Assembly: GCA_951406725.2 (NCBI GenBank)
Contig: OX597835.1
Span: forward strand, 15,562,001-15,626,000
Direction of reading: 5' to 3'
Source: Octopus vulgaris
Taxonomy: Eukaryota
DNA: 64,000 nucleotides
Shown here one piece after another: positions 1 through 64,000 of this stretch. The translations under genes and the position numbers were made by a program. A model generated the notes under the pieces. That model saw only the letters and a list, made by a program, of their open reading frames with translations. It was not told the DNA's origin and ran no database searches. Numbering within the stretch: position 1 is the first letter of the stretch; each line of letters begins with the position of its first letter.

Positions 1-936
1 CAGTGTTCTGCTGAATTAGGAATTCTAAAAATGCTAGACTTGTACTTCCATCATTGTCGTAATACAAATACCCTTTTTAACATATTTCCTTTCAGTTAGC
101 TCATCACTGTTAATATCGTCTACACTTTTCACAGGTGCTTGTTGCATAAGAGGTTTAGCCATTTCTTCTATACACAAACAATTTTGAAATTAACTTTCAG
201 TTTCAAAGAAAAACAATCTTCCACTCAAATTTCATTGCTAAGTTTAGTTGAGTACTACCAAGCATCATTTACTTTTTTTTTTCTATAATGTTGATCTCTG
301 CCAACTTCAATGGTTTCACTTTCTGGATCATAAAATGAAAGAGTTCTCTGTTTTATGTGGAATAAGTCTCATCCTAGAAAAATTCAAGCAACAACATTCT
401 AAATTTTATCAAAATCTTTTGGGATCTCTTACCATTTGTCTAAGAACATTTTATTAAGGTTTTCAATTCGCATGATGACCAAGTTACATAAATATGAGTA
501 CCATATTTAAAGCATATAAAATGTACAGTTTTTGAAAAAAAAATAAGTCCCCAAAAGATCACCCCTGGTCCTATATGAAAATTTGGGCTTATGTTACATG
601 TTCAATGCACTAAAAACTTCTTGCCAGAATATGTGCTACTGAATCTGGGGTGTGACCCAGATGTTTGTTTTTTTTTTTGTGTTTTTTTTTTTACTTCATC
701 AGATATGATATCGTTCACTTGTTTCAATCATTAGACTGGCCATACTGGAGCACCATGAATTTTTTTTAGTTAAATGAATCAACTCCAGTACTTGGTTTTT
801 TTAAAGCTTGATACTTACTCGTTTGGTCTCCTTTTGCCGCACTGCTAAGTTACTGGGACACAAGCACATCCACATCGGTGGTCAAGTGGTGAGAGACAGA
901 CGCAAACACACACACACACATAGATATGTAAGCATA

Positions 937-969
<33 letters not shown>

Positions 970-1800
970 TATCATTTAATGTTTGTTGTCCATGATGGCA
1001 TGGGCTGGATGGTTTGACTGGGCTGGTATGCTGGAAGGCATACCAGTCTGATTTGGCATGGTTTTCTATGGCTGGATGCCCTTCTTAATGTCAACCACTC
1101 CAAGAGTAATGAGTGCTTGTACGTTCCACTAGCATGGGTACCATTTGTGTGACACCGGGGTGCGTTTATGTGCCAATTTGCATGACACGGTATCTGCCAT
1201 GACTGCGATTTTGCTCGGCTTGATGGGCCGCCTTCTTAAGCACAACATAATGCCAAAGGTCTTGGTCATTGCCTCCGTGAAGCCCAGCACTCGAAATATG
1301 TATCTATATATACACATACAATGGGCTTCTTTCTGTTTCTGTCTGCCAAATCCACTCACAAGGCCTTGGCAAGCCTGAGGCTATAATAGTAGATGACACT
1401 TGTCCAAAGTACTGCACAGTGGGACTGAACCTGGAACCATGTGGTTGAGAAGAAAGCTTCTTGCCACACAGTCACATCTATAAATGTATTTGGTATGCAT
1501 TTAAACTGGCCACATCAGCCCAAATAGCAGCTTTATACACAAACTGGCCAGATCCAGCCTCCCACGCACATACCCTACATCATTTGAAAAATAAATGATC
1601 ACATTGTCAAAATATTGTTGCTATGAGATAATGCATAATTAATTCAAACTAATGTGATTAAACAGAAATCTCATTAGACAGAGTAATCTGAATGTTAAAT
1701 GGTTAAATGTCTGCATTTGTAATTACATGGCCATGTTTAAGAAAATGAAACAACAGGCATTTCACATTTTCAGGAAATGAAACTGGATAATCTTAATCAT

Positions 1801-2075
1801 CATCATCATCATCATCATCATCGTTTAGCGTCCGTTCTCCATGCTAGCATGGGTTGGACGGTTCGACCGGGGATCTGGGAAGCCAGAAGGCTGCACCAGG
1901 CTCCGGTCAATGTTTCTACAGCTGGATGCCCTTCCTAACGCCAACCACTCCGTGAGTGTAGTGGGTGCTTTTTACGTGCCACCTGCACTGGTGCCAGGCG
2001 AGGCTGGCATCAGCCACGGTCGGATTGGTGCATTTTACGTGCCACCTGCACGGAAACCAGTCGAGGCGGCACTGG
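1801..2075 (-). mobile_element. Family B element (RTE-LINE 3'-tail-derived, (GAT)n tail)
   Basis: Shared block ccatgctagcatgggttggac...ggatgcccttcctaacgccaaccactc next to (CAT)n; recurs many times in the window. Confidence 0.8.
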
Positions 2076-2509
2076 CTTTTATTATTGAATGCACACACAT
2101 TACTTTCATTATTTTGGCCGGTACAGAGGTGCTCCTGGCCTTTTTGTTTCTACTGCAAAAAACAACAGAAAAGCATTGTGACTCTAATAACATTATATAA
2201 CTTTTACTCAAAGGTGTTATAAGCAAAAAGATCTTGCTGAGCAACTGACTGAATCACTTAAAGTTTAATTATGCTAATTAACTCCTATATTAAAGAACAA
2301 CTGGACGAATGTTTAATTTCTGGCACCAGTACATGAATGCACTTCACCACTGTCAACTATCATTTTCACTGTTGCTTCTCTCCTTCAGAATATAAACAAT
2401 CTAATATTACATCATTGCCATTGCTTCTAACATTGTTGGTATCCTGATCACTACAACTGTTATCCTGCTGTTATCTGTATCCCTCATGGAAATCATTAAT
2501 AAATGCATA

Positions 2510-4030
2510 GATGCAGGCATGGCTGTGTAGTAAGAAGTTTGCTTCCTAACTACGTGGTTCCAGGTTCGGTCCCACTGCGTGGTATCTTTGGCAGGTGCTT
2601 TCTACTATGGCCACAGGCTGACCACAGCCTTGTGAGTGGATTTGGTAGACGGAGATAGAAAGAAATCCATCGCTTCAGGTTTGCAAGGACAGATTGGAAT
2701 CAAAGCGCCTCAGAATTAATTTAGCAAAGACCAAAATATTGATAAGTTGGAAAACAGACAAATCACAGATCCCTTCAGGGAGATGGGTCTGCTTGATATG
2801 TGGAAAAGGTGTTGGGAAAAACTCCATAAGGTGTACCCAGTGCAAGCTATGGACACATATGAGGTGCAGTGGTATCACTTGAAGACTAACAGAGAAAATA
2901 GTCTTTACATGTGGCAGATGCACTGGTACATTAAACACCAGGAATGTACAAAAGATAGACTCCCTCAATATCAGAGGGGATCCTTAGTAGTAGTAAGTAG
3001 TTTCTATTATTTAGGCAGCCAAGTTAGGATTGGGGGAGGTTGTTCTGAAAAGGCTGGGCAAAGTTCAGAGAGCTCTGTTAGTAATGAAGGGCTTCTCCTT
3101 CAGAGTGAAAAGCAGATTGTATGATGCTTGTATATGAACAGCCATGCTATGTGGCAGTGAGACATGGGCTGTGACCTTGAAGATATGTGAAGGCTTGAAA
3201 GAAATGAATCTAGTATGCTCTGCTGGAGGAGTAATGTCAGTGTGCATATATGACAGAGTGTAAGTGATTTGAGAGAAAAACTGGGCATACGTAGCATCTG
3301 ATGTAGCGTGTGAGAGAGAAGACTGCACCGGTATGGCCATGTGATGCATATGAAGGCAGTTGCATCAAGAGGTGCTGAGCTCTAATTGTGGAGGGAACAT
3401 GTGGAAAGAGTAGACCCAGGAAGACATGGGACGAAGTGGTGAGAAAGGATCTACAGATTTTGGGACTCATGGAGGGGATGACAGGGGACTGAGATTCATG
3501 GTGATTTGCTATATTTGAAAGCATGCCAAGCTAAGTAAAAGCGTTGGTTGTCCTTGCATACAGGCTTGTCCCCTGCATCCCTGCATTCCTCTCCAGCTGA
3601 GCATTCCTAATCTTGCAGGCTCATAGATGCTGGTACCATGTAAAAGGTACCTGTACTGGTGCCTCGTAAATGCACTTGTACTGGTGCTGTGTACACTCTG
3701 TAAAGTGGTTGGTGTTAGGAAGGGCATCCAGCTGTAGAAATTATGCCAAAACAGCTAGTCAGCTCCTGTCAAACCATCCAACCCCATGCCAGCATGGAAA
3801 ATGGACGATAAATGAGTGTGTGTGTGTTTGTCCCCCACCATTGCTTGACAGCTGACTGATGTTGGTTTGTTTATGTCCCCTGTAACTTTGTGGTTCAGCA
3901 AAAGAGAATGATAAAATAAGTCCCAGGCTTAAAAAAAAATAGTAAGTACTGGAGGTTGATTCATTTGACTAAAAGTTGCTGATGGTGGTGCTCCAGCATG
4001 AGCTGAGTCTAATGACTGAAACAAAAGAAA
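2510..4030 (+). mobile_element. tRNA-derived SINE family A split by an RTE LINE insertion (head about 2510-2670, tail about 3816-4030)
   Basis: Head has A-box-like tggctgtgtag and B-box-like ggttcggtccc; the tail matches the second half of intact copies at 17052 and 26078. Confidence 0.7.
2674..3815 (+). mobile_element. 5'-truncated degenerate RTE-type LINE (RT C-terminus, Cys-rich PHD-like segment, 3' UTR)
   Basis: Translations LRINLAKTKI, CLICGKGVGKNSIRCTQCKLWTHMRC, FYYLGS, MLCGSETWA and RPRKTW; frameshifts and stops; the 3' end equals family B. Confidence 0.85.
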
Positions 4031-5703
4031 AGAAAAGAAAAAAAGATAAAATGCAAAAGTTTTGTGAACAATACCTGCTGACTGTGAGATGTAATTTGCA
4101 GCATGATTAGTTTGCTGGCAGTTAGGCAGAGGGTTGGCATGTTGGACTCTGATATATTTTAGTTGTGTAGTGTTTTTGACTATATTACTGAATCTGATAT
4201 ATTTGTCTGGCAATGCTCTAAGAGTTAATGAATCAACATATAGACAGTAGGGCTTTTTAATGTTTTTTTTTTATTACTCTGAAATAGTGATTTAATACTG
4301 GCATTATTAATGCTATTGAGACCCCCCCCCTCACCGAGTAATACTGTTGTTATTAAAAAATGAAACAAGTGTCTCTACAAGCATTTATCTATGTAGGACA
4401 TTTTATTGCCCTCTCCCCCACCAGTTCTTATAAATAAGCTTATCTTTTGCCAGAATGCCTCATAAAGACTAGTAATGAGCTCAATGAAGCCAATCCATTA
4501 TATGTGCACCGTCTCTCAGCAGCTACTGCGGTTCCTGGAACAATGCATTGCCAAACAGTATCAGCGTTGCTGCAATTTAATTATTAACATATCGATGTTA
4601 ACCTTTTTTTTCCATTAATTGTATTTTCCGAAGACCCAAAATTGTCGAACTGTAATTAAATGCCTACCCAACTTATCAATGGGAATTCCTGAAACCATTG
4701 TTTAATGTTATCACACTTGATTCCAAGTCTTCTATGAGAAGTTATTAGATGAGGTGTTGAAGTATGAGAGAAGAGGCCAGAGTTCTGTTGCTGGCCACTT
4801 ACATAGTTCTAAAATATAAAGATTATTTGCAGAAGTTTGGCATTTTAAGTGCAACACCTTGCAAATGAAAATTTGAGGACTAAGCATTGACAGACATTCA
4901 TCTTCACCTTAATCCTTTAGTATCAGGATTACTCTCAGATGTAATGCTTATTTATTCACATTGTTTTGAATTAATTATGCATTACCTCAGAGCTTGGGGA
5001 TTTCAATGGTGTGATTGCTTTTTTTTGTTTTGTTTTGTTTTAGTGACATTGTAAGATAAAAGGCCAGATCTGGCCTGTGTAAACATAAAACAGGTGGCTT
5101 GATGTGGCCAGTTTGAATACTTTGAGGTTAAGCATATTTCTTTCCTTAAATCTATCTGTAACTTTCTCATAGAAGGTCTGACTTGAAATTTTAAATCTTG
5201 GCAATAATGAAGAATTGATTGTTGTATATGCATCAAGTTGTCCAGGTGAACAAGCTCAAAAGCACTAACCACATAAGGAAAGTGTCTTCTCCAGTTTATG
5301 GTGAAGGTGCATGGCTTAGTGGTTAGGATGTTGCGCTCATGATCACAAGGTCATGCTTTGAATTACTAGACTGGCGGCTGTGCATTGTGTTTGTTGTTGC
5401 TCCAGTCCACTCAGCTGTGAATGGGTAACCTTGTGATGGATTGATGGTGACTCAGGAAAATCAGCCAAAATGAAGGTCCTGGGAGCCACGTTTTGTATTC
5501 AGCAGTTGAAAGGATGAATAGTACAACCTGCACTGGCTCCTGACTCGACTCTTTGGGATTAGTCGTTGAACCGTGTCAAAGGTCAACGAAAAGTATAACA
5601 GCTCAAGTCATCCTTGTCACTAGTTACCTTTGAAGTCATCTTTGAACAGTCAGCTTACCTGGAAAGAAACACTGCAGTTATTTATGGGTTGAAATTAATG
5701 CAT

Positions 5704-6033
5704 ATATAGGAGCACTCCGTCAGTTACGACGACGAGGGTCCCCGCTGATATGATCAACGGAACAGCCTGCTCGTGAAATTAACGTGCAAGTGGCTGAGCA
5801 ATCCACAGACATGTGTACCCCTAATGTAGTTTGCAAGGAGATTCAGCGTGACACAGAGTGTGACAAGGCCGGCCCTTTGAAATGCAGGTACAACTCATTT
5901 TTGCCAGCTGAGTGGACTGGAGCAACGTGAAATAAAGTGTCTTGCTCAAGGACACAACGCGTCGCCGGGAATCGAACTCATGACCTTACAATCGTGAGCC
6001 GAATGCCCTAACCACTAAGCCACGCGCCTTCAC
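5704..6033 (-). mobile_element. tRNA-derived SINE (family E variant) with 15-bp TSD
   Basis: TSD TTGAAATTAATGCAT at 5689-5703 and 6034-6048; tRNA-like head on the minus strand; tail shared with the 48974 copy. Confidence 0.85.
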
Positions 6034-6358
6034 TTGAAATTAATGCATGCACAATTTCACTGCTTTAGCATCACCATTTCATAGTGAACCTATGAACTTT
6101 TCTAGGCCACCCTTGTAGAGTTGTCTCAGTGCATGTCAGAAATACTTCAGGCTTTTATTGTATCAAAGGCCTATTTTGTTTTACTTTCTTAACTGTCAAT
6201 CATTATCAGGTTACAGAACAGCTTTGAAGTTTTGTCTCATTTGACTTGTGTTTGAATAACCTTTGACTATGGTCAATATTTGAATTGTGTTTAATTTTCC
6301 ACAATAAATTTATAAGTTTTGGCTTGTTTTTTAAAAAAAAAAAATTTTTTTTTTCCAG

Positions 6359-6456
6359 TGAAGATGAAATCCTCCATCATGCAGAAGAATATGAATCTTT
6401 TTACTCAACATTTGTCGCCTTATCAGCTCACTATTTGGGAGCAAATGCAGGTTCCG
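6359..6456 (+). CDS. UBR4: UBR4 exon 1 of window: (S)EDEILHHAEEYESFYSTFVALSAHYLGANAGS
   Basis: ttttccag|...|gtaagt; matches human ESEILHHEKQYEPFYSSFVALSTHY; phase 2 to 1. Confidence 0.92.
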
Positions 6457-6689
6457 GTAAGTAACTCCTTACAATTGTTGTTGAATTCCCATTTTTACTT
6501 ACCAGCCTGAGTTAGACAGGTCTTAGTGTCTTGCTATGTCTTGTGGTCCTATATTTATAGTACACACCAATACATTCAAATAAAAAGAGGGCATACATCC
6601 ACCAGTTCAGACATTTAACAAAATTTATTGCTTTCATGTCTGTTGTAAAGTTGGATGGCATTAGTGCCAATTATCTTTCATAAGCTTTC

Positions 6690-6990
6690 AAGGGCACCAT
6701 TCGAGCGTGATCATTACCAAAGTCGCCTTCTGGCACCTGTGCTGGTGGCATGTATAAAAGGATTCCAGCGAGGTTGTTGCCAGTACCTGACTGGCCCCCG
6801 TGCCAGTGGCACATAAAAAGCACCCACTACACTCTCGGAGTGGTTGGCGTTAGGAAGAGCATCCAGCTGTAGAAACTCTGCCAAATCAAGACTGGAGCCT
6901 GGTGCAGCCATCTGGTTCGCCAGCCCTCAGTCAAAATCGTCCAACCCATGCTAGCATGGAAAGCGGACGTTAAACGATGATGATGATGAT
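6690..6990 (+). mobile_element. Family B element
   Basis: aaaagcacccactacactctcggagtggttggcgttagg...ccaacccatgctagcatgg followed by (GAT)n. Confidence 0.8.
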
Positions 6991-8647
6991 GAAGCTGGGT
7001 GGTAATATGCTGCATCTCTTTGTTGACAAGAGTTCTGAAGTCTCATCTCTAAGTTGTAGTAAGATGTTTTTTCTTGTTATAATATTACTGCCTCAGGTGT
7101 GGCTACCACCAGAATCTAGAGCCATCGGGCAACAGATTTGCTGGGTAAGAAAATGTAGCATTCCCACAATGCTACATTGCATCCCATGTGTCCAGTCACT
7201 GCACGTCGGTGGCAGTGATGTCCTCGGGAAGGAATAGCAAAGTATATCTTGAGCATTGGATCTGCAGATTACAGCTGTTCTACAGATCACTACCATGCTG
7301 TAGGGTTTCTTGATCTGCACTGTCTTGAGTTAAACAGTAACTTACTGTTTGTCTAAAGTAAAATTAAAACCTTTTGATTTTTTTTCCTGATAATTTTAAC
7401 ATCCTGAGGGAAAGAAAATTCTCGATTTATTTATAGAACCAGTTGCTTTTGATTATTCCTTTTGTTACTAACCCGGCCAAAACCAGCTCTGGCTCTGTGG
7501 TAAAATGTCTTGTTTTCATAAATTTTGAATTAAAATCTTCCACCAAACCTTAGTCACAATTTATGTTCCTAACACTAGCTTAACGATAACTATGTTATTT
7601 TACTAAATTCTTTGTCATATTTAAAATAATTGAAAGAAACACAGAGCACCTCAAAATAAATACAGTAACGGAAGGGTTAAACATCATTTTACTAACATTG
7701 CTTAAGTTTTATGAAGATTTCTACAGCAGCAATATGTTGCCTGCTGGGCTGTCAGTGAACATTAAGAGAAGTTCACTTCCAAACCATGTGGTTTCAAGTT
7801 CAGCCTCACTGCATGGTACCTGAAACAAGTGTCTGCATCTGTAGCTCTGAGCTAAGCAAACCTTTGGTTTCGTTAGGCAGAAACTGAATGAAGGTTCTGT
7901 GTGTATGAGTATGTGTACAAGTGCTTATGTCTCCTTGTCTTAACATCATACAAATAGTTATATATAAATCATCATCATCATAGAAACCATGTTCTTTGTT
8001 CGGGTTAGAATAATCTTTTTGTTTGAGTTTTTTTTTTTATACGTGTTTAATCAGGCATGACCACCTAAGACATTTACTTTGCAGCTACGCAGTTTCACAT
8101 CAGTTCCACTGTGCTGTATCTTGGATAAGTGTCAAGTGGAGATGTTTTGAGAAGGAAATTGGGTGAGCGGCCCAATTGCATGCATGTGTGCATGTGTACA
8201 CATACACACACACACACACACACACCGGAATCTCAGTTTCACTGAGGTGGACAGATCCTTTGTCAACTTCTATGTGAAGTTCAAAGTTGTGAGATCAGCC
8301 TTCACCACTTCATCCCACGTCTTCCACTGCCATAAGTTCCATCTACTTTAAATGATCAGTACTTCTACACACACACACTTTTATGTATACAAATTACTAT
8401 AGAATATTATGCTGCGTCATTCATAATATGAATCATTCAACATAATATTTTACAGTCATTTGTTCAAACAAGGTCACTATTCCGCCTCCTGTCATTCACT
8501 TACACAATGGTAGACAGTTGGGGAGATGTATTTTTAGCCTCTATTAGTTGGGTTTTTGTTTTCAAATTGAGTAAACATTTCATATTAACAAATCTTGTCT
8601 TATGAAAATACGAAAAATCTTTTCCATGGTTTTTTTTTTTATTTCAG

Positions 8648-8751
8648 TTACAAAGGTTAATTTACCATGTGTCATATCTGCGACAAAAGTTTTATTGGCT
8701 TTCCTTGTGAACAGATTACAAAAACACAGTACGAATTGTACTATTTCACAG
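8648..8751 (+). CDS. UBR4: UBR4 exon 2: VTKVNLPCVISATKVLLAFLVNRLQKHSTNCTISQ
   Basis: atttcag|...|gtaaga; aligns to human ACKVLIEFSLLRL...CAVSQ; phase 1 to 0. Confidence 0.9.
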
Positions 8752-9002
8752 GTAAGATTTGATGCAATTTGCATTTAAAAAATTTTTTTTTTTTTTTTTT
8801 TTTTGGTCAGGTGCAAGAATGCGAATAAAAATCTGTATGTTAGAAAAATTTGAAATAAAGAAATTAAGATACCTTAGATAGGCTATTCATGATTTTGTGT
8901 GTGTAGATGGAGCAGATATGCATATACAAAATAGTTTTTGAAGAGTGGACAAAGTTTGCTTCTCAGCTCTGTGCTTTTCCAGTTTGGTTTCACTGTGCCT
9001 TA

Positions 9003-9040
<38 letters not shown>

Positions 9041-9250
9041 TGCTTGCATGTATGTCATCTTTTAACACTTGTCTTCTGTACTGGTGTGAGTTGGACTATG
9101 TATGTGTGTGTGTGTAGGCTTCTCAATCATATGGTTCCAGGTTCAGTCCAGTGTGTGGTACCTTGAGCAAGTGTCTTCTACTATAGCTTCAGGCCAGCCA
9201 AAGCCTTGTGAGTGGATTTGGTAAACAGAAACTGAAAGAAGCCTGTTGTA

Positions 9251-9294
<44 letters not shown>

Positions 9295-10993
9295 ACCACT
9301 GCTTGACAACTGGTGTTGGTGTGTTTACATCCCTGTAACTTAGCAGTTCAGCAAAAGGGATGATAGAATAAGTACAGGCTTTATAAAACACATAAGTACT
9401 GGCATCAATCCATTCGACTAACAAAGAAAAAAGATAAAAATTCTTGAAGGTGGTGCCCCAGCATAGCCACTGTCTAATGACTGAAATAAATAAAAGATAA
9501 AAGGCACACACACACGTATTGTGTGTGTGTGTGTGTGTAATCATTTATTGTTCTGTTTTCCATACTGGCATGGTTTGGTAAGCCAGAAGACTGTACCAAG
9601 CTCTAATATCTGTTTTAGTATAGTTGCTACTTTTGGATGCCCTCCCTAATACTGTCTGCTTCACAGAGTGTACTGGGTACTGTATGGCACTACCACTAGT
9701 GAGGTTGCAAAGTAATTCGCAACCAGGGGAGTATATTAGTGAGGGAGGTGACTTAATTCCTGGTGATAAGAAGTAAAATAGAGGGGCTTAGGAAGAAGGT
9801 AATGATGAGATGTCAGGTCATACCCTCGAGTAACAGAGAGGTGAATATCAGAGAACTGGGGGCAAAGAGGATTGGATAGGGTGAGTGGGTCAGGAAGCAA
9901 GTTTGCAAGAGTGTGAAAGGAAAGTGGCTGATGGATTGACATCGTGAATACCAGGGGGTTTTGGGGGGAGGGAGGTTGTGGGTCGAGGAGTTAATAGGTA
10001 GCAGCATAGATGATAAGTGTGTGTGGGTGGGATATGAGGTATGCCCAATGCAAGGGTCAGGGTCAGAGGTTCATAGGAGTGGAAGTGGTGAGAGAGAAAC
10101 AGGTGGTGTGGGAGTTGCCATTAGCGAAATGAGGGGGGAATATACAGGAGGAAAATGGGAGTTCCATGGGAAATCAGATGGTAAGAAATGATACTACGAA
10201 TGTGGGAGACAAAGGAAGTGGTTTTAGGGAGCATGAATGATAGGGGGAAGAAATTTGTGCAGTTTTGCTCTCATAATTTCAGCAGCTCAATGAATAGTGG
10301 TTTGGTCAGTTGAGTGATGGGGTGGAGATGTGAGTGTTAGGAAAATGTGTTGTTGGGGAGAGAGACATCAAGAAGAGATAGGGTGCATAAACACAAATGA
10401 TATGCTTTTAGGGCCTCATTTTCTCTTGGATGGGTTTCTTGAGCAAAACAAATTACCAATCATTTTCTGTTGGATATTTGAAGGAATCTATTTCCTGTGT
10501 GTTCTTAGTGTGCATTGCTCCTGTGCATGCCACACACCAAGTCTACTTTATCTGTTAACCTTCCAGTGGCACTCGTGTGTTTCCACAGTTTGCACTGGAT
10601 ACACCGTATGAAATTTCTACATTACAAGAAGGGCCATTTTTCTGCAGGGATTAGTGATTTGTCTGCTTTCCTGTTTACTAAAACTTAGGAGTATTTTCTA
10701 AGTTAACTTTGATTCCAGCTTTATTTCTAAAAGCTGGAATTTTTTTCTAATTTTACTATAGTTTGTCATAAGAACATGGTCATCAACATTGAACGAGTTC
10801 CCATGGGAAACCACCAGTCTTAAACTTCTCTGTTATTACCTGGAGGACTATGATAAATGAGGGAACTGAGAACCAAGCCTTGGGGAATTCCTACATGCAC
10901 ACTTAATTTGTTGCTATAGTTAACTTTCACCTTATTGTCAGCACCCCAGAACGTACCTTGGACAGCTTTTACCAACCATTATCTACCCCCAGC

Positions 10994-11224
10994 GGTGAGC
11001 TGGCTGAAACGTTTGCATGTCGGGCGAAATGCTTAGCGGTATTTCGTCTTCTGCCGCTACGTTCTGAGTTCAAATTCCGCCGAGGTCGACTTTGCCTTTC
11101 ATCCTTTCGGGGTCGATTAAATAAGTACCAGTTACGCACTGGGGTCGATGTACTCGACTTAATCCGTTTGTCTGTCCTTGTTTGTCCCCTCTGTGTGTAG
11201 CCCCTTGTGGGCAGTAAAGAAATA
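10994..11224 (+). mobile_element. tRNA-derived SINE family D with 16-bp TSD
   Basis: TSD ATTATCTACCCCCAGC at 10978-10993 and 11225-11240; B-box-like gagttcaaattcc; central gcctttcatcctttcggggtcga block. Confidence 0.9.
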
Positions 11225-11642
11225 ATTATCTACCCCCAGCTTCCACAGCAACAACCAGATGAGGTAGCAAGGGATGCTGCTAAAAGCTTTCCCATGCCAA
11301 CATAAACCAAGTAGAGCATTTTATTTTTGGCTAAATTCTTTTGCAGTTGCCTTCCTAGGTGGATAGCATCTGTACTGCTGCTCTCTGGCACAAAACCAAA
11401 CTGCATCTTATCTAGGCTAGCTCTCTTCCTAGTTAGTTGAGCTATAGCTCTTTCTGTAAACTTCAGGATCTGGTCCAGTAATCTGATACGTCTGTTGTTA
11501 CTTCTGTCTAAAGCATTTCCTTTACCTTTGTAACAGTTCATTATCATGCTGCTGCACTAGTCTTTGGCTATGATACCTTCCTGGTCAACCTGATTATTTA
11601 TACAGGTGACTAGGCTGTATCCCCCACTGCCAGATATTTTAA

Positions 11643-11863
11643 CCCTTTAGTGTTCACATTATTCTGCCAAAATTAATGCTTTTTTATCCACATTGTTTTG
11701 AATTAATCATGCATTATCTTGTAGCTATGAGATTTTGATGAGGTAGCTGTTCATTTTTAAAGCGATATTGTAGGGTTGGTGTGAGAGACCAGATCTGGCC
11801 AGTTTGAACATAAAACAGGCAGACTACTTTTGGCCGGATATGGCCTGTTTAAATGCTAGAGGG
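11643..11863. mobile_element. piggyBac-like MITE family C1
   Basis: TTAA at 11639-11642 and 11864-11867; termini CCCT...AGGG. Removing it restores the LINE frame K-M-L-K-I-S. Confidence 0.88.
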
Positions 11864-12879
11864 TTAAGCATCTTGGCGGTAATTCCTGATGGACCAGAGG
11901 TTTTCCCTGTCTTCATATTTTTAATTGATTTTTTTTTTTTTATCATACTGCTCTCAGCAAGGATAGCTGGTCCTTTTTTGGGGTCCACATTAGAAAGATT
12001 TCTTTTTTTATGTATTCTCTGTATTTAGTAGCACTTTCATGTCCCCTAAGTGCAAGTGTACCATCATCCATCTTGATACACTTCCCTCTTTCCAGAAGAT
12101 TTGGCAAACCTCTTCTTTTCTGCTACTCCTATGCTCCCAATCTTTCCAAGCCTGTTTATTTGCTTTTATATCTCTTCCTGCTTCATTGTTCCACCAATAT
12201 ATCATCCTTGGTCTGCAAGACTGTACTTACGTCTCTGAGTGTGTCATCATCATCATTTAAAGTTTGTTTTCTATGCTGGTATGGGTTGGACAGCTTAACA
12301 GGAGCTGGCAAGTCAGAGGACTGCACTAAGTTGCACTGTCTGTTTTGGCATGGCTTTTACAGATGGATGCCCTTCCTAGAACCAGCCACTTTTCAGATTG
12401 GATTGTGTGTTTTTCATGCGGCTTCAGTACTGGCGAGGTCTATTTCAGCATGGTTTTTATGGCCGGACACCTTCCAAATGCCAGTCATTTTACAGTGTGG
12501 ACTGGATGTTTTTTTTACATATCACCAGAACTGGTGAGGTCACCAACGAACTTGCAAGATGAAGATCTTTTGAGATGGGTGAAGTACTGGAGGAGGTGGT
12601 TTTGTGCCAAGTGATGAGAGTATGACAGAGTGACAAAAACAGTTGTCTTGCTGCAGAGGAGATACATGATTACCACAGTTGAAGAGAGAGAGAGGGGAGG
12701 AGGAGAGAGTGGAAGAGAACAAGAGTGAGAGATGGTGGCAGTGTGCCAGAGCATACTCTCAAGGTGTATGAGAGGAGAATATAAATTGGGTGGTAGGGCA
12801 TTGCTAAGAGTGCACGAGTAGGCATGTTTATGATCAGATGATGAATATTCTTTTGAGGGATTTCTTGCCAAGTTTCATA

Positions 12880-13660
12880 CAGTAATCTCAAAAGATCTGG
12901 CTTTGAAGATGCTTGTTCTTTTAATGAAGTGTCCTGTCCATTATGCCTAAGAGGTGTTCAGTCGGGTTCATATCTGGTGACTGGCTTGGCAATTGAAGCT
13001 CTTTAATGGCATTCTCATCCAACAAATCTTGGATCATTTTAGCCGTGTGATAAGGATCCCCATCTTCTATAAATAGTCTTCTTTAATCATTTCACCACTG
13101 GAGAAGATTGGAAGGAGTCCTTTCTTATCTGAGTTTTTGTTTCCCTCACACTCCACCAGCTCTCATAGACCATTGCTCCAAATTGCTCCCCAGACCATCA
13201 CAGAATAGCTGCCATGTTTCATTGTTAGCTGTAATCTTTTTACATCAAATTCTTGGTCAGAGAGTCTCCAGACCCACACTCGACCACTGTCAGAAAATAC
13301 AACAAATCTAGACTCAGGGGAGAATATGACAGTGTCCCAAATGCTAGAGGCTTCTCTTCTCCACCATCTCACTGGCCCAATCTTTTCTCCGCTTGATATT
13401 CGCTGCTATAGTAACCAAGTTTGTGGAGATACTTGACAGCTGTTCTGGGCCTGACATCGTATTCTGCTGTCAGAGGCCTTGGAATGAGGATTATCCTCCA
13501 CACTTCTCTTAAGTAAGAGAAGGGTCCTGTCAGATGGCTGTGGTTGACTTGGGCAAGGTGATGTGGACTCCTTCCCATCTCTGGTGTATTGCACAATCAC
13601 TCTACTAACTGTAGAAAGTGGGATCCCAAAGCTTTCTGTGATTTTATGCTATGTCCACCT
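12880..13660 (-). mobile_element. Tc1/mariner transposase remnant
   Basis: [12 protein letters not shown]...GRVWVWR...[15 protein letters not shown] resembles the Tc1 W..VxFSDESxF and TVKHGGGSVMVWG motifs; disrupted. Confidence 0.85.
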
Positions 13661-14245
13661 TCAGATTGACCCACAGTATGGCTTCTTTTGTACATGACTT
13701 ATTGGTTACAATCAGTATGGAAAGCGGACATTAAATGGTGATATATATATATATATATATATATATGTATAAAGTGGTTGGCATTATGAAGGGCATCCAG
13801 ATGTAGAGGCCATGTCAAAATAGATAATTGGAGCCAGCCTGGACAGTTCTCCAGCTTATTAGCTCCTGTCAAACCATCCAACCCATGCTGGCATGGAAAA
13901 TGGATGCTGAACGATAAAAACAATTCTATATTGAATATTGCTCACCCTTGAAATTGCCTTCTCTTTTGTTGATGTTACCTCCATCTTATTGGTGTTAGGT
14001 AAAGCATCAGTTGCACTTCTTCAATCCGGACGGTTCTGTTTTACCATTATTTGTGAATGTAACATTTCTATATACATATGAAGACCTTTTTAATTTGATG
14101 AAATTTAAAAGGTGTAAGAAATACAGTAAACTTGATTATTCTATGAATCTTAGAAACATTTAGAATATTTAATTTTTTTCAAAATTAAAAGTGGAAAGAT
14201 AAAAGAATAAATAAATCGCTAATTTAATATTTTGTTCTATTCCAG

Positions 14246-14375
14246 AAATATATAATGATCTTAATCAAAGGTTTGTGTGAAGGCACAGGTAGCCTCCTCA
14301 AACAAGACATTGTGACATTCACAGCACTTCTCAAGTCAGCAACAACCCCTGAACACATCACAGAATCTTCTTCAG
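14246..14375 (+). CDS. UBR4: UBR4 exon 3: KYIMILIKGLCEGTGSLLKQDIVTFTALLKSATTPEHITESSS
   Basis: ttccag|...|gtttgt; LIKGLC and TFTA motifs; phase 0 to 1. Confidence 0.92.
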
Positions 14376-15648
14376 GTTTGTGCATCTGTTTATCTCCAAA
14401 ATTATTAAATTTTTTGGTAGTTATTGTTTTGAGTAGTGTTTCATCACAAAGCATTTGAATTAGAAATATACTATCATTTGTATTTGTCATCTGAATAGAG
14501 TTTTTGAGATACAACATAATGATAATAATAATTACTATTCTTTAAAATTTTGCCTAATGATTCTGCTAGCTTGCTGCCATAGCAATAAAAATGATAATGG
14601 TTTCAAATTTTGACACAAGGCCAGCAATTTTAGGGGTAGGGGTAAGTTGATTACTTCAATCTCAATGTTCATCCAAAAAGATGAAAGACAAAGTCTACCT
14701 CAGAATTTGCACTTGGAACGGAATGTATGATGAAATGTCGCTAAGCATTTCGTCTAGTATGCTAACGGTTTTCCCAGCCTGCTACCTTTAATAATGATGA
14801 TGATGTTGAAGACGACGTATGAGTGTTCAGCTTTTGATGAACGACCTACACAAATAATTTGTTTTTAGTGATCAAATGCATATGCCTTACATTAGCTCAC
14901 TCCCTTCATTAAGTCTACAGTACATGGTGTACCACATGTTAGGTGTTGAAGTAATTGCAGAGCAATGAGCTGAAGAGTTTCCCTCAAGAACACAACACCT
15001 GGTCTAGGAATTGAAACCATGATCTCCTCCTACTATAGGCACAAGGCTAGAAGTTTTCTGGGAGAGGTCTAGTTGATTACATTGACCCCCAGTGCTCCTT
15101 TGATACTTATTTCATCAACCCCAAAAGAATGAAAGGCAAAGTAGACCTCTGAGGAATTTGAACTCAGAATGTAAAACAAAATGCTGCTAAGCATTTTGCC
15201 TGACCTGTGCTGCCCTAATAATAATGGACTCTCCCATTGAAGATGAGAGTTCAGCCTTTTTGCCGAATGACCTGCACAAATGATTTGCTTATAGTGATCA
15301 AATGTTCGTGCTGCACATTAGTTTACACTCTCCATCAAATTAATGTCTGAGCAGGTGCACGGTGTACCATGTGTCAGGTGTTGAAGCGATTGCAAAGCAA
15401 TGTGAGATGAAGTGTTTTGCTGAGTCTAGGAATTGAAACCACGATCTCACAATTGTAAGTACAACACCCTAACTGCTAGGCCCTGCGCCCTCACATCTAA
15501 TGATAGTAGTAATAATAATAATATTTTCTGTTTGGTAAAATAAGTACCAGTCATTTACTGGGGTTCTATCAATTGTATCTCAATCTCCATTTCACAAGTT
15601 CTTGCTTTGTTCCAATCATTATTTAATTTTTCCTTTCTTTACTTTCAG

Positions 15649-16030
15649 AAGAAGAACCTGAACCAAAAGAAAGCAAGAGACCCAGGCTAGATTTTGGACA
15701 GAATATTTTTGACCAATTAACCTCTGTCCTTGAGGAAGTAACCCCATTTTCAAGTCACATTTCAAAGTCTGAGGTGCCCGTTGAGACTCTAAATTCTGAT
15801 GGTGACACCACTATTGTCCATGTTGCAGATTCTCTGGAAGAAGTGCAGCTATTATTTGCCAAAAAAAATCTGTCCAACCTTCTTCAACTCAATGGTAGTG
15901 AAATACTTGTGGATGTTTGCTCTCATCTACCACTACTTGCCCGTTATATTCACCGGTGTAGGGAGGCTATCAGTAGCACTTCCTTTGTCCTACCTCTCAC
16001 ATTATCTGAAGCTCTTACAGCTAGAAATAG
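15649..16030 (+). CDS. UBR4: UBR4 exon 4: EEEPEPKESKRPRL...QLTSVL...LQLNGSEILVDVCSHLPLLARYIHRC...ARN
   Basis: actttcag|...|gtaggt; 382 nt open; phase 1 to 2; overlaps ORF 15774. Confidence 0.92.
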
Positions 16031-17051
16031 GTAGGTGCACATCTTTTGTATTTGGTTTATTTAAACAGCCAGTGCTGGTGCCACGTTAAAAGCACCCAGT
16101 CCACTCTGTAAAGTGGTTGGCGTCAGGAAGAGTATCCGGCTGTAAAATCCATGCCAAAACGGACAGTGGAACTCTGTGCAGTTCTCTGGCTTGCCTGCTC
16201 CTGTCAGACTATCCAACCCATGCCAGACGGATGTTAAATGATGATAATGATGAGACATCCAAGGGAAAATATTTTAGCTATTTTGATGATAGTCTCCTGT
16301 AATAAGAGATTCCTTGCTTGTAATATTTTCTTCATATTGTTTGTGTGGTTAAGGTCTCTTTGCAAGCATGTGATTTTGGGTTCAGTGCCCCTGTGTAGCA
16401 CCTTGGGCAAGTCTCTTCTACTATAGCCCTGGGCCAACCAATCCCTTGTAAGTGAATATGGAAACCTGTGTGTTTGTCTTTTCCCACCCCTCAATTAGCA
16501 TTGCTTTATTTATGTCCTTGTAACTTAGTGGTTCAGCAAAAGAGAGTGATAGAATAAATACCAAACTTTAAAAATAAGTACTGGAATTGATTTGTTTGAC
16601 AAAATCCTGCAAGGTGGTGCCCCAGCATGGCTGCAGTCTTATTAACTGAAATGAAAGGTAAAAGATACTCTAACATTGAAAATTTTGTTCTTATCCCCTA
16701 AGGCCTAATTAAGACCTAATATCAGTTAATAGGAAGCTTGCTGGGATATTAGCAAATCTTGTTATGAATGTGGCTCAAGAGAATCTAAATATTTGACTGC
16801 TCTCAAAAATTAAGTAAAAAAAGCAGGAAAAATAATCCAGAATCCTTGTCTGGTACCAGATCGATCCCAAAATCTAATCAGTTTGTGCCAGTCATGAGGC
16901 CAAACATTTCTGAAAGTTCCATCCAAGTCCATCCAGCCGTTCTTGAGATATCTTGTCCACAAACAAACGAACATGACCGAAAGCAATACCTCCGTCTTTG
17001 CTAAGGTGGAGGTGAAAAATAAGCATTACTTTCAATAATGTCAATACTAAA

Positions 17052-17460
17052 GGCGCAGGAGTGGCTGTGTGGTAAGTAGCTTGTTTACCAGCCACATGGT
17101 TCCGGGTTCAGTCCCACTGCGTGGCACCTTGGGCAAGTGTCTTCTACTATAGCCTCGGGCCGACCAAAACTTTGTGAGTGAATTTGGTAGACGGAAACTG
17201 AAAGAAGCCCGTCGTATATATGTATATTTATATATGTGTGTGTGTGTTTGTGTGTCTGTGTTTGTCCCCCTAGCATTGCTTGACAACCGATGCTGGTGTG
17301 TTTATGTCCCCGTTACTTAGCGGTTTGGCAAAAGAGAGACCGATAGAATAAGTACTGGGCTTACAAAAGAATAAGTCCCAGGGGTCGAGTTGCTCGACTA
17401 AAGGCGGTGCTCCAGCATGGCCGCAGTCAAATGACTGAAACAAGTAAAACAGTAAACAGT
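17052..17460 (+). mobile_element. Full-length tRNA-derived SINE family A
   Basis: ggcgcaggagtggctgtgtggtaag...ggttcagtccc head, internal TA/TG microsatellite, tail gactgaaacaagtaaaa; near-identical to the 26078 and 42935 copies. Confidence 0.9.
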
Positions 17461-17546
17461 AAAGGGTTAAATGCTAGAGAGTTGAAAAAAAAATTACTAT
17501 AAAAAAAGAAAGAAACCCTTTTTGATTTTATGCTATCTTTTTTCAG

Positions 17547-17790
17547 CTATCCATCCCTGCTAAATGATGTGCTAATTGTGTGGCGAGCCTTTAGTCTACC
17601 AGTGCTGGAGCCATTAACTCCACGGCAACTCGAAAAAATCACCATAGTCACTTTAGGTTGCCTTTATAGTTCAATTGTTGTGGCAATTTCAAACACCATC
17701 GTTAACCTCGCTAGTGCAGTTCCAATGAAAAATCCTGCAAACAAAGATGAAGAACTGGACAATTGTGGAATGACCATTGTTCAAAAAACT
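17547..17790 (+). CDS. UBR4: UBR4 exon 5: SYPSLLNDVLIVWRAFSLPVLEPLTPRQL...MTIVQKT
   Basis: tttcag|...|gtaagt; SLPVLEPL and TIVQK conserved; phase 2 to 0. Confidence 0.95.
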
Positions 17791-19455
17791 GTAAGTTTTC
17801 CTCGTTTTGCGTAAATGTTAACAAATATCGGCAATGAGATCACACGGAATATTTATTATTTTGTTAAAAGTGCATTCTGTAGTTAATGCTTCCTTCACTT
17901 CCTTGCCCCAAAACTGATATTCACTGCATCTGCCTCAATCCCTATCTCTGCTCATCTGTCTTTTTTTTTTTTTTTTTTTTTTCCCCCACACATCTAATGT
18001 CCTTATCTACCTATCCACCTTTTCTTTTTAAATGAAAAGTAATTTCCTGTTTTACAAAAAAAAAAACGAATTCAACAAAATATTTGAAGTTTAAATTTTT
18101 CTAAAAAAAAAAAATTTTTTTTAAATTGTCGTTTGACAGAATTTTGAGAACTTCAAAAGTTCTAGAATCAAAGAAATAAAAATTTTAAATTGGCATTTTG
18201 TTGCACCTTTTGAAAAGCTCATTTCATTCCTCTCTTCCTTATGCTCTCTCATAGTCACCTTGTACCTTGAGGGTATGCTCTCACCATTTCTCTCTCTTTC
18301 TAGCTGGGGATGCTATGTATTCACCTTGTTCCTGTTCCCCTACCATCCTTTTAAATCCTGCAATACTAGGCCCCACTTAATTGCAAGTACTTTGCTATCT
18401 CACTAGTACTGATGCCATGAAAAGCATCTAGTACACTCTGTAAAGTGATTGATATTAGAAATGGCATCCAGCTATAGAAACCCTGCCAAAGCAGAAACTA
18501 GAGCTTAGTGCACCCCTCTGTTTTGTTGGTTCATGTCAAATGTCCAGGACATGCCAACATGGAAAGAGGATGTTAACGCTTTTGTTGCCATATTTCTGTT
18601 GAGATGCTCTGTGTTTCTTTCAATATAATAAAGAATTTAGTAAAATAACTTAGTTATCATTAAGCTAGTGTTAGGAACATAAATTTGGTGGAAGATCTTA
18701 ATTCAAAACTTTAGTAAACAAGACATTTGCACTACAGAACCAGAAGCTGTTTCAGGCGGGTTGGTCTTAAAAGGCCTAAATGATGTAGATCTTTTAGAAG
18801 TAAATTGACCGCTTATTAATTTTCATTTCTTAATTGTTTTGGTTAAGCTAATTAGAAAATTAATAAATTTTCTAATTGTAAAATATGTATAAACCTATTT
18901 GACCAAAAGCAGTTTTTTGGTACTTCATGTAAACATTAAATTTTTTTTGGAATACATGTTAGAATGGTAAATTAGGTGTTAAAAATGTAAATAGAAAACG
19001 GCTAAAAAATTGATAAAGTATATAACATTTTTAGATGTTGGAAGTAATTATCCAATAGTTTTTTTTTTTCTTAAAAAAAAAAAGAAAACTCAATTCAAAG
19101 TAGCTTTGCTCTTGTAATTGTTTCAGCCTGCAAATTATTTTAGAAGTTATATAGCATATCCTCTACTGTCTTTTCATGTCATTAAATCATTTTAGTACTT
19201 ATGTAAAATGTTAATCTGAATTTCCTGTTTGTTGTGTAATAAAGCTAAAATAACGGAACATTCTGTGAGATATATGTATAAATAAATAAAAGGATCATTT
19301 TGATAAATTTTGTTCAGTGTGGAATTATCATTTTGTATAATGTAGTTACAAAAAAGTACATGAAGCTGGACTAAAATCTTAGACTAGTGATTGTTTGTAT
19401 ATTTGTTCACATAATTCAACTTCCTCATTTTGAAAACCTGATTTATTTTTTACAG

Positions 19456-19515
19456 CTTGAAATTGTTAACATCGTCTCATCTGTGATTAGAAATTCCACC
19501 CGAGCTGGTGGACAT
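19456..19515 (+). CDS. UBR4: UBR4 exon 6: LEIVNIVSSVIRNSTRAGGH
   Basis: ttttacag|...|gtaagt; LEI...RAGG conserved; 60 nt. Confidence 0.92.
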
Positions 19516-19814
19516 GTAAGTTGAAAACTTTATTTTGTTGGATTTAATCTTAGAATATATTTAACTCTTGGGAATCATCAAGATGACCTGGCAATTTTTA
19601 TGCAATAAATAAATGCTGGCACCACATAAGAAGCACCCAATACACTCTGTAAAGTGGTTGGTATTAGGAAGCACATCCAGCTGTAGAAACCTTGCCAAAC
19701 AGACTAGAGCCTGGTATAGCCTTCTGGTTTGCCAGCTTGTGTCAGACTATCCAACCCATGCTGGTGTGGAAAATGGATGTTAAATGATGATAATGAAAGC
19801 CAAAAAAAAAAAAA

Positions 19815-20620
19815 GCTAATCCATAGACTTACACCACCACCTATGTTCTCTCGCTCTGGAGAAATTCAGTGAAAACTATGTTGTTGCTTTTGACATCAGC
19901 AAAATTTCAGTTATGTCTGGTATGAAAATCTTGAAATTGCCTGCTTCTGGGCTCAGTTGGTCTCTTGTTTGTTGTATGTAACTGCCTATGAGATGTCCAA
20001 ACATACGTCATCCATATAAGACCAAGACACTAATCGCCAAACCAGCACCAATTCTTTTCACACAGACCTTTGAAAAAAATTCTTTTAATGAGAACAATTC
20101 AGTCTTGTCTCTGTCATGAACAACAAATCACAAATGCTATTTGTATCGGAAAACATTGCATGCTACTCCTAAATATGAGCAACTTGGGCCTTGCTGATCA
20201 TTTCAATTGTTGGGTCTCACTATCACCAGTCTGGGATCTCTCTGAGTAAAAGCTCATCCTGAGCACAGCTTAGACTGTCTCCCAATGACTGGCCTCGTTC
20301 TTCAGGGCCAGAAGACATTTCAATCCCTGACAATTATTGACGCTCTACAATGCTCAGGTGCGGCCTGTAAATGGAGTATTGCTCCCAAGATACTAGTGTG
20401 GCTTAAATCTACCTCCAGTTTAAGGGAACCTGAAATGGTATATGCCAAATAACATGACAGTTTTGAGGATCACGACTCATTACTTCAGTGATTCAACTGA
20501 ATTGAATCACTTTGCTTCATCAAAGAATAAAGCTTTTAGTTATTTGTACTCTGTGGCATTCATACTGGGTGCATACTGACCACATCCGACAGTTGGCTGC
20601 TGTCAAGGCTATAATGGATA
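19815..20620 (+). mobile_element. Degenerate CR1/L2/Jockey-group LINE RT remnant
   Basis: Peptide traces VVAFDISK and LLTLYNAQVRPV-MEYCS; heavily decayed, boundaries approximate. Confidence 0.6.
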
Positions 20621-20865
20621 CCCAGCCTGGTTCCACTGTCAAAGACCATTGATGCAGGGCTCCGATTGTGCTTTTACATTTTCCTTTACCATTGCCAGTC
20701 ACATCTTCAGTTGATCTCCAGCTAGTTTGCACCAGCCTGGGAGGGGAGCCGGGTTGCCAGGGAACATTATTTTACGTGTATAGAAGGCAAAAATGTGAAT
20801 CTCTATGTTGACTATAAATGTATTTTATAGCAGAGTTTATTTTTCTGTGAAATATGTCATTTTAG

Positions 20866-21041
20866 GTGGTACAGAACTTGCATATGATGGCTGCCTGGTT
20901 ACTACTGAAAGGGTTACAGAGCATTTTATCTCTGACTCTCTACGTCATACTTGAGCGCAAAGATTCTACACGGACCAAAAGCCAAGATTCTCAAAAAAGT
21001 TCTAAAGAATCTCAAAATATTCGACCAGCTTCTGCAAAGAG
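20866..21041 (+). CDS. UBR4: UBR4 exon 7: VVQNLHMMAAWLLLKGLQSILSL...RPASAK
   Basis: ttttag|...|gtaaga; QN...AWxLL conserved; phase 0 to 2. Confidence 0.9.
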
Positions 21042-21139
21042 GTAAGACTTCTAGTTTTTGGTATTTAAAGGTGTTTTAATTCATTTGATTTAAAAATATT
21101 TTATGGTCAATACTTTTTTTATTTTCTTAATTTTTCCAG

Positions 21140-21242
21140 TTTTCAAGGATTTGGAGTTTTGTCTGTTGCTTTAGCATCAAATGCGATCCAGCTGCTTTCA
21201 AAATTACTTGATGATTTGCAAGTTGAAGGGAATGTGGTCAAG
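21140..21242 (+). CDS. UBR4: UBR4 exon 8: SFQGFGVLSVALASNAIQLLSKLLDDLQVEGNVVK
   Basis: tttttccag|...|gtctgt (weak donor); QGFGVLSV and DLQVE conserved. Confidence 0.88.
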
Positions 21243-21499
21243 GTCTGTGATGAGTTTACTTAATTATACTTCCTTTATAATGAAATTTACTTCTCTTTTA
21301 CAATTATCCAAACTTTCTTCCATTTTTTATTAACCACTGCTTTTATTTTCTTTGGATGAATTTCACATTGTAGGAATGAAATACTTAATCCATAATTGTT
21401 AGTCCAACAGAGTATATTTTGTTTTGCCTGTGGTTTTTTCATGCAGGGGTCCGTTCTGATGTTGGGCAGTTTTTTTTTTCTTTCTGGTTGTGTCATAAC

Positions 21500-21875
21500 A
21501 GGTTAAGGGTTCTTTGGGCAGGTTGTTGGTCTTCTGCAGAATAGTTGGATGATAGAGTTGCTATCTTGGCAACAAGCCAATGTGCTGTGGGTCACCAATA
21601 GTCTGGAACCTCCTCAGGATACTGGCCCATCTATGATGGTCGCACCAGAAGCAAAGGTCCTGATGGTAATGCTTGCTCAGATCTATCTATGGAACATGCA
21701 AGCCCTCCTTGTCATGGCATGGTCAGACCCTGGAGGGGATGCAGATGGGCTGGCAAGGGACCACCAGTGATGGGCAGCACTGGTGGACCCGGTCTGCTTT
21801 ATGCATATTGATGTTTCGGGGACCACTAACCTGGGATGACCCCAGCCCCTTCAAGCAAGAGCAAGAAGCATAACT
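21500..21875 (+). mobile_element. Probable LINE 3'-end remnant (RTE-like)
   Basis: GC-richer block ending in a caagcaagagcaag tail; C-terminal LARDH-W-like trace; family uncertain. Confidence 0.4.
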
Positions 21876-22410
21876 TTTCAAGCACTAAAGAACAGTATTT
21901 AGTTGCTGAAGCGCCATAGGTGAAACAAAATATATATATTTTATTGGCTCTCAAACTTATCTTTGAGTACTTTATTCTCAGATAAAGCTTCATTTGAACT
22001 TGTCACTCTTGGAATATAAGTGGGAATATTTTACTTTTTCTCTGGAATCTTTTCCTATATTTTATTTAAACTCTTCAGAAGCATTCCGATTACTCTGTCA
22101 AATGTGATGTGTATTTATTCATTGTTTTGAATGTATCATGCATTACCTTGTAGCTTTGAGATTTCAATGATCTAGTTTATTTTTAGAATAACATTGTAGG
22201 ATAGGTGTGAAAGACCAGATCTAGTTAGTTTGAGTAGCTAAAATATTTGGGCCAGATATGGCCAGTTTAAATGCTAAAGGGTCAATACAGGATTTCTATT
22301 ATTTTTTCTTGATGAATTGATACTTATATCTTTGTTAGATAAGGGGGTCTTTCTCTCTGCCCTACCTCCCCCGTTATAAAAGAGACTAAATTCTTTGATT
22401 TAAATTTCAG

Positions 22411-22539
22411 GAGAAAGATGATGAAATGAAAACCAGCATTACAGCTGGATTTACTGCTTGGCAGAGAGTGCACAAGCTAACATGCTGTATCAATTTAACT
22501 GACTTGTTGTTCAACTTGGTAACAGTCTCGTTTAGAAAG
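22411..22539 (+). CDS. UBR4: UBR4 exon 9: EKDDEMKTSITAGFTAWQRVHKL...LVTVSFRK
   Basis: atttcag|...|gttagt; phase 0 to 0. Confidence 0.9.
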
Positions 22540-22670
22540 GTTAGTAGTTTTAAATTTCATAATGTCAGTTATGCTTTTCACCTTTCACATTTTATTTATT
22601 ATGTAAAGAATAATTAATAATAACTGTATTAATTTTTAAACAATTACATTAATTAAAAATATAATTTCAG

Positions 22671-22797
22671 GCTTCATCTCTCAAGAGACAAAAGCAAGGA
22701 TCAGAGACATCTGAAACAAGCAGCAGTAGCACATCTGATTCTAACACTTATTATGAGGACGACTTCAGCAGTTCAGAAGACAGCAGTGAAGAAGAAG
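22671..22797 (+). CDS. UBR4: UBR4 exon 10: ASSLKRQKQG...DSNTYYEDDFSSSEDSSEEE
   Basis: atttcag|...|gtttga; DSNTYYEDDFSS matches recalled human sequence. Confidence 0.95.
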
Positions 22798-23892
22798 GTT
22801 TGATTTGTTTCAAAATTAATAAAAGTCTCTATCTTTTGGTGGGCACTATAAACACAAATAGCCAAATGATTGCTGAGGTGTCTGTCTTCACTATTGATTC
22901 TTTTGAGACTTTGCTCTCTTGTAACCATTGTCTAAACAGTCTCACTTCAAATCTTTTCTGGTTTGCTTGAAGCCACCACGAACTACTCCATGGCATTATC
23001 TTACCACTTGTTTTAGTTATTGGACTGCAATCATGCTGGGGTTTTACTTTGAAGGGTTTAGTCGAACAAATCCTCCCCACTCCCCACAATTATTTTTTAA
23101 AGCCCAATATTCTTTTGGTCTCTTTTGCTGGACTGATGAGTTATGGGGATGTAAATAAACAAACACTGGTTATTTAGCAGTGATGGGGGTGACAAAGTAC
23201 AAAGACACATGGGTACACACGCACACACATAGATGATTGGCTTCTTTCCATCTATCAAATCCACTCAACAACACTTTGGTTGCCCAAAGTGCTGTGCAGT
23301 GGGACTGAACCCAAGGTCACGTGGTTATGAAACAAGCTTCTTAACCATACAACTGCGCTTGCTGAAAAAAAAGCTGCAATAATTATGCACCAACCCAATA
23401 TATTTTTTATTTGAATTTTAAAATATAAATTTTTTATTCTGAATTTTAATATTTCAATGCTCAGTTTTACTACCATGAACTTTACTTGCAATATTGTTAA
23501 TTTAAAAATGAAAAGTATCAGTTTCTGAGGAATTGGTAATAAAATTGAAATATATATTTTCTTGGCTTCTTTCAATATCTGCCTGTGCTTTATAACACTC
23601 CTAGATATTATTAAGATTATGAATTGATATTTACAGCACTTTCATTACTATTCTCAAAAGTTTAACTATATAAGTCAATAACAGTTTTATAAAATCAGCC
23701 TCATTTAACGTCCGCTTTCCATGCTGACATGGGTTAGATGGTTTGCTTGGAACCAGTAAGCTGGAGGGCTACACAAGGTTCCAGTCTGCTTTGGCATGGT
23801 TTCTATGGTTGGATGCCCTTTCTAACACCAACCACCCATTCCATCAGTGTAATGGGTGCTTTTTACATGCTACCAGCACAAGTGCCATTTAA

Positions 23893-24113
23893 CCCTTTCA
23901 TTACTGTATTTATTTTGAGATGTTCTGTGTTTCTTTCAATTATTTTAAATATAACAAAGAATTTAGTAAAATAACTTAGTTATCATTCAGCTAGTGTTAG
24001 GAACATAAATTGCAACTAAGGTTTGGTGGAAGATTTTAATTCAAAACTTATGAAAACAAGACATTTGTACTACAGAACCAGAGCCAGTTTTGGCCGGGTT
24101 GGTAATGAAAGGG
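23893..24113. mobile_element. piggyBac-like MITE family C2
   Basis: TTAA at 23889-23892 and 24114-24117; TIR CCCTTTCATTAC / GTAATGAAAGGG; related copies near 7455-7680, 18572-18780 and 63622-63850. Confidence 0.88.
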
Positions 24114-24529
24114 TTAAATGACACCGGCAATGGCCACAACTTCACTGGCGCCATTCATATGACACTGGCAACAGCCAGGACTATGATTTCACAGCATATC
24201 ACCAAAGGTCTTGGTCACTTGTCATCATCTCTGTGAGACCCAACATTCAAAGATCGTCATGCCACCAGCAATGGCCACTATGCTAAAAGTAAATCTGTAT
24301 ATATTGCACTTTGTCAGACTCAAAACAGGGCATGGTTATGGTTTGCTAAGTCTTTGAAAAATTCTTATAATCTCTTTTTATTAGAGCTATATGTTGAAGA
24401 AGTGGCTTAGGGAAGGCTCTATGATTTAGAATAATCTGTTTCCTATTTTCAATTGAGTTTTGACAATATTTAGCAATGTTAGATTTTTGGAAGATATTTT
24501 GGGTACAGTTAAAAAATTTTTTTGAATGT

Positions 24530-24920
24530 GTAGGCATGGCTGTGTGGTAAGAAGCTTGCTTTCAAGTCACATGTTTCTCGGTTCAGCCCCACTGCGAGGC
24601 ATTTTGGGCAAGTGTCTTCTACTATAGCCACAGGCTGACCAAAGCCTTGTGAATGGATTTGGTAGACGGAAACTGAAAAAAACCTGGTGTGTGTGTGTGT
24701 GTGTTTTTGTGTCAGTGTTTGTGTCCTCCTCCCACCACTTGACAACGGTGTTGGTGTGTCTACATCCCTGTAACTTAGCAGTTCAGCAAAAGAGAACGAT
24801 AGAACAAGTACCAGGCTTACAAAAAAAGAAAAAAGTCCTAGATTCGATTTGTTTGACTAAAACCATTGAAGGTGGTGCTCCAGCCTGGCTGCAGTCATAT
24901 GACTGAAACAAGCAAAAGAT
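24530..24920 (+). mobile_element. SINE family A (older copy)
   Basis: Same head and tail blocks as the 17052 copy, with more substitutions. Confidence 0.8.
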
Positions 24921-26077
24921 AAAACAAAAATGAAGTCACCATTGCTATCAATTTTGCTGCGTTCCACTTTGCTACACAACTTAGTCGTTTCTTTTGTTAT
25001 TGATTACTGTGGAGGCAATAAAGATGGATTTTTTCCATTGTGTAGTATGCTTCACTGACTTAAATTTATTATGAGATATTTACAATGCACCTCGGTATTA
25101 GTAAGCCAGAATAAAATAGTGTTTTATTGAGTAGAAACGAAAATGTAATTATTTATGCATAGTGTCTCAGAATGAAAGGAAAATAGGTTAACAGTTTGAA
25201 GTGTCAGTTTGTGCTGTGATTTAACCCATTAGCATTTAAAGTGGCCATGTCCGGCATAAATATTTCAGCTGTTTTATGTTAAGACGGGTCAGCTCTAGCC
25301 TCTCACACCTCCTTTTAATGTCAGTCTGAAAATAGCTAATCACATCATTGAAACCTTGTGGCTTTGAGGTTTCAGTGATGTGATTAGCTTTGATTAATTT
25401 GAAACAATGTGGACAAAGAAGCATTGCATAGGTGCGGGTGTGGCTGTGTGGTAAGAAGCTTGTTTCTCAACCACATGGTTCCAGGTTCATTCCCACTGTG
25501 TGGCACCTTGGGCAAATGTCTACTATAACCTCTGGCTGACCAAAGCCTTGTGAGTGGATTTGCTTGAAAGAAACTGAGTGAAGCCCATCATGTGTATATA
25601 TATATATATACACACACACACAGTCTTGTTTACTTGTTTCAGTCATTTGACTGTGGCCATGCTGGAGCACTGCCTTTAGTTAAACAAATCGACCCCAGTA
25701 CTTATTCTGTCGGTATCTTTTGCATATATACAATGTTTATGTATGTATGTATGCATTTGTGTGCCTGTGTTTGCCCCCCCCCCCCCCCCGACCATCACTT
25801 GATAACTGATGCTGGTGTGTTTATGTCCCTGTAATTTAGTGCTTCACCAAAAGAAATCGATAGAATAAGTGCTAGGCTTGCAAAGAATAAGTCCTGGGTT
25901 CGATTTCTTTGACTAAAACCCCTTTAAGACGGTGCCCCAGCATGGCCACAGTCAATTGACTGAAACAAGTAAAAGAATAAAAGAATTACATTTTACAGAA
26001 TAATCTGAATGCTGCAGAGTTTAAGAAAATACTATTCTATCCAGTGATAAATATAATTTTTGAGATTTATAAAAAAG

Positions 26078-26241
26078 GCGCAGGAGTGGCTGTGTGGTAA
26101 GTAGCTTGCTAACCAACCACATGGTTCCGTGTTCAGTCCCACTGCATGACATCTTGGGCAAGTGTCTTCTGCTATAGCCCCGGGCCGACCAATGCCTTGT
26201 GAGTGGATATGGTAGACGGAAACTGAAAGAAGCCCGTCGTA

Positions 26242-26282
<41 letters not shown>

Positions 26283-26490
26283 TTGTGTGTCTGTGTTTGT
26301 CCCCCTAGCATTGCTTGACAACTGATGCTGATGTGTTTATGTCCCCCGTAACTTAGCTGTTCGGCAAAAGAGACCGATAGAATAAGTACTAGGCTTACAA
26401 AGAATGTCCCGGGGTCAATTTGCTTGACTAAAGGCGGTGCTCCAGCATGGCCGCAGTCAAATGACTGAAACAAGTAAAAGAGTTAAGAGT
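26078..26490 (+). mobile_element. Full-length SINE family A
   Basis: Near-identical to 17052-17460. Confidence 0.9.
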
Positions 26491-26578
26491 AATTTTATTT
26501 TCAAGCCTTATTTTCTCTAATTTTAGTCGTTGCTAAATACCCTTAATTGCACATAACTTATTGTTTGCCTTATAGTAG

Positions 26579-26766
26579 AAGATGATGAACCACTGTTAGG
26601 CTTATGGTTTGAAGAAACACTCTCACCTACAGAAACAACTGATCGAGCACCTTCACCACCACCTGCTCCTACACAAGATGGAACCAACAATGGAAAACGT
26701 TCTCGACAAGTTAGTGATGATGACAGCAGACCAAATTTTATTCCTGACCGAAAAGAGCCAGATGGG
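26579..26766 (+). CDS. UBR4: UBR4 exon 11: EDDEPLLGLWFEETLSP...PSPPPAP...RKEPDG (start 26576 or 26579, tandem acceptor)
   Basis: tatagtag|...|gtgact; EPxLGxWFEETxSP conserved. Confidence 0.9.
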
Positions 26767-26877
26767 GTGACTAACCATTTTGTCTTTTTTTAATTTGAAA
26801 TTGTAAGTTTTGTATTGTTCGGTTTTTATATAAGAAATGTTGAATTATGGAAACATGATGATGATGATCATCTAATG

Positions 26878-27060
26878 CAGTGCTTTTCAAACGTTTTGCT
26901 GGAGCGGAACCCCAAGGAAACATTCCACTTGCTCGAGGAACCCCTGTGCAATAATTTAAGTTTTATGCACACATATCTGCACAGGAAAATTAAAAATTAC
27001 TGCTGATTTTAGCAGTTTGTAATTTCTTGCGGAACCCCTGGACTGTACTGGCGGAACCCT
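26878..27060. mobile_element. hAT-like MITE fragment
   Basis: Begins CAGTGCTTTTCAAAC with repeated GGAACCCC subterminal motifs; the right end is not seen. Confidence 0.5.
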
Positions 27061-27778
27061 AATGTCTGTTGTCCATGCTGGCATGGGTTGGACAGTTTCA
27101 CCAGGGCTGGCAAGCTCAGGGGCTGCACCAGTCTCCAGTCTGATTTGGCATAGTTTCTATGGCTAGATGCCAACCACCCCGAAAGTGTAATGGGTGCTTT
27201 TATGTGCCATGAGCACGGGTGTCAGTTGCACGGCACCGGTATCTGCCATAACCACGATTTCACTTGGCTTGATGGGTCTTCTTCTCAGGTACAGCATATT
27301 GCCAAAGGTCTTGGTCATTTATCAAACCCCTGTTGACTGAAGAATTGTTGCAAGACATTAAAAAGTTGCTGTTGATGTGAATCATCTCTCCCCTTTCTAG
27401 CATCATCATCATCATCATTTAGCGTCAACTGAACTACAAGGTGCGGATGCCATTCAACAACCACTCATCCAAACCAAAGAAAAACATTGCATGGATTATG
27501 ATATCATCATCATCGTTTAGCATCCGTTTTCCATGCTAGCATGGGTTGGACGGTTCAACTGGGGTCTGTGAAGCCGGAAGGCTGCATCAGGCCCAGTCAG
27601 ATCTGGCAGTGTTTCTACGGCTGGATGCCCTTCCTAACGCCAACCACTCCGTGAGTGTAGTGGGTGCTTTTTACGTGCCACCCGCACAGCATGATTAAAT
27701 AAGTAATTTGGTAAAATAATTATAAATCCTTGATGAATTTTTCTTTTCATTTCGTATTTTATTTCCTTATTTTTATAG

Positions 27779-27864
27779 TTTGTCCACTTAGCTGCAGATA
27801 TATTAAACTTCATGAACCACTATTTTATCAATTCAGTCAATCCAGCTATACAGAAGCTTCTAAG
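27779..27864 (+). CDS. UBR4: UBR4 exon 12: FVHLAADILNFMNHYFINSVNPAIQKLL
   Basis: ttttatag|...|gtaaag; aligns to human FLGLASNILNF; phase 0 to 2. Confidence 0.9.
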
Positions 27865-28857
27865 GTAAAGTATCAGATTTCACTGCTTCTAAATGTTCTG
27901 TCTTTTGTTTCTCTTTTTTGTTATCTAGCATGTTTTTTTTTTATGGTTATTAAAAAATCATTTTTGTCTGTGGGGTTATTATAGCAAAAGACACATGCCC
28001 TAAATGCCACACCATACAACTGAGCCTGAAATTATGGTTTGAAAGCAAACATGTTAACTACACAGCTGAGTGCGCATGCATGCGTATGTGTTTGTGTATA
28101 AATAGCATTGATATGTTGTTTCTTGTGTGAGTAAATTGGTGAAATGATGGCTTATAATATTGGCTTCAAATATTCGGCATAAGGAGTACAATTTCAAGGA
28201 TGGAACTAAGTCAATTACATCGACCCCCAGTACTCAACTGGTACTTATTTTATCGACCCCCGAAAGGATGAAAGGCAAAGTTGACCATAGCAGTATTTGA
28301 CCTCAGAGCATGAAGACGGATGAAATGCAGCTAATGATTGCTTATAACATTAAGCAGTGTTCTCTTAAGTTGTTTGTGAGTGGTGCAATGGCACAGATTG
28401 TGGGTCAGTGTAACTTTTCTATTGGAGCCAGTATTATAGTTTGTGTATGTTTATAGTTAGTCAATACTCATGTCAGATGTGGTTAGAATGTTATGATTTC
28501 ATCACTGAATAATATTGTGTATATATATATAAAATAATAAATGCGCCCTTTTAAAGCCTATCCAGGCTTAGGGCCTGGTTTCTATGGCGTATGTGTTCCC
28601 CAGCTGGAGGGGACGCCAGTCCATTGCATCGTTACTCATTTTTGCCAGCTGAGTGGACTGGAGCAACGTGAAATGAAGTGTTTTGCTCAAGAACACAATG
28701 CGTCGTCAGGTCCAGGAATCGAAACCACAATCTTACAATCATGGTGCTGACACCCTAACCACTAAGCCACATGCCTCCACACACAGACACACACACACAC
28801 ATAAAATCACACACCTGATTTAGGATATTCTTTATTAACAAAATTTACTACTTTCAG

Positions 28858-28940
28858 GGAGGCTTTGAATGAAGAACACATGTCTAATCTTGCATTGGTT
28901 ATCAAAGAACTGGATAAAGAATGCTGCCGATCTGGTTCAG
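28858..28940 (+). CDS. UBR4: UBR4 exon 13: REALNEEHMSNLALVIKELDKECCRSGS
   Basis: ctttcag|...|gttagt; HMxxLAxxIKExDK conserved. Confidence 0.92.
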
Positions 28941-29390
28941 GTTAGTCTTTAAACTTTACTCATGGAAATATCAGAAACTTAAACCTTGATTTTTGGTTAT
29001 GACTAATGATGTATACATAATGATTGTTACTCATTACTATGATATTCTTTCAAATTGGTTTTGATTGTTGCATTCGCAGTAATATTTTGCGATTTTTCTT
29101 CTTAAATCCTTAAAAATGTTTTAGCCTGAAGGCCGCGGCCATGCTGGGAGAAAATTTTTGATGTAACATTTGTCTGCATCGAATTAAATGCTTACCCAAT
29201 AATATTAAGACAAAATTAAATACTATGGAGTATTTACTGATTGGGGTTAATTGTAATTAATTCATTATCATCATTTTTACATCTGCATTTTCAATGCTGG
29301 CATGGGTTAGACATGACTTGCCGAGGCTATTTTCTATGGTTGAATATCTACCCTGTTTGCCAACCTCTATTTATAATAATTAAGGTTTCT

Positions 29391-29626
29391 TATTTCTTTA
29401 TTGCCCACAAAGGGCTAAACATAGAGGGGACAAATAAGGACAGACAAACGGATTAAGTCGATTATATCGACCCCAGTGCGTAACTGGTACTTAATTTATC
29501 GACCCTGAAAGGTTGAAAGGCAAAGTCAACCTCGGCGGAATTTGAACTCAGAACTTTAAGACAGACGAAATACGGCTACGCATTTCGCCCGGCATGCTAA
29601 TGTTTCTGCCAGCTCGCCGCCTTCAA
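29391..29626 (-). mobile_element. SINE family D with 18-bp TSD
   Basis: TSD ATAATAATTAAGGTTTCT at 29373-29390 and 29627-29644; reverse complement of the 10994 copy. Confidence 0.9.
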
Positions 29627-30140
29627 ATAATAATTAAGGTTTCTATCAAGAAGACACTTGCACCTTGGGCAAGTATCTCCTGCCATAGACTCAAGCTGCT
29701 CAAAGCCTTGTGAGTGGATTTGGGAAATGAAAGCTAAAAAAGAAGCCTGTTGTGAGTATGTATCCATCCCTGTACTTGTCATGATATTTTGTGATGGTTC
29801 TAAATGAGTTGCCATCATACAAGTGATAGGTTTATTTCCAGTCTTCCGCGAAAAACGTGTCTGGCCATGGGGGAAATATTATCTTGCTTGGAAACAGGAA
29901 TAGGAAGTGAGGGTTGGCAGGGCATCTGGTCATAGAAAATCCGCTTCAATAAATTCTATTTGACCCATGCAAACATGGACATTAAAATGATGGTGATGGG
30001 TTAAGTTTGGAGATTTTCTTGGGAGATGTGTGTTCCTAGGAAAATATCAGTTATAAAGATATTTCTGAAATTTTTCCAATCTCATTTTTTTTTTTATTTT
30101 GAAAGTATCTTCAGTAATTTATTTTCATTTTTAATTACAG

Positions 30141-30226
30141 ATCGCACCTATGAAGAGCTTTCAGTTGCTTTGGCAAAGTTTAACCACAGTTTAGTGGCAA
30201 CTGGCTCGCTATCAGAGAATTTGCAG
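30141..30226 (+). CDS. UBR4: UBR4 exon 14: DRTYEELSVALAKFNHSLVATGSLSENLQ
   Basis: ttacag|...|gtaata; FNHSLV...NLQ conserved. Confidence 0.93.
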
Positions 30227-31053
30227 GTAATAATGACATTTGTTTTAAATTTTCAACGAGAATATTTTCTACTTTTTGTATTTGAATTTGTTGTTTTAAC
30301 AGCTCTCTCCCTCTCTCTCTCACCCCTACTACCTACTAACTTCTTATATATGTTTTTCTATGCTGGCAAGGGTGGAATAAGTCTTTCATATTCTGGCAGT
30401 CACAGCACCAGTCCCTTTGGATTGTATGTAATTTGATGGCAAAGGGATGGAGCAAGGGGAAGAGAAACTGAAACTTGCCGCCAGAGAAAAGTGCACTTAA
30501 AGGAAGGAAAACTCAGTAATGCCATTGTTGAGCATCTTCAGATGCAGTTGCTGCATGCAAGACTACCACTCTTGTGTGGGCCTGTACAGCCACAGCAGAC
30601 ACTGCACTGCCATCAGCAGTTAACACAAAATTCTACTGGTGCAGATCCATGGTCTTTAGAGACTAACAGATGCCCATTAATTTGATAGTTAATATAAAAA
30701 AAAAATTCTCTTAATTCCACCATTGTAAGGAACACATGATTGAGGTTTAAGCTTCTTTGCCATTTCTTAAGTTCTCACACATATGGGTTGTCAAATCATG
30801 TTGTTACCTTGTCTTGTTTATATTCTGATAAAGACCAGATTGTGTTTGCTTTATCAGTATCTGCGAGACAACGAAAAAAATGTTTTAATGAACAAGAAAC
30901 TGGCAGCGCAATATATTGTTCCTAACTAATGGGTTTTTGTTTTGTTCCCTTCATATTACCCTGTTACAAAACACGCTTAATTTTAAAATGAAAATCAAAT
31001 TATTTGTTTTTATAGTTTCTGATACAATTTTTTAAAAAAATTTCATCTTCTAG

Positions 31054-31300
31054 GATTGTCTTCTGATTAGCTTGGGAGTGAATCCTAATACTTCCGAGGC
31101 TTGGCCTCTTACAGTATATCCTCGCACTCTCGCAGTTCTAGCAGAAGTCATTCTTCTGCGCCAACAGAAGGAAAGAGAAACCTCCCCCAAAATCATCAGG
31201 AGTGTTACTGAGGTTCAAGTAATGAATATATGGGCTCAGTTCACTCGAACATTGAAGCAAGCTATTTTAAACTTTGATAACAAAATTGATCAATTTGAAG
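31054..31300 (+). CDS. UBR4: UBR4 exon 15: DCLLISLGVNPNTSEAWPLTVYPRTLAVL...DQFE
   Basis: cttctag|...|gttagt; LGVxP...WPL conserved. Confidence 0.93.
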
Positions 31301-31570
31301 GTTAGTACTGTTTTTCACTCTTGGCTTTTTCCATTTTAAATAGTTTTCCAGAATGTTTCCAAAAACGCTACTTGTTCCCAAATTTATTATGTTTAAATTT
31401 TTCAGTTTGGAGAGAAATGTATTTATCATACACACAGGATTCTCTAAACTGTTATAATTTTATAGAAACCAGTATCCAATGTGATGCCCTTCTATTTTTA
31501 CCCCTTGTGAATAAAATATTTAAAATTTTCAGTTCTGTTTCTTTCATTTACAATAATTTTTATTCAGTTT

Positions 31571-31830
31571 ATCATCATCATCATTGTTTAACGTCCGTTT
31601 TCCATGCTAGCATGGGTTGGACAGTTCGACCAGGGTCTGGGAAGCCAGGAGGCTGCACCAGGCTCCAGTCTGATCTGGCAGTGTTTCTACAGCTGGATGC
31701 CCTTCCTAACGCCAACCACTCCGTGAGTGCAGTGGGTGCTTTTTACATGCTACCAGCACAGGTGCCAGAGGGGGTTAGCAACAGCCATGATTGGTTGGTG
31801 CTTTTTACATGCCACCAGCACAGAAGCCAC
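31571..31830 (-). mobile_element. Family B element
   Basis: (CAT)n followed by the shared family B block. Confidence 0.8.
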
Positions 31831-32105
31831 TCTATTTTTACAAATTTTTAATTAAATTTGCCTTGGAAGCATAATTAAATAATAATTAATTGCTATTATA
31901 TTTGTCTATATAAATACCTTTTACATTCCATCTTAATGTTGGTTGTATCTACAAAAAATGGAAAAATGAAGCAAAAATGCTATATTCTGTCAGTGTAAGC
32001 TTGTATCTTGTTATGTCACAATGTTGTCTTTTTTTCTCTCCATGTTTTTAAGTGGTATTTTATGAAAATATGCACCAAATGTGAATATTTTTCTCTGTTT
32101 TTCAG

Positions 32106-32229
32106 ATGTCAATGTGGAACATTTGCAGGTCCTTTTGTTCCTTTTCCACAGCTTGCCTCTGATGCAGAAGAAGTCTCTACTATTGCAACTGGCTGAACAT
32201 CTTATTGCGATTTCTCAGGTAGATCACAG
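32106..32229 (+). CDS. UBR4: UBR4 exon 16: DVNVEHLQVLLFLFHSLPLMQKKSLLLQLAEHLIAISQVDH
   Basis: tttttcag|...|gtaaat; NVEHLQ conserved; phase 1 to 2. Confidence 0.9.
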
Positions 32230-32964
32230 GTAAATGCTATTTTTTTTAGCCAAGTTTTTATGATTTTTTCATCTAAAGTCTTACTTGATGAATCTCAGTT
32301 TATTTTAAAATGATATTTGTAAATGATTGTATAACTGCTACACATAAAGTAGTTTCAATTAAGCTTTTCTTTCAATCCTCATATATTGTAGTTTCTGTGA
32401 GTAAATTCCTTCATGGAAGAACTAAATGATCTGTTTTGGATTTTGGCTCTGTTTGGGATATTCTTCCAGACTGTAACTGCATATTTCTTTGTGGACAGAA
32501 GTTGTACATAGTCTCTAAGGAAGATACCAAGTAGCCAGTATTTAAGTCAGATCATTCAGAAAATTTTCGGACTGCAGAAGAATACAAAAAAGACACGTTT
32601 ACCTTTGCCAGTGTTAAATCTTGTATTGTTTCAATGCAGGGAATCTTCTGTGAATGCACCTACAGCTGCATTGGTACAAGAAGACATTCAATTACATCTT
32701 TGCAAATGCACTCGGGTTTCTATAAAATATTATATTGGGTTGGTTAATCTCTGACTGTTTGTGAGTATTGAGACTATAGCAGGATGTTATCTGCATGGTT
32801 TAAAAGGTATACATGTGTGTGTGTATCTCTCTCTCTGTGTAATGTTGTATATATGTGGGGTTGGGGTGAATATATATATCTCATAAAATGCATATATAGT
32901 ATATGTGTGTGTGTGTATATATATATATAAACATATATTCTATTCTCATATATTTTCCTTGCAG

Positions 32965-33067
32965 TAAACTGGTTGGCTCTGTACCACTTCCTCTGTCTCG
33001 TCTGATGCTAGTTTTTGATTACTTTGTGCACTATTTTTATGATCCACCTGCTGTTCTCATTGATCAA
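32965..33067 (+). CDS. UBR4: UBR4 exon 17: SKLVGSVPLPLSRLMLVFDYFVHYFYDPPAVLIDQ
   Basis: ccttgcag|...|gtaaga; VPL..RL..FDY conserved. Confidence 0.93.
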
Positions 33068-33639
33068 GTAAGAAACCTCTTTTTTTACTTATATCATAGT
33101 TTTCTGTAATAATAAACACTAGTAAATCTGCATTGTTTTGTTTCTATTTTAATTTCAAAGGTGATGTTTTGTGCAGCATTTTAGTTGTCACAAGACCTCT
33201 CTTGAGCAGAGCCTAAGGTATTAAACCACCTGTACAATTGTAGAAAATTTGTCTTGATATAGAAATTTGCTTTATTTACTGAATTGCAATGAGACATTAT
33301 TTTAGAAGTTGTTCATTTAGTGAGGTTAACTTATGCCTTACATTATAAATCTTAACAATATTAAGTTTAATTTCTTAATATTAGCGTTGACAAGGAATAG
33401 AGACTCTTGGCTGTTTGCTGAACTTGAGAAGGCATGTCAAGCTAAGTAAAAGCATGGTTGCCTGTGCATATAGGCATGTCCCCTGCATCCCTCCAGCTGA
33501 GCATTCCTAAAAAAGCACCCAAATGTACCTGTCTTGATGCTGTGTAAAAGCACCCATCATCATCATTGTTCGACTTAGGTCGAGACGATGGGATTTATCA
33601 TGCTACGTCAGACTTCATGGTCCATCATAGCATTGAAGT

Positions 33640-33772
33640 TCCAGACACCCAGCTGAATACTTGACAGGCACTGACTTTGCTGACGACATCGCTCTTATCA
33701 GTGATTCTCTCTCCAATGCCCCAGTCTTTTTTACAATCTCTCAAACAAGCCTCAAATTGTGTAGGTCTAAGA
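33640..33772 (+). mobile_element. Short internal LINE RT fragment (FADD motif)
   Basis: RHPAEYLTGTDFADDIALISDSLSNA, then a frameshift, then QSFLQSLKQASNCVGL. Confidence 0.7.
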
Positions 33773-34450
33773 AGAGAAAATAGAGAAGGAAGGAGAAGAG
33801 AGTAGATGAATAGGAAGGAGCAAGAAGAGGAGGAAAGGAGAAAAGAGGAGAGAGAAGAAATAGAAAGCACCCAATACACTCTGTAAAGTGGTTGGTGTTA
33901 GGAAGGAGATGGAGCCTGGATAACACTTCAGCTGGCCAGCTCCCATCAAACTGTCCAACCCATACCAGCATGGAAAACAGACGTTAAGTGATGTAATTCA
34001 ATAACATTTGTAGTTGCTATGAGAAATCCATTTTGTTTACATATTCTTTTCTTGAAATACATTGTTTCAGTTAATTTTGAAAATAGGGGACAATTCAATG
34101 AAAAAACTTTGTCAACTTTGGAACATAAATCAAAATGAAATTTTAATGAAAGGTGTCAATTTAGATCACTTTGATGTAGGAAATTTGTATCCTAGAGCCA
34201 AGAGTGGTCTCAGACAAGTTGGGATCAAAAGGATTAAATTCAGATTTTCAATACATCTGTTTCATTTAAACACAAAAATGAAAGGGTTTAATGATCTTCA
34301 AATATAAACAGCGTATTTTTTCTTTCTTAACTGTGTAACTGCATGTTTGTATTCTTTAAGGTTTAACTCATTAGTCTTTGAGTTTTTCTCTATGTCGAGC
34401 ATTTATAATAATGTAAAATTCATTATTATCATCTATTTTCCAAATGTTAG

Positions 34451-34595
34451 GTACAGTGGAACCTTTTCACAGTACATACACTTGGGCAAGCAGGGGAGCG
34501 AGATGCCAGTTTACCAAGAGCAAGCCAATTCTTTCCATGCAGAGATGTTGAAGGAAATTTTCGAAAAAATCTGAGCCCCCAAGAAGCCACAGAAA
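34451..34595 (+). CDS. UBR4: UBR4 exon 18: VQWNLFTVHT...CRDVEGNFRKNLSPQEATE
   Basis: gttag|...|gtaggt; VQxNL conserved; phase 0 to 1. Confidence 0.88.
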
Positions 34596-35739
34596 GTAGG
34601 TTGTTTTGAGACAGTTTTTTTTTTTTTTTTTTTTTAATGTTGTATACATTATTTCACATAGAAATAAATGATATAAACACATATATACAATTACACATGC
34701 ACATACGCATTTTTTCTCTCAAGCTTTACACCTCTTTATTCCTCATCAGCCAGCTTAAAGTTGTCCCCAACTCATCTCTTGTTTTGGGGTTTGTAGTTTT
34801 GCAAGCTGCATGTTGACCTTACTAGTGCTGGTGGCATGAAAAAAGTAGCCACCACAATTTGTAAAGTGGTTGGCATTAGGAAGGACATCCAGCCATAGAA
34901 ACCATTCCAAAACAGACATTGGAGCATGATGCAGTCTTTTGGGCTCTTTGAACCCTGTCAAACTGTTCAACCCATGCCAACATGGATGTTAAATGATGAT
35001 GAGATAACACAAATTTATATTTACATATCATAATCCATGCAATGTTTTTCTTTGGCTTGGATGAGTGGTTGTTGAATGGCATCTGCACCTTGTAGTTCAG
35101 TTGTAGTGTATGTGTTTGTAATTTGTTTTATTAACAAAATGACATTGCTACTCAGTACATATCTTTGAGTATGTGTATACTTGTATGCTTGGTTATGTGG
35201 TCCTTCAAAAACTGGCTTTCTGCCGATTATGATGATAAGTGTTTCAGTCGATCCGATCAATGGAACAGTCTGCTCATGAAATTAACGAGCAAGTGGCTGA
35301 GCACTCCACACACACATACAAACACATACACTTAACGTAGTTGTCAGGGAGATTCAGCATGACACAGTGTGACAAGGCTGGCTCTTTGATATACAGTTTC
35401 AACTCATTTTTACCAGAAGAGTGGACTGGAGCAATGTGAAATAAAGTGTCTTGTTTAAGGACACAATACATCACCGGGAATTGAACTCATGACGTCATGA
35501 ACATAAGCTGAATACCCCTGAACACTTAGTCACATGCCTTCAGATCAGTTTTAAAGGGCTCGCCTAGAAGAGATCAGTATGCACAACTTAGAAGTACCTG
35601 GCTGTTTTATTATTAATAATATTATCTTATAGGATTTTAGCTCTTACTTTTTGTCTCTTGTCTTTTAAAATTTGTTTTGTACACAAACAATAAATCAATG
35701 TGGAGTTAATTTTTTTTAAAATCTTGCTTTTTCTTCTAG

Positions 35740-35819
35740 TTGGTGCTTTCTACCCTCGTTTTTACAACTTGGGTCCCACAGAACTGCACATGCAAGATAC
35801 ACCAAAGGTAGATGGTCTG
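35740..35819 (+). CDS. UBR4: UBR4 exon 19: IGAFYPRFYNLGPTELHMQDTPKVDGL
   Basis: cttctag|...|gtaagt; PRFY conserved. Confidence 0.9.
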
Positions 35820-35890
35820 GTAAGTACTTATTTTTTCCTCACTCTGATTAATCCTTTGATAATTTAGTCTTTAATATTACACATTGCTGC

Positions 35891-35936
<46 letters not shown>

Positions 35937-36058
35937 AAAGCGTGTAGTGTAAACATTTCTCATCAACATTTTTCTAAATCCTATTACATTTCACATGGAA
36001 TTTTTGATCTTTTGGTCTCAATGTTCGACTTGTATGCTTGGAAATACAGAACCTTTAA

Positions 36059-36280
36059 CCCTTTAGTGTTCGCATTATTCTGCCAAAATTAATCCGTTTT
36101 TATCCACATTGTTTTAAACTAATCATGCATTATCTTGTAGCTATGAGATTTTGATGAGGTAACTGTGAATGTTTTAGAATGACATTGTAGGGTTGGTGTG
36201 AGAGACCAGATCTAGCCAGTTTGAACATAAAACAGGCAGAATACTTTTGGCCGGATATGGTCGGTTTTAATGCTAAAGGG
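36059..36280. mobile_element. piggyBac-like MITE family C1
   Basis: TTAA at 36055-36058 and 36281-36284; CCCTTTAG...CTAAAGGG; highly similar to the 11643 copy. Older copies lie near 1500, 4910, 22066, 48466 and 59626. Confidence 0.88.
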
Positions 36281-36365
36281 TTAAATTATTTTACTTTATG
36301 CATTTGTGCATAAAGTAAGATGTTCAAGTTTCTGTGGAAGCTTTAATCAATAGTTTTTTATGGCT

Positions 36366-36640
36366 ATAGTAAAAAAACTTTGTTACAAAAATTTTATTTA
36401 TGTACTCATGAAAAATTTATTGAAATTTTTTGCAATAATTTCTGACATTTCTATGATGATAGTAAAAAACTTTCTTACAAAAATTTTGTTTATGCATTCA
36501 TATAAAGTTTATTGAAATTTTTTGTGAAAATTTCTGATATTTTAACTGTTATAGTTAAAAACTTTGACAAATTTTATTTGTGCATGCATGTAAAATTCAT
36601 TAAAATTTATATAAAAATTTCTTATGCTTTTACTCTTCAG
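36366..36640 (+). repeat. Degenerate tandem repeat, about 92-bp unit x3
   Basis: Units begin atagtaaaaaaacttt, atagtaaaaaacttt and atagttaaaaacttt at about 36366, 36459 and 36551. Confidence 0.7.
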
Positions 36641-36763
36641 GCCTGTAGTTTCCTTTTGTCCAGTACAGAAACTGTCAGTTACAACAAATTATATGAAGCA
36701 TGTATTGTTTTATTAATGGCTGGATCCAAATGTGATAAAGTGTTGGAAAAATTGAACTTGCTG
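36641..36763 (+). CDS. UBR4: UBR4 exon 20: ACSFLLSSTETVSYNKLYEACIVLLMAGSKCDKVLEKLNLL
   Basis: ctcttcag|...|gtaaga; LLxAGSxxD conserved. Confidence 0.92.
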
Positions 36764-37028
36764 GTAAGAACTGATTTATTCAACTTTTTGAGTAAATAGC
36801 TGGTAATTCAGAGATAACATCACACGCAGTCCATCTAACCATTCTCAACTTCTTATCGTGTCTTCCTTTTTTGCAATTTCCTTCCACTTGGATTGCTTGA
36901 TGCTTCTTTACTCAATTGACATTCTCCCCATGCATCACATGTCTGTACCTGTGCAGTCTTTTCTCTTCACACTACACTTGACTCCTCACTCATTCTCATT
37001 CCTGCTCCATAATTCATAAACATACATT

Positions 37029-37415
37029 GTGGTGGAAGCACTCCGTCAGTTACGACGATGAGGGTTCCGGTTGATCCGACCAACGGAACAGCCTGCTCGT
37101 GAAATTAACGTGTAAGTGGCTGAGCACTCCACACACACGTGTACCCTTAACGTAGTTCTCGGGGATATTCAGCGTGACACAGAGAGTGACAAGGCCGGCC
37201 CTTTGAAATACAGGTACAACAGAGACAGGAAGAAAGAGTGAGAGAAAGTTGTGGTGAAAGAGTACAGCAGGGATCACCACCATGCCCTGCCGGAGCCTCG
37301 TGGAGCTTTAGGTGTTTTCGCTCAATAAACACTCACAGCGCCCGGTCTGGGAATCGAAACCGCGATCCTACGACCGCGAGTCCGCTGCCCTAACCACTGG
37401 GCCATTGCGCCTCCG
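37029..37415 (-). mobile_element. Young tRNA-derived SINE family E with 12-bp TSD, nested in an RTE remnant (about 36810-37635, minus strand)
   Basis: TSD TAAACATACATT at 37017-37028 and 37416-37427. Confidence 0.9.
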
Positions 37416-37639
37416 TAAACATACATTACACATGCATCAGAGCATGTCAATCTCATACGCAGCCATCATAGCATTTTCACCTCAAATACATTCAGCAGAG
37501 CGTGTCCTCTTCATGCATATCCAGCAGAGCATATTCACTCCATTTCTGTGCAGCTTTTCCACATCCTCTATATTCAATGCTTACATTTCTCTACCATGTA
37601 ATACCACACTTTGTACCCAAGTATTAATGCAATCTAGCC

Positions 37640-38025
37640 TCGGCTGGCCCCCGTGCCGGTGACACGTAAAAGCACCGTCCGTTCGTAGCCGTTTGCCAGC
37701 TCTGTCTGGCCCTGTGTCGGTGGCACGTAAAAGCACCATCCGTTCGTGTCCGTTGCCAGCATCGCCTGGCCCCGTGCCGGTGACACGTAAAAGCACCATC
37801 CATTCATGGCCGTTGTGCCAGCTCTGTCTGGCACCTGTGCAGGTGGCACGTAAAAAACACCCACTACACTCGCGGAGTGGTTGGTGTTAGGAAGGGCATC
37901 CAGCTGTAGAAACACTGCCAAATCTGACTGGGCCTGATGAAGCCTTCCGGCTTCACAAAACCCAGTTAAACCGTCCAACCCATGCTAGCATGGAAAACGG
38001 ACGCTAAATGATGATGATGATGATG
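37640..38025 (+). mobile_element. Family B element with internal tandem units of about 62 bp
   Basis: Four cacgtaaaa(g/a)cacc units precede the family B block and (GAT)n tail. Confidence 0.82.
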
Positions 38026-38210
38026 TAGAATCCCTTTGTTGCCAATATATATAAAGCTCCCTGAACATTTTTTTCATCCTTTGCTTTGATCAATGTTGAC
38101 ATAGTAAAACCTACCAAGTTAATTATTAATAAAGATGTGAATGAATAATGGAAACAGTGTTATTGATTTGTTAATTCGATTTGCATTTTCTTCTTCTTCT
38201 TCTTCTTCAG

Positions 38211-38393
38211 GAGGCTTCTGTTATGAATTATCACTTTATAATTTGCTGGCGTCTTCTGGCCTGTCTACCTCCATCTTTGGAATACCTACAGATGCTTGAA
38301 TCTGGAGAATTAGGAATGGGTCCTGGGCATATTCTTCACACACTCAGATGGGCTCCCAGACTTGGACACAAAACATTTTCAGGGTGGATTAAG
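38211..38393 (+). CDS. UBR4: UBR4 exon 21: EASVMNYHFIICWRLLACLPPS...ILHTLRWAPRL...WIK
   Basis: (ttc)n-ag acceptor, gtagtt donor; LPPS, ILHTLRW and WIK conserved. Confidence 0.95.
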
Positions 38394-38484
38394 GTAGTTA
38401 ATTATGCTTTGTTTTTGTTAATTCAAGATAATTTTTCCCCTTCATTTTCTTGGTTTTAAATCGCTTTTATTACTTGTCTTTCAG

Positions 38485-38607
38485 GATAGTTTAGTGAAAC
38501 AAGGGCAGACAACACATCAGGCGGATCAACTCCTCACCAATGCTGATAAAATGGCTAACTCTGTATATTATGATGTTCGACTAGCTATTAATTTTATTCA
38601 AGAACAG
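38485..38607 (+). CDS. UBR4: UBR4 exon 22: DSLVKQGQTTHQADQLL...YYDVRLAINFIQEQ
   Basis: ctttcag|...|gtgatg; DxLxKQG and YDV conserved. Confidence 0.92.
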
Positions 38608-39099
38608 GTGATGATTTTATTAACTTATTTTTGAATTTCAAATTCAACTTTTCCTTCTTTTTATACATGTTCATTCACTAAAGTACTAATAAGGAAACAT
38701 GTTAACTATTTCATATTGCTTATACTTTAAAAAATGATACTTCAAAAAATGTATGAAGTTTAGTTGATACTTTAGTTGATACTTAAATGATACTTTAAAA
38801 AATGAATGAAGTTTAGTTGCTATTTCCATCACTTTGAGGCAGAGTGTGGCAGTTCTGCCACATTGGCTGAATCAGTGAAGTGTGATTTGACATTGCACAA
38901 ATCTATTTTAAACATAATACATTCACATAGTATTTTTAGCAATTTAGCTGCTGATTCAATATCCATCACAAAAGAAACTGTAAATGCAGCTGATCTGTTC
39001 AGTCATAAAAACCTAAAGTAGGGAGTATCCTGCAAATATATCTGTTAAACATTATATGTCAGTTTTATTTCTATTTCTTTTATATTTCAACCGAAATAG

Positions 39100-39237
39100 A
39101 TGACTAGCTTCCCTGCTGTTGATCACCGGACTATTCTTTCTTCTAATGATCTTCCTGGACTATCTTCAATTTTAATGCTTGATGCTGTTGTTGCCAAAGT
39201 CCAAATCTCTTTGGATGAAATCTTTACAAAGGCTATG
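39100..39237 (+). CDS. UBR4: UBR4 exon 23: MTSFPAVDHRTILSSNDLPGLSSILMLDAVVAKVQISLDEIFTKAM
   Basis: aatag|...|gtaagt; LDAxxxKVQxSLDE conserved. Confidence 0.92.
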
Positions 39238-40414
39238 GTAAGTTGGATATTCTGTTATTTATATTTCAGCTTTATTTGACGCTAGCATAACAGTCCGGCA
39301 GAATCATTGGACTGTTGGCCAAAATGCTTTATTTGTTTTGGTTCTTTGTTCCAAGTCATTGCCGGTCATTGTGTCAGGCACCCAGAAGAACTTCAGTGTC
39401 AATGGCTGTCTGTTGAAGGCAAAAATCAAACTGGAGGGAAGAAAATATCTAACTTCTTTGGACAGCTAGCTTCAGAACAGTGGAATAGCAAATTTTGATG
39501 AATTAAGAACATGTACGGGGGACTGTGATGGATGGTGTGCTCACATGAAATCATTGAAGCATCTGGTAGGATGGCCAAGACTAAACTAAACTTATGTTCT
39601 GAGTTCAAATCTCACCGATGTTAGTTTTGCTTTCCATCACTTAAAAATATGATGACCGCATACACTTGCTGGCTTCTAGTATGCGGATCTTTCAACTGGC
39701 AGCACTTGCATGTGCAAGTTGTTTGCAAAACATTTAAGGTCGATTAAATACGGTACCAATCAGTTACTGAGATCAGTGATATCAACTACCCCCCCCCTCA
39801 CTTAAAATTGTTTTCCTTGTTCTTAAACTAAAAACTGTTATATGAAGCTGGTGTAAAACAAAGAATCCAATTTGATTGATACATTCTATTTGTATTTTAA
39901 AGCAAAATACTTATAGTGACATAAACTATAAGTATTTGTATTGACATTCTTACCCTTAAAATCATTTGTCTGTATGTGTATGGAAATTTGAAAGGTCATT
40001 GGAGTCTGACACACACTACTCTATGGCTCTAAAATACTGTGACACGTCTCTGAAATCTGAAGACTGTTCATATTATGTGGATCTAGCATTAAACTGACAA
40101 TTCATGTTTTTCCATGATGTGCATTCCCCCCATATTTTGTGATTTCCAGTGCCTTGAAACACATCACTTGTGCTGACTCCAATGCCAACTATTCTGTGCT
40201 CTTCAACTTATTTCGTCAGCTCTTATATAAAATCAACACATTGTTTTTGTTTGTGTTTTTCTAATCAATCTGATTTTAGTAATATTTTGTATACTCAGAT
40301 TTTTAAAACCCTTCTAACTTTTTTATTATATTTTTTAAAAACTCTTTATATTATTAAGTTTTCAATATCAGCCATTTGAAACTTGGCAGCTTTTTTTAAT
40401 TAAAAAAATAATTA

Positions 40415-40418
<4 letters not shown>

Positions 40419-40460
<42 letters not shown>
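40419..40460. repeat. (TA)n microsatellite
   Basis: Directly visible. Other TA/TG tracts lie near 935-970, 9008-9042, 9255-9290, 13741-13765, 26250-26275 and 35896-35932. Confidence 0.95.
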
Positions 40461-40461
<1 letters not shown>

Positions 40462-40597
40462 CGGGAAGCTTTATGAAAATAAACAAAAGACGAAGGCAGG
40501 TTTACGGAATATATATATCATTGAGATTAAAATATCTATAATTTAGAAAATTACTATTTTTAAATCTCACAATGAGAGATATTCAGCAACAGTACTT

Positions 40598-40868
40598 TGT
40601 AGTAAAGATTGTTTTCCAACATAGCATGGCTTAGGATGAAAGTTTCTGTAATTTAGCCCCATGAGACATGACATCGTCTCCAGCTGGCTATACAACACGA
40701 TCTGTGTCCTTATATTTCCTTATATTTTCGAAAATATTGTTCGAAAGTATAAGGACACAGATCGTGTCGTATAGCCAGCTGGAGATGATGTCTCCTGGGG
40801 CTAAATTACAGCGACATTCGTCCTAAACCAGGACTGCCATGTTATGTTGGCAACCAATCTTTACTACA
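40598..40868. repeat. Long foldback (palindromic MITE-like element), arms about 130 bp
   Basis: Termini TGTAGTAAAGATTG / CAATCTTTACTACA; perfect inverted blocks of 16, 17 and 20 bp. Confidence 0.9.
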
Positions 40869-41183
40869 TATATAATCTAAATATTAAAAGCAATAAATAA
40901 AATAAAATGTTACTATCCCATTTATTCTCCACATTCAGCAACCTTTCTGTGTCTCCCTTCCACCTTCCCTTAATTCCATCTGGATCTATCACATTACCTC
41001 TCTCTCTCTCTCTCTCTCAACATTAAAGGTGATCTTTTAGCACCTGACTTATTTTAACAAGACAAAATGTTTTCAAACCCAGATTAAAATAATTTGCTGT
41101 ATGATGTTTTACATAAGAACTTCTTGTCTGATGAATTTTCAATATTTAAAAAAATTCTTTTTCGTTTTCAAAATCTAAAATAG

Positions 41184-41275
41184 GCTGATCCTGATCCCTA
41201 CAAATCAATGGTAATTGCTTGGGACTTAGTCCCTTCTGCTTTTCGTTTAGTAGAAGTTTACACAGTTTTTGTCAG
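41184..41275 (+). CDS. UBR4: UBR4 exon 24: ADPDPYKSMVIAWDLVPSAFRLVEVYTVFV
   Basis: aatag|...|gtatgt; aligns to human AETDPHKS. Confidence 0.9.
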
Positions 41276-41386
41276 GTATGTTCCATATTTTAACACCTAA
41301 TTTGAAATGTCGTTAATCTTGATATCTTATTTATTGTAATTTATTTTGAAATAACAAATTTATAAATTTATTTATTTGCACGTTAG

Positions 41387-41606
41387 ATCTTGTATTCTGG
41401 GACAAGTGGCTCAAACAGGAGATATTGAGTTGACTCAACACATGCTTGAAGCGTATGGTACTGCCATCAGTATTGGTTCTAGCCATTCCTCTGCAGTGTC
41501 TATGCTAGGACTGGGGATTTTCAACTGTCTGCCGGCTCCCATCAAAAATGCTATCGAAAAGTGGAACAACAGTAGTGGCAATGAATTCCCTACTATAGGA
41601 GCCTGG
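41387..41606 (+). CDS. UBR4: UBR4 exon 25: RSCILGQV...ISIGSS...KWNNSSGNEFPTIGAW
   Basis: cgttag|...|gtgagt; WNN...NEFPxIGxW conserved. Confidence 0.95.
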
Positions 41607-42760
41607 GTGAGTTGAAAGCCTTTCACATCTATTTTGATTTGATTATTTCCGTGCTTAGTTTTATATTTGTGCAATAATTGCTTCTGCGATTCATGTGATT
41701 TGTATTTTAGAAAGTATTTATTGTATTTTTATAGCTGTCTTTGCCAGGTCTGTCTTTGTGTTTTTTGAATGTGTGTGTGTGTGTGTGTGTGCAAATGTGT
41801 TTGTGTAATTGAATGTTTCTTAATTTTATCATTAATGTGAGTGTGGAGGTGCTTTGAAAATACCTCATGCAGTGCTGACCATACCCTGCATAGTTACAAG
41901 TTGCCCTTTGGCTAGGTATAGCACCTGTTCAGCTACCCTGCCAGGGGTATAGTGAAGTCATGGGACTGCAGTATGGGGGATTGCGAAGAGGCAGCGGAAG
42001 AGCTCAACTGAGCTAATGGTGCTTCTTTCATTGATGCTGAGCCGAGGAATCCTAGATCAATGGTCAGGATCATCAAAATCTATCAAGAGAGTAACTGCAA
42101 TGCATCCATGGTTGTGTAATTAGCTAATGTTCCCAATTCAGATTTGTAATAATGGAATTGGATGGTGTCAGTCATGGGAATCTGCGAAAACAGCAACAAA
42201 AAAACCTTAGTATGTATATTCATTGACTTGTGTAATCTTGACAAGGGCACATGTTTCATAGGACTGTCACACATGGTTTATAGGGTCCCTAACTACTCTC
42301 TACATTTACACCTTTACCCCCTCCATCCACCCATTATGGTTTTTCTATTATTGCTCTCGCTTTCTCTTGAGTGGAGAAAGCGTAGGAATGTGAGGTTCTC
42401 TTAGTCCTTCCTTGATGAGGACCTATCAGCCCCTCTCTAGCATTGGTGCCACAAAAAATGCTTCCTGTACATGCTGTAGAGAGAGTCGTTCAGCAATAGA
42501 AATGAAACCCAATGACATGTATGAGCAAGAGCAACAAAAGCAGTTACTCTTCGTAAGAAATGGCTTGGACCACAACAACTTATCCAACATGGAAAGCAAA
42601 CATAAAATAATGATGAGAGGAAAAATTGCTTTGAAATATTACTTCTCAATTTAAGTAATTAGAAATATTAGAAATGATTTTTGGAAGTTCTAAAGTAGTT
42701 TCAGTTTCCAATATTTTTATAAACCAAAACTTATTATTATTAATTTTGTTTTTCTCCTAG

Positions 42761-42842
42761 CGTAATGCATTTGCTAATGACATCATTCCTTCAGAAAGTT
42801 ATATTGATGTGATCCACAGTGCACATATTGGGACATTATCAG
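42761..42842 (+). CDS. UBR4: UBR4 exon 26: RNAFANDIIPSESYIDVIHSAHIGTLS
   Basis: ctcctag|...|gtagga; RNAFANDxIPSESYI near-identical to recalled human sequence. Confidence 0.96.
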
Positions 42843-42934
42843 GTAGGAATTTTATTTTTTTTTCCTGTCACATTCTGCTTGTTAATTCTATTTAAAATAC
42901 TATAATTTTCTGAAATGTCCCTCTATCATACCCT

Positions 42935-43312
42935 TTTTACCCTTTTACCCTTTTACTTGTTTCAGTCATTTGACTGCGGCCATGCTGGAGCACCGCCTTT
43001 AGTCGAGCAAATCGACCCCGGGACTTATTCTTTGTAAGCCCAGTACTCATTCTATCGGTCTCTTTTGCCGAACCGCTAAGTGACGGGGACGTAAACACAC
43101 CAGCATCGGTTGTCAAGCAATGCTAGGGGGACAAACACAGACACACAAACACATACACACACACATATATATATACATATATACGACAGGCTTCTTTCAG
43201 TTTCCGTCTACCAAATCCACTCACAAGGCATTGGTGGGCCCGGGGCTATAGCAGAAGACACTTGCCCAAGATGCCACGCAGTGGGACTGAACCCGGAACC
43301 ATGTGGTTGGTT
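42935..43312 (-). mobile_element. Young SINE family A, minus strand
   Basis: Reverse complement of 17052-17460, slightly 5'-truncated. Confidence 0.9.
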
Positions 43313-44242
43313 AGCACCCCCACTTAGTTGATGGATCTTGTCTTGTGGGTACTTGGTGACGTCACCAGTGCTGGAGAATTCAGTGCATGAAAAAAGAACT
43401 CAGTACACTCTGCGAAGTGGTTGGCATTAGGAAAGGCATAAAGGCATCTGGCTGTAGAAATCATGCCAAAGCAGACACTGGAGCTTGGCCCAGCCCTCTG
43501 GCTCTTCTGTTCACGTCAAATTGTCCAACCCATATTAGCATGAAAAAAAGGGATGTTAAATGATGGCGATGATAGTCTGGCATGGCTGTGTGGTAAGGGA
43601 CTTGCTTCCCAACTATATGGTTCAAGGTTCAGTCCCACTGTGTGACACCTTGGACAAGTATCTTCTACTATAGCCTCAGACCAAACAAAGACTTGTGAGT
43701 GCAGGCGTTAGGAAGGGCATCCAGCTGTAGAAACTCTGCCAGATCAGATTGGAGCCTGGTGCAGCCATCTGGTTCGCCAGTTCTCAGTCAAATCGTCCAA
43801 CCCATGCTAGCATGGAAAGTGGACATTAAACGACGATGATGATATAAATATATCTGTATGTGAGAGAGAGTGAAAGACTAAGTCCCTCACCATTGCTTGA
43901 CAACAGGTGTTGGTGTGTTTACATCCCTGTAACTTAGCAGTTTGACAAAAGTCACTGATAGAATAAGTACCAGGTTTAAAAAAATAAGTACTGGGGTCGA
44001 TTCATTCGACTAAAAAATTCTCCAAGACAGTGCCCCAGCGTGGCCACAGTCTAATGACTGAAACAAGTAAAAGATAAAGATATCTTGCCTGGAAATTCTA
44101 AGTAACTTCCTACAAACAACCCAGATTTTTCATTGCTATTTTAAACATCATTTTCATATTTTTCTTTGTAATAATTAAATTTTTATAGTTTAAATTTAGA
44201 TTTTAATTTTGTTACTTTCATTTTTTCCTCCACAATACCAAG

Positions 44243-44321
44243 GTCAAAGTCAGTTTTCTGTGAATAGTTCCCTTCGCCATGTACTTCAAGCATTAGTGCG
44301 CTTCTGTGGTGATATTGTCAA
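44243..44321 (+). CDS. UBR4: UBR4 exon 27: GQSQFSVNSSLRHVLQALVRFCGDIV
   Basis: Non-consensus AAG acceptor is required for frame; gtaagt donor; SLxHxLxxLVRxxGD conserved. Confidence 0.85.
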
Positions 44322-44950
44322 GTAAGTTTTTAAACTTAAATTCTATTAAATAAAAAAAATTAAAAAAGACAAAAAATCTCATTTTTCTCTGTTGCTGTGT
44401 GCAGGATTTCATAGATTGTGATGACCAATTCGCTTCATACCTGTATGAAAAAGACAAATGTAAAAAGGATGGAGGTGGAGGTGATGATTATAATGAGGAT
44501 GGTGTGTGTGTGTGTGTGTGCTGATGTCGATTGATGTGTCATGTATGATAAAAATGGTGAAATTTAATTGTTCAATATCATTAACTAAAACCCTTGAAAG
44601 CAGTGCTCCAGTGTGGCCACAGTGCAGTGGCTTAAATCAGTAAAAGAAATGCCAAGACAAATAACCAGTGTTTGCATAAAAAAAAAAATTCTATTTTAAA
44701 TACCCACCTAAATTGATTTCAAATTTTGGCACAAGGCCAGCAATTTTGGGGAGGGGGTCAGTCAGTTGCATCGACCCCCTCCTCCACCCCTACTTGACTG
44801 GTACTTATTTTATTGATGCTGAAAGGATGAAAGGCAAAGTTGGCGTTGACAGAATTTGAACTCAGTACCTGAAGGGGTTGGTTAAAACAATGGTGATAGA
44901 AAACTATTATAAGTTTAAAATATTTGTATATATTTTTATTTCCACTCTAG

Positions 44951-45041
44951 TTGGTGTCCAGAAACAACCGGGAATAACAAATATGTCAAGGCACTGTTTC
45001 CATTACTGTTTGATGCTTCAACAGAATATTTGGTTGACATG
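44951..45041 (+). CDS. UBR4: UBR4 exon 28: NWCPETTGNNKYVKALFPLLFDASTEYLVDM
   Basis: ctctag|...|gtaggt; PLL..STE conserved. Confidence 0.92.
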
Positions 45042-45583
45042 GTAGGTTCCTTATATTTTTACTTCATTTACACAGATAAGGGAAATTATCTGAAATAATT
45101 CAAAATGTGTTAGTCTTCTGCATGTACCAATTAAAATATACAACTGTGATCTTCCGCATCTAGATGTTCTCTTAGTTTTAATCTCAACAATTAGCTCCCG
45201 CAAAATGTTGAATTAGTAAATTTAGAAAATAACATAAATGTATTAAAAATACGTTTTTTTCTTTATGAGAGTTCCAATAAAAGAATCTAAATTTTTGTTT
45301 ATATAACCCTTTTACTACCATATTGTTAAAATACGCTGCTTTTGACTCGATCAGTTTTTACCACCACATACCCTTTGAAGGTCTTTTGTAGGGTTCATTC
45401 AGTTGTAAATATTGGGGCTAAGATTCCAGACAGAAGATATTGTGGTTTTTGTCTTCCTTTTATCCCTTCAGACTGCAAATATCATTGATGATATCCTTTA
45501 AACCCTAAAATACAAAAATGTGTACATAACCTTCTGAGATGCATACAGTTTTTATTCCATTCATTTCTATTTATTTATTTTAG

Positions 45584-45705
45584 GTAACAATGTCATTGGA
45601 AAGATTTCTTGGTGAAGGAGAAGGGGAGAAATTCATCATGAAAACTTACCTGTATGTACTGGAAGTTTGTCAAGAGCTTCTCATTGAATATACAAATGAA
45701 TTAAG
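45584..45705 (+). CDS. UBR4: UBR4 exon 29: VTMSLERFLGEGEGEKFIMKTY...YTNEL
   Basis: ttttag|...|gtatgt; SLERxLG conserved. Confidence 0.92.
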
Positions 45706-46498
45706 GTATGTATACCTGAATACATAGTAGAACTTATCAGTATTCCTGCATGGACATTTTATTATAAGTAATATTGTGATTTCAGTTTTTAGTTTTATTG
45801 GTGGAAGGCATGGCTGTGTGGTTGTTTGCTTCCCAACCACTTGGTTTCAATCTCATTGTGTGGCACCTTGGGCAAGTGTCTTTTTTTTTTACAGCCCCTG
45901 GTGAACCAAAGCCTTGTGAGTGGATTTGGTTGACAGATGCTGTAAAAAGACCATACTATATGTGTTTGTCTGGCCATGGGGTGGAAATATTACCTTGCTT
46001 GGAAACAGGTGAAGGTTGGTGATAAGAATGGCTTCTGGCTGTAGAAAATCTGCTTCAACAAATTTCATCCAACCCTTGCTAGCAGGGAAAAGTGGATTTT
46101 AAAATGATGATGATGGAGGGAAATTGTGTGTTTCAGCAGCAGCATCTTATCTCCACCACCACCACCACCACCGTCATCATCTGTCTGTTTTCCATGCTGG
46201 CATGGGTTAGATAGTTAGACAAAAGGAGCTTGAGCAACTCTCTGGTTGGCCTGCTCCTTTCACTTTTGGCATGGTTTCTATGGCTAGATGCCCTTCCTAA
46301 TGCCAGTAACTTCACACAGTGTGCTGGGTGCTTTTGTTTTTTACATGGCACCTGCATGAGTGCTTTGATACAAAAAATACTGTTTTAATGGATCTGTAAT
46401 TAGGAACAGAATATTAGTAGATATTTTATTTTAGCTGTTTATATTTTCTGTATAAATAATTCAATGTCATTATCTTGTTTGTATCTTCTTTTTCTCAG

Positions 46499-46605
46499 TG
46501 GCTTGGATGAAAAAATATTTGTGGACTGCTTGAAATTCATGGATAGTCACCTTGAAAAAACTGCTGGAAAAAAAGCTTTTGAAAAATTTTATATTGAAAC
46601 AGGAG
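46499..46605 (+). CDS. UBR4: UBR4 exon 30: SGLDEKIFVDCLKFMDSHLEKTAGKKAFEKFYIETG
   Basis: tttctcag|...|gtaaaa; SGLDE...CL conserved. Confidence 0.93.
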
Positions 46606-47456
46606 GTAAAATAGTTTTCATTTCTAAAACATTATTTACATAGACTGCAGAAATATGTCTGAACTTAACTTAGCCATTGTTCCACAGCAACAGCCAATGC
46701 TTATTTATCTACAGACATCAGTTCCTGGTCGCATGTTTTTGTGTGAAATGATGTATTACAGAAATCATTACAGACTCATGATGCAAACCTCTACTGGGTT
46801 TTTTTCCTATACAACATAAGGAAATTTGACTTGAAGATTTACATTTATTTATTGTTATATCAGCTAACCCCTTTTACATGCTAGAGCTGTTGTAATGAAA
46901 TCTTATATTATGGAGTTGAACTGTAAATTATTTTATCCAGAAAACTTGGCTTAATTGAAATAGGACAAGTTTTAGGGTAGGATCATGTAAAAGAGGCTAA
47001 TGGAACAAGATTTGTAGACAGTTAATTATATTTTGAACCTTTTTGCTGCTGAAATCAGATATATCCACTCAAAATTTCATTACTCTCAATTGCAGAAAAC
47101 AGTTTATATCATTGTTTAACGTCTGCTTTCCATGCCGGCATGGGTTGGATGGTTTGACATGTAGCTGGCCGGCTGGGAGCTGTCCAGATTACAATTGTCT
47201 ATATATCGTTTATATGCTAGTCGTATCTTTTGTTGAGGAATGTCGTGTTTGAAACTACTTTCTGTTGAGACATGTCAAGTTTAGTGAAGCAGTGTGACTT
47301 GCAGAAAATACCAATTGTATTTTGTGGAAGATATTTAATATCATCATTACTGGAATAACCATAAAATTTAACTTCACAGCAAAAGGGTTAAACAAAACTA
47401 TCAAATATGCAACGACATATTTTTGATGTGTTTATTAAACTAATTTTTCATTTCAG

Positions 47457-47546
47457 ATTTATGTGGTCTGCTTCTGGCTGCTGCTAATTTATCACCCCAG
47501 TTTGCAACAAAGATTTTGAAGTTTTTCAATAAATTATTCATGCTTG
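47457..47546 (+). CDS. UBR4: UBR4 exon 31: DLCGLLLAAANLSPQFATKILKFFNKLFML
   Basis: tttcag|...|gtgagt; LKFFxKLF conserved. Confidence 0.93.
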
Positions 47547-47804
47547 GTGAGTAGACACAAATTATTTTGTCTGAATTAAATTAACACTTCAGCATTTACA
47601 CCAGCCTCATCCAGCCTATATATTCTCCTTGTTTTGTGTTAAAACTGACCAGATCCTACCTCCCACACCTGTTCTACAATGTTATTCTGAAATAGTCATA
47701 TTATCGAAATGTTGAAGTTACGACATAATGTATAATTAATTCAGAATAATTATCTGGTTTGGAAATTTTAGTAATGTAATTGTTTATTGTTAGAATGATA
47801 TGAG

Positions 47805-48105
47805 TGGGCACGTAAAAGCACCATCCGTTCGTGTCAGTTGCCAGCCTCACCTGGCCCCCGTGCCGGTGACACGTAAAAGCACCATCCGTTCGTGGCTGCT
47901 TGCCAGCTCTGTCTGGCACCTGTGCGGGTGGCACGTAAAAAGCACCCACTACACTCACGGAGTGGTTGGCGTTAGGAAGGGCATCCAGCCGTAGAAACAC
48001 AGCCAGATCTGACTGGGCCTGACGAAGCCTTCCAGCTTCACAGACCCCAGTTGAACCGTCCAACCCATGCTAGCATGGAAAGCGGACGCTAAATGATGAT
48101 GATGT
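47805..48105 (+). mobile_element. Young family B element
   Basis: Near-identical to 61777-61990; (GAT)n tail. Confidence 0.85.
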
Positions 48106-48261
48106 TGTTGTAAGGTAAGTGTGAGGGGCCAGTTTGAACATAAAACAGGTAAAATATTTGGGCTGGATATGGCCAAAAGGGATATATGCTAAAGGGTTAA
48201 AACCAGGGGAATTATATTTCCTTTGAATTATATTCTTTTTTTTTTTTTTAAATATTTTCAG

Positions 48262-48383
48262 CTGAAAAAAATCCAAATGACAAAGACTATGAATCCTTGT
48301 GTGGTTGCTTAACAAAATTGGCCTCGGTTGACATAGCAACACTACAGACGTGGTTATGGAAAATTGCTTTGACTACACCCCAG
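48262..48383 (+). CDS. UBR4: UBR4 exon 32: AEKNPNDKDYESLCGCLTKLASVDIATLQTWLWKIALTTPQ
   Basis: ttttcag|...|gtaact; EKxPN, LCG and LQxWL conserved. Confidence 0.93.
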
Positions 48384-48706
48384 GTAACTTTCTCTTTTAC
48401 TTAAGCATGGCCAGTTTACTAAGTTATAGAACTTTGGTTTGTTCCGTGTTTTTCTGTTAAAACCCTTAACTCTTTAGTGTTAAGTTATTCTGTTAAATGT
48501 AATACTTCTTCATTCAAATTCATCATCATCAACTTGAATTAATCATGCATTATCTTATAGCTTTGAGGTTTCAATAATGTCACTATTTGTTTTTAGAGTG
48601 TCAATGTAGGGTAGGTGTGAAAGGCTAGATATCACCAATTTGAATATAAAACATGCAGAATATTTGAGCTGGATGTGGCCGGTTCAAACACTAAAGGGTT
48701 AATGTA

Positions 48707-48922
48707 CAAGAGGGTGCTGAAAAGTTCCTGGTTTTAAGCGTATTATGAAAGGCCTGGTTGGAGGCCCAACTTTCCGAGTACTTTTACAGGGCTTAGGAAA
48801 ACCGAATGACCTCTTCAATAAGTGTGAATCTGAGAGGGGATTATGTTGGATAAAATCATAATTAACTGATCCGCCACTATTCTCTTTTACCCAACACCAA
48901 GAACTTTTCAGTACCCACTCAT
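48707..48922. mobile_element. mariner-like MITE
   Basis: Imperfect TIRs gagggtgctgaaaagttcctgg / ccaagaacttttcagtacccactc, with TA at the flanks. Confidence 0.65.
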
Positions 48923-48973
48923 ATATACCTAATGACTTGATCTGGCCTAAATATATACAGTAATCCCTCGACT

Positions 48974-49358
48974 GTGGAGGCGCAATGGCCCAGTGGTTAG
49001 GGCAGCGGACTCGCGGTCATAGGATCGAGGTTTCGATTCCCAGACCGGGCGTTGTGAGTGTTTATTGAGCGAAAACACCTAAAGCTCCACGAGGCTCCGG
49101 CAGGGGATGGTGGTGATCCCTGCTGTACTCTTTCACCACAACTTTCTCTCACTCTTACCTCCTGTTTCTGTTGTACCTGTATTTCAAAGGGCCGGCCTTG
49201 TCACTTTCTGTGTCATGCTGAATATCCCCGAGAACTACGTTAAGGGTACACGTGTCTGTGGAGTGCTCAGCCACTTACACGTTAATTTTACGAGCAGGCT
49301 GTTCCGTTGATTCGGATCAACCGGAACCCTCGTTGTCGTAACCGACGGAGTGCTTCCA
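48974..49358 (+). mobile_element. Young SINE family E with 13-bp TSD, inserted in a Tc1/Tigger-like terminus
   Basis: TSD TAATCCCTCGACT at 48961-48973 and 49359-49371; A box tggcccagtgg and B-box-like ggtttcgattccc; host reads TA|CAGTAATCCCTCGACTATCGC. Confidence 0.9.
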
Positions 49359-49596
49359 TAATCCCTCGACTATCGCAGGAGTTACATTCCACCCCCTCCA
49401 CCCCCATGATAGGTGAAAATCTGAGAAGTAGAAACAATACTCTGCTGTATATTTTTTTAAAATTATTTTTTACAATTTGTATATATTTTATTATAAATGC
49501 AAAACTAGAACTAAAAAAAATATATTAGAAAATTATTTTAAACATATTTTCAAATTCAGTACTTAGTGTTAAATGAAAAAAACTTAACTATTTTAG

Positions 49597-49676
49597 GATT
49601 CTACTGAAGAAGCTGCAATGAAAGAAAACAGAATGCTGCTACAGAGCCTGACTGGGTTCTTTGTTAAAGATAAAAG
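49597..49676 (+). CDS. UBR4: UBR4 exon 33: DSTEEAAMKENRMLLQSLTGFFVKDK
   Basis: ttttag|...|gtaaag; ENRxLLQxLT conserved. Confidence 0.93.
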
Positions 49677-49844
49677 GTAAAGAGTTTATTTGAATCATTT
49701 CTGTGTTCCTCAATGCTTTCATTTTGTTTAATCAAACGACTATTCTCTTTTGCATATATTTTTTTCACTTTCAGCTGATTCACTTACTTCAGTTAATATA
49801 TATATATGTGTGTGTGTGTATATATATATATATATGTGTGTGTG

Positions 49845-50140
49845 TGGAGGCGCAATGGCCCAGTGGTTAGGGCAGCGGACTCGCGGTCGTAGGATCGTGG
49901 TTTCGATTCCCAGACCGAGCGTTGTGAGTGTTTATTGAGCGAAAACACCTAAAAGCTCCACGAGGCTCCAGCAGGGGGGGGGGCGACCCCTGTTGTACTC
50001 TTTCACCACTCTTTCTTCTGTTGGCCTGCTCGCTTAGCCAGTGGGGTGGCGTCATTCGAAGACTAAAACAATGCAAACGCATTGTGACCAGCGATGTGTA
50101 ACTACATCTGATGGACTGGTCGGTCACGTGATCACGTGAT
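49845..50140 (+). mobile_element. SINE with family E head and a different 3' tail
   Basis: First about 160 bp match the 48974 copy; an unrelated tail ends ggtcacgtgatcacgtgat; embedded in TA/TG repeats. Confidence 0.8.
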
Positions 50141-50734
50141 ATATATATATATGTGTGTGTGTGTGTGTATATATATATATTTGAATATTCTCTAGTTTAC
50201 ATTAGTTTGTTATTCTGGTTGACACCATTTTTATTTTAAGTGTTTACCTTGAATCAAAACGTATTTAAGAAGTAAATGGCAATCCAAAGATTGATTGAAG
50301 TAAGTTTGCACAATTAAGTTTTAAGGTTCATAGGCGTAGGAGTGGCTGTGTGGTAAGTAGCTTGCTTACCAACCACATGGTTCTTGGTTCAGTCCCACTG
50401 CGTGGCACCTTGGGCAAGTGTCTTCTACTATAGCCTCAGGCCGACCAAAACCTTGTAAGTGGATTTGGTAGATGGAAACTGAAAGAAGCCCATCATATAT
50501 ATTGGGTTGGTGCATAATGAGTGTGGTTTTTTTTCAACAATGTAAAGTAATTCAAGCAGTCTAAGAAAATTTGTTCAATATCAAACAAACTGAACTTATT
50601 TGAAAAACTATAGAAAATGTATTGGAGATCTGTTATTGCTGTTTTTACAAATAATGAGGAACTTTTTGAAGCATAGAATCTTTTAGAAACAAAGATATAA
50701 TTATATATATTTGTTTTTTTTTTTTATATTTCAG

Positions 50735-50926
50735 CCCAGTCAGTGAGAAAGTAGCTCAAACAATTCTTGTTACATTAATTCCAATGGGTACAAAAATTCT
50801 AGCTTCCAATAATGATAGTCAAGGTTTCTCTGATCTTGTCAGTGTAATGAGATCTTTAGCTGGAGCTGGTCAGGGAAGTGGTCATAAGGCACTGTTCCAG
50901 GCTGCTGTTGGATGGTTGGAGACTTG
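50735..50926 (+). CDS. UBR4: UBR4 exon 34: SPVSEKVAQTILVTLIPMGTKIL...LAGAGQGSGHKALFQAAVGWLET
   Basis: tttcag|...|gtaagt; AGQGxGH...AAVxWL conserved. Confidence 0.95.
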
Positions 50927-52347
50927 GTAAGTTGTACTTTTTATGCTGTTAACTCTTTAACTCTTTTTGCAAATCCATAAACCAAAATAACACATTATAC
51001 TCTCTACCCATCAAGTTCAAAAAGCAAATTTTTTTACTTTGTCCACTGCGTAGGTAAACACTTGCAAATATAGAATTTTTTATCATTAAAGTGTTGCAAA
51101 AGTAATTTTATTCACTTTAGAATATAATTTTTTTGTTAATACAGCATAAAATTAAATGAATATGTAACAAACACAGCAAATAAGTTGTAAAATTGTGGCC
51201 TAAATGAGATGTAAACCTCATATTGAAACAGCTGTAGATTTTGCTATGATCCTTCTTTGACTGCAAGAACACAAGTGTATCATCGATTCAAACATACCTC
51301 TTTGAAACTTTCAGGAAAATGTGTCATAGAGTTTATTGGCACCTCAGAAACAAATTTCACTCTGAAGGAATTCTTTTGAAAACAAATCAAGTTTGGAGAG
51401 TTTTACTTTCCAAAACACTCCTTGCTATCATTGAAATCTATCAAATAATAAACTGTATTATCTCATTTCTTCACAACCACCAAGCTATTAACATAGTCAT
51501 TTGGTTCCTGAAGAGCTGAAATCCACTGAGTTACATAGTGTTATATAATAATTCCATATGACTCAGTGGATTTTAGTCTTACATTACAAGCTAAAGTTGG
51601 TGTTATTTGAAGCTCTACAGTAATTGTCTGATCACCGTAAAAAAACACCAAAACATTCAAAGACATCTGCTAACTTTTCTAATACATTTGCAAGGCTTAA
51701 TGCTATTTGTGTTGGAAGTTCTTCAACCTCTTTGAAATAATTCCAAAATTTACGCAATCTTCACTGCCAATTGTCTCTTAAATATGGCAGTCTCTATGAA
51801 ACCTGTAGAAATAGTATACTTTTTGTATGTACCACTGGTAGTTAGTTCTACAAGTGTCATAATTTGTAAAAGACTAGCATTTCTTCTTTATTGATAATGA
51901 CTTAAAGTAATTTCTCAGTAACAATCATTGATAACACTGTGTGCCCAAGTCTAATAATTCTTCCTGATTATTCTTCAATCATTAATAGATATACCCACAT
52001 ATATTTACCACTATTTAGTATGTCCACAAATAATGCACCTGTTTTCCTGGTGGTTAATTAGATTCTTTGGTTTCATGATTGAATATCATTCTGAATGAAA
52101 TGTAATCTCACAGACAAGTATAATGACAGCTACTAATAATCTGAAGTATTAAAGTTAACAATAATTCATCTGAGATGTGTTACAAGAATTTGGGTGGGTG
52201 GAGGGAACTAGAAAAGTTAATTAGCATACCAAGAAATTATGCATTCGTTTATATTGATATAATTTTCACTCCACATACTGGAATTAAAATTGAATGCAAT
52301 CTTATATTTAGCTTCAATGCTTTAATGTTTCTTAACATTTATTTCAG

Positions 52348-52411
52348 TTATTCTCACCTTTCTCAAAAAGATGTCATGGAAAAAATCAAAGAAAATGTGA
52401 AATCTGGAAAG
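52348..52411 (+). CDS. UBR4: UBR4 exon 35: CYSHLSQKDVMEKIKENVKSGK
   Basis: atttcag|...|gtaaaa; LSQKxVxEK...GK conserved. Confidence 0.92.
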
Positions 52412-53615
52412 GTAAAATTCTTTTAATCAACTGTGATCTAGAGAAAAGAAAAAAAAAAGAAATCCTGTTTTTTTTTTTTTTTGTTTTCTTAAGCCAGAAG
52501 GCTGGCATTTTTCTTTTGGTTAATTTTAACTTTTTAGTGAAATTTGAACATCTATATTCTTATTTTAAATCTCTTTTCTACGTGAGTTAGGGTTGTTAGG
52601 AACAATTTTTATATTCAGAAGTCCTTACCAATAGATCTTGTCTGGAGCAAATCTGACTTTTGTTTCGTCAAAATACCCCTACACACATCAATGGTTCTAT
52701 TAAGGTTTGAACTTATTACAGTGTAGTCATTAATCCATCATTTGAACTGTAAAGCTATTGTTGTCCATACCTCTACTACTCTTATGCAATGAGAAAAAAA
52801 AAATTCACACCTGAAGTCTTTCCTATCTTTCTGATAGATACCCCGCAAGACAAACACAAAAAATTCAATTAATTTAATATACTTTAGTATAAATTAAATT
52901 AATATAAGTTTAATTTGATTTAAATTGATATAAATTAAATTAAAATATTCATTGTATACAGTACTGTTTGTAAACAGGGATGATTTAGTGGATTACTGTA
53001 TAGATTGACATATGTCTTCCTTAAAGTATATTGATATATTTATTGTGAGAAATTTTTGAGCACCTTTTCAAACTTCACCCATCTAACACCTGTGGACATA
53101 TTTACAAAGTCAGAAAAAGCACAGCTCCCATGACTTCAGGAAACATTTTTTCACGCTGAGAGTTGCTGAAGCATGGAACAAACTGCCGGCATCAGTTGTT
53201 AGTTATCAGAGCACTGAATCCTTCAAAACTTCCATGCTTTCTGAGATTCGCCAACACTACACCTGATTACTTTCTGACAAGTTGTGGTGCACCTGAGCAC
53301 TGTATACAATAATTTCATTATTATTATTATTATGGATAACTATCGAAGATATTCAAGTCTACATAACTTATTTTTCCTGTGGTCTGCATTTCCAGCAGAG
53401 TACTTAATCCCAAAGTCTCCTGTCAGTCAAATTCTCATGGCAATAAAACAATTTGCTATCAATTTTTATGTGGTAGGTCTCAGTCATTCCACACTTGGCA
53501 AATTGCTATAATCTTCTGTTAGTCCTAACATCTTTCAGTAATAACATAAAATAATCAAGTTTGGGGGTCGTCTTTATTCTTATGTATATCACTTTTTCTT
53601 GTTTTGCTTTTGTAG

Positions 53616-53698
53616 CATCTGTCCATCTTGGATGCAATGTGTTCCTTGCTTTCTCACGTGGGAGAGGTGCTCAGTGCACTGAAAAGAAATTCTGAAAG
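53616..53698 (+). CDS. UBR4: UBR4 exon 36: HLSILDAMCSLLSHVGEVLSALKRNSE
   Basis: ttttgtag|...|gtaaat; aligns to human HVMILECTCHIMSYLADVTNAL. Confidence 0.9.
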
Positions 53699-54820
53699 GT
53701 AAATTCAGATACATACATAAATTGTTTGATTTTTGTGTTCTGGCACCCCATCATTATCGTCATCTTCTTTCTAGCTACTCCTGCCCACCATTGCATAATA
53801 CAAGGTAGCCATGTTTCTCTTCTATAGAAAAACACCTGTGCTTGCCCCTCTATTATACTTAAATCTCTCGACACCAGACATAAAACTACTAATCCTTTCC
53901 CTTTCAACACCCTCGAGGGGGGCCTTTTCCTTTCTTGTTTCTTGTACTTGACAACCTTACTAATGCTGTCACACTCTAACCTTTCATTATCTGACACAAG
54001 AGCCCTCTCCTCTCAAAATTCCTTGTCTTGCAAGTTACTTGGTGATCCTGCCACTGCTAGTGCCACTTAAAAAGCATCTAGTCCACACTGAAGTGGTTGG
54101 TATTTAGAAGGGCATCCAGCTGTAAAAACCATACCAAAACTGACCTCGCCCGTGCTGGTACCATGTAAAAAGCACTCGGTCCACTTTATGGGGCGGTTGG
54201 TGTTTAGGAAAGGCAAAACTAACACAGTAGCCTAGGGTGGTCTTCTAGCTGGCCTGCTCCTGTCACACTGTCCAACCCATGCTTGCATGGAAGGCAGACG
54301 TTAAATGATGATGATGAAGAGCATCCAACCACCATTCCAAAGCTGATATAGAAACTCAATGCCAGTCTGAAGGGGCCAAAGACTACCCTTTTGCTCCAAT
54401 ATCTGCTTTGGCAGTGTTTCTGCAATTGGATGCACCTTCCTAATACCAGCCACTTTACAGAGTGTACTGGGTACCTTTTTTGTGGTACTAGCACTAGTAA
54501 GATTGCAATTTAGTTTGCAAGACTAAGATCCCCATAGACTGAGTGGAGCTACAGTAGAGAGGGAGGTAACCTTATGCTATAAGATGTGGGGGTTAAAGAT
54601 TTAGGGAACAGACTGGAACAGTTTTGTTGCTGTAGAGGAGCTGCATGGCTACTCATGTTATAGAGGAGAGGGTGAGAATCATTTGGTATGAGACACCTTT
54701 CTGTATAACTTGATTAAACTATCTCAGGTGCTAACTGTGTATCCTACCTCACCAGATATTTTGAGTGTCCTTGCAACTATTCCTGATGGACCCACAGCTT
54801 TTCCTTTCTGCATGCCTTTA

Positions 54821-55208
54821 GGAAGGGAAGCACTCCGTCGGTTACGACAACGAGGGTTCCGGTTGATCCGATCAACGGAACAGCCTGCTCGTGAAATTAA
54901 CGTGTAAGTGGCTGAGCACTCCACAGACACGTGTACCCTTAACGTAGTTCTCGGGGATATTCAGCGTGACATGGAGAGTGACAAGGCCGGCCCTTTGAAA
55001 TACAGGTACAACAGAAACAGGAAGTCAGAATGAGAGAAAGTTGTGGTGAAAGAGTACAGCAGGGGTCACCACCATCCCTGCCGGAGCCTCGTGGAGCTTT
55101 AGGTGTTTTCACTCAATAAACACTCACAACGCCCGGTCTGGGAATCGAAACCGCGATCCTACGACCGCGAGCCCACTGCCCTGACCACTGGGCCATTGCG
55201 CCTCCACC
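54821..55208 (-). mobile_element. Young SINE family E with 13-bp TSD, nested in an RTE remnant (about 54680-55400, minus strand)
   Basis: TSD CTGCATGCCTTTA at 54808-54820 and 55209-55221; host peptide MQKGKAVGPSGIVARTLKISGEVGY. Confidence 0.9.
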
Positions 55209-55504
55209 CTGCATGCCTTTAATCATTTGATCAACCATGCTGCTCTCAACTTGAATTGCAGGTCTCTCCTTGTAGGGTCAGCATGAGAAGAATTGCTGTT
55301 CTCTCTCTGTAGGGTCAACATGAGAAGGCCCCTCTTTATCCCATGCATTCTACATGTTCAGTAAGCTCTTATAATAGCACTTCAACACCATTTTCTTGTG
55401 TATAATTATTAGATTTGGTTTTATGATTGTAAAAGGTTTTTGGTTTTCCTCTTGAAGTTATCAAGTTGGTTCTAATGTGTCTGTTTTCTTGTTTTCTTTT
55501 ACAG

Positions 55505-55553
55505 AGGTGGAGCCACTTCCCCTCCAATAGACCATGATGCTACAACTGCACAG
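55505..55553 (+). CDS. UBR4: UBR4 exon 37: RGGATSPPIDHDATTAQ
   Basis: ttttacag|...|gtaaga; 49 nt restores phase 2 to 0; poorly conserved linker. Confidence 0.83.
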
Positions 55554-56972
55554 GTAAGAAAAAATCAGATTAGAGCAGAGCTCAGTAAACTAAATGTCAT
55601 TGACTCCATCAAGGAATCATTTGATAACCTATACACCTCCATCAACCCAGAAAGGATGGAAGGCACAGTAGACCTAGGCAGAATTTGAGCTCAGCGTAAA
55701 GATGAACAGAATGCTACTAAGCATTTTACCTGGCATGCTAATAATTCTGCCAGCTCACCACCTTCATTTCTGAAATAATATTCATCATCATCATCATCAT
55801 TGTTTAACATCCGTTTTCCATGCTAGCATGGGTTGGATGGTTTGACTAGGGACTGCCAAGCTAGAAGGCTGCACCAGGCTCCAATTTGATCTGGCAAGGT
55901 TTCTACAGCTGGATGCCTTTCCTAACGCCAACCACTCCAAGAGTGTAGTGGGGGCTTTTTACGTGCCACTGGAATGGGAAGCCAGTCAGTATAATTAATA
56001 AAAAAATATTTTGATCTAAAAACAATAATTCCTTTATCCTTTTGTGTTGTTACTGTTTTTTTTAATAAGGAATATTTAAAGAAATTTAATGGAAACAATC
56101 AATAAAATTGAGAAAGAGCAATAAACATTCATATTGATACAGTCAGAATATATAATGTGAAGGCGCATGGTTAGAGCATCAAGCTCACTATCATGAGGTA
56201 GTGAGTTCGATTCCCAGAGTGTATGTTGTGTTCTTGAGCAAGATACTTTATTTCACATTACTCCAGTTCACTCAGCTGTAGAAATGAACTGCAACGTCAC
56301 TGGTGCCAAGCTGTATCGGCCTTTGTCTTTCCCTTGGATAACATCAGTGACACGGAGAGGGGAGGGTGGTATGCATGGGCAACTGCCGGTCTTCCTTAAA
56401 CAACCTTGCTTGGGTTTGTTCCTTGGAGGGGAACTTTCTAGATGCGATTAGATTGGAGCCTGGTGCAACCATCTGGTTCGCCAGACCTTAGTCAAATCGT
56501 CCAACCCATGGAAAGCAGATGTTAAACGATGGTCATTCACGACCAAAGGAGGTCTTTATCCTATATAATGTGAAATATCTGTTTAGTGAATATTAGTTAT
56601 TGCATTGATATTTGGTTTGAAATTAGCAAGTTTTATCCTTCAACTACTGCACTCTTCCAGATGCAGTTTGCTAATATTTCAATGTCCTGAATCTCTAAAT
56701 CACTTCAGGCATTTATTGGATCCCCACTGCACCCTGGAGATCAATATCAATCACTTTGCTGACAGCTGTATTAAGCCTAACAAAATGAATTGTGTTATTA
56801 AAACAGTGGTTGCGATGAATGTTCTTTTTGTTTCCTCATTAAATTGTTCTTATGCAAAGATCTTTTTTCTTTTCTTTCCCCAAAACTATTTTAATGTTTC
56901 TAAAAATTTTTTTTAAAATCAAGCATCAAACATATCTTCATGTTGTTTACTTTTTTTTATAATTCTTTATAG

Positions 56973-57038
56973 GATTTGGATAGTGATTGGGCTGATGAAA
57001 TGGGTGGAGATGATGAAGATTCTGCTGCCGAGGATTCG
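56973..57038 (+). CDS. UBR4: UBR4 exon 38: DLDSDWADEMGGDDEDSAAEDS
   Basis: ctttatag|...|gtatgt; DSDW...EDSxAEDS conserved. Confidence 0.94.
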
Positions 57039-58618
57039 GTATGTATTTAATTTTACTCATCTGAGCACAACCTGTTTAAAAATTAATTTACTGTTTGATT
57101 TTTGGACAGATATTACTTACAAATTCATTACTTGTGAAAAATAGAAAAAAAAAAAAACGCAAAAATAATTAGGAGTATCATATCAATTTTTAATTTCAGT
57201 TTTAGGGATCCAAATAAAATTTCTTAAAGCTTGAGTCTAAAAATTGTATGATATAAATTTAAGTGATAAATATTTAAAAACTATAGTAAGCTTCTTGTTT
57301 CAGTGTCTTTTTGAAACCTTTGTGGAAAATTTCTTTTTCAAACCAACATTTCAGAAGTCAGTCAATTTCTGTGCAGTTCTGTTATGCTTCTCATGGTCAT
57401 ACATAATCATCATTATCATCCTCATCATCTTCATCATTTGAAGTCCACTTTCCATACAGAGGAAGGTTGGATGGTTTGACAATATCCTGTGGGTTTGAGG
57501 GGCTGCATTGTGCTTTAGTGTTTTCTTTGGTATAGATTCTTCAGCTGGGTTTCTTTGGGTGTCTTTTTTTTTGTTTTTGTTTTTGTGGCACCAGCACTTG
57601 TGAGGTCACCATGCAGCATGGTAGACTAAAATCCCTTTCAATTGAGTGGAACAGCTGTAAATGAGGAGGTGGTTTTATGCTAGGGGATGAGGAAAATGTA
57701 ACAGAAGGGGACCAGAATAGGACAGGTTTGTTGTAGAGAAGCTACATTATAGCAGAGAAGGTGGGAGAGTGATCAGGTTGGAGGTGGAAAGTGATAAAAT
57801 AGTGGTCATGAGAAGTCAAGGTGGACCCTTGAGATACAAGGTGAATAAATGTGAGTGGGGGGGAGTAGAGGCTGCAAGTGTATGGGAGAGTGAAAGATGG
57901 GGAATGGGTGAAGAGGTGATTAGTATGAAGAACAAGTGTTGAGTGGGGTGATAAGTAGGGGAGAGCAGGTGACTAGTGTAGAAATCAGCTAGGGGTGAAG
58001 GCTGGATGTAGTGGTGGTGGGGAGGTAGGTAAGGGGGAGGAGATGACTGACAGTGCAGAAAAGGTGGGGGTAGTGAGTAGCAGAATAATAGGGAAATGGT
58101 AAGAGCATATGAGAGAAAGAAAGAGATAGACAGAGAGAGAAAGATGATGATGAGGTGTGATTGGGTAGGTTGCAAGTGTGTAGGTAGGTGGGAGAGACGA
58201 GTAGAGTAAATATGGTCTTGTATATTGGCATTGTTGTCGTTTCTGTTGTTTTACTGGGTTTCCATACTAGAATGGATTTTAACCGTTAGGTTTGCTCTGC
58301 TATGAGTCCCCACTTTTCTTAGTTGGTTCTTCATCATCATTTTTGTGAGACCCAAATTCTTGGCATCCATTCTCGCATCATTTCTTCTCATACCTTTCAT
58401 GGTTTTTTTTTTTTCCACTGCTGCAAGTACTTTCCACTGTTGGGAATTGGCACATTTTCACCAAGATGCATCCTGCATCCAAATGAAAATGTCCAAATCA
58501 GAAGAATCTCCTCTCTCTTAGATACATTGAGCCGATGCTTTTCATGGCTGCTCTTCTCTTAGCATATTTTTTTTGCTCTGCCTTTTTATTATTTTTTGTT
58601 TGTTTGTTTTACATTTAG

Positions 58619-58654
58619 CCTGAAGAGGACGAACAATATCAATTACCACTGCAG
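58619..58654 (+). CDS. UBR4: Candidate alternative 36-nt cassette exon of UBR4: PEEDEQYQLPLQ
   Basis: Long U-rich tract, ttttacatttag acceptor and CAG|gtactc donor; phase 0-0 and stop-free. It is not needed for colinearity with recalled human sequence, and there is no transcript evidence. Confidence 0.55.
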
Positions 58655-59418
58655 GTACTCAATGTTAAATTCTAGTTCAGTTTTATGAAATTGTTAAATA
58701 CTTAACATTGTGTGCTATGTTGGTGACTAGATGTCTTCTTAACTGCATGACATAACCTGTTACTTAACAATTTGACGCCATGTTATTTCTGAACAGCTTA
58801 GCATTATCTAGTTCATTTCCCGTGTGATATGATATGTTATGTTTTTGGAAGCATGACATGTCGAGTTAACTGTCTCAAAAATAGCCTTACCAAGTTTGTC
58901 TCTCGCCTTTGATTTAGCTTCTACAGTCAGAGCCCAAGTCTCACTTAAACATGCAGCAACACAGCTCTCGCGTTTTTGTTTGTTCGGTCTACCTTTCTCT
59001 CGCAGGAAGGTGACAGTTGTGTTAGTCCACACCTTTCTAACTAAACTACATTTTCAGCTTCAGCATTAATTTGTTAAGTAAAAATGGGAAAAAAAAAAAA
59101 AAAGAAAAAAAAAAAGACCCCTCTTACTACCACCACTACTACTACTATTACTACCGGTGTTATTGCTTTGTTACCAGTCTTTGTTACTCAGATCTATTAC
59201 CATAATTGCTTTGTTACCAGTGTTATCCTGCTTTGTTATCTAAGTTTTTACTTAGAAATGAAACAATTTTTGTTGTTTTTTTTTATACAAACTATTGTAC
59301 ACAAAGCATTGAAAATTAAAATCGCACACACACACACATACACACCCACAGAATTCATATTTACATTGATTTCCTTCATATTTTCATCCATTTAATCTTC
59401 TTAATTTATTTGTTCCAG

Positions 59419-59489
59419 GATGAAGAATCCCTGAATAATAAACTATGTACATTTACAATAACTCAAAAAGAATTCATGAACCAACATTG
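59419..59489 (+). CDS. UBR4: UBR4 exon 39, start of UBR box: [23 protein letters not shown]
   Basis: gttccag|...|gtaggt; [17 protein letters not shown] matches recalled human UBR4. Confidence 0.97.
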
Positions 59490-59984
59490 GTAGGTATTGT
59501 TAAACTATCTTTTATTTTTTTTTTTTTTTACTTGTTTCAGTTATTAGACTGTGACCATTCTGGGGCACTACTTTGGAGAATTTTTAGTCAAATGAATTGA
59601 TCCCAGAACATTTTATTTTCTTCTTTAACCCTTTAGTGTTTAAACTGGCCATACCAGGCCAAAATTATCTTCCTGTTATATGCTCAATCTAGCCAGCTCT
59701 GACCTCTCACACCTATCCAACAAAGTCATTCTAAAAATAAACAGGGACATCATCAAAATCTCAGAGTTACAAGATGCTGTACAATTAATTTAAAACAATG
59801 TGATTAAACAGACTTTACATTTGACAGAGTAATCTGAATGCTAAAGGGTTAAGCCAAGTACTTATTCTATCAGTCTTTTTTTGTTGTGTAGATGTTTCTG
59901 TATGAATATAATGCTTGGATAAAATATATTTTAGGCAATGCTGTTTGGTTGGGAAACTAAAACTATTTCATTTTTGTTCTCCAG

Positions 59985-60132
59985 GTATCACTGCCATACA
60001 TGTAAAATGGAAGATGGGGTTGGTGTATGCACCATTTGTGCCAAAGTTTGCCATAAAGACCATGACTTGTCCTACGCCAAATTTGGCTCCTTTTTCTGTG
60101 ATTGTGGAGCCAAAGAAGATAGTAGTTGTCTG
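59985..60132 (+). CDS. UBR4: UBR4 exon 40, UBR-box zinc finger: [50 protein letters not shown]
   Basis: ctccag|...|gtaatt; diagnostic UBR-type Cys/His pattern ending in FFCDCG. Confidence 0.98.
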
Positions 60133-60746
60133 GTAATTCATTTTATATTGATCTCAAAACAACACACACACAGTTTTCTTTATATTTAATTGCTTTCAGA
60201 TGCATTTGAAGCACCGTTGCTACTTGATAGTGAAGTGATTGGTTTGATGTTGCAGTGGAAGAGGTAATCTGGGGAAGAATGACCTAGAGTGTTGTCCGTT
60301 AAATGTGAAATCTGAAATATCTGAGAAGAGTAAGATTAGAAGTTTGAAGAATGAACTGTCTGAATGTAGCAAAGGTGTTTGTGTTGGTGTGATTAAGTAA
60401 TAGGTGTAGATGAGATATGCTGTGTTAGAAAAGAAAAAGAGAAAAGTGCTGCAAAGTGTTGAGTGTGGATAGTAGGTGTGGTAGAAGCTGATCAGTGTGA
60501 ACCTGTGAAATTGTGTTGACATCAAATTTGGAAACTATGGGAGCCACAGAAAAGAGGATCCAAAAGGAAAGGCTCAAAACGAATGAACAGATGGTGTTGT
60601 GTAGATTCTTCTTTCCCTTTGTCAACAAAACAATGAAGGCAATAATGATATGAAACTATATACAGCTTGCTTTTCTTTTTTTTTTTAAATCAAAGAATCA
60701 ATGTAAAAATTGTAATTCAGTTTTTAGCTCTAAACAGCATCTAGAT

Positions 60747-60904
60747 CAGGCATGGGCATCCTCTTTTTTTTTTGTTTGTGAAGCGGGCCACATTAGCCAT
60801 AGTTCATCAACTAGCAGGCCACACTACTAATAAAAAATTCAAGGTAATATTTTGTTAGGTGTGCTCCTCAGAAAGTCTCACAGGCTGTAAGTTGCCCGTG
60901 ACTG
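60747..60904. mobile_element. hAT-type MITE with 8-bp TSD
   Basis: TSD ATCTAGAT at 60739-60746 and 60905-60912; TIRs CAGGCATGGGCA / TGCCCGTGACTG. Confidence 0.82.
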
Positions 60905-61166
60905 ATCTAGATTTGGGCTAAAAGTAATCCTGATAAACAATCATTGTTGTCCCTTGTTGGTTTGTTTGTTGTCTTTTTTATCAACATATTTGTCTTGTCT
61001 TGAATTGTGTTTCATACTGATTTACATCAATCACAAGCCATAAATCAAACAAAGAATTTTCTTGTTGTTTCTCTTCTTTAATGATAATTAATATGATGGT
61101 GTGAAATCACTCCACAGACAATTAATCATTATGTTTATTGATATTGTCTCTTTTTGTATCGTTTAG

Positions 61167-61367
61167 GCTTTAGTAAAGCGCACACCACAGAGTGGTTTGG
61201 ACATTAGTGGTGCAAACTCCAGTCCCTCCCCTTTCTCAGGAGAAACAACATTACCCAGTTCTTTGCGTCGGAAGCTATCTTCTCCAGCCCCAGCAGATAG
61301 GACTGATGGCTTCAAGACTACTGACCAGTCGGTAAAATTAAGTGAAACTCTTTGCAAACAAATCGAA
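61167..61367 (+). CDS. UBR4: UBR4 exon 41: ALVKRTPQSG...SSPAPADR...LCKQIE
   Basis: gtttag|...|gtaagt; ALVKRTP conserved. Confidence 0.94.
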
Positions 61368-61776
61368 GTAAGTTCACTGGAAATTTTCTGATGAATGCTT
61401 GAAATGTGTTGTAGATGAGAAATGGCTTTAAAAACTTTACAGCCACCAAAAAAAAAACAAAAAAAAAAACGATTTTTTTCAAATGCATTAATGAAAAAAA
61501 AAATAAAGAGCATGGAATTGTAGTTTGTGTGTTAAGAAGATAGTGGTGTACTGAAAGGACCAATGGGGCTAAATGCCTGTTGATGTTGTGTATTCTTTTA
61601 TGCCTTTGAGTTCCAGTCTCCTTTCTTTTCATTACCCCCCTACTCTACAGACCAGTGAAATAGGTACCAGTTAGCTCCTGGGGCTGTTGCAATTGACCAT
61701 CCATCTCTAGTCTGTGTAGCTTTAGGTCAGATGTGACAATTATTAGTGATAGCATAATTAATTGAAATAAATTTGT

Positions 61777-61990
61777 GGCCGTTTGCCAGCTCTGTCTGGC
61801 ACCTGTGCGGGTGGCACGTAAAAAGCACCCACTACACTCACGGAGTGGTTGGCGTTAGGAAGGGCATCCAGCCGTAGAAACACTGCCAGATCTGACTGAG
61901 CCTGACGAAGCCTTCCAGCTTCACAGACCCCAGTTGAACCGTCCAACCCATGCTAGCATCGAAAGCGGACGCTAAATGATGATGATGATG
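61777..61990 (+). mobile_element. Young family B element
   Basis: Near-identical to about 47890-48105. Confidence 0.85.
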
Positions 61991-62937
61991 TAAAGAAACT
62001 AAAAATATTATTGACAGTGATAAGGATGTTGGTAATTAGAAACCACAAAGTAATTAATATAAAGATGTTCTAGTTTATACTTCAGTTACATTGTCATTAA
62101 AATCCTGGAGAGCTTCATGGTTTGATATAATTTCAGGAGTAAGTGTTTCTGTGACGTGTAACGGCTGTTCAATTTTGTACTGGAAACATAGTAAATAGTT
62201 TATTGTTCTGTTGAGATAAGATCAACAAAGTACTCCATCTGGTGAGAGAGAAATATCAATTGATGTACACATTATGAAGATGCAAGATACTAATAGTTTC
62301 TTGCAGTAGAGATGTGGCTCTAGGCAGGCTTGCATAAACATGTTTTGTGCTTCCAAGCCCGAAGATTGCTTGGAGATACAAGGCATGTTATAAAAACCTG
62401 CTTTAGACTTATGTCTCTTATGCAAGAAATTATTAGCAGCTTGCTTCATTATACTGTGCACATTAAATTATGTATGTATAATGTACTTGAATATATAATA
62501 AATTTACTGCAACTGGATTAGTGTAAAAGAAAGCAGGGTTAGAAGTAATAAATGATGAAATTATGTTTATTTTATACCCTTTCCTGAAGCTATATGACAT
62601 TGTAGTTGAAGTGTTGGGCTCAATGATGTGGTCATGGGTTGGATTCCTGGACTGCACAACACATAGTGTCTCTGAGCAAGGCAACATCATTTCATGTTGC
62701 TCCAGTCTACAGCTGAAACTAACTACCAGCTCAATACTCTTCCTCCAGCTGACACCTTGATACTCTTCTATGTCAAGAGGCACGAGGAGCAAGAGAGTAT
62801 CTTTGTTTACAAATACATAGGTGTGTGATGCCACGATGTTATATTGGCTAGGGTTCGGCTCTTTTTTCCTTCTTTTAAATTTTTGCTCTTTCTTTACTGT
62901 ACAGTTTTCTTAAATTTAAATATTTCATTTTTTTTAG

Positions 62938-62967
62938 GTGTACCGAGACTTCTTACTGAAATATTTA
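62938..62967 (+). CDS. UBR4: UBR4 exon 42 (30 nt): VYRDFLLKYL
   Basis: Strong (T)n-ag acceptor and gtaagt donor; phase 0-0; positionally matches human GCREELQNQA. Confidence 0.75.
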
Positions 62968-64000
62968 GTAAGTATTAATTTTTCGCCTTAGCTCTTGTCA
63001 AATGATTTAACTTTATAATCAAAGTTTAACTGATTCTATTTAAGAACAATCTTCCAACCTGTATGTTAAATATTTGTTTTCTAAATATCAGCCTTAGAAA
63101 CATAGTTAAGAAAGATTCGTTTGGTGATCATTGCTGAATTGATAGGTGAAGACCTTATTGAAATAATGATTAAAATTTTGAAGTAGTCTAGTATATGTAG
63201 GTAATAAAAAAAATTTTTTTTAAAAACAGACTGAATTCTGAAAATTTGGATTATAACCAATATTTGTGCTTCTGGAGCTTGCTTTGTAACCTTATGGTTT
63301 CAGGTTCAATCCCAGTGTATAGCACACTGTGCAAATGTTCTACTACAGCCCTTAGACAACCAATTCCTTGTGAATGAATTGGGTAGATGGAAACTGTTTG
63401 GAAATCAATTGTGTGTGTGCCCAATTGACAACCAGTCTCAGTTTTTTTTTTGTTTTTACATCACTGTAACTTACCAGTTTGGCAAAAGAGACAAAAATAG
63501 TACCAGACTCAAAAATAAGTCCTGGGGTTGATTTGTTCGACAACTCTTCAAGGCTGTTCCTCAGCACATCTTTAGGTCAGTGATTGAAACACACACAAAA
63601 AAAAAAAAAAAAATGAAAGAATTAACCCTTTTGATGCCAACCCACCCATGACTGCTCATGGGGACTATGATATAGACTTCCTGTTTTAAAATGATCTAAA
63701 TCAAAATTTTCCATCAAAATTTCTTGTTAATTTTTGCTCCAAACACTAAAAGTGATGAAGCTTGTTTCACTAAATTATTTTCAAAATTAATTGGAGTAAA
63801 AGGCAGTGTCTTTTAACAGAAATTGGGTAACAAAAGATTGAAATGCCGAGCCTGAAATAAATAGTTCTGAAAGTTTATTGGATTCTACCAAAGAGGGGAG
63901 TCAATATCCACATTCCCCACGAAACAAAATTAGTTATTAATGATAGGTGCATTGTATCATGAATGATTATTACACTGCATTTATGTGTATATATATTTCT

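What the first reader, a model, noticed from the sequence alone, without database searches (positions are those of the whole stretch)
58619..58654. Candidate 36-nt cassette exon inserting 12 aa directly before the UBR box
Seen: the phase-0 intron between ...AAEDS (57038) and [10 protein letters not shown] (59419) contains a U-rich tract of about 50 nt and a TAG acceptor. These are followed by 36 stop-free nt (CCT GAA GAG GAC GAA CAA TAT CAA TTA CCA CTG CAG = PEEDEQYQLPLQ) and a CAG|GT donor. The peptide begins acidic like its flanks, and the exon has purine-rich GAAGAGGACGAA enhancer-like sequence. Known: in recalled human UBR4, AEDS and DEDSL are contiguous, and the UBR box is the N-degron-binding module. 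Inference: an optional, possibly tissue-specific exon could alter the linker next to the substrate-recognition domain.
Basis: partly seen in the sequence, partly recalled or inferred. Interest (0 to 1): 0.75.

Follow-up and report, generated by a model that had tools for sequence, protein, structure and literature searches.

The report
Optional 12-residue exon in octopus UBR4
Octopus cells splice a 36-base exon into or out of the mRNA for the protein-disposal enzyme UBR4, adding 12 residues to an acidic linker just ahead of its UBR box; the exon is real and already in public gene models, and it likely only fine-tunes that linker.

Summary
The exon is real and alternatively spliced. Window 58619-58654 has TAG/GT ends, phase 0, and encodes PEEDEQYQLPLQ in Octopus UBR4. 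Of 5 RNA-like runs laid, one has a 12.4-kb contig that includes exactly these 36 nt, three skip them (57038-59419), and one has no UBR4 contig. It is already annotated: 6 of 9 listed O. sinensis RefSeq isoforms and one O. bimaculoides model carry it. Among 263 assessable homologues, only Octopus has it. Both splice sites are weak (8th and 14th percentile in this gene), and 5 other intronic segments score as well, so sequence alone was not decisive. The insert lies between two Pfam domains, 7 residues before the crystallised UBR-box fragment. It splits a conserved S|D-E-[DE]-S motif. Tissue specificity could not be tested. Three papers report the human UBR box dispensable for the substrates they tested, which weakens the substrate-recognition reading. 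Verdict: an ordinary, annotated, probably Octopus-restricted cassette exon whose function is untested.

The parts
56973..57038 (+). Upstream UBR4 exon (66 nt, DLDSD...AAEDS, residues 1617-1638 of XP_036368078.1); ends in the conserved Ser
   Evidence: joints
57039..58618 (+). Upstream intron (1580 nt, phase 0), GT...TAG
58565..58618 (+). U-rich polypyrimidine tract with UG/UUGU repeats and TAG acceptor; AG-free zone 54 nt; acceptor at the 14th percentile of the gene; nearest TGC 40 nt upstream of the exon
58619..58654 (+). 36-nt cassette exon, PEEDEQYQLPLQ (residues 1639-1650 of O. sinensis isoform X2)
   Evidence: included in the X2 contig, skipped in X9, X13, X14; in RefSeq isoforms
58655..59418 (+). 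Downstream intron (764 nt); weak donor CAG|GTACTC (8th percentile)
   Evidence: GT..AG joint skipping 764 nt in X2
58744..58749 (+). TGCATG hexamer 90 nt downstream of the exon (RBFOX-type motif, name recalled); a second GCATG at 58851
   Evidence: 11 of 123 other donors also have a TGCATG within 300 nt, so a weak lead
59419..59489 (+). Downstream exon ([12 protein letters not shown]...), start of the UBR box
59985..60132 (+). Second UBR-box exon (YHCHTC...), matching human UBR4 1677-1725

Best explanation
58619-58654 is a genuine in-frame cassette exon of Octopus UBR4 that is included in some transcripts and skipped in others; it likely arose in the Octopus lineage and is likely switched between tissues or cell types. 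SHOWN: both splice forms exist, the frame is kept, and the 12 residues fall between the N-terminal scaffold (Pfam E3_UBR4_N, ends 1637) and the zinc-binding UBR box (zf-UBR, starts 1661), so the UBR box sequence is untouched. INFERRED: the weak donor and acceptor make skipping the default, and a splicing activator in some cells promotes inclusion (an RBFOX- or CELF-type protein is a guess from one TGCATG and the UG-rich tract). Inclusion would lengthen the acidic tether of the flexibly attached UBR/DOC1/KCMF1 module by 12 residues. It would also change the context of the conserved Ser from S-D-E-E (CK2-like, consensus recalled) to S-P-E-E. The most likely result is a modest change in reach or phosphoregulation, not a new activity.
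For: Inclusion contig in X2 and skip joints in X9, X13, X14, which are 4 runs from 4 studies and 2 organisms. Six of 9 listed O. sinensis RefSeq isoforms include it and 3 skip it. O. bimaculoides XP_052831626.1 carries 12 of 12 identical residues. Intron-derived stretches of that model match the window at only 71 of 87 residues, against 325 of 326 in true coding linkers, so 12 of 12 has p of about 0.09 under neutrality, which is suggestive only. DNA-like runs of organisms C and D cover the exon; in C at most 1 substitution and no indel can lie in it. Splice sites are weak. Position. The Ser sits 10 residues before the first zinc Cys in 106 of 140 distinct sequences, and S-acid-acid-acid in 96 of 140. 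The UBR box is flexibly attached in cryo-EM (PMC12286842).
Against: Inclusion was seen in only 1 of 5 runs, and as an assembled contig, so there is no read count or PSI. Tissue is unknown. The conservation test is weak (p about 0.09) and the relatives are close. Restriction to Octopus rests on gene models and assembled contigs, which drop minor isoforms: Argonauta (1 model) and the 88%-identical Logan cluster (4 long members) show only the skip form. The AlphaFold model gives the linker no structure, but its UBR box is also low-confidence (mean pLDDT 58, pTM 0.27), so it does not show disorder. Phosphorylation of the equivalent human Ser is recalled; a paper search found nothing on it.
Confidence: 0.72

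Rival explanations
1. A tolerated, functionally near-neutral young exon: real splicing, kept because 12 in-frame residues in a linker do no harm, with no regulated role.
For: Found only in Octopus among 263 assessable homologues. Weak sites, with 5 equally good pseudo-exons in the gene. UBR box dispensable in three human studies. Conservation not significant.
Against: In X2 the inclusion form is the path that the 12.4-kb contig takes, which suggests it is the majority form in that sample (inference from how assemblers treat bubbles). It is identical in O. bimaculoides, and it interrupts a fixed-spacing conserved motif.
Confidence: 0.2
2. A member of the neural microexon programme driven by Srrm234/eMIC, as in flies and vertebrates.
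For: Short, 3n, weak acceptor and donor, AG-free zone of 54 nt. These match features of fly eMIC exons (bioRxiv 10.1101/2021.02.24.432780). Alternative splicing is highest in octopus neural tissue (PMC9699675). The gene also has a 15-nt cassette exon.
Against: No UGC in -20..-4 of the acceptor (nearest at -40). The AG-free zone is only at the 64th percentile. 36 nt exceeds the strict 3-27 nt definition (recalled). No neural bias could be shown.
Confidence: 0.2
3. An artefact: cryptic splicing noise, a gene-model error or a chimeric contig.
For: The O. bimaculoides model that carries it is faulty just upstream, with intron-derived residues. All 6 listed O. vulgaris GenBank models lack it.
Against: An RNA contig includes exactly these 36 nt between the correct neighbours, with a GT..AG joint. 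Annotation of two species gives the same 12 residues.
Confidence: 0.03

Closest known systems
O. sinensis RefSeq UBR4 isoforms X2, X4, X5, X8, X9, X11 (XP_036368078, -080, -081, -084, -085, -086) versus X7, X10, X12
   Same: The same 12 residues at the same place; the window's exons match isoform X2 residues 38-1800.
   Different: Nothing in sequence. These are predicted models, and my searches found no paper on the exon's tissue pattern or function.
O. bimaculoides XP_052831626.1
   Same: 12 of 12 identical residues, spliced to DEESLNNK.
   Different: Its upstream neighbour is mis-modelled from intron sequence.
Human UBR4/p600 (SIFI complex; PDB 8J9Q, 8J9R, 9D9Z, 9QWS)
   Same: UBR box strongly conserved. 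The junction maps to S1652|D1653, 7 residues before the 1660-1729 crystal construct.
   Different: No insertion at this junction in any vertebrate sequence retrieved. The human UBR4 splicing passage I read concerns ARM and WD40 regions (PMC12397408).
Neural microexons (SRRM3/4, Srrm234 eMIC programme)
   Same: Short, frame-preserving, weak splice sites.
   Different: 36 nt, no proximal UGC, neural bias untested, not found outside Octopus.

Membership tests
Cassette (skipped) exon | Canonical AG and GT boundaries inside an intron of a spliced gene | tested here: met
Cassette (skipped) exon | Inclusion and skipping both found in transcripts | tested here: met
   X2 includes; X9, X13, X14 skip; RefSeq isoforms of both kinds
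Cassette (skipped) exon | Reading frame kept, no stop | tested here: met
   36 nt, phase 0-0
Neural microexon (SRRM3/4, eMIC) | Length 3-27 nt (definition recalled; looser ones go to 51 nt) | tested here: not met
   36 nt
Neural microexon (SRRM3/4, eMIC) | Weak 3' splice site | tested here: met
   14th percentile among 123 acceptors
Neural microexon (SRRM3/4, eMIC) | UGC close to the 3' splice site | tested here: not met
   none in -20..-4; nearest at -40; feature taken
Neural microexon (SRRM3/4, eMIC) | Long AG exclusion zone | tested here: inconclusive
   54 nt against a median of 44, 64th percentile
Neural microexon (SRRM3/4, eMIC) | Neuron-specific inclusion dependent on Srrm234/eMIC | not testable with these tools
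   run labels coded, contigs only
RBFOX-activated exon | UGCAUG in the downstream intron | tested here: inconclusive
   one at +90; 11 of 123 other donors have one within 300 nt
RBFOX-activated exon | Inclusion depends on RBFOX binding | not testable with these tools
   needs a minigene or knockdown
UBR box (Pfam zf-UBR, PF02207) | Inserted residues lie within the zinc-binding domain | tested here: not met
   exon 1640-1651, zf-UBR 1661-1719 in P0322
Transposon-derived (exonised) exon | Exon or flanks have other copies in the genome | tested here: not met
   one match each for 58540-58720 and 58655-59080; the search skips very common words and old copies could be missed
Exon born by local duplication | Similarity to a neighbouring exon | tested here: not met
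   best ungapped 16 of 36 and 14 of 36 nt

The most novel reading that the evidence does not exclude
An Octopus-born, neuron-enriched switch exon makes a nervous-system form of the UBR4/SIFI ligase. It splits the S|DE[DE]S acidic motif, which other animals hold at fixed spacing from the first zinc ligand, turns a CK2-like serine into an S-P site, and lengthens the tether of the UBR/DOC1/KCMF1 substrate module. It would thereby change which N-degron or mitochondrial-precursor substrates neurons clear, and give a natural handle on the still-unknown role of the UBR4 UBR box.
Probability: 0.13. Interest if true: 0.6.

Novelty: already known. Interest (0 to 1): 0.27.

Why it matters
As it stands it matters little: one more short alternative exon, already in RefSeq, in a gene with at least two other cassette exons. 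It would matter if inclusion proved neuron-specific and changed activity. The in-vivo role of the UBR4 UBR box is open (PMC12286842 says so), and a natural 12-residue tether variant that also rewrites a conserved Ser motif would be a ready-made probe. It would also be a concrete case of lineage-specific splicing in cephalopod proteostasis. A practical point: the 6 O. vulgaris GenBank models I saw lack this exon.

Tried and rejected
No listed holder was on record as RNA; the runs are 'RNA?' by guess, and I treat them as spliced RNA only because their contigs join exons at GT..AG. I laid 5 of the 17 RNA-like holders and 2 of the 3 DNA-like ones. X3 had no UBR4 exon contig, so it is uninformative. 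The search of 50%-identity representatives (best 150 of 1684 listed) gave no further carrier of the peptide; representatives hide isoforms, so this says little. The AlphaFold model of the 158-residue inclusion fragment was too poor to use, so I ran no fold search and no skip-form model. Paper searches UBR4+microexon (7 listed), octopus+microexon+alternative splicing (2), UBR4+octopus (2), octopus/microexons/Srrm234 (12) and UBR4+alternative exon+isoform+neuron (9) showed no paper on this exon at listing level. The search for UBR4 S1652/S1647 was empty of relevant hits. PMC9699675 has no 'UBR4' in its main text; the supplement search found none but covered only 24,410 characters and left out file 2. 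Supplements of the 20-species splicing preprint (10.64898/2026.09.05.749416, which includes O. bimaculoides) are closed and may hold this exon's tissue PSI. Transposon origin and local exon duplication found no support. Earlier scan notes: none near this place.

Full report
Gene and place. The window holds the first third of a UBR4 gene on the + strand. The exon at 59986-60132 finds UBR4 proteins with the UBR-box Pfam family, and exact matches map O. sinensis isoform X2 (XP_036368078.1) residues 38-1800 onto the window. With 160 kb of adjoining genome, 124 of 125 introns were resolved to the protein's end. The animal is an Octopus of the vulgaris/sinensis group, by near-100% protein identity.

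Observation. Sequence alone would not prove an exon. Against weight matrices from the gene's other 123 donors and 123 acceptors, the donor scores at the 8th and the acceptor at the 14th percentile. In 141.6 kb of intron, 8 other AG..GT segments of 9-60 nt (3n) score as well at both ends, and 5 of them are stop-free.

Transcript evidence. The run search listed 24 runs, none on record as RNA. I laid 5 of the 17 RNA-like holders. X2 (organism A, study P2) has a 12,429-nt contig at depth 116.4 with GT..AG joints 55553-56973, 58654-59419 and 59489-59985. In one search that record holds 56971-57037 at positions 11819-11885 and 59416-59492 at 11708-11784. The 34 letters between equal the short side of the joint, and the bin depth fits (44.5 = 116.4 x 34/89), so the contig includes exactly 58619-58654. 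The upstream joint has no row of its own; the tool masks the repeat at 58582-58614. X9 (A, P4), X13 (B, P6) and X14 (B, P7) carry the skip joint of 2380 nt. X3 has no UBR4 exon contig. Contigs show presence only, so there is no PSI, and the skip runs may also hold minor inclusion. Tissues are not given.

Annotation. Of 20 proteins in the Octopus cluster, 15 were listed. Six of 9 O. sinensis RefSeq isoforms include PEEDEQYQLPLQ and 3 skip it. All 6 O. vulgaris GenBank models (one identical to isoform X10) and the Argonauta hians model skip it. O. bimaculoides XP_052831626.1 includes it unchanged, though its upstream neighbour is built from intron sequence. So the exon is already in public models.

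Spread and constraint. Of 516 proteins held, 263 could be read at this junction. Eight have extra residues: the six O. sinensis isoforms, and two other molluscs with a single Q. The O. bimaculoides model fell outside that count because of its faulty upstream part. Four long members of an unnamed Logan cluster at 88% identity skip the exon. Models and contigs lose minor isoforms, so restriction to Octopus is likely, not shown. As a neutral control, intron-derived stretches of the O. bimaculoides model match the window at 71 of 87 residues, and coding linkers match at 325 of 326. Twelve of 12 then has p of about 0.09 under neutrality: it favours coding constraint about tenfold but is not significant. 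DNA-like contigs of organisms C and D span the exon. For C, 8 of 9 substitutions and all 4 gap letters are listed outside it; for D too many rows were hidden to say. The exon and its downstream intron are single-copy in the searches run, and the exon is unlike its neighbours.

Position in the protein. In isoform X9 the Pfam N-terminal family ends at 1637, the exon is 1640-1651, and zf-UBR starts at 1661. Window 59986 aligns to human residue 1677. Counting back gives S1652|D1653, which agrees with E1670 and F1671 in PMC10687169 and lies 7 residues before that paper's 1660-1729 construct (passages). The junction is not free-running sequence: 106 of 140 distinct long homologues have Ser exactly 10 residues before the first zinc Cys, and 96 of 140 have S-acid-acid-acid. 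Inclusion moves that Ser 12 residues away and puts Pro after it. That S-D-E-E is CK2-like and S-P proline-directed is recalled textbook consensus. That the human Ser is phosphorylated is recalled and was not found in a search. The AlphaFold model was too weak to show disorder.

Mechanism. Shown: two in-frame splice forms, with an intact UBR box in both. Inferred: weak sites make skipping the default and an activator drives inclusion in some cells. One TGCATG at +90 (background 11 of 123) and a UG-rich tract are the only leads, and the UGC signature of eMIC exons (passages) is missing. Cryo-EM places the UBR box in a flexibly attached module with DOC1 and the KCMF1 N-terminus (PMC12286842, passages; bioRxiv 10.1101/2024.12.18.629163, passages), so a longer tether would most simply shift that module's reach. 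Against a large effect, the UBR box was dispensable for all substrates tested in those two papers and in bioRxiv 10.64898/2026.09.15.751905 (passages). Octopus alternative splicing is highest in neural tissue but otherwise typical of invertebrates (PMC9699675, passages), which makes a neural bias plausible and unsurprising. I also read passages of PMC12397408, PMC13721120 and bioRxiv 10.64898/2026.09.05.749416; none mention this exon in the passages seen.

Verdict. Observation confirmed, interpretation partly supported. This is a real, annotated, probably Octopus-restricted cassette exon with an untested role. Interest 0.27. The bolder reading, a neuron-specific UBR4 form with an altered substrate module, has a probability of about 0.13.

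Noticed in passing
G000:C22:15635442-15635456 (L002): 15-nt in-frame cassette microexon (VINMM, strong GTAAGT donor) further down UBR4, at residue 1942 of isoform X2; present in some O. sinensis isoforms, absent from the 6 O. vulgaris models, Argonauta and the Logan cluster. A better strict-microexon candidate than the finding itself.
   Followed up: partly
G000:C22:15698670-15698735 (L009): 66-nt (22-residue) cassette exon at residue 3777, variable among O. sinensis and O. vulgaris isoforms.
   Followed up: partly
G000:C22:15727687 (L012) and 15740598 (L013): Two 18-nt isoform differences (YDSVSR, ICFEFQ) are alternative 3' splice-site extensions, not cassette exons; there is also a 1-residue and an 18-residue acceptor shift near window 26578.
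   Followed up: partly
window 60784-60843: 60-nt stop-free phase-0 segment with splice-site scores above the finding's, in the intron right after the UBR box; in none of the 15 listed Octopus-cluster models and outside the stretches laid with reads. Probably a pseudo-exon.
   Followed up: no
window 58628-59075: RNA-like runs X2, X9, X13 and X14 all hold low-depth contigs of the single-copy intron just downstream of the exon. This may be slow splicing or retention next to the cassette; the X13 contig starts inside the exon, as a popped inclusion branch would leave it.
   Followed up: no
window 55554-56770: O. bimaculoides RefSeq model XP_052831626.1 replaces the true exon 56973-57038 with intron-derived sequence matching this region, a gene-model error.
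   Followed up: yes
window 55564-56547, 58024-58187, 59500-59991: High-copy repeats: thousands of unrelated contigs pile on these intronic stretches.
   Followed up: no
proteins P0123 and P0252: Batillaria and Dreissena models add a single Gln at the same junction, likely a tandem (NAGNAG) acceptor, so this junction varies independently in other molluscs.
   Followed up: no
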